Assembly: GCA_035454605.1 (NCBI GenBank)
Contig: DATIGQ010000081.1
Span: 6,151-70,150, forward strand
Reading direction: 5' to 3'
DNA: 64,000 bases
DNA from: Terriglobales bacterium
GTDB lineage: Bacteria; Acidobacteriota; Terriglobia; Terriglobales; Acidobacteriaceae
In this document: positions 1 to 64,000 of the stretch, in pieces
How the letters are laid out: every line of letters starts with the position of its first letter
Numbering within the stretch: position 1 is the first letter of the stretch
Position numbers and translations under genes: made by a program
Notes under the pieces: model-generated
The model's input: only the letters and a program-made list of their open reading frames with translations
What the model was told of the DNA's origin: nothing
The model's database searches: none

Positions 1-2
1 GA

Positions 3-3000
3 CTACATCGCGCGACGCGCGGTGACTTCCACTCCCAGCAATGCGGCGGTAGCGGCGAGCGTGTCGGAGGCGTTGGCGGGGTCACGGCCCACGCGCAGGT
101 ACATGGTTTCGCCAGGCGCACACCCGGAAATGGTGGCACCGGTGAGCACCGCGGAGTTCCGCTGGTTAGCGGTGGCGTTATTGGCGTCGGCGACGGTCTG
201 CTCGCTGTTGTACGTGGGGCTGAGCAGATCTTCGCCGTCGGCCAGGCATGCGGTACGGAGCGTCCAAACCACGGAATTGGTCGAGGCAGAACCGGAAAAC
301 CAGATGAACTTCACGTCGACGCCGCCGGTCGAGGTCCAGTCGGCGGGCAAGGTGACGTGGAAGGTGGCGGTGAGGGCGGAGCCATCGGCGAAGTCGAGCG
401 CGCCAAAGCGGTGCGGCGACGTACCGTAGCAGGAGGCCGCGGGGGCACTCGAGGTGGGCAGATCGAAGCTGGGGGCTGCGGTCGAGTTGTTGCAGCCTGC
501 AGCCGAAAGCCAGAACCTGGCAGGATAGCTCACGGTGTTGCCGGCGGCTTCGGCATCAAGCGTCTTGTTGGTGAGCGTGTCGGCGGTGTCGCGTCCCACG
601 ATGGTGTCGCTGGAGGTGAAGGGGACCATGTTGGCGGTGGGGCCGATCCCGGTCTCAACATACAGATTCTTGATCGACGCTGCGGCCGTGCCCATGTCGT
701 ACGTATTGTCTTCGTTCGGGAAGAAGATCCCGGAACCGTCGATATACCAGCGGTTTCCAACACCGATTTCGCCGAAGGCCAGCCTGGCTCCGTCCGCGTC
801 ATTACAGAAGTAGAAGTCGTCCGTGGCAGCGCCAGCCTTCAGGAAGATGCACGCCTGGGCAGACGTTCCGGTGTCGGTGTTTTCCACGGTAAAGGCGGTA
901 TTCGCGTTCTGCGTCTTGGAAAGTGTCTGTGCTTCGGTGAAGGTTTGCGCCAGGTTCAGGATGGCAAGCGTGCCATCTGCATTGGGCGGTGCCAGGGTTC
1001 GGGTGGTGGCGGTAGTGAACCCGGAAATCTGGAAGGCCAGTTTCTTGGTGGAGTCCACGTCATCCGTCACCCGGAAGGTGTTATCGGCGAACTCCGGTCC
1101 GCCACCACCGCCCTGATCGGCCGTGCAGGTGATGACGCCGGCGGAGGAGATGGCGCTGACCTTGTCGGTGCCCGAACAGGTGAGCGGCTGGACGGTAGCC
1201 GAATCGGCGTTGGGGATGGTCACCGTGCGGTTGGCGGTGGGGTCGGTGATGGAGAAAGTGGTCTTGAAGGAATCGAGGGTAGAGCCTTCGAACTCCAGGT
1301 TGCCGCCGAAGTGCACCAGGCCGGTCCCGCTATGAAGCGCGTAGTTGGTCGAGCCTGCGGTCTGATTGTCGATCTTGATGCCGTAGTTGGTGGTCACCGT
1401 GCCCGCAGAACGGGCATTCGACTCAACCCACAGGCCCATCATGTCGCTGACGGTGGTGCCCGCGACCGACATATCCACGTAACTGTTGAGGCCGACCGCC
1501 TTGGAGACGTTCCCGGCCGAGCCCTGAACATAGGTGCTGGCCTGAATCGCCTTCATGATGGTGACCAGACCGGGCGCCTCGTGGATCGCCCTGCCGTCTA
1601 CGCCGATGACATTGCCCTTGGTTCCGGAGGTGTGCACCGCTACCCCGATGCCGGCCAGTCCCATGGTGACGGCGGCGGTGGTGTTGTCCTGGTGCAGTCC
1701 GGTAAAGCCCACCGAGTCGGTGGCTGCGCCATTCAGCACCGCAGCAAAATCGTGCGTGTCGTTCAAGGCCGTCTGTGAGGTGGCTGCGAAGCTCGCGATG
1801 GTGGGCCCTACGCGAGTTCGGCCGGCGCCGAAGTAGTCCCGGGGCCGGTTGGCGACGCTGGCGCCGATGTCGCGGGCATTGTCGGCCGCGAACAGCAGGT
1901 CGGCGGCACCCACGCTCATCGAACCGGAGGAGAATGACAGGGTGGGATCGGTGACTCCGGCGTCGAAGGTCCAGGTGAAACCGGAAGCGTTGCCGAAGGT
2001 GACCGAGCGAATGTCGGTGGTGGTGATCTTGGCCGTGATGTCATCCGGGGCCGGCACCGTGTCGAGCGCGAATTTGACCGGAACATCGTTGCCGGCGATG
2101 GCGCCATCTTTGAAGTTGGCGTCGGTGGCCGGTGCAGCGTTAACGGCGACACTGTCGCCGGAGCCGCCGGCTCCGCCGTCGTCGTCCGAGCAGACGATCT
2201 GATTGGTGGCGTTGATGGTCAGCGCGCCGCCGTTCACGTTCGCGGAGCAGTTGCCCACGACATTCCACTCAGGGACGTAGTTGGCGGTGAGGTTCTGCGC
2301 CTGCTTCAGCGCGAAATAGTTGCTACGGTCGGGGTCGTACCAGCGCAGCTCGCTCCCGACCGCGAGCGAACCCGTCAGAGTGAGATCGGCCTTCAGCCCG
2401 ACTTCCTTCCATTGCGGCGGGTTTACGCCGTCGCCGCGTATCAGGTGAATGACCTGGCCGCTGGCCAGCGTCCGATTCACGCCTCCTTCGAGGGCGATAT
2501 TCGAGTTGTTGGCGATGGTGGTGTTGGAATCCCCTGAATAGATGATGAGTAGCTGGCCTATGGATGACCCCGTGAAATCCGTAATGACGGTGGGGGAAGT
2601 GTTGGCGGTCTTCCAGACACTGAAACCCGCGACCGAGGGCGTGGCCGAGTTCGTGGCCAGTACAGGGACGGCCTCGGTGTTGTCGTTGCGGGAGGGCGGG
2701 ATCATCGTCCCGGAGCCCAGGTCGAAATTCCTCCCGACCGCGACCCTGGTTCCTGCTCCGCTCGCTCCATACGAGATGGGCAACTGCATGGGCTTGACGA
2801 GGAAGTTCCCGATGGTGGTGTTGCCGTCGGTCCAGTTGTCGGTGGCCAGAGAGCCGCCCACCACGATGCCGTAGTCCGAACGGTCGCCTGCTCCTTCGAG
2901 CGAGCGCACCGTGTTGCCGGTGACATAGATCCTCGTCTTGTTGACCAACTCTATGCCCGCCCACGCACCGCTCACCCCAAGCGTCCGGCTGACGCCGTTG

Positions 3001-4475
3001 AATCCGAAACCGTCGATCAGGTTCCCGTGAATGAACACGTCCTGCGTCGAGCTTCCTGCCAGCACGATTCCCTGGCCATAGCAGCGGTAGAGCGAGTTTT
3101 GGATAACCGCAACACGCACCGCGCCCGTGCTCTGACCCAACTGGATGCAGGGATTGCTCTGCGTGGCGGAAATCTGCCCCACGTCGCGGATGGTGTTCCC
3201 GATGACTACGTTCCAACCCGTCTGCGCCGTGTTGTTTTCAAGGGAGATGGCAGAGTTCCTGGTTTCGTCGAAGGTATTGCCCTTGATGAGCGAGTTCATT
3301 CCGGCGAACTCCACGCCCATATTGCCCATCTTGTAGAAGTGGTTATCCGCGATGGTAGCGTTCGATACCCCGCCGGAAAAAGCGTTGATGCCGTCCCAGG
3401 CGCCGTTGATGAACCAGTTGCCCCTGGCTTGGTTATTGCGCGACTGAGGTTCTGTCCCTACGTTGCCGCCAGAGAAGTTGATCCCCGCGCCACCCAGCTT
3501 CTCGAACATTACGCCGACGATGCTGGAGTTCGAGAGGGCGGCAGTCGCTGCATTCGGCCCGAACAGGATGCCGTAAGTCGGACCCTGCGCGTCACATCCG
3601 CTTACTGGCGACCCCTGCGGATTCTCGCCGGCAAATTTGAAGGCGCGCAGATGGACATTCTCGGTACTGGCGGCATCGTTTCCGAGTTTGACGTATGCCA
3701 GCTTGTTGCTGGCGCAGGCCCAAGTGGTGATGTGCAGCACGGTCTTGTCGCCCATCCCTTCGACGGCGACATCGCTGGAGGTGACGGCGAGGGCCGGCGA
3801 GCTACCCGTGACGGCCAGTTCGAACGTGGCCGCCCCGAGCAAGAGGTGGACGGGGCGGTCGATAGTCAGCGTGGAAGAGATGGTCTGCGCGCCTTGGATG
3901 CCGCGCGCGTCGGCTATCCCGCCGGTGGAAGGCAGCGAGTTGATACAGGCCTGGATTTTGGCGCCGGCATCGGTACCGCTGAACACATCGCAGAGACGGA
4001 TGTTGTGAAAGCTGCTGTTGGTAGTGGTGACGTTGGCGATGGCGTTATCCACGTACTGCCGCGAGGCCACCTGCATGGCCACACCCGAGGACACAATGCT
4101 GGCGCGCACCGCGGCGATGGTGGTGGGCGAAGTCGCCGGCACGCTCCAGAGCTCTTGGCTGGTGGAACCGTCGTCGAGTTGGTAGACCACCTTGTAGAAG
4201 CTGCCTGGGGGCGTGGCGCCTTCGTTGGGCACCAGGCTGACGTTGAGCGTGCCGCCGGAGCCGAGCGTGACGCTCTTCGAACCTGCGGCCACGGTTTTTC
4301 CTTCCGCCGTTTCGAAGGCGGGCCAGGTGATGAACAGCGTGCCGCCTGCCGGAGTGCTGTCGGCGCGATAGACCACGTCAACGATGGCGGTGGTCACAGG
4401 GCCCTGGGCCCGTACCGGTGGTGTGAGACCGGCGGCGAGTGCGATGGAGATCAGGCAGTAGAGAATTCGCTTCAT
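3..4475 (-). CDS. Very large (1490 aa) secreted right-handed beta-helix protein with phage tailspike/tail-fibre-like segments
   Basis: Complete ORF (ATG at 4475, TAG at 3-5). Sec-type signal MKRILYCLISIALAAGLTPPVRAQ. Pectate_lyase_3-like entry motif FSGTDAGAKIQACINSLPSTGGIADARG, followed by many NxxIxGN-type beta-helix rungs. Later tail-fibre-like segments: FSITDPTANRTVTIPNADSATV, FRVTDDVDSTKKLAFQISGFTTATTRTLAPPNADGTLA, NTYDMGTAAASIKNLYV. Strong GC3 bias. The CDS call is solid; the function is inferred. Confidence 0.8.
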   Translation of the reverse strand: MKRILYCLISIALAAGLTPPVRAQGPVTTAIVDVVYRADSTPAGGTLFITWPAFETAEGKTVAAGSKSVTLGSGGTLNVSLVPNEGATPPGSFYKVVYQLDDGSTSQELWSVPATSPTTIAAVRASIVSSGVAMQVASRQYVDNAIANVTTTNSSFHNIRLCDVFSGTDAGAKIQACINSLPSTGGIADARGIQGAQTISSTLTIDRPVHLLLGAATFELAVTGSSPALAVTSSDVAVEGMGDKTVLHITTWACASNKLAYVKLGNDAASTENVHLRAFKFAGENPQGSPVSGCDAQGPTYGILFGPNAATAALSNSSIVGVMFEKLGGAGINFSGGNVGTEPQSRNNQARGNWFINGAWDGINAFSGGVSNATIADNHFYKMGNMGVEFAGMNSLIKGNTFDETRNSAISLENNTAQTGWNVVIGNTIRDVGQISATQSNPCIQLGQSTGAVRVAVIQNSLYRCYGQGIVLAGSSTQDVFIHGNLIDGFGFNGVSRTLGVSGAWAGIELVNKTRIYVTGNTVRSLEGAGDRSDYGIVVGGSLATDNWTDGNTTIGNFLVKPMQLPISYGASGAGTRVAVGRNFDLGSGTMIPPSRNDNTEAVPVLATNSATPSVAGFSVWKTANTSPTVITDFTGSSIGQLLIIYSGDSNTTIANNSNIALEGGVNRTLASGQVIHLIRGDGVNPPQWKEVGLKADLTLTGSLAVGSELRWYDPDRSNYFALKQAQNLTANYVPEWNVVGNCSANVNGGALTINATNQIVCSDDDGGAGGSGDSVAVNAAPATDANFKDGAIAGNDVPVKFALDTVPAPDDITAKITTTDIRSVTFGNASGFTWTFDAGVTDPTLSFSSGSMSVGAADLLFAADNARDIGASVANRPRDYFGAGRTRVGPTIASFAATSQTALNDTHDFAAVLNGAATDSVGFTGLHQDNTTAAVTMGLAGIGVAVHTSGTKGNVIGVDGRAIHEAPGLVTIMKAIQASTYVQGSAGNVSKAVGLNSYVDMSVAGTTVSDMMGLWVESNARSAGTVTTNYGIKIDNQTAGSTNYALHSGTGLVHFGGNLEFEGSTLDSFKTTFSITDPTANRTVTIPNADSATVQPLTCSGTDKVSAISSAGVITCTADQGGGGGPEFADNTFRVTDDVDSTKKLAFQISGFTTATTRTLAPPNADGTLAILNLAQTFTEAQTLSKTQNANTAFTVENTDTGTSAQACIFLKAGAATDDFYFCNDADGARLAFGEIGVGNRWYIDGSGIFFPNEDNTYDMGTAAASIKNLYVETGIGPTANMVPFTSSDTIVGRDTADTLTNKTLDAEAAGNTVSYPARFWLSAAGCNNSTAAPSFDLPTSSAPAASCYGTSPHRFGALDFADGSALTATFHVTLPADWTSTGGVDVKFIWFSGSASTNSVVWTLRTACLADGEDLLSPTYNSEQTVADANNATANQRNSAVLTGATISGCAPGETMYLRVGRDPANASDTLAATAALLGVEVTARRAM

Positions 4476-4559
4476 GGCGGTTGGCTATTGGCTCTTGGCG
4501 GCTGGCCAGTTCACCTGGCGTTCAGCACTTAGCATTAAGCACTTGGCACCTGGCCAGCG
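4476..4559. repeat. 7-nt periodic degenerate tandem array (12 heptads) directly abutting the start codon of the giant gene
   Basis: Read directly: ggcggtt ggctatt ggctctt ggcggct ggccagt tcacctg gcgttca gcactta gcattaa gcacttg gcacctg gccagcg. Confidence 0.8.
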
Positions 4560-4658
4560 ACGACGCTTGGGAGACCTAGGGGCAAACACCCGTGCGGCCC
4601 AGAGTAGCCGCCCCGCGGCTGAATGCCAGGTGCTAATTGCTAGATGCGGTTTAGAAGG

Positions 4659-5111
4659 CTACTTCTCGGCCTGGGCATAGTCGCGGAGGAAGCTCTCGAC
4701 GCTTTCGACGTACACGTCGGCGAAATCCACGACCGGCCGGCGGATCTGGATGAGATCGAGGGCGGCATCGAGCTCCCAGCCGATGGCGCGCAGCAGGGCC
4801 AGGGCCATCATGGGGGCCCGGTGGATACCGGCGGCACAGTGGATGAGCAGCCGGGCTTCCGGGTCATCGAGGGCGCGGAGGCCGAACTCCACGCCACGCT
4901 GGAAGACCTCCGGCGGCTTGGGCTGGAAGTCATCTTCCATGGGGTTCCACAGCACTTCGACGCCGAAGGGTTCGGCGAGCAGGGTGTCGTCGAACTCAAT
5001 CTGCATGTCGATGATGTGGGTGACGCCCTGGCGGACGACCTCCATCATGCGTCGCTCATCCCAGATGGCGCCGCCGACCGCGATGCGGTCGGTCACCCAA
5101 GTCAGATCCAT
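4659..5111 (-). CDS. Dual-specificity (Cys-based) protein phosphatase
   Basis: 150 aa with the HCxxGxxR P-loop (IHCAAGIHRAP). The N-terminal VTDRIAVGG and the overall size fit the DSPc fold. Confidence 0.85.
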   Translation of the reverse strand: MDLTWVTDRIAVGGAIWDERRMMEVVRQGVTHIIDMQIEFDDTLLAEPFGVEVLWNPMEDDFQPKPPEVFQRGVEFGLRALDDPEARLLIHCAAGIHRAPMMALALLRAIGWELDAALDLIQIRRPVVDFADVYVESVESFLRDYAQAEK

Positions 5112-5170
5112 GAATCAGCTCGCGTCCGGCGGCGTAGGCCGCAGAAGAACACCGCGAGTCTGATTCTACC

Positions 5171-5524
5171 CTATGCATCCGTGGACTCCGCCGGCGGCCT
5201 GACTTCTTCGACAGCGATGCTGCCGAGACGGTCGAGGAGAATCTCCGCGAACGAGGGACCGGCCGCTTCCGGAGGCAGGGCGCCGGGCGCGAGGCCGGCG
5301 AACTCGAACAGGAAGCGGGCGTGCTGATGGCTCGCCTGGGACTGCTCGGCAAGGCCGGCGATGATCGCGGGCAGGGCGCGCAGCACCTGCTGCTGGGCGG
5401 ACTCGAGCGCCGCCTGTGGCGAAATGGGAACGACGAGCTCGGGCGGAGCGGGCGTCGGCGTGGCATCCGAAGCCTTGCCGTTCAGGGGTCCGTGCTTGTG
5501 CTTTCCGTTCTTGTGCGGTCTCAT
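5171..5524 (-). CDS. Hypothetical protein (117 aa), basic N-terminus, no recognisable domain
   Basis: Strong GC3 bias in this frame. No SD; the ATG lies in the U-tract of the upstream hairpin. No other Met in the ORF. Confidence 0.55.
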   Translation of the reverse strand: MRPHKNGKHKHGPLNGKASDATPTPAPPELVVPISPQAALESAQQQVLRALPAIIAGLAEQSQASHQHARFLFEFAGLAPGALPPEAAGPSFAEILLDRLGSIAVEEVRPPAESTDA

Positions 5525-5532
5525 AAAAGCGG

Positions 5533-5573
5533 AACGGGCGCCCGGCTGGGGCGCCCGTTTTCCCTTTTTCCTA
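5533..5573. terminator. 11-bp GC-rich hairpin with T-tracts on both sides (bidirectional terminator-like)
   Basis: aacgggcgccc-ggctg-gggcgcccgtt, followed on + by ttttccctttttcc. On the minus strand it is followed by ccgcttttATG, the start of the 117-aa ORF. Confidence 0.5.
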
Positions 5574-5629
5574 TCTTAAGTTCAGAATAACATACCGAAA
5601 AGGGTAAAAGGCGCATTTTTCTTTGAAGT

Positions 5630-6154
5630 TTATTTGCCCTCCCTTCTTTCGCTTAGCGTGAAAGTGACATTTTTTGGCTCTTGACACGCATCGGATGCCG
5701 GGCGAGGGTGCGGCTCCACATGGCCAGGCAAAGGAGGCATGAGACCGAGGTCGAGCAGCCTACGGCTCAGGCGATCGAGGGCTTTCGGATAGCCGCGGTT
5801 GATGGTGGCACGGTCACAACCGAGCAAAATCGCAGCTTCCTCGCGGGAATACTCTTCCAGCGTGATGCGGGCGATGAGCCTCTGGTCGAAGCGGTCGAGG
5901 CGGCCGAGGCAGCGCTCTACGTCATAGACAAAGATGACGATGTCCTCGAAGGTCGGGACGCGCAGGGTGCTCACGCTGGAACGGAAGAACTCACGGCCCA
6001 GAAGCGCCGGAAGCCGGCCGAGCTCGACGGACATGCGAAGGAAGCGCCGCAGGAGGGCAACGGTTCGTCCACGGTAATGAACAAGGTCGGAATTGGGACA
6101 GCGGACGCGATGCCGCCGGTGGCGGCGAATGCCAGGAACCAAGCGGCGGCTCAT
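5630..6154 (-). CDS. Sigma-70 region-4-like HTH protein (174 aa)
   Basis: C-terminal LIARITLEEYSREEAAILLGCDRATINRGYPKALDRLSRRL resembles a sigma70_r4/ECF HTH. There is no clear canonical region 2. ATG at 6154 is preceded by GGGAGG and overlaps the upstream ORF's stop by 4 nt (ATGA). Confidence 0.65.
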   Translation of the reverse strand: MSRRLVPGIRRHRRHRVRCPNSDLVHYRGRTVALLRRFLRMSVELGRLPALLGREFFRSSVSTLRVPTFEDIVIFVYDVERCLGRLDRFDQRLIARITLEEYSREEAAILLGCDRATINRGYPKALDRLSRRLLDLGLMPPLPGHVEPHPRPASDACQEPKNVTFTLSERREGK

Positions 6155-6330
6155 GCGCACCTCCCGGCACCGGCCAGGCGGCGGCGTTCGGCGGCCAGTT
6201 CCTCCCGGCGCGAGTAACACCGTCGACAGACGGAAAGCTGCTGCCCCTGCGGGCGGAGTCCGAGTGCTCCGCACTGTTCGCAATACTTGGGCTCGAGCAC
6301 CACGCTCTGCCCTGCTTCTGCTTGCGGCAT
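6151..6330 (-). CDS. Small zinc-ribbon protein (59 aa)
   Basis: CxxC...CxxC pattern (YCEQCG ... VCRRCY). ATG at 6330 is preceded by GGAGGA (ttGGAGGAaacgATG). The stop overlaps the next start, indicating translational coupling. Confidence 0.6.
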   Translation of the reverse strand: MPQAEAGQSVVLEPKYCEQCGALGLRPQGQQLSVCRRCYSRREELAAERRRLAGAGRCA

Positions 6331-6420
6331 CGTTTCCTCCAAAGCAAAAGAGCCCTGCCTCCAATCCGCGGGCGCGGAATGGAAGCAGGGCTCGTTGATG
6401 TTGCGACGACCTGCCGGACT

Positions 6421-6476
6421 ATTCAGTTGTCAGTGGTCAGCAGCTTCTAGCTTCTAGCTCCTGCCACGACCGCCGA
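6421..6476. repeat. 7-nt periodic array (8 heptads)
   Basis: attcagt tgtcagt ggtcagc agcttct agcttct agctcct gccacga ccgccga, between the DUF2292-like gene and the zinc-ribbon gene. Confidence 0.75.
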
Positions 6477-6481
6477 ATACT

Positions 6482-6703
6482 TCAAGGAATCATGCGGTCG
6501 TCCTTCTTTCGTGAAAAGTAGCCCTCCTCATAGCCGGACTTGAGCACGCGTCCGTTCTGGACCACGACGCTCAGCCGGCCGGTGAAGGCGAGGGCGGCGA
6601 GCAGGCGCTCGGTAGAGGCGGAGAGCATCTCCGAGTCGCGCACCTTGCGGCGGAACTCCAGGAAGACCTGCTCTTGGGGGCCCGATTCGGGTCGGGGGAT
6701 CAT
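6482..6703 (-). CDS. Small protein (73 aa), possibly YezD/DUF2292-like
   Basis: GGAG lies 7 nt upstream of the ATG. Strong GC3 bias. GRLSVVVQNGRVLKSGYEE resembles the DUF2292 'G-x-V-x-hhh-QdGrV' core; this comes from memory, not a search. Confidence 0.6.
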   Translation of the reverse strand: MIPRPESGPQEQVFLEFRRKVRDSEMLSASTERLLAALAFTGRLSVVVQNGRVLKSGYEEGYFSRKKDDRMIP

Positions 6704-6741
6704 GGATTCGCTCCGAACTGTGGGTTATACAATCCGTACGG

Positions 6742-6770
6742 AGCATATCTTGGTGCTTGAAACGTGTCAA
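6742..6770 (-). promoter_or_regulatory. Candidate sigma70 promoter for the minus-strand operon (TTGACA-17-TATGCT)
   Basis: The reverse complement of 6742-6770 reads TTGACAcgtttcaagcaccaagaTATGCT. This leaves a ~30-nt 5'UTR with GGAG before ATG 6703. Confidence 0.6.
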
Positions 6771-6773
6771 GCA
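6754..6773. promoter_or_regulatory. 20-bp near-perfect palindrome (18/20), candidate operator
   Basis: TGCTTGA-a-ACGT-g-TCAAGCA. It covers the -35 and part of the spacer of the minus-strand promoter. Confidence 0.55.
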
Positions 6774-6798
6774 TTTTATTTCCTTTGTGGAACAAGAC

Positions 6799-6827
6799 TT
6801 GCATTGCATATAGCGATTTGATATAAA
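6799..6827 (+). promoter_or_regulatory. Candidate sigma70 promoter for the repressor gene (TTGCAT-17-TATAAA), predicts a leaderless mRNA
   Basis: TTGCATtgcatatagcgatttgaTATAAAcagcccATG. Only 6 nt separate the -10 from the ATG and there is no SD. Confidence 0.6.
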
Positions 6828-6833
6828 CAGCCC

Positions 6834-7550
6834 ATGAAATTCAAGGCGCTGCAGGAGAATCTCCGCAAGGCGCTGTGGAAGCGCATCGAGGCCGGCGAAC
6901 TGACGGGGCTGAAGCTGGCCAAGCAGACCGGCTTCCAGCAAGCGCACATTTCCAATTTTTTGAACCGCAAGCGGTCGCTGAGCCTGGACGGCATGGATCG
7001 CGTGCTGGTGGCGCAGCACATGTCGGTGCTGGACCTGCTGGACCCGGACGAGATCAACAAGCGGGCTTCGATCGTGCCCCCCAGCGAGGACGAGTTCGAC
7101 AACGTTCTGCTGGTGGAGGGCACGGTGGCCGCGGGCGAGCCGCTGATCACGCAGGAGAACGTGAAAGAGATCCTGAAGTTCAAGAAGAACTTTCTGCGCA
7201 GGCTGCGGGCAGAGATGGAGTCGGCGCGCGACGACTGGCACCGCTTTGTGCTGGTAAAAGTGGACGCGCGTGAGGGCATGAGCATGTACCCGCGGCTGCT
7301 GCCGGACGCGATGGTGCTGATTGACCGCCACTACAACTCGCTGAAGCCCTACCGCAAGAATGAGCGCAACATGTACGCGGTGCGCAAGGACGACGGATGC
7401 ACCATCAAGTATGTCGAGGAGGCCGAGGGCCACTTGGTGCTCCGCCCGGAGAACCCCGCCTACCCGGTGGATGTGCTGGCCATCGAAGAGGGCAAGACCC
7501 AAGCCGACTACGTGGTGGGCCGCGTGTGCCACGTATCGATCGAGACCTGA
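6834..7550 (+). CDS. CI/LexA-like self-cleaving repressor (XRE-type HTH + S24 peptidase domain)
   Basis: 238 aa. N-terminal HTH (LKLAKQTGFQQAHISNFLNRKRSLS). LexA-type cleavage motif VAAGEP, Ser motif GMSMYP, and a downstream Lys (CTIKYV). Confidence 0.85.
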   Translation: MKFKALQENLRKALWKRIEAGELTGLKLAKQTGFQQAHISNFLNRKRSLSLDGMDRVLVAQHMSVLDLLDPDEINKRASIVPPSEDEFDNVLLVEGTVAAGEPLITQENVKEILKFKKNFLRRLRAEMESARDDWHRFVLVKVDAREGMSMYPRLLPDAMVLIDRHYNSLKPYRKNERNMYAVRKDDGCTIKYVEEAEGHLVLRPENPAYPVDVLAIEEGKTQADYVVGRVCHVSIET

Positions 7551-7571
7551 ACAGAACAGGGCGCAAACGCC

Positions 7572-7608
7572 AGAAGCCGCGGCGACCTGCCGCGGCTTCT
7601 TCATTTGC
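7572..7608 (+). terminator. Hairpin terminator after the repressor gene
   Basis: agaagccgcgg-cgacctg-ccgcggcttct followed by tcatttg. Confidence 0.5.
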
Positions 7609-7638
7609 AGAGGGCGGGGACCGGCAGCCTGCCGGCGG

Positions 7639-7983
7639 TCAGTGCTTTTTCTTTCTTTTCTTCTTCTTGTCTTTCTTCTTCTTATCTTTTTTCTTTTTGC
7701 CCTTCTTTTTCTTGTCCTTTTTCTTCTTGGCAGCGGCTTTCTTCTTGGCGGCTTTCTTCTTGGCCGCCTTCTTTTTGGCCGGAGCTCTCTTCGGCGGAGC
7801 AGCAGGCGTGGCGGGCACGGATACCACCGTGGCGCCCGAGATCTCGCCCTCGTCGCTCAACTCATCCATCTCTTCCTCTTCTTCCTCTTCGTACTGCTCA
7901 TCGAGGTTGCCGTAGTCGGGCTCACCGAAGTCGTCCATTTCGTCGTTGTCACTGGCGTAGAGGGTCTCGTCGTCGAAGTTCAT
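7639..7983 (-). CDS. Bipolar low-complexity protein with an acidic N-half and a poly-Lys/Ala (histone H1-like) C-half
   Basis: 114 aa: MNFDDETLYASDNDEMDDF...EEEEEEEMDELSDEGE then KKKAAKKKAAKKKAAAKKKKDKKKKGKKKK.... Strong SD (cGGAGGAGacATG). Confidence 0.7.
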   Translation of the reverse strand: MNFDDETLYASDNDEMDDFGEPDYGNLDEQYEEEEEEEMDELSDEGEISGATVVSVPATPAAPPKRAPAKKKAAKKKAAKKKAAAKKKKDKKKKGKKKKDKKKKDKKKKRKKKH

Positions 7984-8121
7984 GTCTCCTCCGAAATGTG
8001 GCCCAACTCGAGCGGACCGGAAGCCATTTGCCGGGCGCGCCGTTTGGAGATCACTCCGAGGTTGGATGCGTCCCGGAGCAGGCGCGGATTATAGCAACAG
8101 AAGGAGGGCTGTCAACCCGGG

Positions 8122-10053
8122 CTAGGGCCCGGAACGGACAATGAGCGTATCGCCGGGATAGAGCTTGGAGGAGGTGAGGCCGTTGGCGCGTTGCAACTCC
8201 GCGACGGTGGTCCCGTAGGCGCTGGCGATGCTGTAGAGAGTCTCGCCGGACCGGACAGTGTGGACCTGCTCCCCTACCCTACCTTTTAACTGTTTGCTGT
8301 TTTTGGACTTAGGTGTGGACGCCGCGGCTTCCCGATACTCCACCGTCACCGGGCGATAGATACGCAAGAGCTGCCCTCGGCGCACATGATTACCACGCAG
8401 ACGGTTCCACTGGCGAAGCTTCTCCAAAGGAACACCGAAGTCGTCCGCGATGGACATGAGGGTGTCGCCTTGGCGGACCTTGTAGTGCACCGGCCGCTTG
8501 GAGAAGACCATGCCCTCCATGTCGCCGGGCAGGCGCTTGCCCGGTGTGACCGGGATGATGAGCTTGGCATCGGCGTAGAGCGCGTCGCCGGTGAGGTTGT
8601 TCACCTTGGCAATGGAATCGGTGGTGGTGCGGTACTTGCGGGCGATGGTGGAAAGGGATTCGCCGCTGGCCACCTTGTGGTAGCGCCACCAGACTCGCAT
8701 GTCGCGGGGGATGGCAGCCATGGCCCGCTCGAAAGTCTCTTTGGTGCCCCAGGGCAGGCGCAGATCGAAGGCGCCTTGGCGCGGCGTAGTCAAGCGCAGC
8801 AAGCCCGGATTGAGGTCTTGCAGAATGCTGACCGGAACGTCAACGGCCTCGGCCGCGAGCCGGAGGTCGAGGGGATAATCCACGGTCACGCGCTCCACCG
8901 CCAGGGGTTGGGCCTCCATGGGCTGGAAGCCGTACGCCCCGGGATTCTTGGCGATGATCATCACTGCCAGGATGATGGGAACATAGTTCTTGGTTTCGCG
9001 AGGCAGGACGTCGCGCTTGTAAAGCTCCCAGAAATCGGCGTAGCCGGTGCGCTCCACGCCTTTCTGCACGTTCAGCGGACCGGAATTGTAAGCGGCGATG
9101 GCTAGGTGCCAGTCGCCGAACTGTTCGTAAAGATCCCGCAGATGCCGGGCAGCGGCGCGCGTGGCCTTCTCCGGGTCCTGCCGCTCATCGATCCACCAGT
9201 TGCGCTGCAGGCCGTACTCGCTGGCGCGAGCCGCCATGAACTGCCACATCCCACGGGCGCCGGCACGCGAGACCGCCAGGGGATGGAAACCGGATTCCGC
9301 CTGAGCCAGATAGATGAGATCCTGCGGCACACCCTCTTCTCGCAGGATGCGCAGGATCGTATCCCGGTAGCGCGCGGCACGCTCCCAGGAATGCTGCATG
9401 GTGTTTCGGCCCTTGTTGGTGTTGCTGAAGTACTCCAGGTAGCTGGCGACGACATCGTTCATCACCAAGGGGATGTCCGACGCAGTGGTGCGCAGGCCGG
9501 CCTCGGCGCGGGCGCGCAGATTGGGATCCACGGGAAAGGTGACCGCGTTGGCTTCGTCAATGGGAGCAGGCTCGGAGTGCTGCTCGGTGAAGCCGTCGCC
9601 CTGCTTGAGCGCCTCCAGTTCCAGGCGGTTCACGGTATCGACGATGCGCTCAAACTCTTCCTCCAGACGGCGATCCGAGCGAGCGTTGACAGGGCCCGTG
9701 AGTAGCAGGTCGAAGGCACGGTCAAAGTGGGCGCGGGCGGCATCCAGGTGGCCGGCGGCATATTCGGCCTGGCCGTCCTGGTATTCCTTGCGGACCTTGG
9801 CCAGCAGGCCTTCCACCGGATCCACGCGCTTCACGGATGCTTCCGGCGCTCGCGCCACAGGCTTGGTGGAAGGCGCGGTATTGGGAGCAGCGGCGGTGGT
9901 TGCCGTTAGAACCGGTGCCTGAGCGCCGCTCGGGGGAACCGCAGCGTCGTGCCGGGAGCTTGTGGTCTCACAACCGGAACCGAGAAGGACCAGTGCCGCC
10001 AGAATCGTGATGGAAAAGAGCCGTTTATGAATAGCCATATCCTCTGGAACCAA
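8122..10053 (-). CDS. mltD: Membrane-bound lytic murein transglycosylase D-like (SLT domain + 3 LysM), lipoprotein
   Basis: SLT motif AESGFHPLAVSRAGARGMWQFM and three C-terminal LysM repeats. Lipobox LLGSGC. Alternative ATG start at 10038. Confidence 0.9.
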   Translation of the reverse strand: MVPEDMAIHKRLFSITILAALVLLGSGCETTSSRHDAAVPPSGAQAPVLTATTAAAPNTAPSTKPVARAPEASVKRVDPVEGLLAKVRKEYQDGQAEYAAGHLDAARAHFDRAFDLLLTGPVNARSDRRLEEEFERIVDTVNRLELEALKQGDGFTEQHSEPAPIDEANAVTFPVDPNLRARAEAGLRTTASDIPLVMNDVVASYLEYFSNTNKGRNTMQHSWERAARYRDTILRILREEGVPQDLIYLAQAESGFHPLAVSRAGARGMWQFMAARASEYGLQRNWWIDERQDPEKATRAAARHLRDLYEQFGDWHLAIAAYNSGPLNVQKGVERTGYADFWELYKRDVLPRETKNYVPIILAVMIIAKNPGAYGFQPMEAQPLAVERVTVDYPLDLRLAAEAVDVPVSILQDLNPGLLRLTTPRQGAFDLRLPWGTKETFERAMAAIPRDMRVWWRYHKVASGESLSTIARKYRTTTDSIAKVNNLTGDALYADAKLIIPVTPGKRLPGDMEGMVFSKRPVHYKVRQGDTLMSIADDFGVPLEKLRQWNRLRGNHVRRGQLLRIYRPVTVEYREAAASTPKSKNSKQLKGRVGEQVHTVRSGETLYSIASAYGTTVAELQRANGLTSSKLYPGDTLIVRSGP

Positions 10054-10201
10054 CAGGGGATTAGACGCTCCAGCAGACCAAGCGTCGTCAGAGGCTGGTG
10101 AATCGTACTATGCAGTTACAAAGAGGGTCAACGGAACCGGAGGCCAGTGTACTGCCGGAGTCACCCCTTGCCGGGTGGCCCACCCGGCCGGCAGACATTA
10201 C

Positions 10202-10240
10202 GCCAAAACGAACGAAGGTCCCGGTGTTGCCACCGGGACC
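10202..10240 (-). terminator. Rho-independent terminator downstream of the TonB-dependent receptor
   Basis: ggtcccggtg-ttgc-caccgggacc (10-bp stem), followed on the minus strand by ttcgttcgttttgg. Confidence 0.6.
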
Positions 10241-10255
10241 TCCAGGATTCCCAAC

Positions 10256-13200
10256 CTACCAGGAAAGCTTCAGCGCGAACTGGAACTGGCGCGGGTCGAA
10301 GGCGGACGTGGGCGTTCCCGCCTGGGAGAACAGCACATTGACGTCGGCGACGTTGAAGCGGTTGGGGAGGTTGAAGATATCCATGATCGCATCCAGTTTC
10401 ACGCGCTCGCTGAAGTGGATGCGGCGGGCTACGCGCAGGTCGGTGAAGATGGTGTAAGGACGGGTGCCGGCGTTGCGCGAGGTGTTGCCGACCAGAGGAA
10501 GAGTTGCTCCGCTGTCGGTGAAAATGCCATCGATGTGGCAGGCGGGAATAAACGCTCCCGCGCTGGAGTACTGGGAAGGCACGGCCACGTCGCCACACAG
10601 GTTGGTGGTGCCCGGGGCGACCTGCAGGGGACGGTCGGTGTTGGAGCCGAAGTCGAAGTTGCGGTCACTGCCCACCAGAATCAAAAACGGCCGTCCGGAA
10701 CTGATTTCCAGGATGGGAGCCACGGTCCAGTCGCTGAAGAACCTGGACCAGAATCCGCCGCCACCCAGCCGGCCGGACTGATACACACCGCTGAACACGA
10801 AGCGATGCCGCTGGTCAAAGGTGGAATTGGAGCGCTCGAGGTCCGGAAAACGGGCGTCCTGTGGCTGGAGAAGCGACTGCAGGTCGGTGGAATCGTCGAT
10901 GGCGTGTGACCAGGTGTAGGACGCCAGGAACTCGTACTTGCGGCTGAAGCGCTTTTTCAAATTCACAGTCATGCCGTGGTAGACGGAGCTGCCGCTGGAA
11001 ACATTCGAGTTCATGAAGTTGAAGGGCACGTCTACGCCCAGGCCGAGGCCGAATTCGGCCATCACGGCCGCGGCCAACGGCAAGCAAGGCGCCAACGGCG
11101 GAAAAGCAGCCAGGGAAGGATTCAGCCCCGAGATGCGGAAGAAGCTGACCAGGGCAGCCGGCACGAACGGGCGGCCCAACGGATCGAGTCCACAGGTGGA
11201 AACTTGCACCGGGAGAGTGGCCGGGGCGGCGGCACCCGCTGCCACAGCACGCTCCCAATTGGCAATCAGCGCTTCCGTATTCGGAGGGTTGATATCGATG
11301 GAGCGGTTCAGGTGACGTCCACCGACAAAGTTGTAGTTGACGCTCAGCGCGAAGTCGTGGCCCAGGTCGCGCTCCACAGATAGGCTGGCTTGGTTGCTAT
11401 AGCCGTACTTGAACCGGCTGCTGATCGGGAAGCCGAAAGGCTGCACCGCCAGGGGCACGCCGGCGGTCAGGTAGTTCTGGTTGACAAACAGGGAGTTGGA
11501 GTTCAGGCCCTCAAAGCGCGCTTCATCCTGGATGTAGTTGATGCCTCCCAGCACGGCCGGGGGTACACAGTTGGGCAGCGTGAGCGTTCCCTGCCACACA
11601 TTGGTGGCATTCAGGTTGAGCGGATTGGCCACGCCGGCACCGGTGCAAGGACTGCCACCGAACAACACGATGCCCGGCGCTTGCGCGCCGTCCGCTACCT
11701 GCGACAGGAACGCCAGGCCCACCAGCGGGTGGTCGAAGAACAGCCCGTAATTGGCGCGGATCACGGTCTTGCCGTCCTTCCAGGGGTCCCAGGCAATGCC
11801 GATCCGCGGAGCGATGTTGTTGGTGTCCATCGGTATGCCCTGCGTGATGTTCAGGGCATTCTGAGCCGCGTCCGCGAGGGGATTCAGCGCCGCCTCTTCC
11901 GGTGTCCATTCCACGTCATAGCGCACCCCGATGTTCAGGGTGAAATTGGGCTTGATGCGCCAGGAATCCTGCAGAAACACGCCCAGCGAGGTAATCGTTT
12001 CCGCATAATGCGGATCGCCCACTTGCTGGATGAACACTTGCGGGATACCGAGTCCGTAGGCCTGGACCGGCGAGAAGTTAGGAAAACCGGCAAAGAGTGG
12101 AGACAAAGAAGTAGCGCCCAGCGAACCGATGTTGTACAGGCCGCCGAAGTTCACGGTGAAATCGGCGTCCACGGGGACACGATTGATGTCGGCGCCGAAC
12201 TTGATGTTGTGGTTGCCCTTCAGGATGGAGAAGTTGTCGGTGAACTGGTAGCGCTTCTCCACGCGGTCGGCGAAGGAGAACGGCTCGCGGCCGAAGAAGG
12301 CGAAGCCCGGAATGTTGAAGGCAACCTGGCCGCCATCGGGATTGGTCCCCGAGTCGCCTGGGAGAGGCGGCGGGGTGTCCCCCTGTCGCGAAAAGGTGTA
12401 GAGCAGGCCGCGCCGCGCGAACTGGAAGCGGAACTCGTTCACCTTGTTGCTGCCAATCAGCCAGGTGTGCTGTGCGATCACGTTGACGTCCCGAAAGTCC
12501 TGCGCCGAGGTGCGAGAGAAGGCGTTCTGCCCGAAGTTCTGGTTCTGCGCGTTTACCTGGATTCCGGTCACCGAACTGGGGCTCACGTTCACCCGCAAAA
12601 GGGCCGTCTGATTGGCGTTGAAGCGATGGTCCAGCCGCATCGCGACCACGGTAGTGCCTTCCGAAATCGGATAGTTGCCGACCAGCGTCTGCAACGGCAC
12701 AAAGTCGCCGTTGAGGGGGATACCGGTGGAAGCGAAACAGGTCCCTGGAGTCGGAGTGGGGAAGACGCAGGGAGCCGCGAGCAAGCCGGGCCACACGCCG
12801 TCGATGGCGGCGCCGGAGGACCGTCCTACCAGTGCGGCATAGGCCATGGTGAGGGCATTAACCGGTGCTCCGCCTAGAAACGCCGCTTGAGCCGGAGTCG
12901 CCTGGATGGATACGAATCCCGGGGGAGCTCCAAAAAACGCCGAGGCGTCAAATGGCACCAGGCCGAAGTTGTCGGAACCGACGGTGGAAAAACCCGACTC
13001 CTGCCGGCGGGTGGTCTCATACGAGAAGAAGAAGAAGGTCTTGTCCTTCTTGATAGGCCCACCCAGGGTCGCGCCCGCCTGCACCCGCGTGAATGCCGGG
13101 TTCGCCACGGTGGTGAAAGGATTGTCGGCCTGGATGTCGCGATGGCGCAGATAGCCGAACAGGTTCCCGTGCAGCGCGTTGGTGCCCGAGCGCGTGATGA

Positions 13201-13927
13201 TGTTCACCACTCCGCCGGAGGCGCGACCGTACTCGGCGTTGTAGCCGTTGGTGATGATTTGGAACTCCTGCACCGCTTCCTGGGAAACAGTCGAGCGGAT
13301 GCCGTTGACCGAGTTGTCCACCGCATCGGCTCCGTCCACGTTGACCAGGTTGGAGCGGGCGCGTTGTCCGCCGAAATTCAGGCCCGAGGTTGGGGCCACA
13401 CCGATGCTGGGCGCGGTGTCGCGCTTCACCTGGGAATTGGTGAGGGTGAAGTTGATGTAGTTCCGGCCGTTGATGGGGAGGTTCTCGATGCTCTGCTGCA
13501 CGATCGTGGTCGAGCCGGAGCTGCGCGTGGTTTCCACCAGTTCCGTCTCGGCGGTGACTTCCACCACCGCTTCCGCGCCTGCCACTCTGAGCGAAACCGG
13601 CAGCTCGGCAGACTGGCCGATGGTCAGCACCACGCCGGTGTTCACCAGCTTGGCGAAGCCTTTAGCCTCGACCGTCAGCGAGTAACGGCCGGGCGGCACC
13701 AACAGGAACTGATAGACACCTTCATCGTCGCTGATGGTCATGCGCTCGAAGGCTCGTGCCTCGTCCCGCAGCGCCACTTGGGCGCCGGCAACCACGGCGC
13801 CGTTCGGATCCGTCACCGTGCCGGAGAGATCAGCAGTCGCAACGCCCTGCGCCCAGAGCTGGGTTGTCATGAGCGCAAACAGGAAAAACCGGAAGGCAAA
13901 CTTTGTGGCAGTCCTCATCGGCCTCAC
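10256..13927 (-). CDS. TonB-dependent receptor with N-terminal carboxypeptidase-regulatory-like domain (1223 aa)
   Basis: Signal peptide, then GTVTDPNGAVVAGAQVALRDE (CarboxypepD_reg), plug (ENLPINGRNYINF), and a C-terminal barrel ending ...FQFALKLSW. Confidence 0.9.
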   Translation of the reverse strand: MRPMRTATKFAFRFFLFALMTTQLWAQGVATADLSGTVTDPNGAVVAGAQVALRDEARAFERMTISDDEGVYQFLLVPPGRYSLTVEAKGFAKLVNTGVVLTIGQSAELPVSLRVAGAEAVVEVTAETELVETTRSSGSTTIVQQSIENLPINGRNYINFTLTNSQVKRDTAPSIGVAPTSGLNFGGQRARSNLVNVDGADAVDNSVNGIRSTVSQEAVQEFQIITNGYNAEYGRASGGVVNIITRSGTNALHGNLFGYLRHRDIQADNPFTTVANPAFTRVQAGATLGGPIKKDKTFFFFSYETTRRQESGFSTVGSDNFGLVPFDASAFFGAPPGFVSIQATPAQAAFLGGAPVNALTMAYAALVGRSSGAAIDGVWPGLLAAPCVFPTPTPGTCFASTGIPLNGDFVPLQTLVGNYPISEGTTVVAMRLDHRFNANQTALLRVNVSPSSVTGIQVNAQNQNFGQNAFSRTSAQDFRDVNVIAQHTWLIGSNKVNEFRFQFARRGLLYTFSRQGDTPPPLPGDSGTNPDGGQVAFNIPGFAFFGREPFSFADRVEKRYQFTDNFSILKGNHNIKFGADINRVPVDADFTVNFGGLYNIGSLGATSLSPLFAGFPNFSPVQAYGLGIPQVFIQQVGDPHYAETITSLGVFLQDSWRIKPNFTLNIGVRYDVEWTPEEAALNPLADAAQNALNITQGIPMDTNNIAPRIGIAWDPWKDGKTVIRANYGLFFDHPLVGLAFLSQVADGAQAPGIVLFGGSPCTGAGVANPLNLNATNVWQGTLTLPNCVPPAVLGGINYIQDEARFEGLNSNSLFVNQNYLTAGVPLAVQPFGFPISSRFKYGYSNQASLSVERDLGHDFALSVNYNFVGGRHLNRSIDINPPNTEALIANWERAVAAGAAAPATLPVQVSTCGLDPLGRPFVPAALVSFFRISGLNPSLAAFPPLAPCLPLAAAVMAEFGLGLGVDVPFNFMNSNVSSGSSVYHGMTVNLKKRFSRKYEFLASYTWSHAIDDSTDLQSLLQPQDARFPDLERSNSTFDQRHRFVFSGVYQSGRLGGGGFWSRFFSDWTVAPILEISSGRPFLILVGSDRNFDFGSNTDRPLQVAPGTTNLCGDVAVPSQYSSAGAFIPACHIDGIFTDSGATLPLVGNTSRNAGTRPYTIFTDLRVARRIHFSERVKLDAIMDIFNLPNRFNVADVNVLFSQAGTPTSAFDPRQFQFALKLSW

Positions 13928-14063
13928 CCCTCAGCTTCCCGCGGAGCCACGCCCCCTGCTTCTGGACGGGAAGCGGGCAACTTGTACATCAGAAGCAGCC
14001 GAAAAGGCAAGCAAGACAAGGAGATGACAGGGACAGCAGGAACCACCGCGGGCACTGCACGGC

Positions 14064-14981
14064 CTAGGAGCGCTGGATGCCCACTGCTTCTTCCGCAACC
14101 CTGCGGATAGCCCATGCCATGCGCGGCGTGTTGTGCGCCAGGCCGAAGCGGCCCTGGGCGTCGAGCAGAATGATGCCTCCGTGGCCGCCCGCGCGGGTCT
14201 TCAAGTGCTCCATGGCCAGGGCCGCGGCGCGCTCCGGGGCCACGCCCTGTTCGACCCGGTCCGCCGCCCACTTGCCGAGCACGAGCTTCATGATGGGCTC
14301 GCCCCAGCCGGTAGTGGAAACGGCTGCGCTCTGATTGTCGGCGTAGCACCCGCACCCGATGAGGGAGGAATCGCCCACGCGCCCCGGCGCCTTGGCCAGC
14401 GTTCCGCCCGTGGAGGTGGCCGCGGCCAGATTCCCCAGGGAGTCGCAGGCCACGGCGCCCACCGTATCGTGGGAGACCGCGGATCCGAACAGGTCTACGG
14501 TCTCGCCATTGGCTGCCTGCGCTTTGAAGTCCTCAAGCCGGCGGACCTCGCGCGGCACCACCAGCTCACGGTTGTCGCAGAGAGGGATGCCGTGCTCTTC
14601 TGCGAACTGCTCGGCGCCTTCTCCGACAAGATAAACATGGGGACTCTCATCCAACACCTTGCGCGCGACGTGGATGGGATTGCGAACGCGCTCCACGCAG
14701 CCCACGCCTCCGGCGCGGAGGGTGGCGCCATCCATCAGGATGGCGTCCAGCTGCACGCGGCCGTCGCGGGTGAGGAAGCTGCCGCGCCCGGAGTCGAAGG
14801 TCTCATCGTCCTCCATGACTGCGACCGCCACCTCGACGGCATCCAGGGCAGAGCCGCCACGGGTCAGTACGCTCCAGCCCTCGGCCGCGGCGCGCCGCAC
14901 CCCCGCGATGTGCGCTTCGACCACGTCGTCGGGGATCGCCCAGGCGCCGCCATGAACCACCAGGACTGGCGGCCTACTCAC
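14064..14981 (-). CDS. iaaA: Isoaspartyl peptidase / L-asparaginase (Ntn-hydrolase, Asparaginase_2)
   Basis: VVHGGAW..., nucleophile motif HDTVGAVA, GWGE. GTG start. Confidence 0.85.
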   Translation of the reverse strand: MSRPPVLVVHGGAWAIPDDVVEAHIAGVRRAAAEGWSVLTRGGSALDAVEVAVAVMEDDETFDSGRGSFLTRDGRVQLDAILMDGATLRAGGVGCVERVRNPIHVARKVLDESPHVYLVGEGAEQFAEEHGIPLCDNRELVVPREVRRLEDFKAQAANGETVDLFGSAVSHDTVGAVACDSLGNLAAATSTGGTLAKAPGRVGDSSLIGCGCYADNQSAAVSTTGWGEPIMKLVLGKWAADRVEQGVAPERAAALAMEHLKTRAGGHGGIILLDAQGRFGLAHNTPRMAWAIRRVAEEAVGIQRS

Positions 14982-16665
14982 GGTCGAGCCTCTTCACTGC
15001 GTCGGCCAGTCCCAGGTATTCCCATCGCTGCAGGCTAATGGGCACATTTCCGTTCTTCCACAAGAAGTCGTGGAAGTCGCGCAGGCGGAAATCGGAGCCC
15101 TTGCTGCGTCGCGCAGCGGCCAGGAACTCCAGAATCTGCAACTTGCCGATCTGGTAGGTGATCGCCTGTCCCGGCCCGGCCGCGAAGGCCGCGGCTTCCT
15201 CGTGCGCTGTCTGCGCATCCATAGGGACCGCCGTCTTTAGATACTCGGCTGCCTGCTCGATGGAGAATTCGCCCAGGGCCAATTTCACATCTACTTCGAC
15301 GCGCAAGGCGCGCAGCCGCATGAAGTTGTAAATGATTTCGCGTGTCCGCGGACTGTCGTCGAAGTAGCCGGCCTGCAGCATCATTTCTTCCCCGTAGAAA
15401 CCCAGGCCTTCGTTCGGACCGGAATCGTAAAAGTGCCGGCGAATCGCATCCTCGTGCGCCCAGCTCAACACAAGCTGGAAGTAGTGCCCCGGCACGCCCT
15501 CATGCACCAGGATGGGGCGCGGATCGCGGGCGGTAGACAAGCCGAAATAGCCCAGGTTCGGCGAAGGCTGGCGGATGTAACTAACGCCGTTCTCCTCCAG
15601 TCGCGTGGGCGAGGTGTGGTCGGCAGTCACGCCCAGGAACGACATCGGCTCAAGATATGGGGGCAGGGGCAGGTTGCGGTAGTGCTTCACCCACGACGGA
15701 ACGCTCAGAATCCCTTTCTCCTCGAGGAACCGGCGCACGGCCAGCTCGTCATGTTCCTCCCGTTCCATCTGCGCCTTCTGGTCGGGAAAAATGGAGAGCT
15801 GCGGCAGGCCCTGATTGCGCTGCTGCTCGTAGGCTTCGAATGAAACGGCGCGGTCCCACTCCTGCCTGCCCATGGCCAGAAGCTCCTCCGGAGTGAACGG
15901 AACCAGGGCTACCTGCCTGAGGAAGAACACGTAGGCCTCACGGCCGACCGCTGTCTGTTCCGGCATCTGCGGCAGGCCCTGCTTGAGCCATTCGCGGTAG
16001 GCCTCCAACGCTGCCACGGCCTTCTCCATTACATCGGGCAACTCACTTGCGCTTGCAGGATCGAGCAGGGGCCGAAGCTCTCGCTGCACCGTCCCCAGAC
16101 GGACCCGAACATCCGCCAATGCCGCAATGGCCAGCCGGGCAAAGGGCGCCTGGGGTTGGTCGAGATTCACACGCGCATGTGCAAGGGTCTGCGGAATCAC
16201 TTTCAGACGCCCTACGATCACCCGGCTGCGGGCGGTATCGAAGGGCGGAGGCGGCAGCAAGGGCTCGAAGACGCTGCCCAACGTCTGGTCCACATAAAAG
16301 TAGGGGTTGTGCCGCCAGCGCTGCAGGATTTCCAGCTCCCAACGCACCCGGGCCTGCGCCGAACCGATCAGCCGATAGTCCACCTGCTGCGCTACCGGCC
16401 AGCCGTTCGCATCCATCTGCTTCCAGCGCCGCTCGAAGCCCTCCAGAGCACGCCCCTGTTCCGCAATGCTCGCGGGCGACCAGTCCGGCAGCCAGTCCGC
16501 CGGACGCTCGATCCGCGGAATGTCGTCGCCGGAAAAAGGCTGCGTCCTCGCGCGCCAGGCCCAGAAGTCCTTTGCCAGCGCCTCCAGTGTTTCTGGGGAG
16601 GACGAGGCAGTTGCGGTCGCCGGCAGGCACAGCCATAACGCCAGGCAAACGGCTAGAGCCCTCAT
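14974..16665 (-). CDS. DUF885-family secreted protein (putative metallopeptidase-like)
   Basis: HEGVPGHYFQ motif and ~560 aa size. ATG at 16665 has GAGGG upstream and gives signal MRALAVCLALWLCLPATATA. An alternative start at 16713 overlaps the upstream stop (ATGA). Confidence 0.8.
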   Translation of the reverse strand: MRALAVCLALWLCLPATATASSSPETLEALAKDFWAWRARTQPFSGDDIPRIERPADWLPDWSPASIAEQGRALEGFERRWKQMDANGWPVAQQVDYRLIGSAQARVRWELEILQRWRHNPYFYVDQTLGSVFEPLLPPPPFDTARSRVIVGRLKVIPQTLAHARVNLDQPQAPFARLAIAALADVRVRLGTVQRELRPLLDPASASELPDVMEKAVAALEAYREWLKQGLPQMPEQTAVGREAYVFFLRQVALVPFTPEELLAMGRQEWDRAVSFEAYEQQRNQGLPQLSIFPDQKAQMEREEHDELAVRRFLEEKGILSVPSWVKHYRNLPLPPYLEPMSFLGVTADHTSPTRLEENGVSYIRQPSPNLGYFGLSTARDPRPILVHEGVPGHYFQLVLSWAHEDAIRRHFYDSGPNEGLGFYGEEMMLQAGYFDDSPRTREIIYNFMRLRALRVEVDVKLALGEFSIEQAAEYLKTAVPMDAQTAHEEAAAFAAGPGQAITYQIGKLQILEFLAAARRSKGSDFRLRDFHDFLWKNGNVPISLQRWEYLGLADAVKRLDRE

Positions 16666-16709
16666 TCGATTACCCTCAGAGCAGGGAGGACAACCGGCGG
16701 TGCCGTGTT

Positions 16710-17342
16710 TCATGCCGCTTCGCTGGTACGCACGGCCTCAGCTTGCCGGGTCTTCTGGTAGGTATAAAGAATCCGGTGCAACACCGTGATGTTCGAGAGC
16801 ACGGCGATCACCCACAGCACCGGCGCCATGCGGTTGAAGAGCGCTCCCAGAATCACCAGCACCAGCCGTTCGGGCCGCTCCAGAAAGCCCACTTTGCATT
16901 CGCCGATCAAGGACTCGGCCCGTGCCCGGGTGTAGCTGACCATCACGGATCCGGTCATTACCACCGCCACCAGCACAACGTAGAAGAACCGGTTGGCCCG
17001 GGCGTAGTACACCAGCAGTCCGAAAAACAACGCCAGATCGCCATACCGGTCCAGCACCGAGTCGTAGAAGGCGCCAAAAGGAGTCACCTGGTTCTTGGCG
17101 CGCGCGATGCGCCCATCCACCATGTCCAGAAAGCCAGCCAGGATCACTACCAGGCCGGCGGAACGGAACATGGCTGCCTGGTTCTCGCCCGAGGCATAGC
17201 CGAACAGCACCGCCGCGACTACCGTCACCACCAGGCCCAGGAAGGTATAGGTGTTGGGAGAAATCCGGGTCAAGGCCAGGCTCTGGATGATCGCCTGCAG
17301 CAGTACCCGGCACGCACTTCCGACCGCCGCCGTCCAGCTCAT
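16710..17342 (-). CDS. CDP-alcohol phosphatidyltransferase family protein
   Basis: Motif DMVDGRIARAKNQVTPFGAFYDSVLDRYGD matches D-x2-DG-x2-AR...G-x3-D-x3-D. Multi-TM. Confidence 0.85.
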   Translation of the reverse strand: MSWTAAVGSACRVLLQAIIQSLALTRISPNTYTFLGLVVTVVAAVLFGYASGENQAAMFRSAGLVVILAGFLDMVDGRIARAKNQVTPFGAFYDSVLDRYGDLALFFGLLVYYARANRFFYVVLVAVVMTGSVMVSYTRARAESLIGECKVGFLERPERLVLVILGALFNRMAPVLWVIAVLSNITVLHRILYTYQKTRQAEAVRTSEAA

Positions 17343-17812
17343 GACGCCCCGTCGTGAATGGTGGTCAACTTCAGGATTTCCATCTCCCTCTGGCCGGCGG
17401 GAGTCACCACCACCGCGGTGTCGCCGACTTTCTTTCCCATCAGGCTCCGTCCAATAGGAGACGTGGTCGAGATAAGTCCCTTTTCCACATCGGATTCCTC
17501 GCTGGTCACCAGCCGGAACTCCATCTCCTGGTTACGGGTCTGGTCGTAGACCACCACTCGAGAGCCGAAGGCCACGCGATCCTTGGGGATGTTGTTCAGA
17601 TTTACCAGCGACAGGTCGGCCAGACGCTTCTTGAGTTGCCCCAGCCTGGCGCGGACAAACTCCTGGCGCTGCTTCGCCATGTGATACTCGGCGTTTTCGG
17701 TGAGGTCGCCCATGGCGACCGCTTTCTTCAGCTCCTTGGGAAGCTCGTTATTCAGTTCATACTCGAGCGTTTGAATCTCTTCTTCCAGCTTCCTGCGGAT
17801 CTGTTCTGGCAT
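17339..17812 (-). CDS. greA: Transcription elongation factor GreA
   Basis: 158 aa from the internal ATG. GDLTENAEYHMAKQ and ISTTSPIGRSLMGKKVGD. Confidence 0.9.
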   Translation of the reverse strand: MPEQIRRKLEEEIQTLEYELNNELPKELKKAVAMGDLTENAEYHMAKQRQEFVRARLGQLKKRLADLSLVNLNNIPKDRVAFGSRVVVYDQTRNQEMEFRLVTSEESDVEKGLISTTSPIGRSLMGKKVGDTAVVVTPAGQREMEILKLTTIHDGAS

Positions 17813-17994
17813 GGCAACCTGAGCGGTGTCCCACCGGCGGCACGGGCCCGCGTTTCCCGGCCCTAGCTCGCGGCCATTATAAACCCCCGGTCTCGAACCA
17901 ACCGTCTCGGCGTGCCGTTCCATACTGCCGTCTGGGATTAAGGAGCTCTAACCGTTAATTGCTTACGCTTGTATTACTTGGGACACACACTTCA

Positions 17995-18023
17995 TTGACT
18001 GACTTGACACTCAGGCCTATAAT
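17995..18023 (+). promoter_or_regulatory. Candidate sigma70 promoter for carD (TTGACT-17-TATAAT)
   Basis: TTGACTgacttgacactcaggccTATAAT, ~50 nt upstream of ATG 18076. Confidence 0.55.
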
Positions 18024-18075
18024 GAGAATGGTTTGCCCAAAGCTACTCCCCCTCCATTCTGCACACGGGGTCCTC

Positions 18076-18603
18076 ATGAACGGAGATAGCGCCTTTCACA
18101 TCGGCGACCGGGTCGTCTATCCCAACCAGGGCGTCGGGGTGATCGAGCAGATTGGCAGCCGCACTCTCGGGGCTGCCGTGGAACGCTTCTACATCCTCAA
18201 ATTTACCGCTGGGAGCCTGCGGGTCATGGTTCCGTTCCACAATGTGGCTAGTGTAGGGCTCCGGCGCGTTATCAAGAACGGCGAGGTACAGAAAGTCCTG
18301 GATTACCTGACGGACTTCAAGTGTGACAATCACGCCGACTGGAAGTGCCGCTTCAAGGAAAACTCCGACAAGATGCGCACCGGCTCCCTCATGGACGTGG
18401 CTGCCGTGCTCAAGAGCTTGCTACAGCTCAACCAGACCAAGCCGCTTTCCTTCCGCGAGAAGAAGATGCTGGATCGGGCGCGGTTCTTGCTGGTAAGCGA
18501 GCTGGCGTTGGCCAAGAACACCAGTGAGGATGAGGCCGAGCAACTGCTGACCAAGGCCTTGGCCAAGACCAAGCTCCGGTTCCGCGAAGCGTTCCAGGCC
18601 TGA
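18076..18603 (+). CDS. carD: CarD/CdnL-family RNA-polymerase-binding transcription factor
   Basis: FHIGDRVVYPNQGVGVIEQIG...YILKF...VMVPF, the signature of the CarD_CdnL_TRCF domain. Confidence 0.9.
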   Translation: MNGDSAFHIGDRVVYPNQGVGVIEQIGSRTLGAAVERFYILKFTAGSLRVMVPFHNVASVGLRRVIKNGEVQKVLDYLTDFKCDNHADWKCRFKENSDKMRTGSLMDVAAVLKSLLQLNQTKPLSFREKKMLDRARFLLVSELALAKNTSEDEAEQLLTKALAKTKLRFREAFQA

Positions 18604-18622
18604 TTCCAGGCGCGCCTTCCCC

Positions 18623-19738
18623 CTACTCTCCCATCCACGCCCCGTACGGGCGCAGGTTTTCCACGTGGTCGAAGATGATCTTCATGGCCCCGGTGATGGG
18701 CACCGCCAGAACCAGTCCCATCCCGCCCCAAATCCAGCCCCACACCAATAATGCTACGGTGACCACCAGGGGATTGAGTTGCAGGCGTCTCCCCAGAATC
18801 TTGGGATAAAGCACGTTGATGGCGAACAAGTGCAGTCCCAACACCGTCAGTGCCACCGCCAGCAGCTTCGCCCCGGAGAGTTCTCCAAGACCCGCAACCA
18901 GCGGAGGCACCACTGCCAGAATCACTCCTAGGTAAGGAACCAGGCTGAGGAATCCGCTGAGAAACCCCAGGATGAAGGGATACCCGAGGCCCACTGCGGC
19001 AAACACGATGACACTGATCGCCGACATAAACAGGCCGATCAGCAGGTTACCGACGATGAAGCTGCGGGTCATGGCGGAGATGCGGCTTAGGGTCTTGTAG
19101 GCGGCGTTGCGATTCTCCAGGCGAAAGAGCATCACCGTGGCCGACTTCACGTGGTCCTGCCAGCTGAGCATGAAGTACACCAGGAAAGGAATGAACGAAA
19201 CGATCAGTACGAACTCCCACACGGATGCTGCGCTGCGTGTCAGCAGTTCCGCCCAGTCCACCTTCTGCTGTACCGTGACCACGCCCCGCTCGGGCTCCTG
19301 TGACGCCAGCACACGCTCCGTGGTCTTCTGAAGGGAGAGCGTTCGTTCTCGGAAGCTAGCCACCGCTTGCCGGATCTTTCCCGAATACTTGGGCCACTGC
19401 TGCACAAAGTCCACGCCGCGGTTGTAGGAAAAATGGGTTCCCGCATAGGCCACCCCCAGAAGCAGGAAAACCGCCAGGAAGGCGGCCAGAGAGCGGGGCA
19501 GCCGCATACGCTCCAGCACCCCTACCACCGGCTGCAGGAGGAAGGCCAGCAGGACGGAGACCATCAACGTGATCACCACCAGCTTGGCCACGTAGCACAG
19601 GGTCAGAACCACGGCGATGGCCACCACCGTCTGCGCCGCCGACGACACATGGTCACCGCGCCGGCGCCGGGGAGCGGTTGCGGCTGCCGGCAGGATCGCG
19701 TCGCCGTGCTCTTCGACTTCGATGTCTTCCGTCGCCAT
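18623..19738 (-). CDS. AI-2E family transporter (UPF0118/PerM-like)
   Basis: Multi-TM protein with the LSLVPYLGVILAVVPPLVAGL motif. Start taken at the internal ATG (MATEDIEV...). Confidence 0.8.
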   Translation of the reverse strand: MATEDIEVEEHGDAILPAAATAPRRRRGDHVSSAAQTVVAIAVVLTLCYVAKLVVITLMVSVLLAFLLQPVVGVLERMRLPRSLAAFLAVFLLLGVAYAGTHFSYNRGVDFVQQWPKYSGKIRQAVASFRERTLSLQKTTERVLASQEPERGVVTVQQKVDWAELLTRSAASVWEFVLIVSFIPFLVYFMLSWQDHVKSATVMLFRLENRNAAYKTLSRISAMTRSFIVGNLLIGLFMSAISVIVFAAVGLGYPFILGFLSGFLSLVPYLGVILAVVPPLVAGLGELSGAKLLAVALTVLGLHLFAINVLYPKILGRRLQLNPLVVTVALLVWGWIWGGMGLVLAVPITGAMKIIFDHVENLRPYGAWMGE

Positions 19739-19781
19739 CGCGCTTATCGTATCCCATCCTGTCCAGGCGCCGGCTCCTATA

Positions 19782-20246
19782 ATGAACGCCGTGACAGTAG
19801 ACGCCTGCACCCGGCCGCGCATCCTGGCTCTCGATGTGGGCGCCAAAACCATCGGGATGGCCGTCTCGGATCCGCTGGGCCTCACCGCCCAAGGGCTCCA
19901 GACACTGCGGCGGACCTCCAAGCGGGCTGACTTCGGGCGCCTCGAGCGCGTCCTGCGCGAATATGAGGTGGCGGAGATGGTGGTCGGCTATCCCCTTCGC
20001 ATGAGTGGCCAAGCCGGCGCTCAAGCAGAAAAAGTCGCCGCGCTCGCAGAAGAACTTCGCCGGCGCTTTCGGCTTCCTGTGCATCTTTGGGACGAACGCC
20101 TGACCTCGGTCGAAAGCAGCCGCGTGCTCCGCGCAAGCGAGATCAGCCTCCAGCGCCGTCGACAGGCCGTGGACCGCCTGGCCGCCGTGTTGATCCTGCA
20201 ATCGTTCCTGGACCACCGCAACGCCGCCCTATCCGGCAACTGCTAG
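19782..20246 (+). CDS. ruvX: Holliday junction resolvase-like RuvX/YqgF
   Basis: RILALDVGAKTIGMAVSDP...VVGYPLRMSG...WDERLTS. Confidence 0.9.
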   Translation: MNAVTVDACTRPRILALDVGAKTIGMAVSDPLGLTAQGLQTLRRTSKRADFGRLERVLREYEVAEMVVGYPLRMSGQAGAQAEKVAALAEELRRRFRLPVHLWDERLTSVESSRVLRASEISLQRRRQAVDRLAAVLILQSFLDHRNAALSGNC

Positions 20247-20255
20247 ACTGGAGCG

Positions 20256-21236
20256 TTGCGCACTCTTTTAAAACTGACCGTTCTCATTCTGCTCGCCACC
20301 GCCGCATGGCTGGCCCATTCGCTTTTCACTCCGCTCGCGCCTCCTGGAAAGCCGGACGTCCTCCTGCGTTCCGGGCTTTCCGCGCGCCGCATCGCGGCCG
20401 AACTTCAGGCCGCCGGCGTCATTCGTAACGCATCTGCCTTCCTGGCGCTGCATGCCGTGAAGGGCCGTCCATCGCTCAAGGCGGGTGAGTACCGCTTCGA
20501 CCATCCCGCCGACGCGTTCGAAATCCTGGACCGTGTCACCCGTGGCGACGTGATTGTGCGAACCGTCGTCGTCCCCGAGGGCTACAACATGTTCGAAGTT
20601 GCCGATGCTGTGGCCGCCGCCGGTTTGTGCACGCGCGATCAGTTCCTGGAAGCCGCCCGCGCCGAAGTCGTACTGATCAACGATCTCGATCCGGCAGCCA
20701 CCTCGCTCGAGGGCTATCTCTTTCCGGACACCTACCAGTTCACTCGTGCGCAGGGGCCACGCGAGATCGCGGCCGCCATGGTGCGCCGCTTCCGCCAGGA
20801 GGCCGCATCCCTCGGCCTCGCAGGTGACATCCACCGCATCGTCGTCCTGGCTTCCATCGTGGAGAAAGAAACCGGCGTTCCGGAAGAACGGCCTCTGGTG
20901 GCTGGCGTCTTCCAGAACCGATTGCAGCGCAACATGGTGCTGGCGGCCGACCCCACCGTGGTTTATGGCGCCCTGCTGGCCGGACGGTATCGCGGCGCCA
21001 TCCACCAGTCGGACCTGGGATTCGACTCTCCCTACAACACCTACCGCCGCGCAGGACTGCCGCCAGGACCCATCGCCAACCCCGGTCGCGACTCGCTGCG
21101 CGCCGCCATGCAGCCCGCCTCAACGACGTATGTCTACTTCGTCAGCGATGCCCGTGGTCGTCACCGATTCGCCTCCACCGCTGCCGAGCACAGCCGCAAC
21201 GTCGCGGCCTACCGCCGCGAACGCGACCGCCGCTGA
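20256..21236 (+). CDS. mltG: Endolytic murein transglycosylase MltG (YceG-like)
   Basis: ASIVEKETGVPEERPLVAGVFQNRL...ADPTVVYG...SPYNTYRRAGLPPGPIANPG. TTG start preceded by GGAG. Conserved ruvX-mltG pairing. Confidence 0.9.
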   Translation: MRTLLKLTVLILLATAAWLAHSLFTPLAPPGKPDVLLRSGLSARRIAAELQAAGVIRNASAFLALHAVKGRPSLKAGEYRFDHPADAFEILDRVTRGDVIVRTVVVPEGYNMFEVADAVAAAGLCTRDQFLEAARAEVVLINDLDPAATSLEGYLFPDTYQFTRAQGPREIAAAMVRRFRQEAASLGLAGDIHRIVVLASIVEKETGVPEERPLVAGVFQNRLQRNMVLAADPTVVYGALLAGRYRGAIHQSDLGFDSPYNTYRRAGLPPGPIANPGRDSLRAAMQPASTTYVYFVSDARGRHRFASTAAEHSRNVAAYRRERDRR

Positions 21237-21365
21237 ACCCGGCTCATCGGGCCTTATATACTCGAAGGTGGTTTGACCACCGAGGGAGTGGAGCACTCGG
21301 AGGGGAACGACTCTAGTCGTGCCGAGACTATGGCTGAGGGGACCGGGCTTTAGCCCTTGAGGTTA

Positions 21366-22334
21366 ATGAACCACCGAAACAGCATGGTTGTGCACGGGGC
21401 CCGCCCAACGACCAGACGCCTCTGCCGCACCCTGCTTGCCTTCCTCGCACTGGCCATCCTGCCGGGCTGCCTGTTCCGCTCCCGCACGGTCGAGCGCCGC
21501 ATGAGCTCCGCCGTCCTCCGTGAGGCCACCCTCGCCCAACTGGTGGAGACCATCAACCACGAGGCGGCTCGCATCCAGACACTGAACGCCACGGTGGATA
21601 TTGCGCCTTCCGTGGGCGGTTCCAAGAAGGGCAAGGTCACGGACTTCCAGGATATGCGCGGCTACATTCTGCTGCGCCAGCCCGCCACCCTTCGCATGAT
21701 CGGCCTGTTTCCCATCTTGCGGAATACCGCCTTTGACATGGTGAGCGACGGCGAAGGGTTCCGACTCTCCATCCCCACCAAGAGCCGCTTCTACGTTGGC
21801 CGCAACGACGCCCCGCCCGCTTCCAACAAGCCCATCGAGAATCTGCGCCCGCGCCATATTCTCGATGCATTGCTGCTTCGCCCCATCGACCCCGACCGGG
21901 AGATCGCGGTGCTCGAAGGCTCCACCGAGACCGTACGCGACCCCAAAACGAAGAAAGACATCGAGCAGCCCAATTACGTGGTCACGGTGATTCGCCGCAA
22001 CGGCTCGGACTGGAAGTTGTCACGCAAGATCACATTCAGCCGTGCCGATCTCATGCCCTATCGACAGGTTATCTATGATGCCGACGGCTCCGTCGCCACC
22101 GAAGCCGACTACGAGCACATCACGGAATACCACGGAGGTCGCTTCCCTGCCGTCATCCATCTCTGGCGTCCGAAGGAGGAGTACGCCATCGTGCTCAGCA
22201 TGGTGAAGCTGAACCTGAACCAGCCTCTCCAGGACGAACAGTTCGTCCTCAACCAGCCCGAAGGCTACGAGCTGCGGCGACTTGACAAGCCGGCCCGGCC
22301 GGAGGATGCGAGTTCCGGCAGCCCGCCGCAGTAG
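21366..22334 (+). CDS. Putative lipoprotein (LolA/LolB-fold, DUF4292-like; function uncertain)
   Basis: Lipobox LAILPGC. No catalytic motifs. The fold assignment is a weak impression only. Confidence 0.6.
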   Translation: MNHRNSMVVHGARPTTRRLCRTLLAFLALAILPGCLFRSRTVERRMSSAVLREATLAQLVETINHEAARIQTLNATVDIAPSVGGSKKGKVTDFQDMRGYILLRQPATLRMIGLFPILRNTAFDMVSDGEGFRLSIPTKSRFYVGRNDAPPASNKPIENLRPRHILDALLLRPIDPDREIAVLEGSTETVRDPKTKKDIEQPNYVVTVIRRNGSDWKLSRKITFSRADLMPYRQVIYDADGSVATEADYEHITEYHGGRFPAVIHLWRPKEEYAIVLSMVKLNLNQPLQDEQFVLNQPEGYELRRLDKPARPEDASSGSPPQ

Positions 22335-22344
22335 CGCCGTCGTA

Positions 22345-22368
22345 TGTCCCGAGCGAGAGCGAGGAACC
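22345..22368 (+). repeat. REP-like element copy (degenerate)
   Basis: tgtcccgagcgagagcgaggaacc; compare the copies at 39571, 49770 and 61384. Confidence 0.5.
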
Positions 22369-22409
22369 CCTAGGCGTTGTTGCAGCTACGGATGAGAATG
22401 CGCAGGGCC

Positions 22410-22976
22410 CTACTGTGCTCCGCTGATCGTGATCTGGTAGCGGAAGTCAGGCCGCGCGTTGCCGCTCCAGTCCAGCACCCGGATGAAGACGGTTACCGTC
22501 CCGCCGCTTGTGTTCCGAAAGTCCAGGTGCGAGTTGCGGTTGACCCCCAGGCTGATGTCGTCATTGACGCAAGAGTCGTCGAATACGTTGGGTGTAGGGT
22601 CCGGCGTGATTCCCGAACCGCCTGGCGGGCTATCGTCGCCCGGGTCTTTGCAGGTCGTTAGCCGCGTTCCGGCATTGTTCACGATCTCAATCACAGGATC
22701 CATCGGACTGGGAGGATTCAGCCCCGGCCCTACCACATCCACTGTTAATGTGGCGCTCGCCGCCACCGTGACCGCATAGAAGTCCTCGTCCGGATCGGTC
22801 ACCGTGATGGGATCGCCGAAGGGACTGATGGAAGCATTGAAGGTCCCGTTGGTGAGCGGCGTCGCCGCCGCGATGCTGTCATTCCGAGACTGCGCCAGCG
22901 CCGGCGTGCCGGCTGCTGTCCACAGCACCAGGCCCACTGCCGCCTCCAGCAGGATTCTCCGGCAACGCAAACTCAT
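22410..22976 (-). CDS. Secreted stand-alone pre-peptidase C-terminal (PPC)-like domain protein
   Basis: Signal peptide ...GTPALAQ. DPDEDFYAVTVAASATLTVDVV...DPVIEIVNNAG pattern. Strong SD (GGGAGGAGG). Confidence 0.7.
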   Translation of the reverse strand: MSLRCRRILLEAAVGLVLWTAAGTPALAQSRNDSIAAATPLTNGTFNASISPFGDPITVTDPDEDFYAVTVAASATLTVDVVGPGLNPPSPMDPVIEIVNNAGTRLTTCKDPGDDSPPGGSGITPDPTPNVFDDSCVNDDISLGVNRNSHLDFRNTSGGTVTVFIRVLDWSGNARPDFRYQITISGAQ

Positions 22977-22991
22977 GGCGATTCCTCCTCC

Positions 22992-24344
22992 CTACTCACT
23001 GATGGTCTGCGCGCGACGCTTCTTGCCCCCTTCGAACGCGTCGAAGCGCGGATCCGTGCCCACCAGCACAATGTTACCCACGTTGACGGTGTTGCCCGCC
23101 GTGACGGCAAAGGGACCGGCGGCGGCCGGCGCCGTGCCCGGCATGGGAATGGGATCAATCAGCGGACCCACGCTTGAGCCCTCACTGAAACAATCTGTTG
23201 GGTCGTTCGGATTGCAATGAATAGACTCCACTTCAACCATGTAGTTGCCCGCCGGGACCGGAATCTCGAAACGCCCGATGTCCCCGGTTTGGCGCGATCC
23301 GAAACTATCTCCGCCCGTGTTGTCGGAGGCTCCGTTCAGATAGGGCGCCGCCGTCACGCTTTGCCCTGGGTTTCCGGTGAATTTGAAGCCTGAAACCACC
23401 GAGACCGCAAACTTGCGGTCCTGGTTCGAACCTGTGTCTACGGGCCGTGCGATCACATTTACACCTTGGGCATGGGTCATGCCGTCACTGAAACGCACAA
23501 TCCCTGTAAGGGTCCCATAGGTGCCGGAGAAGGTTGGACTACCAGACGTCTTCGGATACAAGCGTGAAATCCACGCCATGTCGTCTGTCGCGAGAGTAGC
23601 TGCCGGGTTCACGATTGCCGGTCCCGGATCCTCATCTCTGGTACTGAAGATCACTGGAAACATCGTCGGCAATCCGATCAAGTCATCGGTACCGCATGCC
23701 GAAAGGCAATTCACGTTGATCTGCGAGTGGTCGAGCCCTGAAAAATGCCCGAGCTCGTGGATGATGGCGCCATCGAAGGCGGAATCGCTTAACTCTTGCG
23801 TCGGATTCCCGTCGATCCATTTCCCATTCAGCACAGCTTTGGCGGAGATGATTCGCCCGGCGGAATTGACCAGGCAAGGGCCCGCAAAGCCAATCACGTT
23901 GGTATCGATGCCCAGAGCGTCGAAGACGCTTCCGTTGGTGTCGTAAATCACCGGATTCTGTGTTGGAGGGTTGGCGTTGCAGGTCCCGTTCACAGCGTTA
24001 TATTCCGCTAGCGTGCTCACATCCCCATCGGCCACGCCTTGAATAGCACCTAGACGGCTGTATTCGATGTTCGCCGTGGTGACGTTCTCCCAAACGTTGA
24101 ACATGCTCTCCACGCGGTTATTCGCCTGGGTATTTGTAAGCGCTCCGAGATTGCCGCCATCGGTTCGGTATGGAATCGCACTCGTTGTGCTCCAGGTGAA
24201 GGGGGCACCTTCAACGCCGAAACTAGGCCCACCCACGGCAATCGGTCCACCCGCTACCGCTAGGCGTGGCAGCGCCAGCATCAACGACACCAGCACGGCT
24301 AACCGCAGCGAGTGCCGGCTCCGTCTTTGGTTTCGGGGGGTCAC
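22992..24344 (-). CDS. Secreted metzincin-type zinc metalloprotease with C-terminal beta-sandwich domain
   Basis: HELGHFSGLDHS matches HExxHxxGxxH. Signal peptide. C-terminal GRFEIPVPAGNYMVEVES is CarboxypepD_reg-like. GTGA overlap with the upstream ORF. Confidence 0.8.
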   Translation of the reverse strand: MTPRNQRRSRHSLRLAVLVSLMLALPRLAVAGGPIAVGGPSFGVEGAPFTWSTTSAIPYRTDGGNLGALTNTQANNRVESMFNVWENVTTANIEYSRLGAIQGVADGDVSTLAEYNAVNGTCNANPPTQNPVIYDTNGSVFDALGIDTNVIGFAGPCLVNSAGRIISAKAVLNGKWIDGNPTQELSDSAFDGAIIHELGHFSGLDHSQINVNCLSACGTDDLIGLPTMFPVIFSTRDEDPGPAIVNPAATLATDDMAWISRLYPKTSGSPTFSGTYGTLTGIVRFSDGMTHAQGVNVIARPVDTGSNQDRKFAVSVVSGFKFTGNPGQSVTAAPYLNGASDNTGGDSFGSRQTGDIGRFEIPVPAGNYMVEVESIHCNPNDPTDCFSEGSSVGPLIDPIPMPGTAPAAAGPFAVTAGNTVNVGNIVLVGTDPRFDAFEGGKKRRAQTISE

Positions 24345-24964
24345 TGGGTCGACTTGCCCTGAAGTTCCAGAATCAGCTCGCGGAGATTGTCAGCGGCAAG
24401 CGGCACACCGGGCTCTTGCCGCACCAGTGCCGCCATCCCGGGCGAGAGTTTGACGCCTTTCTTTTCAACTTGTGCTTCCAGCCCGCGAAACAGCCCATAG
24501 TTACCGAGGCCGTTCACGACCGTTTCCTTTCCGCTGCGGTCACGAAGGATGCGGAACCGCCCTTGCTCCATGCCCGCCGGACTGGTAAGCCCGTACTGAT
24601 TCACTCGATTCATCAACAGCAGCAGTTCCTGGCCCTTGCGATAGCCCGCGGCATCCTGGCGGTCACGGAAGTCCCAGATGTATTGCCGGAACGAGTAGAT
24701 GGGCCCCACTTCGCCCTTGAGCGTTTCCTTCACTCGCAGGGTCACCACAATCGTATCCAGGTTCGTGAATTGTGGATGTTTCTCCACCCGCGCCCTCACC
24801 ACAAATCCGCGCACGATCACGGCTGACTGATGGGTCAGTTCGTCCAAGTTTCGGGCAACGGTAATGGCCCCGCGCTGTGCCCACGCCGGGCCTGCCAGAC
24901 ACACCATCAGGAGGAGAACCTCTACGATTCCCCGTCCCGCTCTTACGACTGAGATTCGTGCCAT
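24341..24964 (-). CDS. Secreted hypothetical protein (207 aa)
   Basis: Signal peptide ...LAGPAWAQ. GC3 bias. First gene of the three-gene protease operon. Confidence 0.6.
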   Translation of the reverse strand: MARISVVRAGRGIVEVLLLMVCLAGPAWAQRGAITVARNLDELTHQSAVIVRGFVVRARVEKHPQFTNLDTIVVTLRVKETLKGEVGPIYSFRQYIWDFRDRQDAAGYRKGQELLLLMNRVNQYGLTSPAGMEQGRFRILRDRSGKETVVNGLGNYGLFRGLEAQVEKKGVKLSPGMAALVRQEPGVPLAADNLRELILELQGKSTQ

Positions 24965-25057
24965 GAATTGAGCCTTCCGCGCGACGGGGCCGACGCGAGG
25001 TGAAGAGTTGTATTCTTAGGCGGGCGCTCGCCAAAAGTCAACCGCGCCGGCGGCCAT

Positions 25058-25086
25058 TTGTCCCTTGCCAAACCGGCGTTTAGAAT
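25058..25086 (+). promoter_or_regulatory. Candidate promoter (TTGTCC-17-TAGAAT) for the FtsX-type permease
   Basis: TTGTCCcttgccaaaccggcgttTAGAAT, 9 nt before ATG 25096. Confidence 0.45.
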
Positions 25087-25095
25087 GTCCTGGCC

Positions 25096-26205
25096 ATGAT
25101 GAACAAGATGATCGTCGCCAACCTGGCGCACCGGCCGATTCGGTCCGTCATCAGCATTGTGGCCATAGCGGTCGAGGTAACGCTGATTCTGGTGATCGTC
25201 GGCTTGTCGCTCGGCATCCTGAACGACTCCAAGACCCGACAGGCTGGCATCGGCGCCGATGTGATGGTCCGGCCGCCCGGCTCCTCCGCCCTCATCGGCA
25301 TCAGCGGCGCGCCCGTTTCCGTCAAAGTGGCCGATGTGCTCGCCAAGGTGCCGCACGTGGCGGCGGTAGCCCCGGTCGTCACCCAGATTTCGACCGGCGG
25401 AGGCAGCGTCGAAGTGCTCTACGGCATCGACCTGGCCAGCTTCGAATCCATGGGCGGGAAATTTCATTACCTCGCGGGCGGTCCTTTCGAGGGCCTCGAC
25501 GACATCATCGTCGACGACTTCTTTGCCGCCTCCCGCAACGTCCAGGTGGGCCAGACCATCGAAGTGCTGAATCACCAGTTCCGTGTCGTGGGCATCGTCG
25601 AGCACGGCAAGGGCGCGCGCAAGTTCATGCCTATGGCCACGGTGCAGGAACTGGTCGGCTCCCAGGGCAAGGCCTCCATCTTCTACCTCAAGCTCGATGA
25701 TCCCGCGAACGCCGGCGCGGTCGCCGCCTCCATCAAGCAGATTCCCGGTATGGAGAGTTACGGCGTTCAATCCATGCAGGAGTGGCTCTCTTACATGACG
25801 CCCGAGAACCTGCCCGGCTTCTCCACGTTCATCAAGGTGGTCATCGGGGTAGCCGTGTGCATCGGCTTCATCGTCATCTTCCAGTCCATGTACACGGCGG
25901 TGATGGAACGCACCCGGGAAATCGGGATCCTCAAGTCCATGGGCGCCTCCAAGGCCTACATCGTGAACGTCATTGTGCGCGAGACTCTGCTGCTGGCGGT
26001 GAGCGGCGTCGTAGTTGGCATCATCTTCAGCTTCGCTGCCAAGGAGGGCATCCTGAAGGCCTTCCCCACCCTGCGCGTGGAAATCGCCTGGCTCTGGGTG
26101 CTGCGCGCCACCCTGATCGCGCTGGCCGGCTCCGTGCTCGGCGCCCTCTACCCCGCCGTCAAGGCCGCTCGCAAGGATCCGGTCGAAGCGCTGGCCTACG
26201 AGTAG
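25096..26205 (+). CDS. ABC transporter permease, MacB/FtsX family (no adjacent ATPase)
   Basis: N-terminal TM, periplasmic MacB_PCD-like region, and a C-terminal FtsX 3-TM domain (REIGILKSMGASKAYI...). Confidence 0.85.
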   Translation: MMNKMIVANLAHRPIRSVISIVAIAVEVTLILVIVGLSLGILNDSKTRQAGIGADVMVRPPGSSALIGISGAPVSVKVADVLAKVPHVAAVAPVVTQISTGGGSVEVLYGIDLASFESMGGKFHYLAGGPFEGLDDIIVDDFFAASRNVQVGQTIEVLNHQFRVVGIVEHGKGARKFMPMATVQELVGSQGKASIFYLKLDDPANAGAVAASIKQIPGMESYGVQSMQEWLSYMTPENLPGFSTFIKVVIGVAVCIGFIVIFQSMYTAVMERTREIGILKSMGASKAYIVNVIVRETLLLAVSGVVVGIIFSFAAKEGILKAFPTLRVEIAWLWVLRATLIALAGSVLGALYPAVKAARKDPVEALAYE

Positions 26206-26219
26206 ATACCACCTGTTTC

Positions 26220-26248
26220 ATTGACAACCTTCGCTTCCTCCCTTATCC
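26220..26248 (+). promoter_or_regulatory. Candidate promoter (TTGACA-17-TATCCT) for rplM-rpsI
   Basis: TTGACAaccttcgcttcctccctTATCCT. Confidence 0.45.
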
Positions 26249-26320
26249 TTAAACCTTTGGCAGTGCTGCAGTTCCCGCCTTGAGCGGTCTTCTTTTCATC
26301 AGCACTTGGGAGATTTTTGT

Positions 26321-26761
26321 ATGGCAACCCATTTCCCCGGCGCCGGGGAAATTGCGCGTAAGTGGTACGTGGTGGACGCCGAGGGCGAGACCCTGGGGCG
26401 TCTGGCCAGTCGTGTGGCCCGCATGTTGAACGGCAAGAACAATCCTGTGTATACGCCGTTTCTCGATACCGGCGATCACGTCATCGTAGTCAACGCCGCC
26501 AAGGTGCGCGTGACCGGCATGAAGTCGGAGAAGAAGACCTATTACAGCTACTCCGGCTATCCCGGCGGCATCAAGGCCGAGAGCTTCCGCAAGCGCGCCG
26601 CGCGCCGGCCGGAAGTTGTGGTGCGTGACGCCATCGTCGGCATGCTGCCCCACACCAAGCTGGGTCGCCAGATGGCCCGCAAGCTGCGCGTGTACGCCGG
26701 CGACAAGCATCCCCATCAGGCCCAGCAGCCGGAGACCCTGGCACAGGCCAAGCGGGCTTAG
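26321..26761 (+). CDS. rplM: 50S ribosomal protein L13
   Basis: [33 protein letters not shown]...GDHVIVVNA. Confidence 0.95.
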
Positions 26762-26854
26762 AAGTGCAAGTCGCGGCCGTTCACGGCCGTGGATCCTTAT
26801 TTGCGAAAGGGTTTTGAGCTGAAAGCGGATTGCTGACGGCGAATCGCTGATCTT

Positions 26855-27250
26855 ATGGCAGAACTCATTCAGTACTACGGAACGGGACGGCGGAAGTCGA
26901 GCGTAGCCCGTGTCTTTCTGCGTCCCGGCAACGGCGGCTTCCTGGTGAACGGCCGCCCCTTCGAGCAGTATTTCGTCACCGAAGCGCAGCGCGTGCAGGC
27001 CAAGCAACCCTTGGCCACCACCGAGACCGGCTCGGCCTTCGACGTGGTCGCCAACGTTGCCGGTGGCGGCGTCAACGGCCAGGCGGGCGCGGTGAAGCTG
27101 GGCGTGGCCCGGGCGTTGCTCCAGTTCAATGGCGAACTGCGTGCCCGGCTGAAGTCTGCAGGGCTGCTCTCTCGCGACTCTCGCATCAAGGAGCGCAAGA
27201 AGTACGGCCAAAAGGGGGCACGCAAGCGCTTCCAGTACTCGAAGCGGTAA
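26855..27250 (+). CDS. rpsI: 30S ribosomal protein S9
   Basis: [16 protein letters not shown]...[17 protein letters not shown]. Confidence 0.95.
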
Positions 27251-27334
27251 GTGCAGTTTCTCGTTTCTCGTTTTTCGTTTTTCGTTTCTGGTTTCTGGTT
27301 TTGCTGGCCACTGGCCACCGACCACTGACCACGG
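27251..27334. repeat. 7-nt periodic array (12 heptads) starting at the first base after the rpsI stop
   Basis: gtgcagt ttctcgt ttctcgt ttttcgt ttttcgt ttctggt ttctggt tttgctg gccactg gccaccg accactg accacgg. Confidence 0.85.
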
Positions 27335-27435
27335 TTTCACAATTTTCCCTGGCGGTCCTCAAGGGCATCCGGGGCATCAATCCTGAGCGACCGGCTTCGG
27401 CCGCCGCAAAGGATGCAGACCACTGAGGAGGTCTA

Positions 27436-28320
<885 letters not shown>

Positions 28321-28425
28321 GCGGGACGGGGGCGACAGGTTTTCCAGCGACCCGCGCGTTGCGCCGCGGGTCGATTCGTCTGAGCCAACCGCGCATCTAA
28401 GGTATCGAAAGGATTCGTACTGACC

Positions 28426-29085
28426 ATGGGTTCCACTGCCGTGAACATTCCTGCCGCACAAGTGAAAGAGCTCCGGGAGAAGACCGGCGCTCCCATGATG
28501 GACTGCAAACAGGCGCTGGCTGAGGCCAAGGGTGATCTGGAACAAGCCGTCATCCTGCTCCGCAAGAAAGGCATCGCCACGGCCGCCAAGAAGGCGACGC
28601 GGACGGCCACCGAAGGCTCGGTCTCGAGCTATATCCACGCCGGTGGCAAGATCGGTGTGCTGGTCGAAGTGAACTGCGAAAGCGACTTCGTCGCCGCCAC
28701 GGACGACTTCAAGGAACTGGTACACGATATCGCCATGCACATTGCCGCTAGCGACCCGAAGTTCATCCGCAAGGAGGACGTTACTCCTGAAGCCTACGAG
28801 CGCGAGAAAGACATCTACCGCGAACAGGCGCGGGCTACCGGGAAGCCAGCCCCGGTCATCGAGAAGATCGTCGAAGGCAAGATGTCCAAGTTCTACGAAG
28901 AGGTCTGCCTCTACGAGCAGCCGTTCATCAAAGATCAGGGCATCACCGTCTACCAGCTCATCGCCTCCAAGATCGGAAAGCTGGGTGAGAACATCACCGT
29001 GCGCCGCTTCGCCCGCTTCAAGGTGGGCGAGGGCGCCGAGACTTTCGCCGTCTCCAAACCGCAGGCCGAGAACCGTTCGAAGTAA
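28426..29085 (+). CDS. tsf: Elongation factor Ts
   Basis: [37 protein letters not shown]. Confidence 0.95.
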
Positions 29086-29100
29086 CGCGACGATTCCTCG

Positions 29101-29136
29101 CGGGCGCGGGCTCTCCCGCGCCCGTTTCCTTTTTCC
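29101..29136 (+). terminator. Rho-independent terminator after tsf
   Basis: cgggcgcggg-ctct-cccgcgcccg followed by tttcctttttcc. Confidence 0.65.
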
Positions 29137-29147
29137 CAGATTTGGGG

Positions 29148-30014
29148 TTAGGAAAGCGGTGAGCGAGCCCGGCGGTTGGCAGCAGCCAGTTGCCCGCGGA
29201 ATGTCGCGGGCGTAAAGCCCGTCAGGCGCTTGAACATTCGCGTCAGGTGGCTCTGGTCGGCAAAACCGGTCTCCATGGCTACTTGCGCCAGCGGAAGCTC
29301 GGGGCGCCTCAGCAGCTCACACGCCAGCCGCACTCGCAGCGCCAGCACGTATTCCCCTACGCTTCGGCGCTCGAACCGGCGGCACACCCGCGCCAGGTGG
29401 ACAGGATGCACGCCGGCCTCGGCGGCCAGTTCGCCCAACCGATGCGGCTCGCGAAACTGCTCCTGAAGTTTCTCCTTTACTCGCAGCCACCAGGCTGGAG
29501 GGCGACGGTCGCGGTCGTCCCTCCAGCGCGCCGTTGTCGCCAGCATCTCCCATAGCAGGCTCTCGGCTGCCAGCGGTGACACCGTCACGCCTGACCGGTA
29601 GTTGCGATAGAGCTGCAAGGTCAGCCACAGCAAGGGCCCGCCGGTACGGTCGGCGAAGTGTCGCTCCATCGTTTGCCGTTGCAATGGTTCGAGCCACGAT
29701 TCTTCCAGCTCGGCGGTGAAGAACCGGGCGCCGCCCTCCTGGATCTGGCCATCGTGGCGTGTGCCCCTTGGATTGAAGGTCGCGCTCAACGGCCCGTAGA
29801 GGGTGCGCCCGCGCGCATCGCCTTCCCGGTAGAGTCCCTGCAGGACGAGCGAGAAATAAGCCACGTCGTGCGTGTGCAAGGGCACGTCGCGCGCGTGTTC
29901 GTGCACCACCTCGGCGAGCACAGCGCCGCAGATGCTCTGCTGGTTCCTCAGCTCGCCATAAAACTGGCGGCCGAAGGCAGTAAGCGGCTTCCCGGCGTTG
30001 GCCATGGCTGCCAT
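29148..30014 (-). CDS. AraC-family transcriptional regulator (cupin-like N-terminus + HTH_18)
   Basis: C-terminal ...GFADQSHLTRMFKRLTGFTPATFR. Confidence 0.85.
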   Translation of the reverse strand: MAAMANAGKPLTAFGRQFYGELRNQQSICGAVLAEVVHEHARDVPLHTHDVAYFSLVLQGLYREGDARGRTLYGPLSATFNPRGTRHDGQIQEGGARFFTAELEESWLEPLQRQTMERHFADRTGGPLLWLTLQLYRNYRSGVTVSPLAAESLLWEMLATTARWRDDRDRRPPAWWLRVKEKLQEQFREPHRLGELAAEAGVHPVHLARVCRRFERRSVGEYVLALRVRLACELLRRPELPLAQVAMETGFADQSHLTRMFKRLTGFTPATFRGQLAAANRRARSPLS

Positions 30015-30145
30015 ACTGTACGGACGTGGATGGCCCGCAGTTCGTGAGCCGGCCCGGAAGGTTTCATTCGTTCAAGACAGCTGTGTCCTATGCGTTGAAG
30101 GATGGAGCCGAACCACCAGGTCTAGGAGCGCGTGGAGGATTCCTC

Positions 30146-31108
30146 ATGAAGGGCAAGACCCTGCTCGTCGCCGTCGTCTTCGGCCTCTCGGCCTATCTGG
30201 CGGTTGCCGGTCCAGACCAGGCTCCCGCCGACGGTCCGCAGTACTCGCCGGATGGCAAGTTGCTCCGGCCCACCAACCATCGGGAATGGGTCTATTTGTC
30301 ATCCGGGCTGGGCATGAACTACGGACCGGCAGCCTCCAGCGACCATCCCATGTTCACCAACGTCTTCGTCAACCCCGCGGCCTATCGCGCCTTCATGGCC
30401 ACCGGCAAATGGCCGGACAAGACCATGTTTGCGCTCGAGATCTACCATCCCGCTACCGGCTCCATTAACAAGAGCGGCTACTACCAGGGCGATTTCATTT
30501 CGCTCGAGGCGGCGGTGAAAGACGCAGCCCGCAACCCGGATGTTTGGGCGTACTACAACCTGGGGCTCGACCGGCCCTCGGCCGAGCCCTTTCCCCGCGC
30601 CGCCTGCTGGAGTTGCCACCACGAAAACGGGGCGGTGGAGAACACCTTCGTGCAGTTCTATCCGCAACTCTTGGAAGTGGCCGTTCGCAAGGGGACGGTG
30701 AAGCCCAGCGTAGACTTCCCGCCCAGCGCCGGCCTGATTTTCAACCTGATCTTTGAGCAGGGCTGGCCGCAAGCGGAAGCGAAGTTCCTGGAGCAGCGGC
30801 GCCGCCATCCGGATGCGGGCATCTTCCAGGAGCCCGGGTTGAACGCGCTCGGCTACCGGCTGCTCAATGCCAAACGCCAGCAGGATGCGATTGCCGTACT
30901 CTCCTTCGTCACCCATGAGTTCCCGAACTCGGCTAATGCGTTTGACAGTCTGGCCGACGCCTACGAACAAAGTGGTCATCGCGAGCAGGCCCTGGCCGCC
31001 TCACGCAAGGCGCTCGAGTTGGCGGAATCCGCCCAGGACGCGAACCCCGAGATGCAGGAACAGATCCGGCACGCCGCCAGACGGCGCATCGAACGTCTTA
31101 CCCAGTAG
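30146..31108 (+). CDS. Secreted cytochrome P460-like haem-c protein fused to C-terminal TPR repeats
   Basis: GGAGGA SD and signal MKGKTLLVAVVFGLSAYLAVA. P460-like body (MFTNVFVNPAAYRAF..GKWPDKTMFALE). Single CxxCH (CWSCH), then FVQFYPQL. C-terminal TPR-like helices. Confidence 0.7.
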   Translation: MKGKTLLVAVVFGLSAYLAVAGPDQAPADGPQYSPDGKLLRPTNHREWVYLSSGLGMNYGPAASSDHPMFTNVFVNPAAYRAFMATGKWPDKTMFALEIYHPATGSINKSGYYQGDFISLEAAVKDAARNPDVWAYYNLGLDRPSAEPFPRAACWSCHHENGAVENTFVQFYPQLLEVAVRKGTVKPSVDFPPSAGLIFNLIFEQGWPQAEAKFLEQRRRHPDAGIFQEPGLNALGYRLLNAKRQQDAIAVLSFVTHEFPNSANAFDSLADAYEQSGHREQALAASRKALELAESAQDANPEMQEQIRHAARRRIERLTQ

Positions 31109-31144
31109 GTCGGTGCTGCGGGCGCACGCATAACGTCCCAGCAT

Positions 31145-31882
31145 ATGCGGGTTGGTATACTGATTTGGATGCCCGCCGTGTTCCGTCGTGTCCTGCTTAA
31201 GCTCTCTGGCGAAGCTCTCGCCGGCAACCAGGGTTTTGGCGTTGAGCCGGCGCGCGTGGAACAGGTCGCCAGTGAACTCCAGGACGCCAAGACTATGGAC
31301 GTGGAGCTGGCCATCGTGGTTGGTGGCGGCAATTTTTTCCGTGGCGTAGCTGAGCACGCTCGGGAGATGGACCGCGTGTCCGCCGACCACATGGGCATGC
31401 TGGCCACCGTCATCAACGCCCTCGCTTTGCAGGACGCCCTGGAAAAACGCGGGGTATACACCCGCGTCATGTCCGCCATCGAGATGAACCAGGTCGCAGA
31501 GCCCTTCATCCGCCGCCGCGCCATCCGCCACCTGGAGAAGGGCCGCTTGGTCATCTTCGCCGCCGGCACCGGCAATCCCTACTTCTCCACCGATACCGCC
31601 GCCTCCCTGCGCGCCATGGAGATCAAGGCCGACGTCATACTCAAGGCCACGAAGGTTGATGGCATCTACGACGCCGACCCTGTCCTGGTGAAGGACGCGC
31701 GCATGTTCGACACCATCACCCACCTCGACGTGCTCAAGAAAGGCCTCAAGGTGATGGACTCCACGGCCATCACCCTGTGCCGCGACAACAACCTGCCTAT
31801 CATCGTGTTCAACCTCAACCGGCACGGCAACATCCGCCGCGTCCTCGCCGGCGAAAAGGTCGGCTCCCTCGTCAGCCAGTAG
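31145..31882 (+). CDS. pyrH: UMP kinase
   Basis: [13 protein letters not shown]...[10 protein letters not shown]...[17 protein letters not shown]. Alternative ATG at 31169. Confidence 0.95.
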
Positions 31883-31995
31883 GCTCCTCAAGCGATGCGA
31901 GGGCCCCTGTGCCCAGGGGCGCAAGCGGCCGACGTTCTCCATGTTTCTTCTCCAGCCAACTCTTCGTTTATAATCAACGGCTTTCGGAGCACCCC

Positions 31996-32586
31996 ATGGC
32001 TCAACCCACGATGGCCTCGATTCCCGCGCTCAAGGAAGTGTTCGGCCAGCTGCGCACACGCATGGACAAGGCAGTCGAGGATTTCCGCCGCGAGCTGGCG
32101 GCCACCCGCACCGGTCGCGCCAACGTGCACATGCTCGACCCGATACGCGTCGAGCTGTACGACTCCCAGATGCCCCTCAACCAGGTCGCCCAGGTGCACG
32201 CCCCGGAAGCCCAGCTTCTCACCGTGCAGCCCTTCGATCCCACTTCGGTGGCGGTTATTGAGAAGGCCATTCGCACCGCCGATCTCGGCTTGAACCCCAT
32301 GAGCGACGGCAAGCTCATCCGCGTGCCCGTGCCGCCGCTCACGGAAGAGCGCCGCAAGGATCTGGTAAAGCATCTGCACAAGGTGCTGGAAGACCACCGC
32401 ACCGCTGTGCGCAACATCCGTCGCGACGGCAACGATTCGATCAAGAAGGCGCTCAAGGACAAGAAGATCAGCGAGGACGAGGAGCGCCGCGCCCACGAGG
32501 AAATCCAGAAACTCACCGACGAAGAAATCAAGAAAATGGAGGAGATGAGCAAGACCAAGGAGAAGGAGATCCTCCAGGTCGGCTAG
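31996..32586 (+). CDS. frr: Ribosome recycling factor
   Basis: 196 aa from ATG 31996. RTGRANVHMLDPIRVELYDSQMPLNQVA...IPVPPLTEERRKDLVK. Confidence 0.95.
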   Translation: MAQPTMASIPALKEVFGQLRTRMDKAVEDFRRELAATRTGRANVHMLDPIRVELYDSQMPLNQVAQVHAPEAQLLTVQPFDPTSVAVIEKAIRTADLGLNPMSDGKLIRVPVPPLTEERRKDLVKHLHKVLEDHRTAVRNIRRDGNDSIKKALKDKKISEDEERRAHEEIQKLTDEEIKKMEEMSKTKEKEILQVG

Positions 32587-32793
32587 TCCGCGAGCCGCGA
32601 CCTCTAAAGGGGTTTCTGCCTTTGTTCTGCGCGGTTCGTCCCGCACATTGCGTTCGCGACCGGTAATCCGTTGTGCTGGCTACCGCATCCAAGATTCCGT
32701 ATAATGACCGGCTTCGGAACTCCATGCAGGGGTTGACATATTCCCTCCTTTCCTGACAACAGAGCGACCCCTGCCGGTGGTGGCAATCGCTCT

Positions 32794-35598
32794 TTGGCAG
32801 GGATGACCCTGCGACTGGCCGTGGTGGTAGCTCTTCTGGCGGCAATGGCTTGGGCCCAGGGCGCCGTCATCGAAGAGATTCTCATACACGGGAACCGCCG
32901 CATTCCGGCGGAAACCATTCGGGCTCGCATCTTCTCCCGCGCCGGCGACGCCTACGACGAAGGTGCCTTGCAGCGCGATTTCCGCTCCCTTTGGAACACC
33001 GGCTTTTTCGCCGACCTGCGCATGGAGCGCGAGGAGAGCCCCAAGGGCTACCGCATCCACGTGTACGTCCAGGAGAAGCCCAACATTCGCGAAATCAATT
33101 ATGTCGGGCTGTCGTCGGTGCAGCAGAGCGACGTCCTGGAACGCTTCCGGAAGAACAAGGTGGGGCTCACGCTGGAAAGCCAGTATGACCCTACTCGGGT
33201 CAAGAAGGCGGAGGTCACACTGAAGGAACTACTGGCCGAGCATGGCCGGCAGTTTGCCACCATCCGCACCGAGGTTCGCCCCATCCCGCCCAACTCGGTG
33301 GGCGTGAATTTCTTGATCAAGGAAGGCCCCAAGGTCAAGGTTGGAAAGATCCGATTCGAAGGAAACAAGAACGTCAGTAGCCGTGTGCTGCAGCGCGCCA
33401 TGGTGAATCTGAAACCCATCGGCATCCCGCGCTCCATTTTCCTGGAAAACCTCTTTTCCAAGACCTTCGACGCTTCCAAGCTGGCCGAGGATGCGGAGCG
33501 TGTACGGTACGCCTACCAGCAGCGTGGCTATTTCAAGGCCATCGTCTCCGATCCCAAGACCGAAACTCGCGACGCGGGTGGGTTTCACATCCCCTTGATC
33601 CAGAAGGGCGGTGGCAAAGCCGTCGACATCACGATTCCCATCGAAGAAGGCGAGCGCTACCATCTCGCCGCCATTACTTTTAAGAACAACAAGGCCATCA
33701 AGGACAGCCGCATTCTGCGGGCCGCGTTTGCCATGCGGGACGGCGATATCTTCAACGCGGAGTTGGTCCGCAAGGGTCTGGACGCGTTGCGTGAGATCCA
33801 CGGCGAACTCGGCTATGTCAATTTCACTGCCGTGCCAGACACCAAGTTCGACGACGAAAAGCGCCTCATTACCCTGGAGATCGATATCGACGAGGGTAAG
33901 CCCTTCTATGTGCGCCGCATCGAGTTTCAGGGCAACACCACCACCCGCGATAAGGTCATTCGCCGCGAGCTGGCGCTCGAGGAGGGCAACGTTTACAACA
34001 GTCGCTTGTGGAAGCTGAGCCTGCTGCGCCTCAATCAACTTGGCTACTTCGAGCAGCTCGACCCCGAGCAGGATGCTTCCGTCCGCCAGAACGTCCAGGA
34101 AGGCACGGTGGACATTACGCTGAAGGTCAAGGAGCGCGGCAAGAACAGCATCGGGCTGCAGGGCGGCGTCAGCGGTCTGGAAGGCGGGTTTATTGGAATC
34201 AGCTACGAGACCAACAATTTCCTGGGTCTGGGCGAAACGTTGCGCGTCGAGGGCTCTACCGGCAACCGCGGCTACAACGTGCTGCTTGGTTTCACTGAAC
34301 CCTACCTGTTCGACCGACCCCTGCAGTTCGGGTTCACGATATTCAAGCGCCAGTTCCGCTTCAATCAGGCGGATCAGTTCACCCTAGCCACCGGTCAGCA
34401 GATTCCCGAAAGCGCGCAACAGTTTCTTCTGAACTATAACCAGAACACGACCGGCTTTACCGTTTCCGGAAGCTACCCGCTGCGGCGGTCGTTCAAGCGC
34501 CTGGGCCTGACCTATGCCTTCGATAATTCCTCCGTTGCGGTTTTCAGCGACGCTTCCCGCAACCTGTTTGAGCAGATCGCCTTTCGCGGGCTTTCCGGTC
34601 CCCAGGCGTTGGAGGGGATTATCACCAGCAAGGTGATCCCCACCTTTTCCGTCAACCGCATTGACAACCCCTATCGTCCTTCGCGGGGCTACAGTCTGTT
34701 CCTGGGCGGACAGGTCGCGGGCCTGGGGGGCAACGTGAAGTTTGCGCGGCCCATTGTGGAATACAAATACTTCCGCCCGCACAAGCGCAATGTGATTGGG
34801 CTGCGCCTGCAGGGTTCCTTCCTGACCGGCTACGGAGGCCAAGTGGCCCCGCCCTACGAACGTTCCTACATCGGCGGTGATACTGATCTCCGCGGCTTCG
34901 ACATTCGCTCCGTGACTCCCATCGGTTTCCTCGTCGGCCGGCAGAGCATTCCCTTGTTGAATCCGGATCGCACGCCGGTGCCGGTGGACCCGGCCAACCC
35001 GCGCCGTGGGACCTATACCGTCCCCATTCCCGTTCACCGTATCGTTTTCACCGGCGGTGACACCAGCTTCGTCAGCAACGTCGAGTACCGCATCCCGATC
35101 GTCGGACCGGTAACCTTGGCACTGTTCAACGACTTCGGCATGAACTTCGTCGCGCGTCCGTCCCAGTTGCAGATCAGTCCTTCGTCAGTCGTAGACCTTA
35201 ATACCAACCCGTTTGGCTGTCCCTCGCTCAACGGTAGTTTCCAATGTGTCGGTGGCAATACGCTCAGCTTTGACTCTCACATCGATGTCGTGCACTCCAC
35301 CAACTACCAGCCACGCATGTCCACCGGTGTGGAATTTCAGGTGATCCTGCCGGTCGTCAACGCGCCCATGCGCATCTACTACGCCTATAACCCCCTGCGG
35401 CTGGATTCCTTGGCTGCGTCGCCCGATTCCTGCACCACCAGCTCCGGCGGAGCCGTGAGTTGCATCAGCCGGGACATGTTCCCAGCCGGCGGCGCCGGCG
35501 ACTTTACGTATCAGGAAACCCTGCGCCTTTTCGCTCCCAGCTTCCGTCTTCACGAGCCCAAAACCACCTTTCGCTTCACCGTCAGCACCACGTTCTGA
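32794..35598 (+). CDS. bamA: Outer membrane protein assembly factor BamA (POTRA repeats + Omp85 barrel)
   Basis: IEEILIHGNRRIPAETIRARI (POTRA1) and repeated POTRA motifs. The barrel ends ...FRFTVSTTF. Start at TTG 32794 or ATG 32803. Confidence 0.9.
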   Translation: MAGMTLRLAVVVALLAAMAWAQGAVIEEILIHGNRRIPAETIRARIFSRAGDAYDEGALQRDFRSLWNTGFFADLRMEREESPKGYRIHVYVQEKPNIREINYVGLSSVQQSDVLERFRKNKVGLTLESQYDPTRVKKAEVTLKELLAEHGRQFATIRTEVRPIPPNSVGVNFLIKEGPKVKVGKIRFEGNKNVSSRVLQRAMVNLKPIGIPRSIFLENLFSKTFDASKLAEDAERVRYAYQQRGYFKAIVSDPKTETRDAGGFHIPLIQKGGGKAVDITIPIEEGERYHLAAITFKNNKAIKDSRILRAAFAMRDGDIFNAELVRKGLDALREIHGELGYVNFTAVPDTKFDDEKRLITLEIDIDEGKPFYVRRIEFQGNTTTRDKVIRRELALEEGNVYNSRLWKLSLLRLNQLGYFEQLDPEQDASVRQNVQEGTVDITLKVKERGKNSIGLQGGVSGLEGGFIGISYETNNFLGLGETLRVEGSTGNRGYNVLLGFTEPYLFDRPLQFGFTIFKRQFRFNQADQFTLATGQQIPESAQQFLLNYNQNTTGFTVSGSYPLRRSFKRLGLTYAFDNSSVAVFSDASRNLFEQIAFRGLSGPQALEGIITSKVIPTFSVNRIDNPYRPSRGYSLFLGGQVAGLGGNVKFARPIVEYKYFRPHKRNVIGLRLQGSFLTGYGGQVAPPYERSYIGGDTDLRGFDIRSVTPIGFLVGRQSIPLLNPDRTPVPVDPANPRRGTYTVPIPVHRIVFTGGDTSFVSNVEYRIPIVGPVTLALFNDFGMNFVARPSQLQISPSSVVDLNTNPFGCPSLNGSFQCVGGNTLSFDSHIDVVHSTNYQPRMSTGVEFQVILPVVNAPMRIYYAYNPLRLDSLAASPDSCTTSSGGAVSCISRDMFPAGGAGDFTYQETLRLFAPSFRLHEPKTTFRFTVSTTF

Positions 35599-35662
35599 CC
35601 CGAGACGGGCTGCCGGCCGCTGGCACGGAATCCATCCCTGCCTTTGGGCCGGCAAACACGGT

Positions 35663-35691
35663 TTGACGCTGCCGAGCCTTGTCCCTATAAT
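35663..35691 (+). promoter_or_regulatory. Candidate promoter (TTGACG-17-TATAAT) for skp
   Basis: TTGACGctgccgagccttgtcccTATAAT. Confidence 0.5.
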
Positions 35692-35824
35692 GATTCGCAT
35701 CCTCGCCAGCGGGCTGTTCACTCCTGGCCGCGAGGAGAAGGAAATGAAGGCTGGACCCAGGTCCGGCCCCGCCTCCAACGTTCTTGAGGAATCGCGCGAT
35801 CTTCCAAGGAGTCCAGCGAATCGT

Positions 35825-36568
35825 ATGACACGTCAGTCTGTAGCACTTCTGCTGTTCGTTGCCCTGTTGTCTGTTTCGGCCCTCGCCCAGACCGGCACCA
35901 CCCCAAGCCGCCCCGCGGGTGCCGCCAGTCCGCAAGCTGCAACTCCGGCCCGGCCGGCTCCGGTCACCCCTCCGTCCGCCGCGCCTTCAGCCGCCAAAGT
36001 GGGCGTAATCAACTTCAACGCCGCCATCGCTCTCTGCAACGAAGGGCAGAGGGACTTCGGCGGCCTGCAGAAGAAGTTCGAGCCCAAGCAGGCCGAACTG
36101 CAAAACATGAGCAAGGAACTCGAGGACCTGAAGAAACAGCTCACCACGCAGAGTGACAAGATGAACGATGACGCGCGCGCGAACCTGAGCCGGACCATCG
36201 AGCAGAAGCAGAAGACGTTGCAACGCGCGGTGGAGGACGCCCGCACTGAGTTCCAGACCCAGCAGAACGAGATCGCCGAGCGCATTTACCGCAAGCTGGG
36301 CGAGGTGCTGGTCACCTACGCCAAGAACAATGAGTTCTCGCTCGTTCTGAAGTATGACGAGAGCGATCAACAGAATCCGCTGCTCTGGTGGCAGCCCACC
36401 GTGGACATCACCCAGGACATTATCAGCGCTTACAACGCCGTCTCCGGTGTGCCTGCTCCACCGCCCCCGGCTCCTTCGGCAGCCCGGCCGGGCACCGCAC
36501 CCGGTACCACCGCCGCGGCTCCGGCCCAGACCCAGCGCGGCGGCACCGCCACTCGCAATCCTCAGTAG
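35825..36568 (+). CDS. skp: OmpH/Skp-family periplasmic chaperone with Pro/Ala-rich extensions
   Basis: Signal MTRQSVALLLFVALLSVSALAQ. Coiled-coil core VGVINFNAAI...LQKKFEPKQAELQNMSKELEDLKKQL. Confidence 0.8.
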   Translation: MTRQSVALLLFVALLSVSALAQTGTTPSRPAGAASPQAATPARPAPVTPPSAAPSAAKVGVINFNAAIALCNEGQRDFGGLQKKFEPKQAELQNMSKELEDLKKQLTTQSDKMNDDARANLSRTIEQKQKTLQRAVEDARTEFQTQQNEIAERIYRKLGEVLVTYAKNNEFSLVLKYDESDQQNPLLWWQPTVDITQDIISAYNAVSGVPAPPPPAPSAARPGTAPGTTAAAPAQTQRGGTATRNPQ

Positions 36569-36696
36569 CGAACCACAGAATCCCATGGGCCGCCCGCAGG
36601 CGGCCCTTCTAGCTTCTCCGCTCTTCGTCCCACCCTTCCGCGAGTCCCGCACCTCCAGAGTCTCCCCGCGGTGTCCAAGCTGGCAGGAGGAACCAA

Positions 36697-37421
36697 ATGT
36701 TCGAGAGCAGCCTGCTCGAATCTTCGGACCGCTTGCGCTCCCGCTCCAGATGGACCACAGTTGCGTCGGTTGCGTTGCAGTCCGTAGGACTTGCTCTGTC
36801 TGTCCTTATCCCTCTGCTGCACACCGAGGCACTGCCCGCCGTACGCAGTGTGACGGTGCCGGTCGCTATTCCACGAGGAACGCCCAGTCACGTCTCACCC
36901 GATGCGGGAAAGCGTGGATCACCACCGGTCCAACCGTCCCCAGCAATTCTGATCGCTCCTTCGAGAATCCCACCCGCCGTTTTGGTAAGCGCGAATGATG
37001 GCCCATCCGGTCCCCCGCAAATCAGTTTTCCTGGAGGATGCGTCGTGTGTGCGCCGAACGGCGCTCCGCACTCGGTCGGGAATATCCTGCGCTCCACGCC
37101 CTTGCCCGAACCATTCCCCCGCCGCAACGACGGATCGTTTCGCCGGGCGTGACGGCAGGGCAGTTGATCCATCGCGTACAGCCAATCTACCCACACCTTG
37201 CCCGGGTTGCCCGCGTTGAAGGCACCGTGGTGTTGCACGCCATCATTACCAGGGACGGCGCCATCGAAAGCCTGCGCGTCATAAGCGGGCATCCCATGCT
37301 TCAGCAAGCGGCTGTAGAAGCGGTCCAGCAGTGGCGCTACCGGCCGTTCTTTCTGGGTGATGCCCCTGTGGAGGTGGAGACGCAGATCACGGTCAACTTT
37401 GTATTGGCCAGGAATCGTTGA
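36697..37421 (+). pseudogene. tonB: TonB-family energy transducer interrupted by a frameshift at a C5 run (37116-37120)
   Basis: Frame A (36697-37152) encodes the N-terminal TM plus Pro-rich part (MFESSLLES...WTTVASVALQSVGLALSVLIPLL), with an AGGAGG SD. Frame B (to 37421) encodes the TonB_C domain (GQLIHRVQPIYPHLARVARVEGTVVLHAIITRDGAIESLRVISGHPML). Adding one C gives a continuous ...PEPFPPPQRRIVSPGV.... Confidence 0.7.
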
Positions 37422-37640
37422 AGGTAGCACCAAGCCTTGTGCAAAACGACGAGAACCCCGATGCCTGTGGCGGGCTTCTGCTGGATTCGCTGAGCTGTGG
37501 CTGCCGAGAGCTAACCGGTTATTACGTCATGGGTTACGGATAGCTTTCCCGGCTGGGATCGTTCTCCCGAGCAATTAGCCGCGCCGGTGTCCCAGGGGCC
37601 TGGGCCGAAATCCACAGACTTTTCCACAGGCAGTTCGAGG

Positions 37641-39449
37641 TCATTTTTCGCCTTCGCCCACGCGCAGCACAGCCAGAAATGCTTCCTGTGGAATGTCCAC
37701 CCTCCCGATGCGCTTCATGCGCTTCTTGCCTTCCTTCTGCTTCTCCAGCAGCTTGCGCTTGCGGGTGATGTCGCCGCCATAGCACTTGGCCAAAACATTC
37801 TTCCGCACTGCGGCCACGGTCTCGCGGGCGATGACTTTGCCTCCGACCGCCGCCTGTATGGCAACTTCGAACATCTGGCGCGGAATCAGTTCCCGCATCT
37901 TGGAGGCCAGAGCGCGCCCACGCTCGTAGGCAAAATCGCGATGCACGATCAGCGACAGCGCATCCACCGGCTCACCCGCCACCAGGATGTCCAGCTTCAC
38001 CATCGGCGACTCCCAGGTACCGGAGAGGTGATAGTCGAGCGAGGCGTACCCCCGCGACACCGACTTGAGCCGGTCGTAAAAATCGAGCACGATCTCGTTC
38101 AGAGGCAGTTCGTAATTCAGCATCACGCGGGACGCGCTCACATACTCGAACGCCTTCTGCCGTCCACGTTTCTCTTCCACCAGCTTCAGGATGCCGCCCA
38201 CGTACTCTTCCGACGTCAGGATGGTGGCCAGGATCACCGGCTCTTCAATCTTCTTGATCTCGCTCTGCGGTGGCCACTTGGCCGGATTGTCCACTTCGAT
38301 CACCTGGCCGTCTGTCCGCGTGATCTTGTAGCGGACACTCGGTGCTGTCGTGATCAGGTCGAGGCCGAATTCCCGCTCCAGCCGCTCCTGGATGATCTCC
38401 ATGTGCAACAGTCCCAGGAAACCGCAGCGGAACCCGAAGCCTAGGGCCGCCGAACTTTCCGGCTCGAAGAAGAAGGAGGAATCGTTCAGCCGCAGTTTTT
38501 CCAGGGCTTCGCGCAACTGGGTGTGCTCATGGGCGTCCACCGTGTACATGCCGGCGAAGACCATGGGCTTGATCTCTTCAAAACCCGGCAGCGGCTCGAT
38601 GGCCGGGCGGGCGTCGTCGGTAATGGTGTCGCCGATCTTGCTGTCGGCCACATTCTTGATATTGGCGTAGAGGAAGCCCACTTCGCCCGCCATGAGTTGC
38701 TCCACTTCTACCGGCTTGGGCGTCAACACTCCCAGCGTTTCCACCTCGAACACGTTGCCGTTTGACCACAGCCGGATCTTCTGGCCGCGCCGCATCGTGC
38801 CGTGCACCACGCGCGCCAGCACGCACACGCCCCGATATGCATCGAACCAGGAATCGAACACTAGCGCCTGCAGCGGAGTGTTGGGCGAGCCCTTGGGCGG
38901 CGGCACGCGCTTGACGATCGCCTCCAGCACCTCCGGCACGCCCTGCCCGGTCTTGGCGCTCACCAGCAGCGCGTCCTCTGTGTCCAGTCCCACTGCCTGC
39001 TCGATCTGCTGCTTGCACCTCGCAATGTCTGCGCTCGCCAGGTCGATCTTGTTGATCACCGGGATGATTTCCAGACCGTGGTTGATCGCCAGGTAGGAAT
39101 TCGCTAGCGTCTGCGCCTCCACGCCTTGCGACGCGTCTACCACCAGCAGTGCGCCTTCACAGGAGGCGAGAGACCGTGAAACTTCGTAGGAGAAGTCCAC
39201 GTGGCCGGGCGTATCGATGAGGTTGAGCTGGTAGGTTTGCCCGTCGCGCGCCGTGTACATCATGCGCACGGCATGCGCCTTGATGGTAATGCCGCGCTCC
39301 CGCTCTAGGTCCATCGCGTCCAGCACCTGCTCCTGCATCTCCCGCGCGGAAAGTGCTCCGGTCAGCTCCAGCAACCGGTCGGCCAGGGTGCTCTTGCCGT
39401 GGTCGATGTGGGCGATGATGGCAAAGTTGCGGATGTAGTGGCGGTCCAT
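37641..39449 (-). CDS. lepA: Elongation factor 4 (LepA)
   Basis: [22 protein letters not shown]...DTPGHVDF...NKIDL, with the characteristic LepA C-terminus. Confidence 0.95.
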
Positions 39450-39570
39450 CGCTGCAGGTGGGAAGCCTTCATTGTAGCAGCCGCGGTTACCCGGCGCGCC
39501 CTGACTGGACTGCGCCCATTCCGTTGAACATGCCTTCGGAGGGACACGACTTCAGTTCTGGTGGATGACG

Positions 39571-39654
39571 ATTGTCATGCTGAGCGAAGCGAAGCATCCC
39601 TATACCAGGCGATCCTCTTGGGGCAGGGATTCCTCGCTGCGTTCGGAATCACAA
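39571..39654. repeat. Inverted pair of REP-like elements (MITE-like, 84 bp)
   Basis: Forward copy attgtcatgctgagcgaagcgaagcatcc (39571-39599). Reverse copy gggattcctcgctgcgttcggaatcacaa (39626-39654). Confidence 0.65.
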
Positions 39655-39682
39655 AAGAATCGCGGGGCCTTCCGGCCCCGCG
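39648..39682 (-). terminator. Rho-independent terminator downstream of the second TonB-dependent receptor
   Basis: cgcggggcc-ttcc-ggccccgcg (9-bp stem), followed on the minus strand by attcttttgtg. Confidence 0.6.
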
Positions 39683-39684
39683 TT

Positions 39685-39719
39685 CCCTGAAAACTGAGTA
39701 CTGGCAACTGAGAACTGTT
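39685..39719. repeat. 7-nt periodic array (5 heptads) starting at the receptor stop codon
   Basis: ccctgaa aactgag tactggc aactgag aactgtt. Confidence 0.7.
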
Positions 39720-39720
39720 T

Positions 39721-42700
39721 CTAAAAGCTGTACTTTACAGCAAACTGGAAGGCCCGCGCCCCGCCCGATCCAAAGAACCGCCCCGCGGTCTGCAGCGGCG
39801 TGTTGAACGCTGGCGAGGTGATCGCGTTGTTGAACCCCGAAAAGTTCCGGTTGTTGAACCCCCGGATGTTCGTTGTGTTGAAGAGGTTGAAGATCTCGGT
39901 AATGAATTGGAGGTTGTGCCGTTCCGCAAAGGTCCAGATCTTCGTCACGCGGAAGTCCAGCGAGCTGAAAGCATCGCCGAATTCCAGGTTCGGATCCACC
40001 AACGGCAGATCGGCCCCCTGCTGGCACGGGAAAGGCCGGCTGGCAGGCGGCGTCGTGGTGAAATCCGGGCACGGTGTCAGCGCATTCCACGCGGTGATGG
40101 CTGCGTTTAGTTCCGCGCCCGTCCTGATGTCCCTGCCCAGGGAGTTGCGCTGCAGGATAGGCAGACGAGAACTGAGTTCTGGCACGAAGGGATCCATGGG
40201 CACGCTGGAGGAAACGGTCAGGATCGGTGACACGCTGACGCTCCACGGCATCTCGAAGATGCCATAGAAGACAAACCGATGGCGCTCGTCCGTAGGTGCG
40301 TAGCCCTTTTCGATCCGCGGGTTGTTAGTGCCGAAGTTCAGGTTCACCGCATCTTCCGCAGCGTTGAAGGGAATCTGATCATCGTTGGCAAAGTTGTAGG
40401 TCTTCGACAACGTGTAGTTGATATTGAAACCCCACTTCCACGGCCCGCTGCCCGTTGGCCGCTTCTGCAAGCTGGCCAGCAATCCGCTGTACCAGGACTT
40501 GGCCGCTGAGGCGATCAACTGGATCCTGTCCTGGATGCCGGTCGCAGGATCGGTGACCGCGCAGGGATCGATTCCTCCCGAGGCCGGGCACGGCCCAGGG
40601 GGGCCTGAGGCGGGATCGATGACCAGCGGAACGGAAGGCAGCAGGCTGGTGCCTGCGCGCAGGAAGCGCCCAGTCAGGAGCCGCTGCCCGAAGTTGTGAA
40701 CTACATCTGCTGAAATGATCCAGTCCCTACCGAACTGCTGTTGCACCCCGAAGCTGAACTGATGGACCAGCGGCTGGCGCACGTTGTTGTCCACAAAATT
40801 GAAGCCGCCCAGCGGAATCGATCCAGGTGTTCCGACGAACGGGTTAGCCAGCGTTGGCGTGCCGGGATCAAACAGTGCACCCGGCAAGGAGCAGTCTCCA
40901 TCCACCGGGTCTACGTTGCTGCAGAAGGAGCCGCCCAGCGCTCCAATTTGCAACACGCGTCCGTCCACCAGCACTTCCAGGATGGGCACTTCGATCACCA
41001 CCCGGTCGTAGTAAATGCCATAGCCGCCGCGAACCACCGTGGTTCCCTTCTTGAACGGATCCCAGGCAAATCCGAAGCGGGGACCGAAGTTGTGAAACTT
41101 CGAAGCGTCATGCGGGCCCAGCACACTCCGCAACCAGACACATCCGGCGGTGGTGGTCAGGACGGTCGGGTCCGCACAGGGCTGGCTGAGCGGGCCCTCA
41201 CCGAGCACATCGTCATCGAAATCCCACCGTAGTCCCAGATTTAGCGTCAGGTTTGAGGCTACTTTCCAGTCATCCTGGAAATAGAGCCCGAAATAGTTGT
41301 TCCGGTAAAACGGCGCCGTCGGCGGACGCATCGGCGCCGTGCCTAGCACGGTCAGCAGTACGGGAATGTCCAGGTCGTTGACGACCCCGTCATTGTTTCG
41401 GTCCTGGGCGGCAAAGTCTTCCACGGTGAAGATACTGCCGCTCCCGAACAGGTCAAAGACCACGTCGGAACCAGCGTTCTGCCATTCCCCGCCGAAGCGG
41501 ATGGTGTGTTTGCCCACCGTCCACGAGAAGTTGTCCTTGACCTGGTAACGGTTCATCCGCGTGCGCTGGGGGATGCGGAAGTTAGCCCCGTCCTGCAGGC
41601 CGCCGGAAAGGAAGCGGATCTCGTGCCCGGCGGCCAACCCTGCAGGTTCTGTCAGCGGTGTATTTTCGTCGAACGACGGGATCTCGTTGATGAACAGATC
41701 CACGTGAAACAGCAGATTATTGACCCTGTTGTTCCCGATCTGCCGCGTCCAGTCGGTCACGATCGAGTTAAAGCGGTTCAGCGAACTCTGCCGGTTGGCG
41801 GCCGACCCCGTGCCCAATGCCAAGCTGCCATTCGCCACTTCCAGCGAGCGGTTGAAGGAGTAGCGGATGAAGAAGTTGTCATTGTCGGAGAGCTTGAAGT
41901 CGGCGCGCGAGTTCAGCAGCACGTCGTCCAATGGCGCTGCCGCGGCCGTGCGGATGATGCAGTCGGGCGACTGGGTGACGCTGCAGGTGGCATAGTTGGC
42001 GAGGTCACGCTCGCCGACCGGCACAGCCGCATCCTGGTTCCGGTTCTCTACCGAAACGAACCAAAAGGCCTTGTCCCGCTTGATGGGTCCACCCAGCGAC
42101 CCCCCGAACTGTTCCCGGTCGAACGGGGGCTTGGGTTGGCCGACTAACAGAGCGTCCTGCCACTGCAGTTCCTTGTGCCGGAAGAAGAAGAACGCCCCGC
42201 CGTGCCAGGTGTTCGTTCCCGACTTGGTGATGATGTTGATGATGCTCGAGCCCGAGCGGCCCACCTCGGCGGTGAACCGGTTAGTCGCGATCTGGAACTC
42301 CTGCACGCCGTCCTGCGGGAAGTTGGCCAGCGTGCCGCCCACTACCTCGTCGTTGTTGTCGCCGCCGTCCACGGTGATATTGCCACCACGGCCGAACGCG
42401 CCAGCCGACGAAACTTCCAGCGTGTTGGTCTTGGTAGGATCGTAGTTCGTCGCTGGCCGGTTCCCGGGCAGCAGGTACGCCAGTTCCAGGAAATTGCGTC
42501 CGTTCAGCGGAATGCTCTCCACGGTGCTGGACCCGATCACGCCCTGCACCTGCGACTGCGTGAGCTCTACGCCGACTTCCTGGCTGCTCACGGTGATGAC
42601 CTCTCCTGCCTGCGCCACCTTCAGGGGCGCGTTGAAAGTCCGGGCCACACCCACGTCCAGATGCAGGTCCTTGGTTTCCTGCGTGGCGAACCCCTGGGCC

Positions 42701-42939
42701 TCCACACGCATCGTATAGTCGCCCGGCACCAAGTTGGCGAACGTGTAGTTGCCATCCACGCCAGTGGTGTATTCCCGGGTGGCGCCGGTCGCCGTCTGCG
42801 TTAGCGTGACCTTGGCTCCGCTGACCACCGCGCCTTGCGGGTCCGTCACCGTTCCATTCAACGTGGAAGTGGGCAACTGGGCCCAGCCCACCGCGCACAC
42901 CAGCATGACCGCCATCATCCACTTCATTGTGACGCGCAT
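39721..42939 (-). CDS. TonB-dependent receptor with carboxypeptidase-regulatory-like domain (1072 aa)
   Basis: AGGAGG SD and a signal peptide. GTVTDPQGAVVSGAKVTLTQ, plug ESIPLNGRNFLEL, C-terminal ...FQFAVKYSF. Confidence 0.9.
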   Translation of the reverse strand: MRVTMKWMMAVMLVCAVGWAQLPTSTLNGTVTDPQGAVVSGAKVTLTQTATGATREYTTGVDGNYTFANLVPGDYTMRVEAQGFATQETKDLHLDVGVARTFNAPLKVAQAGEVITVSSQEVGVELTQSQVQGVIGSSTVESIPLNGRNFLELAYLLPGNRPATNYDPTKTNTLEVSSAGAFGRGGNITVDGGDNNDEVVGGTLANFPQDGVQEFQIATNRFTAEVGRSGSSIINIITKSGTNTWHGGAFFFFRHKELQWQDALLVGQPKPPFDREQFGGSLGGPIKRDKAFWFVSVENRNQDAAVPVGERDLANYATCSVTQSPDCIIRTAAAAPLDDVLLNSRADFKLSDNDNFFIRYSFNRSLEVANGSLALGTGSAANRQSSLNRFNSIVTDWTRQIGNNRVNNLLFHVDLFINEIPSFDENTPLTEPAGLAAGHEIRFLSGGLQDGANFRIPQRTRMNRYQVKDNFSWTVGKHTIRFGGEWQNAGSDVVFDLFGSGSIFTVEDFAAQDRNNDGVVNDLDIPVLLTVLGTAPMRPPTAPFYRNNYFGLYFQDDWKVASNLTLNLGLRWDFDDDVLGEGPLSQPCADPTVLTTTAGCVWLRSVLGPHDASKFHNFGPRFGFAWDPFKKGTTVVRGGYGIYYDRVVIEVPILEVLVDGRVLQIGALGGSFCSNVDPVDGDCSLPGALFDPGTPTLANPFVGTPGSIPLGGFNFVDNNVRQPLVHQFSFGVQQQFGRDWIISADVVHNFGQRLLTGRFLRAGTSLLPSVPLVIDPASGPPGPCPASGGIDPCAVTDPATGIQDRIQLIASAAKSWYSGLLASLQKRPTGSGPWKWGFNINYTLSKTYNFANDDQIPFNAAEDAVNLNFGTNNPRIEKGYAPTDERHRFVFYGIFEMPWSVSVSPILTVSSSVPMDPFVPELSSRLPILQRNSLGRDIRTGAELNAAITAWNALTPCPDFTTTPPASRPFPCQQGADLPLVDPNLEFGDAFSSLDFRVTKIWTFAERHNLQFITEIFNLFNTTNIRGFNNRNFSGFNNAITSPAFNTPLQTAGRFFGSGGARAFQFAVKYSF

Positions 42940-43211
42940 GAGAACCTCCTTTGAGAGTTCTCGTTGGTTATCTTGTTTTGTTCTTAGAAGTCGAACGCCA
43001 AAGATGCTGATTCAGCCCGCGTGTAGCACGCCCGCCCTCACAGCACCCCGGTGCCTCCTCTGGATGTGCTATAGCCGGAGAGGTTACACCTAACCACGAT
43101 TCCGAAGTCAATAGCACCTCCACGGACGGCATTCAGAAGAGCAGGCGGGCGCCCGTACGGACCGAAACGTATGTGTGGCTGATTGGCCGGTCTTGTAGAA
43201 TCGGCGGGCGA

Positions 43212-43772
43212 ATGGCTCTCGTCCTCGTCTCCGCCTCGCCTCGCCGCCAGGAGCTCCTGCGGAATGCCGGAATCGCCTTCACGGTGGAGGCCTCCGACGT
43301 GCCTGAGCGCCCTCGGCCGCGCGAATCGCCGTTGGCCTTCGCCAAGCGCCTCGCACGCGAGAAGGCCGCCGGGGTGTTCGCTCGTCGCCCCCAGGATTTC
43401 GTCCTCGGCGCGGACACCATCGTGGTCGTGGGTCGGGAGATCCTGGGCAAGCCCCGCGATTCGGCTGACGCTCGCCGCATGCTGCGTCGGCTCTCCGGCC
43501 GCACCCACAGCGTCATCACCGCCGTATGCCTGGTGGGTCCGGAATTCGAAGATGTCGCCCTGCAGACCACGCGTGTCACCTTCGCACCACTAACGGAAAC
43601 CGAAATCCGCGACTACGTGGCGGCTGGCGAGCCCCTCGACAAAGCTGGCGCCTACGCCATTCAGGGCCTGGCTTCGCGCTGGGTTTCAGGTATCGAGGGC
43701 TGCTACTTCAATGTGGTGGGATTGCCCGTGCCTTTGGTCTATGCCATGCTGCGCCGGCACGGCGTGATCTGA
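43212..43772 (+). CDS. maf: Maf-like nucleoside triphosphate pyrophosphatase
   Basis: LVLVSASPRRQELLRNAGI...GADTIVV...DKAGAYAIQG. Confidence 0.9.
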   Translation: MALVLVSASPRRQELLRNAGIAFTVEASDVPERPRPRESPLAFAKRLAREKAAGVFARRPQDFVLGADTIVVVGREILGKPRDSADARRMLRRLSGRTHSVITAVCLVGPEFEDVALQTTRVTFAPLTETEIRDYVAAGEPLDKAGAYAIQGLASRWVSGIEGCYFNVVGLPVPLVYAMLRRHGVI

Positions 43773-43780
43773 TGGTCTTA

Positions 43781-43815
43781 CTTCGCAGATCGCCGATCGC
43801 AGATCACAGATTGGC
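43781..43815. repeat. 7-nt periodic array (5 heptads) after maf
   Basis: cttcgca gatcgcc gatcgca gatcaca gattggc. Confidence 0.65.
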
Positions 43816-43874
43816 TGTCTACCCGTAGAGGTGTTCGAGGAGTGAAACAGTGAGGAGCGCGTGAACAGTCCCGC

Positions 43875-44039
43875 CTAACTTTTTTTCTCGCCTTCTTTCT
43901 CGCCGTCCTTCAGGGCTGACTTGAAGTTGCGGATGCCTTCGCCAAGTCCTTTGCCCAGTTCGGAAAGACGGCCAGCGCCGAAGATCAGCAGCGCCAACGC
44001 CAGCAGCAGGATGATTTCCGGCATGCCGATTTTGCCCAT
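43875..44039 (-). CDS. tatA: Twin-arginine translocase subunit TatA/E (54 aa; below the ORF-track length cutoff)
   Basis: Hand-translated: [59 protein letters not shown] lies 5 nt upstream of the ATG. Confidence 0.85.
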
Positions 44040-44117
44040 GGAACCTCCGAATCTGCCTCGATTCTAGGCTTCCCCAACCACTGAGTCAAAGAGCCGGCCA
44101 GCGCCCGCACCTGGCCT

Positions 44118-45284
44118 CTAACCTTCGATGGAAGAAATCAGGCCGGCCACTAGCGCCGCCTTCCACGGCAGCGCATCCAACACCACCTGTTCGTGCCGGG
44201 CATGCGCTCCCTCACCCAGGCCTCCCAGCCCGTCGAGTGTCGGCACGCCCAGCGCCGCGGTAAAGTTGCCGTCCGAGCCGCCCCCGGTCGCTGATTCCTG
44301 TAGGTCCACCCCAAGACCGCCCGCCACTTCGCACGCCAGTTTGTAGAGCGCCTCCACACCCTTGGTCCGCTCCATGGGCGGACGATTCACGCCTCCGCTG
44401 AGTTCCAACTTGCAGCGCTCATCCTTGGGTCGCAAGGAGCGGAACTTGCGTTCGATGCGCGGCGCATCGCTCATACGCGAGACCCGCACGTCCACCGCTG
44501 CCCAGGCCTCGGCCGCTACCACGTTGGTCCGCGTTCCGCCGCTGATCACCCCCACATTCACGGTCAGGCCGCGTTCGTAATCCGTGAACTTCTCGATCTT
44601 CGCGATCAGCCGGGCCAGCTCATGGATCGCGCTGGCGCCTTTCTGTGGCTCGATCCCGGCGTGTGCCGGCACGCCGGTCACCTTCACTCGATACTCGCCC
44701 ACTCCCTTGCGTGACGTTTTCACTGCGCCCCCCGCGCCGGTTGCGGGCTCCAACACCAGAACCGCCGCCGACTCCTTCGCCAGCCGTTCCGTAATTGCCC
44801 GCGACGAATCGCTACCCACTTCCTCGTCCGAGACCAGGAACACCCGCACGGGGCGAGGCAGTGAACCACGCGTCTCCAGCAGCCCTTCGATCGCGTACAT
44901 CATCAGCGTGATGCCCGCCTTCATGTCGTACACGCCTGGCCCGTAGGCCCGTCCGTCCGCGATGCGGAACGGCATGCTCGCCAGCGTGCCCAACTCCCAC
45001 ACCGTGTCGTAGTGGCCAAGCAGCAGCACCGGCTTGCCCGCGCCGCCCGTGAACTCCGCCTCCACGTGGTCCCCGAACTTCTCGGCGTGATGCAGCTGCG
45101 CCCGCCCTCCCAGGCGCGTGAAGGTCTCCGCCAGGTGAGCGGCCAGGCGGTCCGCCGCCGCCTTGTCATCGCTGGGCGACTCCATCTCCACCAGCCGCCG
45201 CAGCGTCTGCGTTATCTCCGCCTGCCGCTGCTGGAAGTAACGCAGCAGGTCGGGCACACTATGTGTTATGGATGTTCCAGTCAT
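44118..45284 (-). CDS. M20-family metallopeptidase (carboxypeptidase G2-like)
   Basis: LLLGHYDTVW...VFLVSDEEVGS...GVPAHAG. Confidence 0.85.
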   Translation of the reverse strand: MTGTSITHSVPDLLRYFQQRQAEITQTLRRLVEMESPSDDKAAADRLAAHLAETFTRLGGRAQLHHAEKFGDHVEAEFTGGAGKPVLLLGHYDTVWELGTLASMPFRIADGRAYGPGVYDMKAGITLMMYAIEGLLETRGSLPRPVRVFLVSDEEVGSDSSRAITERLAKESAAVLVLEPATGAGGAVKTSRKGVGEYRVKVTGVPAHAGIEPQKGASAIHELARLIAKIEKFTDYERGLTVNVGVISGGTRTNVVAAEAWAAVDVRVSRMSDAPRIERKFRSLRPKDERCKLELSGGVNRPPMERTKGVEALYKLACEVAGGLGVDLQESATGGGSDGNFTAALGVPTLDGLGGLGEGAHARHEQVVLDALPWKAALVAGLISSIEG

Positions 45285-45442
45285 AGATATAAGTATAACA
45301 AATTATAGGGATTCTTCTCTCCTCGCGGGTACCACCCGGTTCCCTCCAGGCACGCTTCGCGCCCTGCTTCCCTGCATCCACTATAATCGTGGCCCGGCGC
45401 GGAAGAGCAACTCGCAGGTTGCTTGGCCGCGTCCAGACTTAC

Positions 45443-45970
45443 ATGACCGACCACGCCAAGACTGAACTCTCTGAAACTCTCTCCGAGCCTCGCACCACGC
45501 TTTCTATCGTCGAGATCCAGAAGATCCTGCCGCACCGCTATCCTTTCCTGCTCATCGACCGGGTCATCGACCTCACGCGCAAGCAGCGCATCGTGGCCAT
45601 CAAGAACGTGAGCGTGAACGAGCCCTATTTCGCCGGCCACTTTCCCGGACAGCCCATCATGCCGGGCGTGCTGATCGTGGAAGCCATCGCCCAGGCCGGC
45701 GGCGCGCTGCTGCTCACCGAAGTCGAGGACCGCGACGACAAGCTCATGGTGTTCACCGGCATCGAGCGCGCCCGTTTCCGCAAGCCGGTGCTGCCCGGTG
45801 ATCAGCTTCGCATCGAGGTCGAGGTCGTGGCCTGGCGCATCACCGCCGTCCGCATGCAGGGCAAGGCTTACGTCGGCGACAAACTGGCCTGTGAGGCGAC
45901 CGTCAGCTGTGCGCTGGTCGATCGCCGCCGCGCCCAGGCTTCGGAAGAAGCCGGCGCGCCTGAAGGATAG
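45443..45970 (+). CDS. fabZ: 3-hydroxyacyl-ACP dehydratase FabZ
   Basis: ILPHRYPFLLIDRV...NEPYFAGHFPGQPIMPGVLIVEAIAQ. Confidence 0.95.
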   Translation: MTDHAKTELSETLSEPRTTLSIVEIQKILPHRYPFLLIDRVIDLTRKQRIVAIKNVSVNEPYFAGHFPGQPIMPGVLIVEAIAQAGGALLLTEVEDRDDKLMVFTGIERARFRKPVLPGDQLRIEVEVVAWRITAVRMQGKAYVGDKLACEATVSCALVDRRRAQASEEAGAPEG

Positions 45971-45972
45971 CC

Positions 45973-46000
45973 TCGAAACCGGAACTTGAGACTCGAGACT
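45973..46000. repeat. 7-nt periodic array (4 heptads) spanning the fabZ-lpxA junction and the lpxA TTG start
   Basis: tcgaaac cggaact tgagact cgagact. Confidence 0.6.
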
Positions 46001-46783
46001 CCAACCAACATCCACCCCACCGCGATCATCGATCCCGGCGCCGTGATTCCCGCCACCTGCCGCATCGGACCCTACTGCGTCATCGGACCGGAAGTCGTAA
46101 TGGGCGAGCACTGCGAACTCATTTCGCATGTCGCCATGCAGGGACCGACGCGCATGGGAAGCCACAACCGCATCTTCCCCTTCGCTTCGGTCGGCCTCGA
46201 TCCCCAGGACCTGAAATTCACACCCGCCGAGAAAACGCGCCTGGAAATCGGCGACCACAATACCATCCGCGAGTGCGTCACCATCCATCGCGGCACTAAG
46301 GATGGTGGTGGTGTCACCCGCATCGGCAGCCACACGCTCATCATGGCTTATGCGCACATCGCTCACGACTGCATCATCGGCGACCACGCCATGCTGGCCA
46401 ACGCGGCCACGCTCGCCGGCCACGTCACCATCGAGGACTGGGCGGTAGTAGGAGCCCTCTGCCCGGTGCACCAGTTCGTGCGCGTTGGAACGCACGCCTA
46501 TATCGGCGGGGGCACCGTGATCACTCAGGATGTTCTGCCCTTTTCGCTCACCAGTGCCAAACGGGAAGTTCACGCTTACAGCTTCAACCGGGTCGGCTTG
46601 GAACGCCGCGGCTTCAGCCCGGATCGCATCCGCAAACTTCACCACGCGTACAAGGTCCTGCTCGCTTCCAAGCTCAATACCGGCCAGGCCCTTGCGAAGC
46701 TCAAGGGCGAAGGTGATCTGGGCGAAGACGTCGCCCTGCTTATTCGCTTCATCGAAGGCTCCCAGCGCGGCGTGATCAAGTAG
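45986..46783 (+). CDS. lpxA: Acyl-ACP--UDP-N-acetylglucosamine O-acyltransferase LpxA
   Basis: IHPTAIIDPGAVIP... hexapeptide repeats, then ...RIGSHTLIMAYAHIAHDC. The only in-frame start before the conserved region is TTG 45986. Confidence 0.9.
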   Translation: MRLETPTNIHPTAIIDPGAVIPATCRIGPYCVIGPEVVMGEHCELISHVAMQGPTRMGSHNRIFPFASVGLDPQDLKFTPAEKTRLEIGDHNTIRECVTIHRGTKDGGGVTRIGSHTLIMAYAHIAHDCIIGDHAMLANAATLAGHVTIEDWAVVGALCPVHQFVRVGTHAYIGGGTVITQDVLPFSLTSAKREVHAYSFNRVGLERRGFSPDRIRKLHHAYKVLLASKLNTGQALAKLKGEGDLGEDVALLIRFIEGSQRGVIK

Positions 46784-46791
46784 GTGCAGCC

Positions 46792-47634
46792 ATGCCCGAA
46801 CGCCTCGGTCTGATCGCCGGCAACGGTCGCTTCCCCCTCCTGGTGCTGGAGGCCGCCCGCGCTCGCGGCGCCGAGGTGGTCGTAGCCGCCATCAAGGAAG
46901 AGACCTGGCCGGAGATCGAATCGCGCGGCGCCGCCGCCGTCCACTGGTTGTCGCTGGGTGAGCTCAGCCGCCTCATCGAGACCTTCAAGCAGGCCGGCGT
47001 CACTCGCGCCGTCATGGCCGGTCAGGTCCGGCACAAGCAGATCTTTTCTTCCATCAAGCCGGACTGGCGTCTGGCCAAGCTGCTGCTCTCACTCCGCTCG
47101 CGCAACACGGACGCCATCATTGGGGCCGTCGCGAACGTGCTCGCCGATGAAGGCATCGTGTTGATGGACTCGACCGCCTATCTTGAGCCGCTGCTCGCCG
47201 CCGCTGGCGTGCTCACCAAACGCAGGCCCACCGCCGAGGAAGCTGCCGATATTGCCTACGGTCGCAACGTCGCGCGGCACCTGACGCAGTACGACATCGG
47301 ACAGACGGTGGTCGTGGCCGGCGCCGCCTGTGTTGCGGTCGAGGCCATGGAAGGCACCGATGCCGCCATCCTGCGCGCCGGCGAAATCATGAAAAGCCTC
47401 GAAGGCTCGGCTTCCACCGTGCCGCGTTCGCTCACCGTCGTGAAAGTCGCGAAACCCGGCCAGGACATGCGCTTCGACGTCCCGGTAGTCGGCCTGCCCA
47501 CCCTCGACGCCATGCGCCGCGCCGGCGCCACCTGCCTCGCCCTCGACGCCGGCAAATGCCTCCTCCTCGACGGCGACGCCATGATCCACGCCGCCGACGA
47601 CACCGGCATCGCCATCCAGGCCGACCCTGTCTAG
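46792..47634 (+). CDS. lpxI: UDP-2,3-diacylglucosamine hydrolase LpxI (DUF1009)
   Basis: LGLIAGNGRFPLL...YDIGQTVVV...AVEAMEGTDAAILRAG. Confidence 0.85.
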   Translation: MPERLGLIAGNGRFPLLVLEAARARGAEVVVAAIKEETWPEIESRGAAAVHWLSLGELSRLIETFKQAGVTRAVMAGQVRHKQIFSSIKPDWRLAKLLLSLRSRNTDAIIGAVANVLADEGIVLMDSTAYLEPLLAAAGVLTKRRPTAEEAADIAYGRNVARHLTQYDIGQTVVVAGAACVAVEAMEGTDAAILRAGEIMKSLEGSASTVPRSLTVVKVAKPGQDMRFDVPVVGLPTLDAMRRAGATCLALDAGKCLLLDGDAMIHAADDTGIAIQADPV

Positions 47635-47659
47635 TCTTGCTAAGCCGGACGAGAAGTTT

Positions 47660-47707
47660 TGGAACGACTTGCTTGAAACTCGAAACTAAAAACTGGAAAC
47701 TGTCTGT
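47660..47707. repeat. 7-nt periodic array (~7 heptads) after lpxI
   Basis: tggaacg acttgct tgaaact cgaaact aaaaact ggaaact gtctgt. Confidence 0.75.
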
Positions 47708-48172
47708 GTGAAAGAAACCGCTCGCCTCGCTGATCAGCTCCAACGCTCGTACGCCGGTCGCGCATGGCACGGCCCGTCCTTGCGTCAGGTCCTGGCCGGC
47801 GTCGACGCGCGACGCGCCGCCGCTCATCCCGTCCGGCACACGCACTCCATCTGGGAACTGGTGCTGCACGTCACCACCTGGAACCGCGCCGTCCTACGCC
47901 GGGTCGAAGGGCGGAACATTCGCGTCTCCGCTGCGGAAAATTTTCCTAAGGTCACCGACACCGGCCCGGCGGCATGGAAGCAAGCCCTGACTTCGCTCGC
48001 CGATGCGCACCGTGCTCTGCACCGGGCCATCGTTCGCCTGCCCGATTCCCGCCTCGGGCGCAAGGTACCGGGCAAGCCACACTCGCTCTACTTCATGCTG
48101 CATGGCCTGGTGCAACACAACCTCTACCATGCGGGACAGATGGCGTTACTGAAGAAGGCAGGAAGGAAGTAG
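47708..48172 (+). CDS. DinB-family (DinB_2/DUF664-like) four-helix-bundle protein
   Basis: HSIWELVLHVTTWN...HNLYHAGQMALLKK. GTG start. Confidence 0.8.
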   Translation: MKETARLADQLQRSYAGRAWHGPSLRQVLAGVDARRAAAHPVRHTHSIWELVLHVTTWNRAVLRRVEGRNIRVSAAENFPKVTDTGPAAWKQALTSLADAHRALHRAIVRLPDSRLGRKVPGKPHSLYFMLHGLVQHNLYHAGQMALLKKAGRK

Positions 48173-48211
48173 CAGTTCTCAGTTCGTCGTTCGCAGATCG
48201 CCGTTCGTTCT
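48170..48211. repeat. 7-nt periodic array (6 heptads) between convergent genes, overlapping the last ~11 codons of the TPR/receiver ORF
   Basis: tagcagt tctcagt tcgtcgt tcgcaga tcgccgt tcgttct. Confidence 0.7.
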
Positions 48212-49669
48212 CGCCCTTCCCATCGCCAGCCTTGTCATGGCCAGCAGGTCGCTGACGCCGAAGGGAGCGGTGATGGCCAGCGCCCGCGATTCCTCCAGGA
48301 ACGTTTGCAGCTCGGCGTCGCTTTCGTCGCTGAGCGCCAGCACGAACTTGCGTTCCGCGCCCGGCTGGTTGCGTTCCAGCCAGCGATAGATTTCGCGCCC
48401 GCTCCAGCCCGCCGGCAACTCATCGCTCACCACAATGGCGTCGTACGGCGACTTCTCCAGACGCACCACGGCGTCCTCGCCGCGCCCCAGTGCCAGCACC
48501 TCAGCGCCCGCGCCCGCCAGCACCTTGCGCGCAAAATCACGCACTGCCTCGTGCGGATGCACCACCAGGACCCGTCCTGCCAGCAACCCTTCCTTCCCGT
48601 TGCGCGCCGCAGCCGGGTGCGGAATCAGCGAACTGGGCGGCAATTCGAAAACCCGCCGGATGGGCAGCGGCGCCAAAGGCAGCCGCAGGCGGAATGTGCG
48701 GTACGCGATGGCGGCTACCACCACGGCCACTATGCCCAGCATTGCCAGTTGCACTACAGTCGCCAGCGAGATGTGCGCAACCGGAGGCGACCCTTTCGGT
48801 GCGGTGCCCGCTTCCAGCCGAGTCACCGCAGCAGGCGCGGGACTCACCTTTGCAGCCGCCCCGGTGCGGCTCGATTTCCCCGCATTCACGACAGGAGCCG
48901 CCGCGGCGATCGGAGCAGCCGCAACAGGTAATGTGGTCGTCGCCGGCAACTCGCTCGCAGGTTTCGGTGGCTCTACCGTTGCAGGCTTCGCGCTTTCCCT
49001 CCCAGCGGACTTCATGGCGTCGTCCGCTAGGCGCTTGGGGCTCTCGCTAGCCGCGCCGGCCGGAACGGGCGCTGGACTTCCCGATCCCGCCCTCGGCGCT
49101 CCCAGGGAGGCCAGCGCCTCGCGCACTTCTGGATCATTGGGATACTGGTCTTGTGCCTGATGGAACAGCGCGCGCGCTTCCTCCTGCCGTCCCATCCACA
49201 GCAGCACGAACGCCTTCCCTACCAGCGCGTCATAAAGACTTGGGTTGCGCGCCAGCACGCGGTCGTAAGTTTCCAGTGCCCGCTGGTTCTGCCCTTGCCA
49301 CGACGCGACTTTGGCGGTCCCGATCAGCGCGGCTGCGTTCTGCGGTTCTGCGTCCAGCACCCGCTGGTATTCGCGCGCCGCCTCCGGGAATCGCCGCAGG
49401 ATGGCCAGCGTGCGCGCATACTCCAGCCGCACCACGGTGTTTTGGGAATCCGAGGCCAGGTAGCGTTCGAGCGGCTCGATTGCCGCAGCGAAGCGCCCCG
49501 CGGAATGCAGGGCTCGCACCCGGTTCAGTGTCTGCTCGGCTGAGGCGGCCGGCTCATTCTGTTCTTGCGCCGCGAGGTACCCAGGCGCCGCCCACGCAGA
49601 AGCGATCAGCGCCGCCATCAACGCCAGCGCGGGGGCCCGCCAACGTGAACTACGAGAAATTGCCGGCAT
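48179..49669 (-). CDS. Membrane protein: signal/periplasmic TPR repeats, Pro/Ala-rich linker, TM helix, cytoplasmic degenerate receiver-like domain
   Basis: ATG 49669 after AAGGAAG. TPR-like helices (RLEYARTLAILRRFPEAAREYQRVLDAEPQN...). TM LAMLGIVAVVVAAIAY. C-terminal RVLVVHPHEAV...YDAIVVSDELP...FVLALSD...ITAPF resembles REC but lacks the DD pair and the conserved Lys. Confidence 0.7.
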   Translation of the reverse strand: MPAISRSSRWRAPALALMAALIASAWAAPGYLAAQEQNEPAASAEQTLNRVRALHSAGRFAAAIEPLERYLASDSQNTVVRLEYARTLAILRRFPEAAREYQRVLDAEPQNAAALIGTAKVASWQGQNQRALETYDRVLARNPSLYDALVGKAFVLLWMGRQEEARALFHQAQDQYPNDPEVREALASLGAPRAGSGSPAPVPAGAASESPKRLADDAMKSAGRESAKPATVEPPKPASELPATTTLPVAAAPIAAAAPVVNAGKSSRTGAAAKVSPAPAAVTRLEAGTAPKGSPPVAHISLATVVQLAMLGIVAVVVAAIAYRTFRLRLPLAPLPIRRVFELPPSSLIPHPAAARNGKEGLLAGRVLVVHPHEAVRDFARKVLAGAGAEVLALGRGEDAVVRLEKSPYDAIVVSDELPAGWSGREIYRWLERNQPGAERKFVLALSDESDAELQTFLEESRALAITAPFGVSDLLAMTRLAMGRARTNGDLRTTN

Positions 49670-49769
49670 CACTTCCTTGGATGTCCATGGTAGCGCCGCC
49701 GCACACGCCGCAGTGATGGCGGAACCACGAAAGGCAACGGCGACCCCAGAGTCGCTCACGCCGTTGGCG

Positions 49770-49799
49770 ATTGTCATTCCGAGCGAAAGCGAGGAATTC
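49770..49799 (+). repeat. REP-like element copy
   Basis: attgtcattccgagcgaaagcgaggaattc. Confidence 0.65.
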
Positions 49800-49866
49800 G
49801 CTTTCCGGCCGGGAAAAGCCACGGATCGCGGTCGTGGGCTAAATTTGCCTGCTAGAATCAGGCCCC

Positions 49867-50901
49867 TTGTCTGCCAGCACGACCAAAACCCGGGTCGCCG
49901 TTGTCGGCGTAGGTGCTTTCGGGCGCAATCACGCCCGCGTCTATCGCGAACTTGCCGAGCAGGACGGTAACGTCGAACTCGTCGGCATCATCGATTCCAA
50001 CCCTTCTCACGCCGCAGCCGTCGCCGCCGAATTCTCCACGCGCCGCTTCAACTCACTGGAAGAGTTGCGCGGCGAGGTGGACGCCGCCTCGGTCGCCGTG
50101 CCTACGGTGGCACACCTGGAGGTGGCGCGGGCGCTGATGGAAGCCGGCATTGATGTGCTCATCGAGAAGCCGGTGGCCACGTCGCTCGCCGAAGCCGACG
50201 AGTTGATCCGTCTCGCGCAGCGCACCGGGCGCATCGGCATGGTGGGACACCTGGAGCGCTTCAACCCGGCGGTGCGGGCCACGGCCGCGCTGGTGAACTC
50301 GCCCATGTTCTTCGAGGTGCACCGGCTCAGCGTGTTCACACCGCGCTCGCTGGACGTGGATGTGGTCCTCGACCTGATGATCCACGACCTCGACATTGTC
50401 CTCAGCTTCGTGCGCTCCCCGGTGAAGGAGGTCCGCGCCGTCGGCCTGCCGATTCTTTCCTCCAAGGTGGACATCGCCAACGTGCGCATGGAATTCGATT
50501 CCGGCTGTGTGGCCAACTTCACCGCCAGTCGCGTTTCGACCGAGCGCGTGCGCAAGCTGCGCTTCTTCCAGCCGCACCAGTACATCTCCGTGGACTATTC
50601 CCGGCAGGACGTGCTGGTGTTCACCGTAGACCCGGCGGCTGCAGCCACCGCTCCCGCTGAGGAAACCGGCCTGCCGTTCACCAACCCCGGCATTGCGGTG
50701 GCTCGCCCCGAGGTGGTTCGCGAGGAACCCCTGCACGCCGAGCTGCGCGCCTTCCTGCGCGCCGTGCGCGAGCGCTCCCGCCCCCAGGTGCCGCTCGAAG
50801 AAGGCCGGCGCGCCTTGTCCCTGGCCCTGGAAATCCTGGAAGTCATCCGCCAGCACGGCCGCCGCATCCAACTGGAAGGCGTACCCGGACAGGGACGCTG
50901 A
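49867..50901 (+). CDS. Gfo/Idh/MocA-family NAD(P)-dependent oxidoreductase
   Basis: RVAVVGVGAFGRNHARVY (Rossmann), EKPVA motif, C-terminal alpha/beta domain. TTG start. Confidence 0.85.
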   Translation: MSASTTKTRVAVVGVGAFGRNHARVYRELAEQDGNVELVGIIDSNPSHAAAVAAEFSTRRFNSLEELRGEVDAASVAVPTVAHLEVARALMEAGIDVLIEKPVATSLAEADELIRLAQRTGRIGMVGHLERFNPAVRATAALVNSPMFFEVHRLSVFTPRSLDVDVVLDLMIHDLDIVLSFVRSPVKEVRAVGLPILSSKVDIANVRMEFDSGCVANFTASRVSTERVRKLRFFQPHQYISVDYSRQDVLVFTVDPAAAATAPAEETGLPFTNPGIAVARPEVVREEPLHAELRAFLRAVRERSRPQVPLEEGRRALSLALEILEVIRQHGRRIQLEGVPGQGR

Positions 50902-51088
50902 TCCCACGTCCGCGCCAAAAGGCGGGCGCAGACCATGGGGCAGCGTCGGCAAAGCCCGGTGGCGAACCGGTTCCCTCCCGTCCCTGCCGCCGGGCAGCCC
51001 TGCGCCGGGAGTGAGACAATAGAACTCGCGGCTTCGGAAGGGCACGGCTCGGTAGGTCGGACCTTCAGGTCCGACTCGCGAAGCGACC

Positions 51089-52216
51089 GTGCCGTTCAGG
51101 CAGCTCGAGCAACGGCTTCGCCCCTGGGGTAAGAGGCTCCAACCCTTGGCCACGCGCTACATCATCCCGGTGCCTTCGGAAACGGCGACCAGCCGGGAGC
51201 CGTCCGTCCGCTCGCCGCTGCCCCCCCTCGAAGTCCCTGCCCTGCTGCTGGAACTCGACGACGAGCGCACCCGCGCCCGCCGCCGCGAGGGCATGCTGAT
51301 CTCGGTGATCGCGCATCTGGTGGCGATGATGGCCATCGTGCTCTTGCCGCCGCTTCTGCCCCAGTCGCGCGGCATCAACGTCGCCACCACCGAAGATCTG
51401 CTGCGCAACAAGGAACTCACCTACCTCGAGCTTCCGCCCGATTCGCAAACGCCACCGGCAAAACCGCCCGACACCAAGATCATCTCCGACAAGGACCGCA
51501 TCGCCACCTCGCGCGCTCCGGTGTTGGACAAGAAAACACTGGACGAGCTGCGCGATAGCCGCCGCCCGGGACCGCCGGGAGCGAGCGCGCCACCTGTTCC
51601 TCCGGCTTCCGCGGTCCTGCCCCAGATGGGCGCCGGCGCGGCTCCGCCTGCTCAGTCCGGTCCTGACCAGACTCCGCAGGGAACTGAGGTAGCCAGCCTG
51701 CAAACCCCGCCCATGATGCGTGGAAGCGGCGTTTTCGGCGCCGGACGCTCCGCCGGCTCCACGATCGAAGAGGCGGCGCGGGCCGCTGCGGCCCGTGGCG
51801 GCGCCGGCGGATCGGTGGGCGCCGGGGGCGACTACGGCCTGGGGCCAGGGTCGCCGGCCAAGGTGCGCAGCGACCTCGACATCATGAGCGACACCATGGG
51901 CGTGGACTTCGGTCCCTACCTCTCCCGGGTCCTGCTCTCGGTGCGCCAGAACTGGTACAACCTTGTTCCCGAGGCTGCGCGGCCACCGCTGATGAAGAGC
52001 GGCAAAGTCTCCATCCAGTTCGCTATCCTGAAGGATGGCAGTGTGGCCGGCATGCGCCTGGCACAGACTTCCGGCGACGTCTCGCTGGACCGCGCCGCTT
52101 GGGGCGGCATCACCGCTTCCAATCCCTTCCCGCCCCTTCCCGCCGAGTTCCGCGGCAATTACCTGGAACTGCGCTTCCACTTCTATTACAACCCGGGCCG
52201 CAACGAGATGCGGTAA
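51089..52216 (+). CDS. TonB-family protein (C-terminal TonB_C-like domain); start uncertain
   Basis: TM ISVIAHLVAMMAIVLLPPLL, Pro-rich middle, C-terminal KVSIQFAILKDGSVAGMRLAQTSGDVSLDRAAWGGI. Confidence 0.7.
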   Translation: MPFRQLEQRLRPWGKRLQPLATRYIIPVPSETATSREPSVRSPLPPLEVPALLLELDDERTRARRREGMLISVIAHLVAMMAIVLLPPLLPQSRGINVATTEDLLRNKELTYLELPPDSQTPPAKPPDTKIISDKDRIATSRAPVLDKKTLDELRDSRRPGPPGASAPPVPPASAVLPQMGAGAAPPAQSGPDQTPQGTEVASLQTPPMMRGSGVFGAGRSAGSTIEEAARAAAARGGAGGSVGAGGDYGLGPGSPAKVRSDLDIMSDTMGVDFGPYLSRVLLSVRQNWYNLVPEAARPPLMKSGKVSIQFAILKDGSVAGMRLAQTSGDVSLDRAAWGGITASNPFPPLPAEFRGNYLELRFHFYYNPGRNEMR

Positions 52217-52219
52217 GGC

Positions 52220-52327
52220 ATGCAGGCGGAACGGCGGGAAGCCATCGGGTTGATTCTGGTCGCTCTGCTCGTCCTGGCCTTTGTGCTGCTGCGCTACGGC
52301 GGCAGCATCCCGTGGGGCGCGCGTTGA
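52220..52327 (+). CDS. Possible small hydrophobic peptide (35 aa)
   Basis: MQAERREAIGLILVALLVLAFVLLRYGGSIPWGAR. The stop overlaps the candidate miaA TTG start (TTGA). No SD seen. Speculative. Confidence 0.3.
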   Translation: MQAERREAIGLILVALLVLAFVLLRYGGSIPWGAR

Positions 52328-53286
52328 CCGCTGAAGCAGCCGGAGGAAAGCGCGACCCCTTGCTGGTTGCCGTGGTCGGACCCACGGGCAGCGGCAAGAG
52401 TGCGTTGGCGGCGGCCCTGGCGGAGCGCTTCCACGGAGAGATCGTCAACTGCGATTCGGTCGCGTTCTACCGCGAGTTCGAGATCGGCACGGCCAAGCCG
52501 TCGGCGGAAGAGCGCCGTCGCGCGCCGCATCATCTCCTGGATGTGGTCGGGCCCACCGAGTACATCACCGCCGGCGATTATGCGCGACGCGCTCGTGCCG
52601 TGCTCGCCGAGATCCGCAGCCGCGGGCATCTGCCCATCGTGGCGGGCGGCTCCGGGCTCTACCTGCGGGCGCTGCTCGAAGGATTGTTTCCCGGCCCCCC
52701 GCGCTCGGAAGCGCTGCGCGAGCGCCTGCGCGCTAGCGCCCGCAAGCACGGCTCGTCCCATCTGCACCGCATGCTGCGGCGGCTGGATCCTGCGGCCGCG
52801 GAAAAGATCCACCCTAACGACGCACCCAAGCTGATTCGCGCCCTCGAAGTCTGCCTGGAAGCCCGCAGCAAGATGACCGACCTCTGGCGCCGGGGTCGCG
52901 ATCCGCTCACCGGCTTTCGCGTGTTGCGCATCGGCCTGAACCCGGAACGCAACGCGCTTTACGCCCGCATCAACCGGCGCGCGAAACGCATGTTCGAGCA
53001 GGGCCTGGTGGAAGAAACCCGCCGCCTGCTCGAGACCTACGGTGAAGCCGCTCGTCCCCTGGGTTCACTCGGTTACCGGCAGGCGGTACAACTCCTGCGC
53101 GGTGAAATCGACCCCAAGCTGGCGGTCTGGGCCACGCAGCAGGCGCACCGCAATTACGCAAAACGCCAGTTGACCTGGTTCCGTCGTGAACCCGATGTGC
53201 ACTGGCTCTGCGGGTTTGGGGATGAGGGGAGCGTGCGAGACGAAGCCGTGCGCATTGTTGAGGCGGCAACTCGCGATAGGCAATAA
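52324..53286 (+). CDS. miaA: tRNA dimethylallyltransferase MiaA
   Basis: VAVVGPTGSGKSALAAALAERFHGEIVNCDSVAFYREFEIGTAKPS...HHLLDV. Start at TTG 52324 or GTG 52312. Confidence 0.9.
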   Translation: MTAEAAGGKRDPLLVAVVGPTGSGKSALAAALAERFHGEIVNCDSVAFYREFEIGTAKPSAEERRRAPHHLLDVVGPTEYITAGDYARRARAVLAEIRSRGHLPIVAGGSGLYLRALLEGLFPGPPRSEALRERLRASARKHGSSHLHRMLRRLDPAAAEKIHPNDAPKLIRALEVCLEARSKMTDLWRRGRDPLTGFRVLRIGLNPERNALYARINRRAKRMFEQGLVEETRRLLETYGEAARPLGSLGYRQAVQLLRGEIDPKLAVWATQQAHRNYAKRQLTWFRREPDVHWLCGFGDEGSVRDEAVRIVEAATRDRQ

Positions 53287-53290
53287 GCGA

Positions 53291-53325
53291 TCGGCCTTTG
53301 GCTTTGGTCTCCTGGCTGTGGCTCA
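53291..53325. repeat. 7-nt periodic array (5 heptads, weaker) after miaA
   Basis: tcggcct ttggctt tggtctc ctggctg tggctca. Confidence 0.5.
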
Positions 53326-53487
53326 CGTTTGCTGTTGCTGCTCATTGAGGATCTCCGCCCAGGCTAGGTAGAGAAGCTGCGCGAAGTCATCGCGGTCGGC
53401 GCGGTACTCGGCCAGATAGCCCCCGGGCGGACGAGGCGGAAGGGCGATCCGATCGATTTCATGAACGATATGCATGTCGTCGCTCAT
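53323..53487 (-). CDS. Possible small protein (54 aa), hypothetical
   Basis: Hand-translated: MSDDMHIVHEIDRIALPPRPPGGYLAEYRADRDDFAQLLYLAWAEILNEQQQQT. GGGAG lies ~8 nt upstream. Below the ORF-track cutoff. Confidence 0.35.
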   Translation of the reverse strand: MSDDMHIVHEIDRIALPPRPPGGYLAEYRADRDDFAQLLYLAWAEILNEQQQQT

Positions 53488-53540
53488 TCTCTGACTCCCA
53501 TGACCGATTCGCCCTTCCTGCCCATCCCACGTCCGCAGTT

Positions 53541-54395
53541 CTACCCCTTGGCCAGGCCCAGGCGTTTGCCGGTTTCAACAAAGGCCTTGAGCCGCGTGGC
53601 AAGCAGGTCGTTCCAGCCGCCGGTGTAATTGGCACGGGTCTGTTCAGTGACTTCGCCGATGGCGCGGTGCGAAAGCTTGAGTCGCGTTCCTTTGCCATCG
53701 GGTTCCAGTTCGTAGCCAATGACGCCACTCACCGCGCCGCTCATTCCCATCGGCCCGGAGAGCGTCAGCTTGTGGTCGCGCTCGATGGCGGTTACCACGG
53801 CCCACAGGGCGCCGTCGCCTTCCTGCCAGACTTCGTAGAGCCGGCCGCCGATCTCCGGCTCTAGCACGATGCTTCGAGCGTTCTGGTTGAGCAGGTACGG
53901 CGCACCCCACCAGGCAGCGATGTCCTTCGTTAATGCTTCAAAGACGCGCTTCGGCGGGGCCCCAATGTGCACTTCCTGCTCGATGTGGATGGATTGCGGC
54001 GCGACCGGCATTTCGCTTACCCGCGCCGCCGCTTTTCCGGCTGCTGCACTCATGGCTTCTTCTCCTTGTTCGAGTTCGGCGCTGCGCTTCAGCCGCAGGA
54101 GGGACGATGCCCAGTGCGCCTCGTACGGACTGATCCAGCGCTCGTAAATGCGTTGCAGAGGCACGGCGTTGAGGTGGTTCCAGCGCTCGCGGCCGCGTCG
54201 CCGTACCACGATCAGGCCGGCCCGCTCCAGCACGCGCAAGTGCTTCATGACTGCGAAGCGCGTAACCCGGAAGCGGGCGGCCAGTTCGCCGGTCGTGCGC
54301 GGCCGCAGCTTCACCAGGTCCAGCAGGCGCCGGCGCGTCGGGTCGCTCAGCGCCTTCCAGACCGGGGTCAAACCGTCTCTCGTAGCTTGCCTCAT
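53541..54395 (-). CDS. ArsR-family HTH regulator fused to an SRPBCC/AHSA1-like domain
   Basis: ALSDPTRRRLLDLV...TGELAARFRVTRFAVMKHLRVLERAGLIV, followed by a ~150-aa START/AHSA1-like C-terminal domain. Alternative GTG start at 54413. Confidence 0.85.
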   Translation of the reverse strand: MRQATRDGLTPVWKALSDPTRRRLLDLVKLRPRTTGELAARFRVTRFAVMKHLRVLERAGLIVVRRRGRERWNHLNAVPLQRIYERWISPYEAHWASSLLRLKRSAELEQGEEAMSAAAGKAAARVSEMPVAPQSIHIEQEVHIGAPPKRVFEALTKDIAAWWGAPYLLNQNARSIVLEPEIGGRLYEVWQEGDGALWAVVTAIERDHKLTLSGPMGMSGAVSGVIGYELEPDGKGTRLKLSHRAIGEVTEQTRANYTGGWNDLLATRLKAFVETGKRLGLAKG

Positions 54396-54420
54396 ATGTG
54401 ACCATATGGTCACATATGAG
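54391..54420. promoter_or_regulatory. Perfect 30-bp palindrome, candidate operator
   Basis: ctcatatgtgaccatatggtcacatatgag is identical to its own reverse complement. It overlaps the regulator's start codon(s). Confidence 0.6.
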
Positions 54421-54579
54421 ATGCGCCGGTGTCAAGCCGGTTGCGGGAAAATTTTCTCCGGCAAAACCACCCTTCTCGGCGCCGGTTCTTGGCTCCTGGC
54501 CCTTGGGCTTTGCCTTGCTGCCTGTCGCACGTTTGCCCGAAACCAAAGAGACACGGTACGGATTCGGTTTTTCTCTGTT

Positions 54580-56532
54580 ATGTTCACGGTGATGCGCGTC
54601 CGGCTGGCTGCCCTGCTCTTCCTCCTGCTGGTCCCCTCTTCGCTTGCGCGCGACAAGTTCCAGCAATCGGCCCCGGTGCGGCTCACTCGCGGCGGCGAAA
54701 AGTGGGCCGAGCGTACCTTGCGCAAGATGTCGCTCGAGGAGAAGGTCGGCCAGCTGTTCATGCTCAAGGCGCCGGCCCAGTTCCTGAACCTCGAAAGCCC
54801 GGAGTACCTGGCCCTGCGCGACGCCATTGACCGCTACCACGTGGGCGGATTCCTGCTCACCGTGCGCTCGGAAAACGGCATGGTCTACCGCAACCAGCCC
54901 TACGAGGCGGCCATGTTCACCAACCAGTTGCAACGCGAAAGCGACGTGCCGCTGATATTCGCCGCCGACTTCGAGCGCGGCCCCTCCATGCGTTTCGACG
55001 GGACCACGCCCTTCCCGCACGCCATGGCCTTCGGCGCCGCCGGGCGCACCGAATACGTCGACGCCTTCGCGCGCGTGGTGGCGGAAGAGTCCCGCGCGCT
55101 CGGCGTAGTGTGGAACTTCTTCCCGGTGGCGGACGTGAACTCCGAACCCTCCAATCCCATCATCAACACGCGCGCTTTCGGCGAGGATCCGGAGCAGGTA
55201 AGCCGCCTTGTCACCGCCTACATACGCGCTGCGCGCGACAGCGGACTGCTGACCACCGCCAAGCATTTTCCGGGACACGGCGACACCCAGACCGACTCCC
55301 ACATCGGGGCGGCCAGTGTCACTGGCGATCGCGACCATCTGGAACGCGTGGCACTGGCGCCGTTCCGCCGCGCCATCGCTGCCGGCGTCGATTCCATCAT
55401 GGTGGCGCATGTCACGGTGCCGGCGCTCGACTCCGCGACCGACCGGGTGGCCACCACCTCGCCCGCCGTAGTGACCGGCCTGCTGAAAGGGCAACTCGGT
55501 TTCCACGGAGTCGTGGTCACCGATGCCATGGAGATGAGCGCCGTCACGCGCCTTTACGGAGGTGGGAACGGCCACGACCCCGGCCGGGCGGCCGTGGATG
55601 CCGTCAAGGCCGGCCAGGACCTGATCACCATACCCGCGAATATCGACGCATCCTATCGCGCCCTGCTGGATGCCGTTCGCAGCGGCGAGATATCGGAGGA
55701 CCGCATTGATGCCAGCGTGCGCAAGCTGCTGCGCCTGAAGGCGTCGGTCGGCCTCGACCGGGCCAAGCTGGTGGACATCCACCAGCTCTCGCGCCTTGTC
55801 GCCCGGCCCCAGAGCCTGGCACTGGCGCAGGAGATCTCCGATGCGGCCGTTACCCTGGTCCGCTCGAACGGCACGCTGCTGCCGCTGCGGGCCGAAGGTT
55901 TCCGTACCGCACCCGCTTCTGCACCGGAAAGCGATGGAACCGCGCCCGGCCCGGCAGCGTATTCAACCCTAGGGAGTGGCGCGCGCCTGCTGGTCGTAAT
56001 CTTTGTGGACGACCTGCGCAGTGAGTACGGCCGCGTCTTGCAGCGCGAGCTTCGCGCCCGCGTCCCCCAGGCTGAGGTGATCTTCGTGGACTTGCGGACG
56101 GCAGCCGCACTCTCTCCGCGCCTGTTGCAATCGGCGGAACAGGCCACTGCCGTGGTCGCGGCGGTATTTGCCACGCCCACCGCCGGGCGTCGCGTGCTGA
56201 TGAACGGACATTCGGTCAACTCGGTTTCCCTGGCGGAAGCACCCGCACGGCTGATGCAGGAACTCTTGCAGCGCGCCGGCGAACGTACGGTGCTGGTAGC
56301 GCTGGGTAACCCTTATCTGGCGGCGGACTTCCCTGTGCTGGCGAACTATCTCTGCACCTATTCCGGCGTCCCCACTTCGGAAGTCAGTGCCGTCAAGGCC
56401 CTGTTCGGCGAGATTCCCGTCCGTGGCCGCCTTCCGGTAACCATACCGGGCGTAGCGGCTCGCGGCGCCGGCATCGACCTGGGACCGCCGCCGCAAGCGG
56501 CGGCAGTCGCCCCACCCACCGTCCACCACTAA
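54580..56532 (+). CDS. Glycoside hydrolase family 3 (NagZ/beta-glucosidase-like), secreted
   Basis: Signal ...RVRLAALLFLLLVPSSLA. EKVGQLFM..., KHFPGHGDTQTDSH, and an extra C-terminal domain. The upstream in-frame part of the ORF lies over the palindrome and was excluded. Confidence 0.85.
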   Translation: MFTVMRVRLAALLFLLLVPSSLARDKFQQSAPVRLTRGGEKWAERTLRKMSLEEKVGQLFMLKAPAQFLNLESPEYLALRDAIDRYHVGGFLLTVRSENGMVYRNQPYEAAMFTNQLQRESDVPLIFAADFERGPSMRFDGTTPFPHAMAFGAAGRTEYVDAFARVVAEESRALGVVWNFFPVADVNSEPSNPIINTRAFGEDPEQVSRLVTAYIRAARDSGLLTTAKHFPGHGDTQTDSHIGAASVTGDRDHLERVALAPFRRAIAAGVDSIMVAHVTVPALDSATDRVATTSPAVVTGLLKGQLGFHGVVVTDAMEMSAVTRLYGGGNGHDPGRAAVDAVKAGQDLITIPANIDASYRALLDAVRSGEISEDRIDASVRKLLRLKASVGLDRAKLVDIHQLSRLVARPQSLALAQEISDAAVTLVRSNGTLLPLRAEGFRTAPASAPESDGTAPGPAAYSTLGSGARLLVVIFVDDLRSEYGRVLQRELRARVPQAEVIFVDLRTAAALSPRLLQSAEQATAVVAAVFATPTAGRRVLMNGHSVNSVSLAEAPARLMQELLQRAGERTVLVALGNPYLAADFPVLANYLCTYSGVPTSEVSAVKALFGEIPVRGRLPVTIPGVAARGAGIDLGPPPQAAAVAPPTVHH

Positions 56533-56552
56533 TGTTAGGAAGGAGCGCTCTT

Positions 56553-57131
56553 ATGACATCGCAATCCCACCCCAAGGCCACGGCGGTGCTGCTCTCCGGC
56601 GTCATGCTGTTCGTCTTGTTGCTGGCCGGGTGCACCATGACCGTGCAGGACGAGAAAGGCGAAAAGACCAAGAGCGTCGAGATCACCACGCCCGTGGGCG
56701 AGCTCCAGGTCCGCAAGGACAAGTTCGATATCGCGCAAGTCGGCCTGGCGCCTTATCCCGGCGCGCGCGAAGCCGAGAGCGACCAAGACAATCCCGACCG
56801 CGCCACCGTCTCCATCGCGACCTCGCTCTTCGGATTGAAAGTGATCGCCGGCAGCTTTGAGACCGATGACGAACCCCAGCAGGTATTAGAGTTCTATCGC
56901 AAGGAGCTGGCGAAACACGGCAAGGTAACAGAGTGCCGCGGCAACATCGATTTCCGTGACGATGGCGACGAAGTGATCTGCAAGCCGGAACGCGGCAAGG
57001 ATCACGACCAGGTCGAGCTGGTGGCCGGCAGCAAGAGCAAGTTCCGCGTGGTCGGGGTCCACCCCAAAGGCAAGGGAACCAAGTTCGGAGTTGCACTGGT
57101 GCAACTGCGCGGCGAACGAGAGACCATGTAG
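56553..57131 (+). CDS. Hypothetical lipoprotein
   Basis: AGGAAGGAG SD. Lipobox LLLAGC. Confidence 0.65.
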   Translation: MTSQSHPKATAVLLSGVMLFVLLLAGCTMTVQDEKGEKTKSVEITTPVGELQVRKDKFDIAQVGLAPYPGAREAESDQDNPDRATVSIATSLFGLKVIAGSFETDDEPQQVLEFYRKELAKHGKVTECRGNIDFRDDGDEVICKPERGKDHDQVELVAGSKSKFRVVGVHPKGKGTKFGVALVQLRGERETM

Positions 57132-57174
57132 CCGCCTTGCGCCCCGCCCTGCCGTGCGGTAACTTGACTGCCTC

Positions 57175-57843
57175 GTGGAACATCCTTGCCCTCAATGTGG
57201 AGCGCCCATCGAAGCCGGCGTTCCCTTTTGCGGCCAGTGCGGCGCGCCGCAGATCCGGGTAACGCCAACGCCCGAGGCCGCGTTACCGCCACCTGCTCCA
57301 TCGACCGTTCCGACCCCGCAGGTCCATTCCCCCGAGACTCTTCCCGCGCCAGCCACCGCCCCAGGGCGCATTCAGTGGGGGCGCGCGCTTCCCCTGGCGG
57401 CACTGACCGGCGCCATGGCCGGCGTGCTCTCGGTCATTCCTTTTGTCAGCCTGGGCTGCTGCTTGTGGATGCTGGGTGCTGGCGCGCTGACCGTGGTGCT
57501 CTATCGCGAGCGCGCCCACTCCGACGTCTCCCCCGGCATGGGTTTTCGTCTGGGAGCTCTCACCGGCCTCTTGAGCTACGTTGTGTATGTAGTCTTTTTC
57601 GGCCTCATGCAGGTGATGCGTGGCCGCCAGTTCCGCGCCGCCTTCCGCCAGCAGTTGGAGAAGGCCGCTGCCGCCAACCCCGATCCCGCCGTGCGCCAGA
57701 TGGTGGAGCGCATTTCCACCCCCGAGGGCATGGCCACAGTCATCACCATCATGCTGGCGGTGTTTCTGGCCGTGTTCGTTCTGTTCGCGGCCGCCGGGGG
57801 AGCCTTGGGAGGATCGCTCTTCGGACGGCGTGAGCAGAGATAA
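57175..57843 (+). CDS. Zinc-ribbon membrane protein, hypothetical
   Basis: N-terminal CPQCG...FCGQCG, a Pro-rich linker, and ~4 TM helices. GTG start. Confidence 0.65.
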   Translation: MEHPCPQCGAPIEAGVPFCGQCGAPQIRVTPTPEAALPPPAPSTVPTPQVHSPETLPAPATAPGRIQWGRALPLAALTGAMAGVLSVIPFVSLGCCLWMLGAGALTVVLYRERAHSDVSPGMGFRLGALTGLLSYVVYVVFFGLMQVMRGRQFRAAFRQQLEKAAAANPDPAVRQMVERISTPEGMATVITIMLAVFLAVFVLFAAAGGALGGSLFGRREQR

Positions 57844-57931
57844 GTTCATGTGTTTCATGTAGTTACCGTGCCATCGCCGATTTCTGCACCCGCCAGGCCT
57901 GTCTGGCTCGCCATCCCCGCGGACCCGCCGC

Positions 57932-57961
57932 TTGCGACACTTGCCAAGGGCCGCGTATGAT
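57932..57961 (+). promoter_or_regulatory. Weak candidate promoter (TTGCGA-18-TATGAT) for pyrR
   Basis: TTGCGAcacttgccaagggccgcgTATGAT. Confidence 0.35.
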
Positions 57962-58018
57962 TTTGCCCCTTGCGCCTGCCCCCGAGGCGCTTGGCACGCA
58001 CCGATTTCACAATCACTT

Positions 58019-58597
58019 ATGAGCGCCCAGCCCGCGCGAACCCGCGCCCACTCGCATCGCGAAACCCAACTGATGTCTGCCTCTGAGATCGATCGCACGC
58101 TTGTCCGTCTGGCCCACGAAATCGTGGAGAAAACCAGCGGTGTCCAGAACCTGGGCTTGGTGGGAGTCAAGCGACGCGGAGTGCCGCTGGCGCAACGGCT
58201 GGGAAAACTGATTCAGCGCATCGAGCGGGTGAAGCCACCGGTGGGCAGCCTGGACATCGCGCTCTATCGCGACGACCTCACGCAGGTGGCTCCCAAGCCC
58301 GTGGTGCAGAAGGCTGAGATCGGCTTCGACGTCGGCGGCATGGACATCATCCTGGTGGACGACGTGCTGTTCACAGGTCGCACGACGCGGGCCGCCATGG
58401 ATGCTCTATTCGATCACGGCCGTCCCCGCCGGGTGCAGCTCTGCGTGCTGATGGATCGAGGACATCGCGAGCTGCCTATCGAGGCGGCCTTCATCGGGCG
58501 GCGCATCGAAACCTCGCTCCAACAGGTGGTCAAAGTCAACCTCAGCGAGGTGGATGGCTCCGACAAGGTCATCCTGGTGGAGATGCCGCCGCGGTGA
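58019..58597 (+). CDS. pyrR: Bifunctional pyrimidine regulator / uracil phosphoribosyltransferase PyrR
   Basis: IDRTLVRLAHEIVEK...LVGVKRRGVPLA...ILVDDVLFTGRTTRAA. Alternative ATG at 58073. Confidence 0.9.
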   Translation: MSAQPARTRAHSHRETQLMSASEIDRTLVRLAHEIVEKTSGVQNLGLVGVKRRGVPLAQRLGKLIQRIERVKPPVGSLDIALYRDDLTQVAPKPVVQKAEIGFDVGGMDIILVDDVLFTGRTTRAAMDALFDHGRPRRVQLCVLMDRGHRELPIEAAFIGRRIETSLQQVVKVNLSEVDGSDKVILVEMPPR

Positions 58598-59532
58598 ACA
58601 CCAACAGTCATCCTGTTGCCCTCCGCCGCGGATTGCGTTCGCTACTCGATATAGAACACCTGCCGGCGGAGGAGATCCAGTTCCTGCTGCGCCTCGCGCG
58701 CCGCATGGTTCCCGGGCGTGCCCGTCCCCTGCTGCGCAATCGCCGCATTGCGCTCCTCTTCTATGAAGCTTCCACCCGCACCCGGGTGAGTTTTGAGTTT
58801 GCGGCCAAGGCGTTGGGGGCCACCCTCAGCGTGATTCACGCCCAGTCCTCCAGCATTGAGAAGGGCGAATCGCTGGTGGATACCGGCTACACCCTGCGCG
58901 CCACAGGCGCCGACGCCATCGTCATTCGGCATCGCGCGGCTGGAGCGCCGTATCTGCTGGCGTGCCATCTGGACATTCCCGTCATCAATGCCGGGGATGG
59001 CATGCACGAGCACCCTTCGCAGGCCCTGCTCGATGCCTTCACCATGCTGCGCCACCGGAAATCGCTCTCCGGCCTCCGCGTGGCCATTGTGGGCGACGTG
59101 TATCACAGCCGCGTGGCGCGCTCCAATGCTCACCTGCTGAGCAAGCTCTCTGCCCAGGTGACCCTGTGCGGCCCACCGGAACTCGCCCCCGAGGTGGCCT
59201 CCACCCTCGCTCCCGGAGTCCGCGTGACCCGCCACATGGAAGACGCGTTGCGCGGCGCGGATGTGGTCATGATGCTGCGCGTTCAGAAGGAACGCCTGGC
59301 CGGCCAGTCGATCAAGGTGGCGGACTATGTCGCTGGCTATCAGTTGACGCCCGAGCGCCTCAAACTTGCCCGGCGGGATGCCCTGGTCATGCACCCGGGA
59401 CCCATGATCCGAGGCATGGAACTCACCAGCGAAGTGGCCGACGGTTCGCAGTCCGCTATCCGCGAGCAGGTGCAAAACGGTGTCGCCATGCGCATGGCCA
59501 TCCTGGCGCGCTCCCTGGGAGCAGCGAAATGA
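58594..59532 (+). CDS. pyrB: Aspartate carbamoyltransferase catalytic subunit
   Basis: FYEASTRTRVSFE...HPSQALLD...HPGP. GTGA overlap with pyrR. Confidence 0.95.
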   Translation: MNTNSHPVALRRGLRSLLDIEHLPAEEIQFLLRLARRMVPGRARPLLRNRRIALLFYEASTRTRVSFEFAAKALGATLSVIHAQSSSIEKGESLVDTGYTLRATGADAIVIRHRAAGAPYLLACHLDIPVINAGDGMHEHPSQALLDAFTMLRHRKSLSGLRVAIVGDVYHSRVARSNAHLLSKLSAQVTLCGPPELAPEVASTLAPGVRVTRHMEDALRGADVVMMLRVQKERLAGQSIKVADYVAGYQLTPERLKLARRDALVMHPGPMIRGMELTSEVADGSQSAIREQVQNGVAMRMAILARSLGAAK

Positions 59533-59557
59533 AGAATCAGCCGCGGCCAAGTAGGGT

Positions 59558-60865
59558 TTGATGGTCAGAGAGAAAAAAACCGCGGCGGTAATGATCAAGG
59601 GCGGCCGGGTCCTGGACCCGTCGCAGCGGCTGGACGCCGAAATGGATGTGCTGCTGCGGGACGGGCGTGTGGCCGAGGTGGCCCCGCGCAACAAGCTGCG
59701 CGGCTCCGCCGACGAAACCCTGAACGCTCGCGGCCTCATCGTCGCACCCGGATTCATTGACCTGCACGTGCACCTGCGTGAACCGGGGCAGTCGCACAAG
59801 GAGACCATCGTCAGCGGCACTGCGGCCGCGGCCGCAGGCGGGTTCACCTCCGTCTGTGCCATGCCCAATACCTCTCCGGTGAACGACTCACCCGAAATCA
59901 CCGCCTGGATGCGCCACCCGGAACGCGGCGCTGTGGTCAACGTCCTTCCGGTGGCTGCGGCCACGGTCCGCAGCCAGGGCGAGAGGCTCACCGACTTTCG
60001 CGCGTTGGAGCGGGCTGGCGCCGTGGCCTTCACCGACGACGGCCGCCCCATCCTCGACGAGCACCTCATGCGCGAAGCGCTGCGGCTCGCCGCCCAGATC
60101 GGCCTACCCGTCGTTCAACACGCCGAAGACACTCGCCTGACCCAGGGCTGCTCCATGCATGAGGGAGCCACCGCTTTCCGCCTGGGGTTGCGCGGCATGC
60201 CGGTGGCCGCCGAGGCGGAGATCGTGGAGCGGGACGTCAAGCTCGCGCATCAGGTGGGTGCCCGGCTCCACGTAGCTCACGTCTCCACCGCTGCCGGATT
60301 GAAGGCTGTACGTCGCGGTCGGCGCAATCGCGCCCGCATCACCTGCGAAGTCACGCCGCACCACTTCACGCTCGTGGATGAGAATGTCGGCCAGTACGAC
60401 ACCCGCTGCAAGATGAACCCGCCCCTGCGCTCGCCCGATGACCGCGAAGCGCTGCTGGTGGGGCTGGCCGATGGCTCCGTGGATGCCATCGCCACCGATC
60501 ACGCGCCCCACGCCGCGCATGAGAAGGACGTGGAGTTCGAGCGCGCCGCCTTTGGCGTCACGGGGTTGGAAACCGCGCTGGGCCTCGCCGTGCTGCGCCT
60601 GCACAAGGAGCGGCGCGTGCCGCTGCTGCGCATCGTCGAGTTGCTCTCCACCGGTCCGGCCCGCGTGCTCGGCCTGAAAGGACGCGGCAGCCTGGCCCGC
60701 GGCTCCCCAGCCGACGTCACCGTCTTCGATCCCGCGGCCCGCTGGACTTTCCACGCCTCCGAATCGCGCTCCCGCGCGCGCAACACTCCCTTCGACGGCT
60801 GGCAGCTCACAGGCAAGGTGGTGGCCACCATCGTCGAGGGGCAGTTCGTGTACCGCGTGGGCTGA
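59558..60865 (+). CDS. pyrC: Dihydroorotase (multifunctional-complex type)
   Basis: IVAPGFIDLHVHLREPG...DHAPH. The start may instead be ATG 59591 (MIKGGRVLDP). Confidence 0.9.
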   Translation: MMVREKKTAAVMIKGGRVLDPSQRLDAEMDVLLRDGRVAEVAPRNKLRGSADETLNARGLIVAPGFIDLHVHLREPGQSHKETIVSGTAAAAAGGFTSVCAMPNTSPVNDSPEITAWMRHPERGAVVNVLPVAAATVRSQGERLTDFRALERAGAVAFTDDGRPILDEHLMREALRLAAQIGLPVVQHAEDTRLTQGCSMHEGATAFRLGLRGMPVAAEAEIVERDVKLAHQVGARLHVAHVSTAAGLKAVRRGRRNRARITCEVTPHHFTLVDENVGQYDTRCKMNPPLRSPDDREALLVGLADGSVDAIATDHAPHAAHEKDVEFERAAFGVTGLETALGLAVLRLHKERRVPLLRIVELLSTGPARVLGLKGRGSLARGSPADVTVFDPAARWTFHASESRSRARNTPFDGWQLTGKVVATIVEGQFVYRVG

Positions 60866-60872
60866 GAACAAG

Positions 60873-60953
60873 CCGCGGATTAGCGCAGACGAATACGGAA
60901 AATCCTGAGTCTTCCGGCGTGAAGTATCGCTATGGATCCGTGCTAATCCGTGG
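60873..60953. repeat. Imperfect inverted repeat between convergent pyrC and the DUF2085 gene
   Basis: ccgcggattagcgcagac ... atccgtgctaatccgtgg, with shared core GCTAATCCG in opposite orientations. Confidence 0.45.
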
Positions 60954-61431
60954 CCAGGCTTGCTTGACCTGCGCCCTCGCGGCGCAGTGAGTTCGCCACC
61001 AGGGCTCCCATCGTCCCACCCAGCATTGCACCTAAAGCGAAGCGCGCCAGCGGCCAGTTGCCGTGCACTCCTGCCATCTCGGCCGCGAAATCCAGCAAGC
61101 TGGCTGCAAGCACGATGGCCAGCGCCCTGAGCAGTGTCTTCCGGCTGGCCTCGACCCACGCGCCTGCGGCAGCTCCCAGGTAGATGCCCAGACAGCGCGC
61201 GCACACCGCAACCGGCATGCCCGCGATCCAGAACGAACGCGCCGGATCCTGATGACACACCAGCGAGAAGAACTGCCAAATGGCGAAACTTAGGAGGGGA
61301 AATCCAGCGAGTGACAATAGCGGCGCGCCGACTCCTGCCGATGCGAGTGCAGTGGGCAAGGCGCTCACCAACACCGGATGCGGATTGTCATCCCGAGCCC
61401 GCAGCGGCGGGCGAGGGATCTGCTCTTCCAT
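60943..61431 (-). CDS. DUF2085-family membrane protein; start uncertain
   Basis: CHQDPARSFWIAGMPVAVCARCLGIYLG. A REP-like element lies in the 5' part, so the true start may be GTG 61374. Confidence 0.7.
   Translation of the reverse strand: MEEQIPRPPLRARDDNPHPVLVSALPTALASAGVGAPLLSLAGFPLLSFAIWQFFSLVCHQDPARSFWIAGMPVAVCARCLGIYLGAAAGAWVEASRKTLLRALAIVLAASLLDFAAEMAGVHGNWPLARFALGAMLGGTMGALVANSLRREGAGQASLATD
61384..61420 (+). repeat. REP-like element copy (variant with expanded GC-rich centre)
   Basis: attgtcatcccgagcccgcagcggcgggcgagggatc. Confidence 0.6.
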
Positions 61432-61446
61432 CACCAAATCACCCAA

Positions 61447-62661
61447 TCACAAAATAATCCCCAGCTTCTTCCCCACCCTTCCCAACGTCTCCAGCGCCTT
61501 CTCCAGTTCCTCCCGCGTATGCGTGGCCGTAACGATGGTGCGGATGCGGGCCTTGCCCTCGGGCACCGTCGGAAAGGCGATTCCGGTCGCCATTACGCCC
61601 GCGGCAAACAGCTCGCGCGAGAACTCCATGGCCAGTCGCCCTTCACCGACGATGACCGGCGTGATGGGCGTCTCACTGGCCGGCGTGTTCACGCCGCCGA
61701 TGTTGAAGCCCAACACGCCCAGTTCCTTTTTGAAGAAGCGCGTGTTCTCCCACAGCTTCTCGATGCGCTCCGGCTCCTGCTCCAGGACCTCGAAGGCTGC
61801 AATGCAGGTGGCCGCAACGGAAGGCGGATGCGAAGTCGAGAAGAGGAACGGCCGCCCGCGGTGATACAGGAACTCGATCAGGTCGCGCGTGCCGCACACG
61901 TATCCACCCAGCGCGCCGATCGCCTTCGACAGCGTACCCACCTGAATGTCCACGCGCCCGTGCACGCCGAAGTGGTCGATGGTGCCGCGGCCGTTGCGCC
62001 CCAGCACGCCCGAAGCGTGCGCGTCATCCACCATCATGATGGCGCCGTACTTCTCCGCCAGGTCGCAGAGCGCGGGCAGTGGTGCGATGTCGCCGTCCAT
62101 GGAGAATACGCCGTCGGTGATCAGCAGCTTGCGGCCTGGCTGTCCGGCGATTTCTTTCAGTTGCTCCTCCGCGTGGGCGACGTCCTTGTGCCGGAAGACC
62201 TTGATGGTGGCGCGGGATAGCCGTGCCCCGTCAATGATGGAGGCGTGGTTCAGCTCGTCGGAGACGATGAAGTCTTCGCGCCCCAGCACCGCCGAAACCG
62301 TCCCTGCGTTGGCGGTGAATCCGGACTGGAACACTACCGAGGCCTCGACGTTCTTGAAGCGCGCAATCTTCTCTTCCAGTTCCATGTGTAAGGACATGGT
62401 TCCGGCGATGGTGCGCACCGCTCCCGATCCCACGCCGAACTTGCGCGTAGCTTCGAGCGCGGCTTCACGCAGCTTGGGGTGCGTGGTCAGGCCCAGGTAG
62501 TTGTTCGAGGCCAGGTTGATCACCCGCTTGCCGTCGAACGTACACACCGGGGCCTGCTCGTCCTCCAGCACCCGCAGGCGGAAGTACGTGCCCTTCTGCT
62601 TCAGGTCGTTGAGCTGGTCGGTGAGATAGGAAAGAGGATTGGCGCGCGTTGCGGTCGTCAT
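61447..62661 (-). CDS. kbl: Glycine C-acetyltransferase (2-amino-3-ketobutyrate CoA ligase), AONS family
   Basis: VINLASNNYLGLTTHP...FQSGFTANAG...DDAHASG...TLSKAIG (PLP Lys). Confidence 0.85.
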   Translation of the reverse strand: MTTATRANPLSYLTDQLNDLKQKGTYFRLRVLEDEQAPVCTFDGKRVINLASNNYLGLTTHPKLREAALEATRKFGVGSGAVRTIAGTMSLHMELEEKIARFKNVEASVVFQSGFTANAGTVSAVLGREDFIVSDELNHASIIDGARLSRATIKVFRHKDVAHAEEQLKEIAGQPGRKLLITDGVFSMDGDIAPLPALCDLAEKYGAIMMVDDAHASGVLGRNGRGTIDHFGVHGRVDIQVGTLSKAIGALGGYVCGTRDLIEFLYHRGRPFLFSTSHPPSVAATCIAAFEVLEQEPERIEKLWENTRFFKKELGVLGFNIGGVNTPASETPITPVIVGEGRLAMEFSRELFAAGVMATGIAFPTVPEGKARIRTIVTATHTREELEKALETLGRVGKKLGIIL

Positions 62662-62705
62662 GGCGGCAGATAGTTTACAACTCCGCGCGCCTCTTTCTTG
62701 CGCTT

Positions 62706-64000
62706 CTACCGCTCCGGCGGCGCGATCTGGTTCGCGGTCACGAACACCGGCTCGATGTCGGTAGGCGTGTCCTTCAGTTTGTCCATGGCCGCCTGCATTT
62801 CCGGCCGAATCACGCTCAGGGTCTCGATCATCTTCTTGGCGCCGGCGTAGTCGCCCGTCGCTTCGAGCATGAGCAGTTCGCGGTCCAGGTCGCGCACCGC
62901 ATCCTTGATTTTCGCAAAGTCCACGGAGAACGTGCCGTCCGGGTTGAGGATGTATGCGCCCTTATCGCGCAGGTAATTGAACTGGATGGCCATGCCTCGG
63001 GCGTGCGAGTCGGTTACCCCGAACCGCAGCGTGCGGAACGCCGAGGCGAGGTAGGTGTTGTACAGGCGGCGTTCGGCGGCCTCGCCCTGGCCCAGCGTCC
63101 CTTTCAGCAGTCCGCGATCCATCAGATGCTGCACTGCATAGAGGCCGGTGACGTCGGCCTTGGCTTCTTCGATGGTCCCGTACACTTCTTTCAGTTCCTG
63201 GCGCACCGTGGTCTCACGGCCGCCTACCTTGATCCGCTGCGGACCCAGGCCATGCGTGATCTCATGCGCCAGAATGTGCGTGAAGAAGGAATCGAAATCC
63301 AGATCGGGTTGCGCCGGAGGCGGAAGCACGACCTTGGAGATAGCCACCAGCGTCTTCTGGAACTTCGCCTCCTGGATATTCTTCAGCATGATCCGCTTGG
63401 CGCCTTTTTGCTGTACCACGCGCTCGTCGTTGGGCAGGTTGTAGGCCGCGGTCTGTACTCCCATGTTCCCGTCGCCCGCGCCGAATACTTCGTTCACCAC
63501 CACCATCGGCGCCAGCGCCCCCACCTTGGGATTGCGGTGCTCGGCCGGGATGGGCAGGCTGTCCTCCAGTTCCTGCATGTGCCCGGCGAAGAAGCGGACC
63601 TTCTCCGTTTCGTTCTCATCGCGGATGGAGACGTAGGCCTCGAACGCGGCCTTGTACCCGAACGTTTCGTCGTTGTAGGTCTCATAGGGGCCGATGGTGA
63701 CATCCACCGGGGAGTCCAGGTCCATCCACGCCACGTCGCTGTCGAAGTAATCGTTGGAGAGAAAGGCATCGGCGCGCAGATTCAGGAACTTCTTCAGCGA
63801 AGCGTTAGTGGTGAGCGCGGCAGCCTCGCGGAGCAGCTTCGCCGCCTTCACGAGATAGGGCTTGTAGGCCTCGCTATAGGGAACGATGCGCAGCTTCCCT
63901 CCCGGCCCGCGGCGGATGAGCGTGAAGAACCACTGCGCCTGATCACGCTCCTTCTCCGACAGGCCGGCCATCCACTTCTCCAGCTCCTCGCGGGTGGCGT
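62706..64000 (-). CDS. Zn-dependent peptidase, DPP III (M49)-like; 5' end runs off the window
   Basis: HEITHG and downstream EEAKAD resemble the M49 HExxGH/EExxAE pair. The frame stays open upstream of Met 63971 to the window edge. Confidence 0.7.
   Translation of the reverse strand, partial: ATREELEKWMAGLSEKERDQAQWFFTLIRRGPGGKLRIVPYSEAYKPYLVKAAKLLREAAALTTNASLKKFLNLRADAFLSNDYFDSDVAWMDLDSPVDVTIGPYETYNDETFGYKAAFEAYVSIRDENETEKVRFFAGHMQELEDSLPIPAEHRNPKVGALAPMVVVNEVFGAGDGNMGVQTAAYNLPNDERVVQQKGAKRIMLKNIQEAKFQKTLVAISKVVLPPPAQPDLDFDSFFTHILAHEITHGLGPQRIKVGGRETTVRQELKEVYGTIEEAKADVTGLYAVQHLMDRGLLKGTLGQGEAAERRLYNTYLASAFRTLRFGVTDSHARGMAIQFNYLRDKGAYILNPDGTFSVDFAKIKDAVRDLDRELLMLEATGDYAGAKKMIETLSVIRPEMQAAMDKLKDTPTDIEPVFVTANQIAPPER

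Follow-up and report, generated by a model that had tools for sequence, protein, structure and literature searches.

The stretch analysed here (the window; 64,000 nt of a 74,682-nt Terriglobales contig, up to 10.7 kb of which therefore lie outside it) begins with a phage-type regulatory switch and a gene for a 1490-residue protein with an export signal. The locus raises the question whether positions 3..7550 are a self-contained cassette, in which the switch drives a secreted effector only, as proposed in a first-pass annotation, or one edge of a larger element. All seven genes listed in that annotation were recovered at their positions by ORF calling on the window. The results presented below make it very probable that the segment represents one end of a phage-derived element of ~20–24 kb, and that this end carries the gene of the immunity repressor, the early regulatory operon and the start of the late operon.

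The plus-strand gene at 6834..7550 encodes a 238-residue repressor of the CI/LexA type, composed of an N-terminal Xre/HipB-like helix-turn-helix (HTH) domain and a C-terminal S24 domain. The protein matched Peptidase_S24 in Pfam (PF00717; E 1.1e-10, 41.6 bits against a cut-off of 23.3 bits) and the transcriptional repressor family phrog_4 in PHROG (E 9.5e-16), and the top PDB match of its HTH was HipB (E 5.5e-5). LexA proper was considered and rejected, because the match to TIGR00498 (lexA; E 1.2e-5, 25 bits against a cut-off of 110.95 bits) covered the C-terminal part only and the N-terminal domain is an Xre/HipB-type HTH, not the winged-helix LexA_DNA_bind domain. The determinants of self-cleavage (Ala100-Gly101, Ser149 and Lys192) are present in the motifs VAAGEP, GMSMYP and TIKYVE of the translation; together with the S24 match and the predicted back-to-back promoters, they bear out the original description of a CI/LexA-like repressor divergent from the minus-strand genes. 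All three determinants were retained in 9 of 21 aligned repressor sequences (10 of 22 orthologs when L020 is included), which constitute the clade of the window. Seven more distant orthologs have lost the catalytic Ser (replaced by Ala, Pro or Thr) and Lys (replaced by Arg), so that SOS control cannot be ascribed to the family as a whole. For the repressor of the window itself, the residues make self-cleavage and SOS induction plausible.

The switch region (6704..6833) was delimited by promoter scanning, inspection of the sequence and comparison of orthologs. Two back-to-back promoters were predicted by the scan, the early promoter on the minus strand (TTGACA at 6770..6765, 17-nt spacer, TATGCT at 6747..6742) and the repressor promoter on the plus strand (TTGCAT at 6799..6804, 17-nt spacer, TATAAA at 6822..6827). 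With the repressor ATG located at 6834, the mRNA is probably leaderless. The sequences TTGAC and (A/G)CAAG (the reverse of CTTG(C/T)) were kept in most of 19 orthologous intergenic regions, and short repeats of the TATA(T/G)C/GATAT type are candidate operators. In the mechanism that we propose, the S24 repressor, probably translated from a leaderless transcript, would silence the divergent early promoter; after DNA damage, RecA would stimulate the repressor to cut itself at Ala100-Gly101, by means of its Ser149/Lys192 dyad, and this promoter would be freed.

The early transcript would supply a 73-residue protein, a zinc-ribbon peptide and a sigma-region-4-like protein, all encoded on the minus strand. 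The first of these genes (6482..6703), located in the position of cro, is 57–89% identical at the protein level across orthologous loci, and no significant family match was obtained for its product. Its former label, 'DUF2292-like', had to be dropped, as the window protein gave no PF10055 match (at best E 0.12, for the L004 ortholog, whose 12.4 bits fall short of the 22-bit cut-off). The second gene (6151..6342) encodes a Cys4 zinc-ribbon peptide of 63 residues (59 when counted from the second Met), with the CxxC...CxxC pairs present in the translation as annotated. Its orthologs show 38–55% identity, neither Pfam nor a further profile search returned a family match, and the gene overlaps by 4 nt with the next one. 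This third gene (5630..6154) encodes an HTH protein (174 residues from an internal ATG) that had been labelled sigma region-4-like. Region-4 matches were indeed seen, but they are weak and all below the family cut-offs: Sigma70_r4_2 with E 0.0087 and TIGR02937 (sigma70-ECF) with E 0.0017, the latter aligning residues 75–133 with region 4. The same applies to the match to the transcriptional regulator family phrog_36 (E 4.9e-4) and to the weak precomputed Sigma70_ECF and r4_2 matches of the L004 ortholog. Classification as an ECF-type sigma factor was rejected, because region 4 alone was matched, with 16–18 bits against cut-offs of 25.7 and 42.9. The protein is a candidate late-gene activator or antiterminator.

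In agreement with the first-pass annotation, the early operon ends in a hairpin, and a terminator is conserved here across genomes. Terminator scanning and ortholog alignment defined a minus-strand region (5525..5592) in which an extended -10-like motif, TGTTATTCT (5592..5584), is followed after ~25 nt by a GC-rich hairpin (5559..5533), situated ~70 nt past the sigma-like gene, and by a T-run that ends at 5525, immediately before the ATG of the next ORF at 5524. The motif TGTTATTCT was found in 26 of 32 orthologous loci, and in ~15 of 30 loci the best hairpin detected carried a T-run and was located 55–170 nt 3' of the sigma-like gene, with differing stem sequences. As the late genes lie behind a terminator ~25 nt past a conserved extended -10-like motif, an early protein is probably an antiterminator or activator. 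It would probably act on late transcription much as lambda Q does at PR'-tR', or as PrtN/Xpf do. A second conserved -10-like motif, GGTAGAAT (5163..5170, minus strand), is located 52 nt upstream of the phosphatase ATG; in 46 of 70 loci, TA[GT]AAT was present within the 160 nt that precede this gene, and ~8 others visibly carry GTAAAAT or GTACAAT.

The first ORF past the terminator (5171..5524, minus strand; 117 aa) evolves rapidly. In tblastn comparisons, it showed 77% identity in L002 and 35–56% in L005, L007, L010, L081, L094, L095 and L101, with no protein match in the L004 group; nevertheless, the 12 loci aligned have in its place an ORF about as long, within a spacer that remains 470–600 nt. 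Pfam, PHROG and other profile sets gave no family match. The next gene (4659..5111, minus strand) encodes a 150-residue dual-specificity (Cys-based) protein phosphatase and is conserved 5' of the giant gene. Its identification holds, with a DSPc match above the cut-off (PF00782; E 3.8e-9, 36.9 bits against 33.5 bits) and the annotated HCxxGxxR motif present in the translation: the P-loop (HCx5R) reads HCAAGIHR in the window and HCAAG[V/I]HR in 63 of 63 orthologous loci. The median identity of the phosphatase was 69%, and a single alignment covered at least 0.8 in 59 of 60 loci. Phosphatase and giant protein are encoded by the first conserved late genes in relatives. The late operon would run from the 117-aa ORF through the Cys-phosphatase and the giant tail-fibre-like protein into genes left of the window.

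The giant gene (3..4475, minus strand) is complete. Its 1490-residue product consists of a Sec-type leader (residues 1–24), a tail-fibre anchor of the beta-sandwich type (residues ~28–125), and a fibre-like, variable C-terminal part. The first ~150–230 residues are the sole part common to 57 homologs, and a K/R-hydrophobic-AxA leader was present in 50 of 54. AlphaFold models the leader as an N-terminal helix and is confident for residues 28–125 only (pLDDT 95–98). When compared with BFVD using Foldseek, the anchor matched phage tail-fibre N-terminal domains (E 4.8e-6, rmsd 1.4 Å, 32% identity; match named 'Lambda-like tail fibre protein N-terminal domain'), and its top PDB matches, although weak, were fibre anchors, including that of the Ur-lambda tail tip complex. 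A tail-fibre ancestry of the giant protein is thus supported. A Sec signal and tail-fibre motifs had both been noted before, together with a beta-helix. The sequence gave no match in Pfam, PHROG or PDB, and the beta-helix, which we consider probable, goes back to the NCBI name of an identical protein and to Pfam beta-helix/pectate-lyase matches in four homologues (P0007, P0026, P0054 and P0057). In relatives, the giant gene overlaps or adjoins the next structural gene. Parts of tailed-phage virions are expected to be cytoplasmic and to lack an export signal; a Sec-type leader on a tail-fibre homolog therefore does not fit cytoplasmic virion assembly and counts against reading the locus as part of a virion-encoding element.

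The extent of the element was assessed by comparison with species-representative Terriglobales genomes, of which 80 were retrieved; relatives of the large terminase (TerL) were encoded in 330 stretches of species-representative genomes. Where a relative has both the host flank (asparaginase, TonB-dependent receptor, SLT-LysM protein) and the module, terminase and portal genes come after the giant gene. In the closest one, L002, whose flanking proteins are 86–94% identical, two small ORFs lie next to the giant gene, and beyond them are the genes for the large terminase, the HipA_2/DUF3037 defence pair and a portal of the HK97 type. The terminase of the relatives matched phrog_2 (E 4.5e-22) and Terminase_6C, the portal PF04860 (E 9.8e-44); a head-tail adaptor comes next in L022 (phrog_442, E 4.1e-13). 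More distant relatives (L004/L086, L088) carry genes for a scaffold-like protein, a probable capsid, a head-tail adaptor, a 776-aa baseplate-hub protein and an endolysin. The order phosphatase, giant N-terminal domain, TerL, HipA_2, DUF3037, portal, scaffold, 323-aa protein, adaptor was found in ~60 of the 80 genomes. A complete element was visible in chromosome OY969886.1, where the far end consists of the 776-aa protein, the endolysin (phrog_3513, E 1.7e-35) and an S49-type protease; the N-terminal ~220 residues of the 776-aa protein adopt the baseplate-hub fold of Mu gp44, T5 pb3 and VgrG (Foldseek E 1e-7). No gene for a tape measure, tube, sheath or small terminase was recognised in the element.

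The absence of virion genes, correctly reported for the window itself, is explained by the fact that the window begins at the stop codon of the giant gene: relatives carry head and tail genes just beyond this edge. Judging from them, virion genes would be present in the source genome too, and its late operon would continue leftwards with the large terminase, HipA_2/DUF3037, portal, scaffold, capsid, adaptor, tail-tip hub and endolysin. An exact 39-mer search of JGI metagenomes for the window's own sequence yielded no matches. The first-pass annotation had named structural and integrase genes left of the window as marks of an ordinary prophage, and conservation of the gene neighbourhood as a further point to check. 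Structural genes were found there in L002 and ~60 other genomes, integrase genes at neither end, and the order phosphatase, giant gene, TerL, portal, capsid was conserved in ~60 of 80 Terriglobales genomes.

The proposal of a switch that drives a secreted effector only, rather than a prophage, does not agree with the terminase, portal, capsid and tail-hub genes located 3' of the giant gene in relatives. In this scheme, the co-opted switch and activator cascade would control just two products, the phosphatase and a giant depolymerase or adhesin that is secreted; virion genes would be absent or irrelevant here. It would account for the leader kept in 50 of 54 homologs, for the leading position of phosphatase and giant gene among the conserved late genes, and for natural remnants (L103 and L110) that hold the repressor and the phosphatase without virion genes. 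In both remnants, however, the giant gene is merely a stub of 0.3–1 kb, so that the giant protein is not the part retained; L110 additionally keeps the early regulators. Further deletion variants without virion genes are L131, in which the giant gene was not detected, and L036, in which its N-terminal region is kept; in the window, it is intact. Moreover, the only conserved part of the giant protein is a phage fibre-anchor domain, and its gene, in relatives, overlaps with the structural gene that follows or lies directly beside it. A rearranged variant (L092 and L093) has the head genes between the regulators and the giant gene, which there directly follows the tail genes, and the nearest relative, L002, carries terminase and portal past it. 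We therefore regard a switch-plus-effector cassette as improbable.

Given the virion genes, the locus could belong to an ordinary active temperate phage, short-tailed or small siphovirus-like, that integrates site-specifically beside the 2-oxoacid dehydrogenase operon and either encodes its integrase and replication proteins in unrecognisably divergent small ORFs or obtains these functions from the host or a helper. The set of head, connector, hub, fibre and lysis genes looks complete, the CI/Cro-type switch with its autocleavage site is of classic form, the receptor-binding-type protein is hypervariable like those of circulating phages, a defence pair is aboard, as often in prophages, and relatives occur on three IMG/VR contigs. 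In addition, widespread Terriglobales 'proviruses', likened to the element by description, have been classed as proviruses in the published accounts (PMC11924767, PMC5900883). Against an active phage, the called genes of OY969886.1, from flank to flank, and of the right ends of L087 and L088 included no tyrosine or serine recombinase and no transposase, nor did any gene of the three divergent full-length copies match a primase, helicase, polymerase or initiator/Rep family, although small ORFs without matches may encode one. No tRNA was found in the window, including the junction, and no empty SLT-E2 junction among 80 metagenome loci. A TerL alignment scan of 2.9 million IMG/VR contigs gave three relatives only, and the capsid-like protein had no match among GenBank phages.

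The position of the element is likewise at odds with an active phage. Its far end adjoined the host 2-oxoacid dehydrogenase E2 gene in six of six visible cases (L036, L086, L087, L088, L103 and L110), and this right-hand neighbour was the same in copies whose host E2 and E1-beta proteins are 60–62% and 77–79% identical, respectively. By identity values, host-flank and element proteins diverge in parallel: between the window and L002, they amount to 86% (TonB), 86% (SLT), 94% (S24) and 93% (phosphatase), between the window and L004 to 58%, 54%, 80% and 70%. The genes were intact in 79 of 79 (TerL), 58 of 59 (capsid-like) and 59 of 60 (phosphatase) loci. These comparisons point to an element inherited vertically at a fixed locus, its genes remaining intact, and we consider an active phage unlikely. 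The left flank is conserved within the window's clade only, and the lack of conservation in more remote lineages indicates a degree of mobility or rearrangement.

The small size (~20–24 kb), a terminase, portal, capsid and connector of its own and the failure to recognise a tape measure, tube or sheath would also suit a capsid-forming phage satellite (cfPICI-like), which would build its own heads and depend on a helper phage for the remaining tail and for induction. However, the proteins of the element include a baseplate hub and a fibre that bears an anchor domain, the integrase and the primase/replication module typical of satellites are lacking, and the element appears fixed at a locus that diverges with the host, which makes this origin very improbable.

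Owing to the missing integrase and replication genes and the vertical inheritance beside the 2-oxoacid dehydrogenase operon, the element is most likely non-autonomous, i.e. defective or domesticated. The earlier term 'domesticated' may thus fit the whole particle-encoding element, which lacks an integrase and appears chromosomally fixed, rather than a switch-plus-effector cassette. More tentatively, and with somewhat less than even confidence, we suggest that the element in its entirety has been domesticated as a damage-triggered particle system, similar to a gene transfer agent (GTA) or PBSX, inherited vertically since the early radiation of the Terriglobales and intact in hundreds of species, whose fibre is exported by Sec instead of being assembled in the cytoplasm. 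Particle production is putative, and such export would imply an extracytoplasmic step in particle arming or a separate surface or depolymerase role of the fibre.

Several known systems share parts of this design. Lambdoid immunity and late control (cI, PRM/PR, cro, Q at PR'-tR') likewise involve an S24 repressor in which an Ala-Gly site is combined with a Ser/Lys dyad, a divergent first early gene, back-to-back promoters (~30 nt apart, with a probably leaderless repressor mRNA) and a promoter-like motif closely followed by a terminator before the late genes. In contrast to lambdoid phages, the element has no N, O, P, cII, cIII, int or xis, its early proteins lack detectable sequence similarity to Cro or Q, its late operon opens with a phosphatase and a fibre gene instead of lysis genes, and the HTH of its repressor is nearest to HipB. 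R/F-pyocins are controlled by the S24 repressor PrtR and the activator PrtN, the defective prophage PBSX of Bacillus subtilis by an Xre repressor and the sigma-like late factor Xpf. As in these systems, a damage-sensitive repressor and a small positive factor, sigma-like in PBSX, are predicted to control a chromosomally fixed, integrase-less structural cluster with a lysis module at its far end. Pyocins lack a head, terminase and portal, PBSX is a contractile-tailed particle of Firmicutes, and no sequence relationship of either to the element was found. RcGTA resembles it as a head-tail cluster without integrase or replication genes or a recognisable small terminase, inherited vertically across an order-level clade and kept intact by selection. 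However, the RcGTA cluster has a tape measure and tube, neither recognised here, and is controlled by the host regulators CtrA and GafA rather than by a phage repressor. The defining property of a GTA is the packaging of host DNA, and the element is compared here by its genes.

The Terriglobales belong to the most abundant bacteria of soil; very little is known of their viruses or of the exchange of genes between them. If domesticated, the element would be a damage-inducible, particle-forming element chromosomally fixed in hundreds of species and a candidate route for gene transfer or kin killing in soil; it would also exemplify a phage fibre bearing an export signal. If it is merely a widespread defective prophage, the results provide a useful annotation and advise caution with gene clusters at window edges. 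Related entities may have been noted before as Terriglobales 'proviruses', by Eichorst et al. 2018 under cluster 153 (PMC5900883) and by Demina et al. 2025 under group (ii) (PMC11924767). As characterised in the relevant sections of these reports, they are Caudoviricetes without relatives among isolated phages and occur as one related provirus per genome at distant sites. They share the host families Koribacteraceae, Acidobacteriaceae and SbA1 with the element, a likeness of description, not of sequence; the same sections make no mention of missing integrase or replication genes, a fixed locus, a switch or an exported fibre (PMC5900883, PMC11924767).

The gene pair between terminase and portal in the relatives, outside the window, matched PDC-M66A (E 2.8e-11) and PDC-M66B (E 6.8e-12) of the PADLOC candidate system PDC-M66 ('DS-6'). 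In a related HipA-like kinase/DUF3037 pair, the kinase acts as a toxin that is neutralised by DUF3037, and the pair protects against a phage (PMC12548924). The pair of the relatives differs in being embedded in a structural operon together with a conserved Cys-phosphatase; that kinase, phosphatase and HipB-like repressor might be functionally linked is speculation.

Every gene that the first-pass annotation had named at the left end of the window was recovered in the ORF list with its coordinates unchanged. On the minus strand, these were the gene of the tail-fibre-like giant protein (3..4475; a complete ORF of 1490 aa), a phosphatase gene (4659..5111), a 117-aa ORF (5171..5524), a sigma-like gene (174 aa, internal ATG at 6154), the gene of a Cys4 zinc-ribbon peptide (6151..6342), which overlaps the sigma-like gene by 4 nt, and a 73-aa ORF (6482..6703) without a significant family. 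The repressor gene (6834..7550) lies on the plus strand. Pfam matches above cut-off to Peptidase_S24 and DSPc bore out the assignment of the repressor as CI/LexA-like and of the phosphatase as dual-specificity. The observation thus stands at the level of genes, with two labels downgraded: region-4 matches of the sigma-like protein exist in Pfam and NCBIfam and are weak, and a DUF2292 match of the 73-aa protein was obtained in only one ortholog (E 0.12). Scans of the window for tRNAs and for Rfam families (gathering thresholds) were empty, and its G+C content was even throughout.

The genes that follow the giant gene were sought in relatives. NCBI lists a giant protein identical to that of the window for a Terriglobales MAG, on a contig of 74,682 nt, about 10.7 kb longer than the window. 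Exact matching of the giant protein, the repressor and P0001 yielded no long contig, the phosphatase matched only a 2.9-kb Logan contig, and the exact 39-mer at window positions 1-39 had no match in JGI metagenomes. The nearest relative of the window, L002 (GCA_035573675.1), contains the same module, with protein identities of 86-94% and the same neighbours (asparaginase, TonB-dependent receptor, SLT-LysM protein, small lysine-rich protein). Downstream of its giant gene lie two ORFs, a large terminase (TerL; phrog_2, E 4.5e-22), a HipA_2 kinase with a DUF3037 protein, an HK97-type portal (PF04860, E 9.8e-44) and further structural ORFs. The layout was identical in the more distant L004 and L005, which have the same flank as the window. 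A terminase-alignment scan with one genome per species found TerL relatives encoded in 330 stretches; the GTDB species representatives include neither the genome of the window nor L002. The best 80 of the 330 were labelled Terriglobales, Acidobacteriaceae, Korobacteraceae, Sulfotelmatobacter or higher-level Acidobacteriota taxa, with one Clostridia. When these 80 were mapped by tblastn, about 60 shared a conserved order of phosphatase, giant-protein N-domain, TerL, HipA_2, DUF3037 and portal, followed by a 210-aa protein, a 139-aa coiled coil, a 323-aa protein, a 216-aa head-tail adaptor, and 136-aa and 190-aa proteins. Of the mapped proteins, the 323-aa protein, probably the capsid, was the most conserved across the best 80 of the 330. 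The repressor, the 73-aa gene and the sigma-like gene were found upstream in most loci extending that far, and the zinc ribbon was detected with these early genes in most such loci. The single Clostridia record (L079, DASPLH010000001.1) carries the element with 45-69% identity to the proteins of the window, and its label is probably a binning or labelling error. Terminase and portal thus follow the giant gene in L002 and in about 60 of the best 80 loci, and the lack of virion genes in the window is an artefact of its edge. The central inference of the first-pass annotation, a phage-type switch without virion genes, is not supported for that reason.

The far end of the element was read from the complete chromosome OY969886.1 (stretches L004, L022 and L086). 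There, 326-aa, 776-aa and 75-aa proteins are followed by an endolysin (phrog_3513, E 1.7e-35), a weak spanin-like ORF, three small ORFs and an S49-type protease, beyond which the host operon encoding a 2-oxoacid dehydrogenase complex runs convergently. The span from repressor to protease is about 24 kb. For the 776-aa protein (P0058; L086, 10001..12331), which lacks a Pfam domain, more than 1100 homologs were found, 53-88% identical to it. When its good structural model (pLDDT 76) was compared with known structures, the first ~220 residues matched the baseplate hubs Mu gp44, MuSo2, T5 pb3 and VgrG (E ~1e-7); the model also matched GH16/lectin-like beta-sandwiches (rank 35 onward) and Shewanella SO2946 (2a5z). 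Its N-terminal 488 aa had no match among viral contigs. No gene of the element in OY969886.1 gave a family match to an integrase, transposase, primase, helicase, polymerase or initiator, nor was any tape measure, tube or small terminase identified.

The right neighbour of the element was the E2 gene of the 2-oxoacid dehydrogenase operon in all six loci that show this end (L086, the divergent copies L087 and L088, and L036, L103 and L110). Between L086 and L087/L088, the host proteins are 60-62% (E2) and 77-79% (E1-beta) identical, and identities of host-flank and element proteins to those of the window vary in parallel. The SLT-LysM gene is the left neighbour only in the clade of the window; more distant copies have other genes there, none of them an integrase, so neither the SLT-LysM gene nor the 114-aa lysine-rich gene was accepted as part of the element. 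Among 80 metagenome loci with an SLT-LysM homolog, none had SLT directly beside the 2-oxoacid dehydrogenase operon, so that no empty SLT-E2 junction was seen that would define an insertion site. The genes were largely intact, being covered by a single long alignment in 79/79 (TerL), 58/59 (capsid-like), 57/63 (portal) and 59/60 (phosphatase) cases among the best 80 species representatives. Reduced variants were also found. In L103 (~7590..9500) and L110 (~5713..9990), both from JGI metagenomes, the virion genes are gone: L103 has the SLT-LysM gene, the repressor, the phosphatase and a giant-gene stub against E2, and L110 has in addition retained the early regulators. From their gene content, these loci, with giant-gene stubs of 0.3-1 kb, are natural deletion remnants in which the switch and the phosphatase outlive the structural genes. 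In L131, the phosphatase is joined to the hub gene, and L036 has lost the scaffold gene through the hub.

Viral relatives were few. The TerL scan gave only three relatives among 2.9 million IMG/VR contigs; the terminase shares about 28-30% identity with its counterparts in Stx2-converting phages and in Roseobacter phage CRP-7, and the capsid-like protein had no tblastn match in GenBank phages. Two IMG/VR contigs, UViG_3300047171_000146 (L092) and UViG_3300047494_000274 (L093), have a rearranged order with the giant gene after the tail genes: repressor, zinc ribbon, sigma-like protein, scaffold, capsid, adaptor, tail genes and giant fibre, then terminase, HipA_2, DUF3037 and portal. The phosphatase and the 776-aa hub were not detected in the stretch that they cover.

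The giant protein gave no usable match in Pfam, PHROGs or NCBIfam or among PDB sequences. Among its 57 homologs, which are 1000-2200 aa long, only the first 150-230 residues are held in common. A constant anchor followed by a variable distal region is typical of receptor-binding fibres. AlphaFold predicted a beta-sandwich for residues 28-125 (pLDDT 95-98); past residue ~230, the quality of the model was below use for interpretation. In BFVD, the sandwich matched phage tail-fibre N-terminal domains (best match: E 4.8e-6, rmsd 1.4 A, 32% identity), one of them named 'Lambda-like tail fibre protein N-terminal domain', and the top PDB matches, which were weak, were fibre anchors in phage necks and the Ur-lambda tail tip. 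The proposed tail-fibre relationship is therefore supported by the predicted fold of the conserved N-terminal domain. In 50 of 54 homologs, the sandwich is preceded by a leader that combines basic residues with a hydrophobic segment 12 or more residues long and ends in an AxA-like motif. This leader is not conserved in sequence; its recurrence favours the Sec-type signal that had been predicted. The leader is also present in UViG_3300047171_000146, the one viral contig checked. We know of no exported tailed-phage fibre. The protein might be a depolymerase that is secreted and, once cells have lysed, binds particles as well; alternatively, it might be tethered to the membrane or act at the surface.

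The repressor had been described as retaining all self-cleavage determinants. Ala-Gly, Ser and Lys are indeed kept throughout the clade of the window, in nine of the 21 orthologs aligned (A4) and in L020, which makes self-cleavage plausible there. It is not family-wide, because four other aligned orthologs keep Ser and Lys and have lost Gly, and in 6-7 more distant ones Ser has changed to Ala or Pro and, along with it, Lys to Arg. The repressors with this double loss (L016, L057, L072, L073, L077, L079, L081) also lack Ala-Gly, are otherwise well conserved and are predicted to be incapable of self-cleavage; these lineages would therefore have a different induction signal, or none. In L010, Ser is replaced by Thr and Lys is retained. 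Against the PDB, the family profile matched HTH domains only, the closest being HipB (E 5.5e-5), with LexA/CI catalytic domains unmatched, and the single sequence had no match. The 130-nt intergenic region contains promoter-like sites for the early operon (TTGACA-17-TATGCT) and for the repressor (TTGCAT-17-TATAAA), both recognisable in most orthologous regions. The latter ends 6 nt short of the repressor start codon, pointing to a leaderless mRNA.

Past the sigma-like gene, a conserved TGnTAT[TCG]CT motif was found in 26 of 32 loci. It is followed at ~25 nt by a GC hairpin and T-run. Among the loci scanned for hairpins, about half had as their best one a hairpin that carries a T-run and starts within 55-170 nt of the sigma-like gene, with differing stems; in the window, the ATG of the next ORF follows the T-run immediately. 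A second conserved -10-like motif, GGTAGAAT, stands 52 nt ahead of the phosphatase start codon; 46 of 70 loci have this motif, and some of the others have close variants of it. The early operon would thus end at a terminator, and the late operon would require read-through or activation, probably by an early protein acting as lambda Q does at PR'-tR', or as PrtN/Xpf do. Near the late promoter motif, the conserved GGTGGCAC was considered as a sigma-54 element and rejected, as the spacing to a GC element is unlike TGGCAC-N5-TTGC. If the TGTTATTCT motif in 5525..5592 (minus strand) is a promoter, transcripts stopped at the hairpin would form a ~50-nt small RNA, by analogy with lambda 6S RNA; the gathering-threshold scan yielded no Rfam family at this position.

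In its control logic, the element resembles lambdoid immunity with Q and pyocin PrtR/PrtN. It is like PBSX both in Xre/Xpf control logic and in forming a fixed, integrase-less, intact cluster, an arrangement that also resembles gene transfer agents. Domestication, proposed for a switch with a secreted effector, is not supported in that form, as virion genes follow in relatives, and may apply to the whole element. Widespread related 'proviruses' in the same Terriglobales families have been described as cluster 153 (PMC5900883) and group (ii) (PMC11924767). Going by their descriptions, these are probably this element; the parts of the two accounts consulted make no mention of features such as the switch, the fixed locus, the lack of integrase and replication genes or the exported fibre.

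The phosphatase motif HCAAG[V/I]HR was present in 63 of 63 loci. The HipA_2/DUF3037 pair matches the PADLOC candidate PDC-M66; in a related pair, a kinase toxin with a DUF3037 antidote, phage defence has been shown (PMC12548924). HipB is the partner of the HipA kinase; the HipB-like HTH of the repressor (6834..7050) and the HipA_2 kinase with DUF3037 (L002, 17468..19267) occur in the same element, and a phosphorylation link among repressor, HipA_2/DUF3037 and Cys-phosphatase is conceivable.

Outside the element, the 114-aa gene (7639..7983, minus strand) converges on the repressor gene. Ahead of it lies a TTGACA-16-TATAAT promoter that is perfect (8115..8088, minus strand; 12/12 matches) and has a TG upstream. 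Its product has no family match and is conserved in L002 (93%) and L005 (71%); its N-terminal half is acidic and its tail, with AKKKAAKKK repeats, is rich in lysine and alanine, which is reminiscent of histone H1-like nucleoid proteins. Within the early operon, the 140-nt spacer between the 73-aa and zinc-ribbon genes (6343..6481) carries a short direct repeat, which reads GCTTCTAGCTTCTAGCTCC on the plus strand.

Follow-up and report, generated by a model that had tools for sequence, protein, structure and literature searches.

The 130-nt region between a repressor gene and the divergently transcribed gene orf73 of a Terriglobales bacterium carries two back-to-back promoters, P_rep for the repressor and P_div for orf73, and the mRNA from P_rep is predicted to be leaderless. 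We consider this promoter and leaderless architecture highly probable. The data also lean, by a smaller measure, towards a fuller model of a Terriglobales chromosomal module in which P_rep and P_div, back to back, would serve a leaderless, autoregulated cI/LexA-type repressor that gates a three-gene operon. The analysis covered a stretch of 64,000 nt (the window), and locus counts of 83 refer to the window plus the loci of 82 relatives; gene neighborhoods were compared in 80 fetched genome loci. Among the closest relatives, L081, L082 and L083 have 98%, 93% and 82% protein identity to the window. A literature search found no published work on this Acidobacteria module or its promoters.

The intergenic region is an A+T-rich island, with 39-43% G+C versus about 65% in the surrounding DNA. 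Conservation was measured as bits per column in a footprint of the 15 closest loci. In this footprint, peaks were found at both -35 boxes, both -10 regions, the arms of a dyad in P_rep and a T-rich block, with valleys between them. Two other candidates for shared motifs, TGTGGAA and GATGTT, were rejected because they are kept in some subgroups only; the TGTGGAA of the window is not retained in L081 or L082. Short repeats are also present in non-coding DNA of these loci: AGCTTCT is repeated 2.6 times in tandem at window 6437-6460, between orf73 and the next gene of its strand, and runs of the GCTGATA/GCTGAGA or CAGCACT type occur elsewhere, as in the upstream regions of L054, L066 and L008.

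The repressor gene (6834-7550, plus strand) encodes 238 aa, and a cI/LexA architecture of the protein is supported: an XRE-type helix-turn-helix (about residues 14-65) is followed by a linker with the LexA-like cleavage-site motif VAAGEPL (residues 98-104) and by a Peptidase_S24 domain with Ser150 (GMSM) and Lys192 (TIKYV). The peptidase domain matched Pfam PF00717 with E=1.1e-10 (41.6 bits, cut-off 23.3), and residues 5-234 matched phrog_4, 'transcriptional repressor', with E=9.5e-16. Matches to the N-terminal domain were weaker. HTH_26 scored E=0.0048, below the Pfam cut-off, PADLOC 'Control_protein' matched the helix-turn-helix at 5e-5, and HipB chains, at E=0.002 with the repressor family profile, were the closest helix-turn-helix relative. 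An AlphaFold model of moderate confidence (pLDDT 72) retrieved lambda cI (3bdn) as the best fold match (E=7.5e-6), followed by LexA, and the C-terminal domain matched the C-terminal domains of LexA and cI. The protein is not a canonical LexA: it has no LexA winged-helix domain and no full-length match to TIGR00498, which scored 25 bits against a cut-off of 110.95 and covered residues 83-219 only. VAAGEPL, the GMSM serine and the lysine align with Ala84-Gly85, Ser119 and Lys156 of E. coli LexA, in which the VAAGEPL motif is identical. An extra helix of roughly 22 residues (KEILKFKKNFLRRLRAEMESARDD; window 7146-7226, residues about 105-131) separates the LexA-like cleavage-site strand from the catalytic core; LexA is without it in the alignment.

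The database contained 5647 homologues of the repressor. The best 120 of these 5647 were 72-98% identical to it and nearly all 238 aa long, and their source names, where given, were Terriglobales or Acidobacteria. Aligned homologues begin with MKF(K/R). S150 and K192 were invariant in 12 of 12 aligned orthologues, as was the recognition helix QAHISNFLN in all 12 aligned family members. In 4 of the 12 orthologues, T, K or N takes the place of the glycine of the Ala-Gly cleavage site; the window has VAA-GEPL.

P_rep had been described as TTGCAT-17-TATAAA, and we found it at exactly this place on the plus strand, with the -35 box at 6799-6804 and, 17 nt further, the -10 box at 6822-6827, followed by 6 nt (CAGCCC) and the repressor ATG at 6834. 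Two details had been overlooked. A TG at 6819-6820 makes this an extended -10, and TATAAA is without the usual last T, which is why our promoter scan did not list P_rep. As this T is normally critical, its absence counts against the promoter model. The -35 box had 1.53 bits per column among the 15 closest loci, and the group A alignment has a conserved ACTTGCA here. The -10 hexamer occupies -12 to -7 relative to the ATG, and an in-frame TGA five codons upstream makes 6834 the first possible start. The stated lack of a Shine-Dalgarno sequence was also correct: GGAG, GAGG and AGGA are all absent upstream of the repressor ATG, whereas the neighboring genes do have one, GGAG before orf73, GGAGGA before the zinc-ribbon gene that follows it and GGAGGAG before kk114, a gene on the other side of the repressor gene.

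These features are kept among relatives. The distance from the end of a -10-like hexamer to the ATG was 6-8 nt in 72 of the 83 loci and 4-10 nt in 81; as a control, such a hexamer was present at the same distance in 2% of positions inside the gene. The TG of the extended -10 was found in 69 of 83 loci, a Shine-Dalgarno-like tetramer in only one, and every complete start codon, that of the window and those of 82 loci, was ATG. TATACT was the commonest hexamer. Tandem -10 boxes were present in many loci (groups B-D), the proximal one, TGCTATACT, being 6-7 nt from the ATG; what is kept at P_rep is the spacing from -10 to ATG. A TANNNT-like -10 whose first T lies about 12 nt upstream of the start is an in-silico signature of leaderless genes (PMC3160421). 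By the position of its -10, the lack of a Shine-Dalgarno sequence and its ATG start, the repressor gene fits the leaderless (TA-led) class. The leaderless mRNA that the preliminary description had predicted is thus supported by the -10 placement, the absence of a Shine-Dalgarno sequence and the ATG kept across the 83 loci, and we infer that transcription from P_rep starts at the A of the ATG (6834) or 1-2 nt from that A.

P_div, TTGACA-17-TATGCT on the minus strand, was likewise at the place described and was also listed by the consensus scan, with 10 of 12 matches. Its -35 box (6765-6770; TGTCAA on the plus strand) was almost invariant among relatives, with 1.94 bits per column and 99% identity to the window, and GTCAAG, which represents this box on the plus strand, occurred in 59 of 81 upstream regions versus 7.9 expected. 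The TATA core of the -10 box (6742-6747) is kept at the same position in relatives. Transcription is predicted to start at about 6735, which would give a 32-nt leader, and GGAG at 6711-6714 lies 7 nt before the orf73 ATG. The two promoters do not overlap, their predicted starts being about 99 bp apart. Both were far above chance when relatives were compared, and conservation across the 83 loci supports the earlier proposal that they are back-to-back promoters of the sigma-70 type. Directly upstream of the P_div -35 box is the T-rich block TTTTATTTCCTTT (6774-6786; AAAGGAAATAAAA on the minus strand), with 1.37 bits per column, and TTTCC-type 6-mers are enriched upstream of the repressor gene. 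The block is a candidate for an UP-element-like sequence or for the site of some factor.

In several relatives, a mobile element of 2.9-3.6 kb has entered precisely at the P_div -35 box, its target corresponding to window 6766-6773. Copies are present in L011 (289-3929), L021 (507-3919), L053 (1054-3919) and L072 (704-3919), and partial copies in L013, L020, L025, L045, L057 and L067. The element has terminal inverted repeats of roughly 20 bp (GATGAYTATGCAYTTGACAC) and lies between 8-bp target duplications whose sequence is that of the respective host (GTCAAGAA, GTCAAGCG, GTCAAGAT); the L072 copy appears, judged from its sequence, to carry an IS1595-type transposase. It parts the repressor gene from orf73, with GTCAAG remaining on both sides. 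From the sequence of these insertions, the P_div -35 box looks like a site-specific insertion hot spot.

The genes downstream of P_div probably form an operon. The first, orf73 (6482-6703, minus strand), encodes a small protein of 73 aa with weak similarity to DUF2292 (YezD-like); 10 of 14 orf73 members matched PF10055, the best with E=0.0012, below threshold. The second (6151-6330, minus strand) encodes a four-cysteine zinc-ribbon protein of about 59 aa, counted from the ATG after GGAGGA, whose CxxC...CxxC motif is conserved in 57 loci. The third (5630-6154, minus strand) encodes a sigma4-like protein of 174 aa, roughly 150-175 aa across loci, that consists of one long N-terminal helix and a sigma-70 region-4-like domain. 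Its match to PF08281 (E=0.005) was below threshold; in an AF2 model (pLDDT 78), the C-terminal domain matched ECF sigma region 4 chains with TM 0.8-0.9 (target) and E about 0.02. Sigma region 2 is absent. A true sigma factor is unlikely; the protein might regulate by binding DNA, or mimic a sigma or anti-sigma factor. The zinc-ribbon stop codon overlaps the start of the sigma4-like gene (ATGA), suggesting translational coupling of the two genes. About 70 nt after the sigma4-like gene is a terminator-like hairpin with a T run (5533-5559, minus strand; 11 pairs, 9 of them G-C), which is probably the end of the divergent operon. The overlap, together with this hairpin after the third gene, suggests that the divergent unit is probably a three-gene operon. 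Minus-strand genes of these three kinds lie opposite or near the repressor gene in 66 of the 80 loci, and orf73 itself is beside or near it in 66 of 80, with 50-98% identity.

Two other minus-strand genes of the window were seen during this analysis. kk114 (window 7639-7983) encodes a 114-aa protein whose N-terminal half is strongly acidic and whose tail is rich in lysine (KKKAAKKK... repeats). Its promoter (8088-8115) matches the consensus at 12 of 12 positions, TTGACA-16-TGCTATAAT with an extended -10, and is followed by a leader of roughly 95 nt with GGAGGAG. Related genes were found by tblastn in 2 of 80 loci, and L040 has a similar acidic/lysine-rich gene. The other gene (window 3-4475) encodes a 1490-aa protein with a signal-peptide-like N-terminus, for which there was no Pfam or PHROG match at E<=0.01.

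Where, then, might the repressor bind? The preliminary description had proposed the 20-bp palindrome TGCTTGAaACGTgTCAAGCA (6754-6773; TGCTTGA-aACGTg-TCAAGCA). Its position and its overlap with the P_div -35 box were correct, and a repeat search gave 10-nt arms with 90% identity; the operator role was not supported, since the palindrome is not conserved. In a lineage-specific form of this proposal, the repressor would bind TGCTTGA-N6-TCAAGCA and so block the -35 box and spacer of P_div, the site being specific to the lineage of the window. The perfect 7-bp arms over the -35 box speak for it, and so does uniqueness, as the window contains no further copy of the palindrome (nor of CAAGaCTTG, discussed below). 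An equal inverted repeat (arms >=7 bp, loop <=10), however, was present in dinucleotide shuffles of the 130-nt region with p=0.073. The right arm consists of the conserved -35 box plus GCA and is conserved only because it is that hexamer, and the left arm lies in the unconstrained promoter spacer, where conservation in the 15 closest loci was close to its lowest (0.39 bits per column at 6750-6764). Of the 61 loci that have the -35 box, 2 showed an inverted repeat over it whose arms reached 6 bp or more, versus 0.98 expected from shuffled left flanks. Some GCTTG...CAAGC symmetry is present in all three closest genomes, which again favors the model, but the loop between these half-sites is 8 nt in the window, 9 nt in L081 (GCTTG-N9-CAAGC) and 1 nt in L082 (TGCTTG-T-CAAGCA), although the L081 and L082 proteins are 98% and 93% identical to that of the window; L083 has no such symmetry. 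Loops of 8, 9 and 1 nt are not those of a fixed dimer operator. Moreover, the helix that reads DNA is invariant in the 12 aligned members, so that the operator should be conserved too. We thus rejected the palindrome as a conserved operator on its chance probability, its unconserved left arm and its drifting spacing, and regard the lineage-specific form of the model as improbable. On the sequences compared, the palindrome is probably an incidental, lineage-specific symmetry on a conserved -35 box.

The palindrome might instead act in RNA, as a plus-strand hairpin or intrinsic terminator with its stem at 6752-6775 followed by TTTTATTTCC. It was on the list of the terminator scan, and the RNA folds with -9.8 kcal/mol (z = -2.15; 7 of 200 shuffles folded equally well). 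Yet there is no upstream plus-strand gene to end, the strand being antisense to orf73, the stem has 3 G-C pairs only, the relatives are without the hairpin, the block to which the T run belongs is conserved where no hairpin exists, and there was no Rfam match. We consider a hairpin function very improbable. The small palindrome CAAGaCTTG was present at 6793-6801, as had been noted; a regulatory meaning did not follow, since a 4+1+4 palindrome occurs in nearly every shuffle. It was also rejected as an element because it is not kept in L081-L083.

Better candidates for operators were found among the conserved sequences. The most enriched 6-mer upstream of the repressor gene was GCTATA/TATAGC, present in 70 of 81 regions versus 8 expected. 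In the window it belongs to the conserved dyad TATAGCGATTTGATATA (TATAGC-GATTT-GATATA, 6809-6825), which spans -25 to -9 of P_rep and includes 4 nt of the -10 box besides the spacer and the TG. The family consensus is WATAGC-N5-GCTATA, and with at most 2 mismatches it was found in 74 of 83 loci versus 0.12 expected. In the 15 closest loci the arms had 1.70 and 1.46 bits and the spacer 0.66; across loci, the flanks and the spacer are unconserved. We infer from this pattern that the dyad is the best candidate for an autoregulatory operator. A second inverted repeat, GTTATA-N14-CATATC (6724-6749), extends from the P_div -10 box to about +12. Sequences within 2 mismatches of its consensus, aGYTATA-N14-TATAGCt, were found in 44 of 70 loci versus 0.2 expected; the window copy is weaker, with 3 mismatches. 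Where the mobile element splits the region, this repeat stays with orf73. It is a candidate for a second operator or for an element linked to the promoter. The opposite orientation of the half-sites and the N5 versus N14 spacing indicate that one rigid dimer could not bind both repeats alike. Within 2 mismatches of the P_rep dyad, the 64-kb window has no site but 6809-6825, and no further copy of either dyad was found there, so the regulon looks local. Matches to the dyad 2.7-3.7 kb downstream in some loci were rejected, as they are coding sequence and the TGCTATAAT -10 of a kk114-like gene. In L024, L059, L063, L068 and L074, where the intergenic region is 250-275 bp, a module composed of the T-rich block, AGATGTT, about 15 nt and AATAGC-N5-GCTAT is duplicated upstream, at about -150 from the repressor ATG, and the duplication brings in a second, near-perfect palindrome, AATAGCA-N3-TGCTATT.

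The GCTATA-type repeats could also be mere parts of promoters (TGCTATAAT-type -10 boxes, tandem or antisense), with the repressor binding elsewhere or another protein binding the dyad. The right arms of the dyads do coincide with -10 hexamers, and the -10 of the unrelated kk114 promoter is also TGCTATAAT (8088-8096), so that a part of the dyad conservation is ordinary promoter conservation. Against this explanation, conservation of the left arm, WATAGC, equals that of the -10 although the arm lies in the promoter spacer, and no sequence-specific contact of RNA polymerase is known at -25 to -20, where this arm is located. Dimer sites typically combine conserved arms with an unconserved spacer, and group D loci have an extra near-perfect palindrome, AATAGCA-N3-TGCTATT, about 150 nt upstream.

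A sister clade of the repressor bears on the same question. It comprises 80 metagenome or viral-contig loci (L084-L164), and its repressor is 44% identical in one comparison (L084), with the same recognition helix (FQQAHISNFLN). The clade lacks the TATAGC dyad. At P_rep it has TTCGYC repeats and a GCGAA-N3-TTCGC dyad, and around the P_div -10 box GTCTAAA-N9-TTTAGAC. An identical recognition helix without the TATAGC dyad favors the promoter-parts explanation, as does the TTTCCT block, which is at a similar position in the sister clade and, together with the -35 box, is common to both clades and a possible alternative site for the repressor. The same helix beside different repeats lowers our confidence in the operators. 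Assigning the two dyads as operators is accordingly a tentative step that we rate at a little less than an even chance, and the repeats being promoter parts only is rather unlikely. The sister clade differs in two other respects. Ala replaces the catalytic Ser in 78 of 80 members, and Arg the Lys in 79 of 80, indicating a pseudo-peptidase. With about 20-25 nt between the -10 and the ATG, the mRNAs of these repressor genes probably do have a leader. L084 keeps the zinc-ribbon and sigma4-like genes opposite the repressor gene.

The geometry of the region had been taken for a bistable switch of the lysogeny type. A prophage or defence-island context was considered and rejected: among PHROGs only the repressor had a clear match, its neighbors matching nothing or, weakly and no better than E=2.6e-4, families of regulators or of unknown function, and PADLOC reported only a 'control protein', on the helix-turn-helix. 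A search of 2.9 million viral contigs yielded one distant relative. Further along from the sigma4-like gene is a dual-specificity phosphatase gene, and synteny with this DSP phosphatase, an MltD-like transglycosylase and a TonB receptor is kept in MAGs of many species. The locus is chromosomal, syntenic across Terriglobales, and not a prophage. Nor was a Cro-like DNA binder found, orf73 having no helix-turn-helix match and weak DUF2292 similarity instead. With a syntenic chromosomal locus, no prophage and no Cro-like partner, the lysogeny-type bistable switch is unsupported.

Resemblance to the lambda immunity region is nevertheless considerable. The repressor combines an N-terminal helix-turn-helix with a C-terminal S24 domain of the self-cleaving type, 3bdn being its best structural match; the promoters are back to back with starts about 100 bp apart; the 17-bp dyad overlaps the repressor's own promoter; and the predicted leaderless mRNA has its counterpart in that of lambda cI, which is leaderless when transcribed from pRM (PMC10491246). 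Unlike lambda, the module is a vertically inherited chromosomal locus with neither a prophage nor a Cro-like gene, there is no sign of positive autoregulation or bistability, and the candidate operators lie at the outer side of each promoter (-10 and downstream) rather than in a shared tripartite operator between them.

With LexA and the SOS system the repressor shares the VAAGEPL, GMSM (Ser) and Lys motifs, a chromosomal gene and, probably, autoregulation. It differs in its XRE/HipB-like N-terminal domain, which is not a winged helix, in the helix of roughly 22 residues inserted before the catalytic core, in a cleavage-site Gly that is not conserved and in a regulon that looks local. HipB and the C proteins of restriction-modification systems are the closest helix-turn-helix relatives by sequence, the recognition helix being KQATISNFEN in HipB and QQAHISNFLN here. 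The HipB operator is TATCC-N8-GGATA (PMC3376134), an 18-bp dyad with outer TAT/ATA, similar to the 17-bp TATAGC-N5-GCTATA. HipB and the C proteins, however, are small, single-domain proteins without S24, and no toxin or restriction-modification partner is found here.

Taken together, these data suggest the following scheme. P_rep (TTGCAT-17-TGaTATAAA) would start at the repressor ATG and lead to leaderless translation of the 238-aa repressor, and P_div (TTGACA-17-TATGCT, with the A/T-rich block upstream) would produce the leadered three-gene operon with its Shine-Dalgarno sequence. A repressor dimer on the dyad TATAGC-N5-GMTATA, covering the spacer and extended -10, would shut off P_rep, and P_div would probably be shut off as well, by repressor on the related inverted repeat that covers its -10 and start. 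P_rep and P_div would be repressed independently, since each candidate site lies at the outer side of its promoter. S24 self-cleavage at the LexA-like VAA|GEPL, in response to some presumed inducing signal, would lift repression.

It is conceivable, though on present data rather doubtful, that the module is an uncharacterised stress circuit of Terriglobales, in which a non-LexA, self-cleaving, cI-like master repressor with a leaderless mRNA gates a small operon and the sister lineage has a non-cleaving pseudo-peptidase with rewired operators. If so, the operon of DUF2292-like, zinc-ribbon and sigma-region-4-only proteins could reprogramme transcription after DNA damage or another signal. The regulatory logic, an autoregulated cI/LexA-like repressor with a leaderless mRNA, is that of textbooks, and the value of the locus is as an entry point, not as a new principle. 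The catalytically intact and dead clades are a natural experiment on S24 repressors losing their cleavage switch, and within the phylum the locus offers a clean, testable case of a leaderless gene that is conserved and has an extended -10 promoter. The Acidobacteria rank among the most abundant bacteria of soil, and the locus points to a widespread, uncharacterised operon under repressor control, in a module that is kept throughout Terriglobales.

What the first reader, a model, noticed from the sequence alone, without database searches (positions are those of the whole stretch)
27251..27334. Family of intergenic arrays with strict 7-nt periodicity but locus-specific, gradually drifting units
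At least ten loci carry 4-12 consecutive heptads: 4476-4559, 6421-6476, 27251-27334, 39685-39719, 43781-43815, 45973-46000, 47660-47707, 48170-48211 and 53291-53325, with a weaker case at about 26806-26850. Most begin exactly at or within a few nt of a stop codon: rpsI, maf, fabZ, lpxI, dinB, miaA and a TonB-dependent receptor. Units differ between loci (TTCTCGT, GCACTTG, NGAAACT, GATCGCN, AACTGAG, NNNCAGT...). Within an array they mutate stepwise, for example ttctcgt > ttttcgt > ttctggt > gccactg > accactg. The conserved property is therefore the 7-nt phase, not the sequence. They are not CRISPRs, coding repeats or simple microsatellites, and I do not know a described function. Possible roles are Rho-utilisation or termination signals, binding sites for a periodic RNA- or ssDNA-binding protein, or products of a slippage or templated-insertion process acting at gene ends.
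Basis: seen in the sequence. Interest (0 to 1): 0.62.

Follow-up and report, generated by a model that had tools for sequence, protein, structure and literature searches.

The report
Heptamer repeat modules with partner gene
The 7-base repeat runs between genes are real, and they belong to a genome-wide set of fixed-size "word" modules that occur only in genomes carrying a small four-helix-bundle gene which is itself framed by the same repeats, giving a candidate partner for the long-unexplained bacterial heptamer repeats.

Summary
Nine of the ten listed loci have a clear lag-7 peak. Across this 3.29-Mb Terriglobales (Acidobacteriota) genome there are about 210 heptad and 75 octad arrays, against 4-14 for each control lag. 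They abut stop codons more often than random placement allows.

The units are not locus-specific. They fall into about 15 word families, with 6 of 7 positions conserved across up to 30 copies. Modules have a fixed size of four full units plus a partial one. The "drift" at 27251-27334 is two different modules set end to end.

The new point is the link to a gene:
- All six PF05635/TIGR02436 four-helix-bundle genes here are bracketed by inverted arrays of these words.
- So are 28 of 29 such genes in relatives (array on at least one side).
- So are 8 of 8 on plasmids from three other phyla, mostly STRR-bearing cyanobacteria.
- Six related genomes without the gene have arrays only at background level; 8 of 9 with it show an excess.
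- Words track the protein lineage.
- Cassettes are gained or lost between two species of the same genus, once precisely inside a stop codon.

Protein-to-word binding is inferred, not shown.

The parts
27256..27301 (.). Module A directly after the rpsI stop (TAA at 27248-27250). It has six to seven units of TTYTSGT, which is the reverse complement of the AAACGAG/NGAAACG word family.
   Evidence: TRF period 7, 6.6 copies, 92% matches. Family assignment. rpsI is confirmed as Ribosomal_S9.
27304..27334 (.). Module B, abutting module A. It has four units of RCCACYG, the same word family as the arrays that flank the PF05635 gene on contig C56 (GCCACTA/TAGTGGC).
   Evidence: TRF period 7, 4.1 copies. 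It falls in cluster 3 with cassette 2.
4476..4559 (.). Composite array abutting the start of the 1490-aa gene on the minus strand. TTGGCTN-type units (the word of the C155 cassette, NAGCCAA) are followed by about four GCAYTTN units.
   Evidence: Lag-7 fraction 0.56 against 0.17-0.34 for other lags, p = 0.0002. Units read.
6421..6476 (.). Two short modules: three NNTCAGT units, then three AGCTYCT units.
   Evidence: Lag-7 fraction 0.61, p = 0.0002. TRF finds 6442-6459.
26806..26850 (.). Weak array NNGCTGA x5 in the rplM-rpsI spacer. Relatives carry GCTGANN or GCTAGRA arrays at the same spacer.
   Evidence: Lag-7 fraction 0.47, p = 0.0016. Arrays at about 2300-2450 of many rpsB loci, for example L020, L028, L036, L069, L071. 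rplM is confirmed as Ribosomal_L13.
39685..39719 (.). AACTGNG-family module of four to five units. This is the word family of the C141 cassette.
   Evidence: Lag-7 fraction 0.61. TRF 39687-39717. Family.
43780..43811 (.). GATCGCN module of four units, 8 nt after the stop of the 43212-43772 gene.
   Evidence: Found by my detector. TRF 43783-43811. Lag-7 fraction 0.68.
45973..46000 (.). Short NGAGACT/NGGAACT array of three to four units, filling the spacer after the stop at 45970.
   Evidence: Lag-7 fraction 0.62, p = 0.0004.
47672..47702 (.). NGAAACT module with exactly four units. This is the largest word family of the genome, with about 30 copies.
   Evidence: It matches the pattern GAAACTN x4 with one mismatch at C81:53825-53851.
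48170..48211 (.). TCNCAGT array of about six units, between convergent gene ends. The word resembles that of the array upstream of the C141 cassette gene (TCGCAGT TCACAGT).
   Evidence: Lag-7 fraction 0.63. TRF 48175-48207. Cassette sequence.
61430..61457 (.). Octad array ATCACCNA x3.5 from the AAATCACC family.
   Evidence: Found by my detector. TRF period 8. Family.
53291..53325 (.). Doubtful member: its periodicity is not clearly 7.
   Evidence: Lag 6 = 0.48 and lag 7 = 0.46, p = 0.04.

Best explanation
The arrays are dispersed copies of short periodic 'word' modules. Each has four full units of 7 or 8 nt plus a partial fifth, about 30-35 nt in all.

They form one system with small cassettes built as [word array] - one gene - [inverted word array]. 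The gene encodes a PF05635/TIGR02436 four-helix-bundle protein. This family is related to the DGR protein Avd, and its solved relatives are deposited with five chains per entry. Each protein lineage has its own word.

The genome holds three forms:
- complete cassettes;
- gene-less inverted pairs;
- many solo modules, which are what the window contains.

Cassettes and modules are inserted or lost at gene boundaries, typically flush with or inside a stop codon.

**Inferred, not shown:**
- The protein oligomer reads the array one word per subunit.
- This recognition keeps six of seven positions constant.
- It underlies the spread or retention of the modules, much as RAYT proteins relate to REP/REPIN elements.
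- The effect on neighbouring genes is probably small, since the modules lie in spacers or 3' ends. A regulatory side-effect is possible.
For: **Shown:**
1. All 6 PF05635 genes of this genome have arrays on both sides, inverted and word-matched. The base rate for any gene having arrays at both ends is 1.1%.
2. In 29 related genomes, 28 of 29 PF05635 loci have an array within 200 nt. The base rate is 12%, binomial p about 5e-25. Fourteen are matched inverted pairs.
3. A tblastn search of 72,556 plasmids hits 39 records, most of them cyanobacteria (Nostoc 19, Calothrix 4). All 8 fetched loci have arrays on both sides with cassette-specific words, inverted in most. They come from Nostoc, Calothrix, Anabaena, Pseudanabaena, Geminocystis, Trichormus, Gemmatirosa and Azospirillum.
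4. Presence and absence agree. Six related genomes without PF05635, from two families, have lag-7/8 arrays at control-lag level. Eight of 9 genomes with it have an excess of 12-190 arrays per Mb, and the contrast holds inside both families. Fisher p = 0.0014, not corrected for phylogeny.
5. Solo arrays match the cassette words of their own genome more often than those of other genomes: G001 10/33 against <=6, G026 11/24 against <=4, G025 8/30 against <=5.
6. The largest 'orphan' word in this genome, GAAACTN, flanks a PF05635 gene in relatives G016 and G005. G016 has the most such arrays, 75.
7. Word similarity >=0.75 is seen in 2/2 cassette pairs above 85% protein identity, in 26% at 60-70%, and in <=1% below 60%.
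8. Module size is fixed and one position per unit is free.
9. Of the 11 cassettes in the same-genus genome G001, 5 are absent from collinear sites here. One is a clean 467-nt insert placed inside a TGA stop.
10. The closest solved relatives, 2GSC (E = 8e-25) and 2RLD, each have five chains in the entry.
Against: - No binding, expression or mobility experiment exists.
- Only about 30-45% of solo arrays match a cassette word of the same genome at my threshold.
- The two largest families here have no cassette in this fragmented assembly.
- G023 has no detectable PF05635 yet carries 5 GAAACTN x4 arrays. G019, with one weak copy, has 7.
- G014 has six copies but only a small excess of arrays.
- The correlation covers 15 genomes of one order and is not phylogenetically corrected.
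- Co-inheritance of gene and arrays as one unit would also produce the word-protein covariation.
- A four-helix bundle has no known nuclease or recombinase activity, so any mobility needs an unknown helper.
- After stop codons the solos show an orientation bias of 27:9. A simple double-stranded-DNA site model does not predict this.
Confidence: 0.6

Rival explanations
1. A selfish cassette with its debris. The PF05635 cassette is a small mobile element whose ends happen to be periodic. Solo and paired modules are MITE-like derivatives or deletion remnants. The protein is cargo, for example an immunity or addiction function, and does not read the arrays.
For: - Cassettes sit wedged between conserved genes: nrdB|nrdA, cas6|cas4, and stop|start junctions.
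- Empty sites exist in a same-genus genome.
- The same site can hold unrelated cassettes: C116 here against G001:C12, 25% protein identity, octad against heptad.
- Gene-less inverted pairs are present.
- The family occurs on plasmids.
Against: - Neutral debris should decay at all positions. Instead six of seven positions stay fixed across about 30 copies while one is free.
- Both arms and the solos share a word that changes together with the protein.
- There is no transposase or integrase in the cassette.
- The arms share a word in any register rather than forming a defined terminal inverted repeat.
Confidence: 0.2
2. RNA-level cis elements that do not depend on PF05635. The arrays would be binding platforms in mRNA for a general RNA-binding protein (S1, cold-shock proteins, CsrA, Rho). 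They would control termination, translation coupling or decay at gene ends, as MacGregor proposed for TAACTGA repeats.
For: - Arrays abut stop codons.
- Stop triplets are commoner on the sense strand, 0.37 against 0.24 per unit.
- There is an orientation bias after stops, 27:9.
- An array is retained in the rplM-rpsI spacer across many relatives.
- Pradhan et al. 2022 (bioRxiv 10.1101/2022.06.06.494920) report reporter effects of heptamer repeats in Nostoc.
Against: - S1, cold-shock proteins and Rho are universal, yet the arrays are missing from six related genomes.
- A single general binder cannot read about 15 different words.
- There is no C-over-G skew.
- There is no unusual RNA structure at the main locus, z = +0.58.
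- Across co-directional spacers, words occur in both orientations, for example the octad family 9 against 7.
Confidence: 0.1
3. Plain replication slippage. Heptamers would be favoured by the geometry of the DNA polymerase (the hypothesis of Mrazek et al. 2007, as quoted in PMC4692102). The repeats would be neutral and survive only outside genes.
For: - Neighbouring identical units occur, such as TTCTCGT TTCTCGT TTTTCGT TTTTCGT.
- Unit number differs between the two same-genus genomes.
- Very long arrays occur in some relatives and cyanobacteria: 42 units in L099 and 39 in Anabaena.
Against: - Run lengths are not geometric: 3 is about equal to 4, and 5 is rare.
- The same words recur at dozens of loci.
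- Sister genomes with similar composition lack the arrays.
- Arrays are tied to one gene family.
Confidence: 0.07

Closest known systems
STRR (short tandemly repeated repetitive) heptanucleotide sequences of heterocystous cyanobacteria, and the general over-representation of heptameric repeats in bacteria (as summarised in Rehm et al. 2015, PMC4692102)
   Same: Both are tandem 7-nt units, several unit types per genome, mostly intergenic, and of unknown function. Cyanobacterial plasmid copies of the four-helix-bundle gene are bracketed by such repeats.
   Different: This lineage is Terriglobales (Acidobacteriota). The modules here are short and of fixed size, octads occur alongside heptads, and a partner gene family is identified. 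The papers I could search do not mention such a gene.
Xanthomonas GGGAATC and Nostoc GGGGA(C/T)T heptamer repeats (Rehm et al. 2015, PMC4692102)
   Same: Both are intergenic, often occur as convergent inverted pairs, are retained between the same genes in related species, and vary in length. The closest solved relative of the proteins here, 2GSC, is a Xanthomonas campestris protein.
   Different: The words here are not G-rich, so a G-quadruplex reading does not apply. There are about 15 words instead of one.
TAACTGA direct repeats of marine Beggiatoaceae, cyanobacteria and Bacteroidetes (MacGregor 2015, PMC4679880)
   Same: Sets of two to six heptamers at gene boundaries, some overlapping ORF ends, and present in ribosomal-protein operons. 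Related words such as AACTGAG occur here.
   Different: Those repeats lie mostly just upstream of start codons and in one orientation. Here the arrays are anchored at stop codons, with no excess at starts.
REP/REPIN elements and their RAYT genes
   Same: The logic matches: a dispersed short repeat family, and a single gene flanked by inverted copies of that same family. There is one repeat family per gene lineage, and the repeats lie in spacers just after genes.
   Different: The partner is a four-helix-bundle protein, not a Y1/HUH transposase. The repeat is a tandem word array, not a palindromic hairpin.
ORF-bearing intervening sequences of 23S rRNA (the source of the Pfam name 23S_rRNA_IVP) and the DGR accessory protein Avd
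   Same: The protein family or superfamily is the same (PF05635; a weak hit to bAvd PF22296 and NF033474). In both, an ORF is bounded by inverted repeats and inserted into a conserved transcript.
   Different: The cassettes here lie between protein-coding genes, not in rRNA. No reverse transcriptase or template/variable repeat is adjacent. The Avd equivalog score, 38.7, is below its cut-off of 80.

Membership tests
Prokaryotic intergenic heptamer tandem repeats (STRR-type) | Head-to-tail units of 7 nt, three or more copies | tested here: met
   TRF and lag-7 scans.
Prokaryotic intergenic heptamer tandem repeats (STRR-type) | Strong intergenic excess of period 7 over neighbouring periods | tested here: met
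   166 arrays per Mb of intergenic DNA for lag 7, against <=5 per Mb for lags 4-6 and 9-13.
Prokaryotic intergenic heptamer tandem repeats (STRR-type) | STRR in the strict sense: heterocystous cyanobacteria | tested here: not met
   The closest relatives are Terriglobales/Acidobacteriaceae MAGs.
REP/REPIN-RAYT system | Partner gene flanked by inverted copies of the dispersed repeat | tested here: met
   6/6 here, 14 matched pairs in relatives, and 8/8 on plasmids with arrays on both sides, most of them inverted pairs.
REP/REPIN-RAYT system | Partner is a Y1 (HUH) transposase-like RAYT | tested here: not met
   The genes match PF05635 and TIGR02436 only.
REP/REPIN-RAYT system | The repeat unit is itself an imperfect palindrome | tested here: not met
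   The units are direct repeats. The RNA fold of the main array is no better than shuffles, z = +0.58.
PF05635 / TIGR02436 four-helix-bundle proteins (for the flanked genes) | HMM score above the curated cut-off | tested here: met
   53.7-134.6 bits against 33.8 for all six genes. TIGR02436 scores 127 and 75 bits against 24.
PF05635 / TIGR02436 four-helix-bundle proteins (for the flanked genes) | Homopentameric assembly | not testable with these tools
   Only indirect: the relatives 2GSC and 2RLD have five chains per entry.
Diversity-generating retroelement (Avd, RT, TR/VR) | Avd equivalog above cut-off with an adjacent reverse transcriptase | tested here: not met
   NF033474 scores 38.7 against 80. 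The only reverse transcriptase in the genome is on another contig and looks like a group II intron type by its motifs.
23S rRNA intervening sequence | Element lies inside a 23S rRNA gene | tested here: not met
   The cassettes lie between protein-coding genes. There are no Rfam matches in the window or on the first 9 kb of C113.
Rho-utilisation (rut) site | C-rich, G-poor on the transcript | tested here: not met
   Sense strand is G 27.1%, C 25.5%.
Intrinsic terminator | GC-rich hairpin followed by a T run | tested here: not met
   None at 27251-27334. The only candidate in 26700-27500 is at 26771-26792.
CRISPR array | Repeats of 20 nt or more separated by unique spacers | tested here: not met
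   The units are contiguous 7-8-mers without spacers.

The most novel reading that the evidence does not exclude
PF05635/TIGR02436 four-helix-bundle oligomers are the long-sought specific partners of bacterial heptamer and octamer repeats, including the cyanobacterial STRRs. Each subunit would read one 7-8-nt word. Each protein lineage would have its own word and would maintain or spread a genome-wide population of modules from a cassette framed by the same words. This would be a second REPIN-RAYT-like repeat-and-partner system, built on a non-enzymatic Avd-like scaffold and found in at least four phyla.
Probability: 0.4. Interest if true: 0.85.

Novelty: new variant of a known kind. Interest (0 to 1): 0.72.

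Why it matters
Intergenic heptamer repeats have been noted since the cyanobacterial STRRs and were found over-represented in many bacterial genomes. [quoted passage not shown]

This genome and its relatives give a concrete, testable candidate. It is a small, widespread protein family of unknown function, whose genes are framed by the same repeats and whose presence predicts the repeats.

If binding is confirmed, three things follow:
- It explains a common feature of bacterial spacers.
- It assigns a role to a very large 'four helix bundle protein' family.
- It provides a set of natural protein-word pairs with programmable 7-8-nt specificity.

Even without that, annotators should know that these arrays create and displace stop codons at gene ends.

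Tried and rejected
- **Rho or terminator role.** Rejected on composition, terminator scan and fold.
- **Known RNA families.** No Rfam match in the window or on C113:1-9000. My guess that the array-rich C113 region was an rRNA operon with an intervening sequence was wrong.
- **'Three-frame stop module' as the sole reason.** Only 33 of 114 co-directional arrays close all three frames on the sense strand.
- **Stem selection between cassette arms.** The best in-phase register gives 0.83 identity, against 0.74 for other registers. That is no more than picking the maximum would give.
- **Retro-copying by a partner reverse transcriptase.** The only RT is a lone group II intron-like gene.
- **Clean empty sites for solo modules between the two same-genus genomes.** The spacers are too diverged to define junctions.
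- **C150 inverted pair as a seventh cassette.** It is two separate arrays around ordinary genes.

**Tools and sources that failed:**
- Mrazek 2007 is not held.
- My gene calls are a home-made codon-usage caller. Stop positions are exact, but starts are approximate and some calls, for example on C113, are wrong.

Full report

The main locus reads GTGCAGT, six units of TTYTSGT, a junction unit, then four units of RCCACYG. It starts one base after the TAA stop of the upstream gene. That gene is rpsI (Ribosomal_S9). It is preceded by rplM and followed by rpsB. TRF reports two period-7 arrays there.

For nine of the ten listed loci the lag-7 match fraction is 0.47-0.74, with other lags mostly 0.1-0.3 (up to 0.40); shuffle p <= 0.0016. 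Locus 53291-53325 is doubtful.

I laid the whole assembly in the Python box: 3.29 Mb, 222 contigs, 64% G+C. I called genes with a simple codon-usage caller, which gave 2833 genes and 88% coding.

Windows with at least 18 of 21 lag-k matches occur in intergenic DNA 66 times for lag 7 and 17 times for lag 8. For lags 4-6 and 9-13 the count is 0-2. Coding DNA shows only the expected multiples of three. At 16 of 21 there are 209 lag-7 and 75 lag-8 arrays, against 4-14 for lags 5, 10, 11 and 13. The periodic signal is therefore far beyond composition, and it is a property of the genome rather than of this window.

**2. Where the arrays sit**

Arrays are about half as dense in divergent spacers as in co-directional or convergent ones. 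In co-directional spacers half of them begin within 10 nt of the upstream stop, and many include the stop in their first unit. Against random placement within the same spacers, adjacency to stops is 49% against 27%, with a maximum of 36% in 2000 trials. Adjacency to starts is 23% against 19%.

The arrays are not C-rich. They have 52% G+C against 60% for other spacer DNA. Stop triplets are somewhat commoner on the sense strand. The main array is not predicted to fold better than shuffles, and there is no terminator.

**3. The units are not locus-specific**

Pairwise comparison of array profiles, over all rotations and both strands, shows far more similar pairs than a scrambled-unit null: 4.6% against 0.5% at 0.7 for heptads, and 16.8% against 0.3% for octads.

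Clustering gives the following families:

| Period | Word | Arrays |
|---|---|---|
| 7 | AGCANTC | 24 |
| 7 | AAACTNG | 24 |
| 7 | AACTGNG | 21 |
| 7 | ACTRGCC | 20 |
| 7 | ACCNAGT | 17 |
| 7 | AGCTAGN | 9 |
| 7 | AANAGCC | 9 |
| 7 | AAACGAG | 8 |
| 7 | ANAGCGG | 8 |
| 8 | AATCATTG | 29 |
| 8 | AATTCGNC | 11 |
| 8 | ACCCGATG | 8 |
| 8 | AAATCACC | 7 |
| 8 | AAATGANC | 5 |

Printed in register, the copies of a family nearly all have four full units plus a partial one. One position varies freely and the other six stay constant over about 30 loci. Run lengths of good units are not geometric: 3 is about equal to 4, and 5 is rare.

The 'drift' at the main locus is therefore two modules of different families set end to end.

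**4. The organism and the literature**

The best rpsB relatives are Terriglobales/Acidobacteriaceae MAGs from soil and peat. Their rpsB neighbourhoods carry 44 lag-7 arrays, including a recurrent array in the rplM-rpsI spacer.

Intergenic heptamer repeats are a described but unexplained class:
- STRRs, and the general excess of heptamers, are summarised in Rehm et al. 2015.
- TAACTGA repeats are described in MacGregor 2015.

Earlier notes of this scan list many genomes with such arrays. One note (e1-2507364) proposed PF05635 proteins as partners. I treated that as a lead and tested it.

**5. The partner gene in this genome**

The genome has six PF05635 matches. Every one is bracketed by arrays on both sides. 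The arrays are inverted relative to each other and carry a word specific to that cassette. Four are heptad cassettes and two are octad cassettes, and the gap between arrays is a constant 370-410 nt.

All six words belong to multi-copy families of 21, 20, 17, 9, 29 and 5 arrays. Only 1.1% of all genes have arrays at both ends.

The proteins match TIGR02436 'four helix bundle protein'. They hit the DGR Avd models only weakly. Their closest solved relatives are 2GSC from Xanthomonas campestris and 2RLD, each with five chains in the entry.

There are also about 15 gene-less inverted pairs with 4-80-nt loops, mostly of the AATCATTG octad.

**6. Relatives and other phyla**

In 29 related genomes, 28 of 29 PF05635 loci have an array within 200 nt, and 14 are matched inverted pairs at my threshold. 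The base rate is 12%.

A tblastn search of 72,556 plasmids finds the protein on 39. Most are cyanobacteria (Nostoc 19, Calothrix 4, and Trichormus, Anabaena and others), which are the classical STRR organisms.

All eight loci I fetched have arrays on both sides, inverted in most, each cassette with its own word:

| Organism | Phylum | Upstream / downstream word |
|---|---|---|
| Nostoc | Cyanobacteriota | AGTAGGG / CCCTACT |
| Calothrix | Cyanobacteriota | GGTGTAG / CTACACC |
| Geminocystis | Cyanobacteriota | AAAGGGA / TCCCTTT |
| Anabaena, Pseudanabaena, Trichormus | Cyanobacteriota | cassette-specific heptads |
| Gemmatirosa | Gemmatimonadota | octads |
| Azospirillum | Alphaproteobacteria | ACRGAGG / CCTCYGT |

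**7. Presence and absence**

From I chose genomes with 0 to 11 copies and sampled 110-200 kb of each.

- Six genomes without the family have lag-7 plus lag-8 counts equal to twice the control-lag mean. They are G020 and G023 in the window's own family, and G030, G031, G034 and G038 in a second family.
- Eight of nine genomes with the family have an excess of 12-190 per Mb. They are G000, G001, G013, G021, G006 and G014, and G025 and G026 in the second family.
- G019, with one weak copy, has no excess.

Fisher p is 0.0014 and is not phylogenetically corrected, but the contrast is present inside both families.

A whole-genome pattern search for GAAACTN x4 gives 0 in most genomes without the gene and up to 75 in G016. 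G023, which has no PF05635, has 5. That is the main counter-example.

The G016 and G005 cassettes are flanked by this very word. So this word, which has no cassette in this genome, does have one in relatives.

**8. Word and protein go together**

Solo arrays match their own genome's cassette words more often than foreign ones.

I compared the cassettes of this genome with the 11 of the same-genus genome G001:
- Two pairs are 91% and 95% identical in protein and keep the same word.
- One same-site pair at 69% identity has changed NAGCCAA to NAGCGGA on both arms.
- One same-site pair at 59% identity has a different word.
- At the C116 site a 25%-identical protein with heptads (AATCAGC) replaces the octad cassette.

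Over 54 cassettes, word similarity >=0.75 is confined to protein pairs above 60% identity. The two arms share the word in any register rather than a fixed base-pairing register.

**9. Gain and loss**

Orthologous spacers of the two same-genus genomes, about 85% identical in flanking genes, often differ by whole arrays.

Five of the 11 G001 cassettes are absent from collinear sites here. The cleanest case is a 467-nt insert consisting exactly of array, gene and inverted array. It sits between ...CGGT and GATTGATG, that is inside the TGA stop of the upstream gene, and the junction creates a new TAA.

This shows how arrays come to be flush with stop codons. After stops, solo modules prefer the orientation of the array that lies upstream of the cassette gene, 27 against 9, p = 0.004.

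**10. Reading**

Shown:
- The arrays are members of word families.
- They have a fixed module size.
- They share words with cassettes of one gene family.
- Arrays at above-background density occur only where that family occurs, with one partial exception.
- They turn over at gene ends.

Inferred:
- The protein oligomer binds the arrays, one word per subunit. The five chains in the solved relatives and the four-plus-one units per module fit this, but it is only a numerical coincidence so far.
- Binding explains both the position-specific conservation and the spread.

The closest analogy in logic is REPIN-RAYT. Membership is excluded because the partner is not a transposase.

The rivals are: a selfish cassette with inert debris; an RNA-level regulatory site for a general binder; and plain slippage. 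Each explains part of the data. They fail, respectively, on the position-specific conservation, on the presence/absence pattern, and on the fixed size and shared words.

**11. Limits**

- There are no transcript or population data.
- My gene calls are crude.
- The comparative sample is 15 genomes of one order plus eight plasmid loci.
- The absence of a published link rests on a search of open-access papers only.

Noticed in passing
G000 contig C116:1919-2400 against G001:C12 (locus L258): The same chromosomal site holds unrelated cassettes in two species of one genus. One has an octad word, ATTGAATC; the other has a heptad word, AATCAGC, and its protein is only 25% identical. This suggests cassette replacement at a preferred site.
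   Followed up: partly
L277 (Anabaena sp. 90 plasmid), L278 (Pseudanabaena plasmid), L275 (Nostoc edaphicum plasmid): Four-helix-bundle cassettes are wedged between cas6 and cas4 of CRISPR loci, and between the two ribonucleotide reductase subunit genes. The Anabaena copy has a 39-unit array on one side.
   Followed up: partly
L099 (G033:C31) 1093-1387 and 1828-2041: A PF05635 gene is flanked by giant arrays of 42 and 30 units (CARAGCR). They are in direct rather than inverted orientation, unlike the usual short inverted modules.
   Followed up: no
window 26806-26850 and about 2300-2450 of many rpsB loci (for example L020, L028, L071, L077): The rplM-rpsI spacer carries a heptad array in many Terriglobales. 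In relatives the units GCTAGGA contain Shine-Dalgarno-like AGGAG, so the array may double as the rpsI ribosome-binding region.
   Followed up: no
G000 contig C113:200-4900 (locus L283): This stretch is unusually dense in modules: at least eight heptad and octad arrays, including a heptad hairpin at 2291-2361. My gene calls there are unreliable, and it is not rRNA (no Rfam or tRNA hits).
   Followed up: partly
G000, many contigs, for example C73:29913-30021, C75:3353-3437, C208:18856-18958: The octad word CAATGATT forms about a dozen gene-less inverted pairs with 8-50-nt loops, resembling MITE or REPIN doublets.
   Followed up: partly
G000 contig C186:640-2175: The only reverse transcriptase of the genome sits on a 2.5-kb contig. 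Its motifs (YIPKPDG, YADD, a maturase-like tail) resemble a group II intron protein.
   Followed up: no
window 26771-26792: A terminator-like GC hairpin with a T run lies directly after rplM, inside the rplM-rpsI operon spacer and upstream of the weak heptad array.
   Followed up: no
genome G023 (no PF05635 detected): It carries five GAAACTN x4 arrays although the gene family is not detected. These could be relics after gene loss, a missed divergent gene, or an assembly gap.
   Followed up: no
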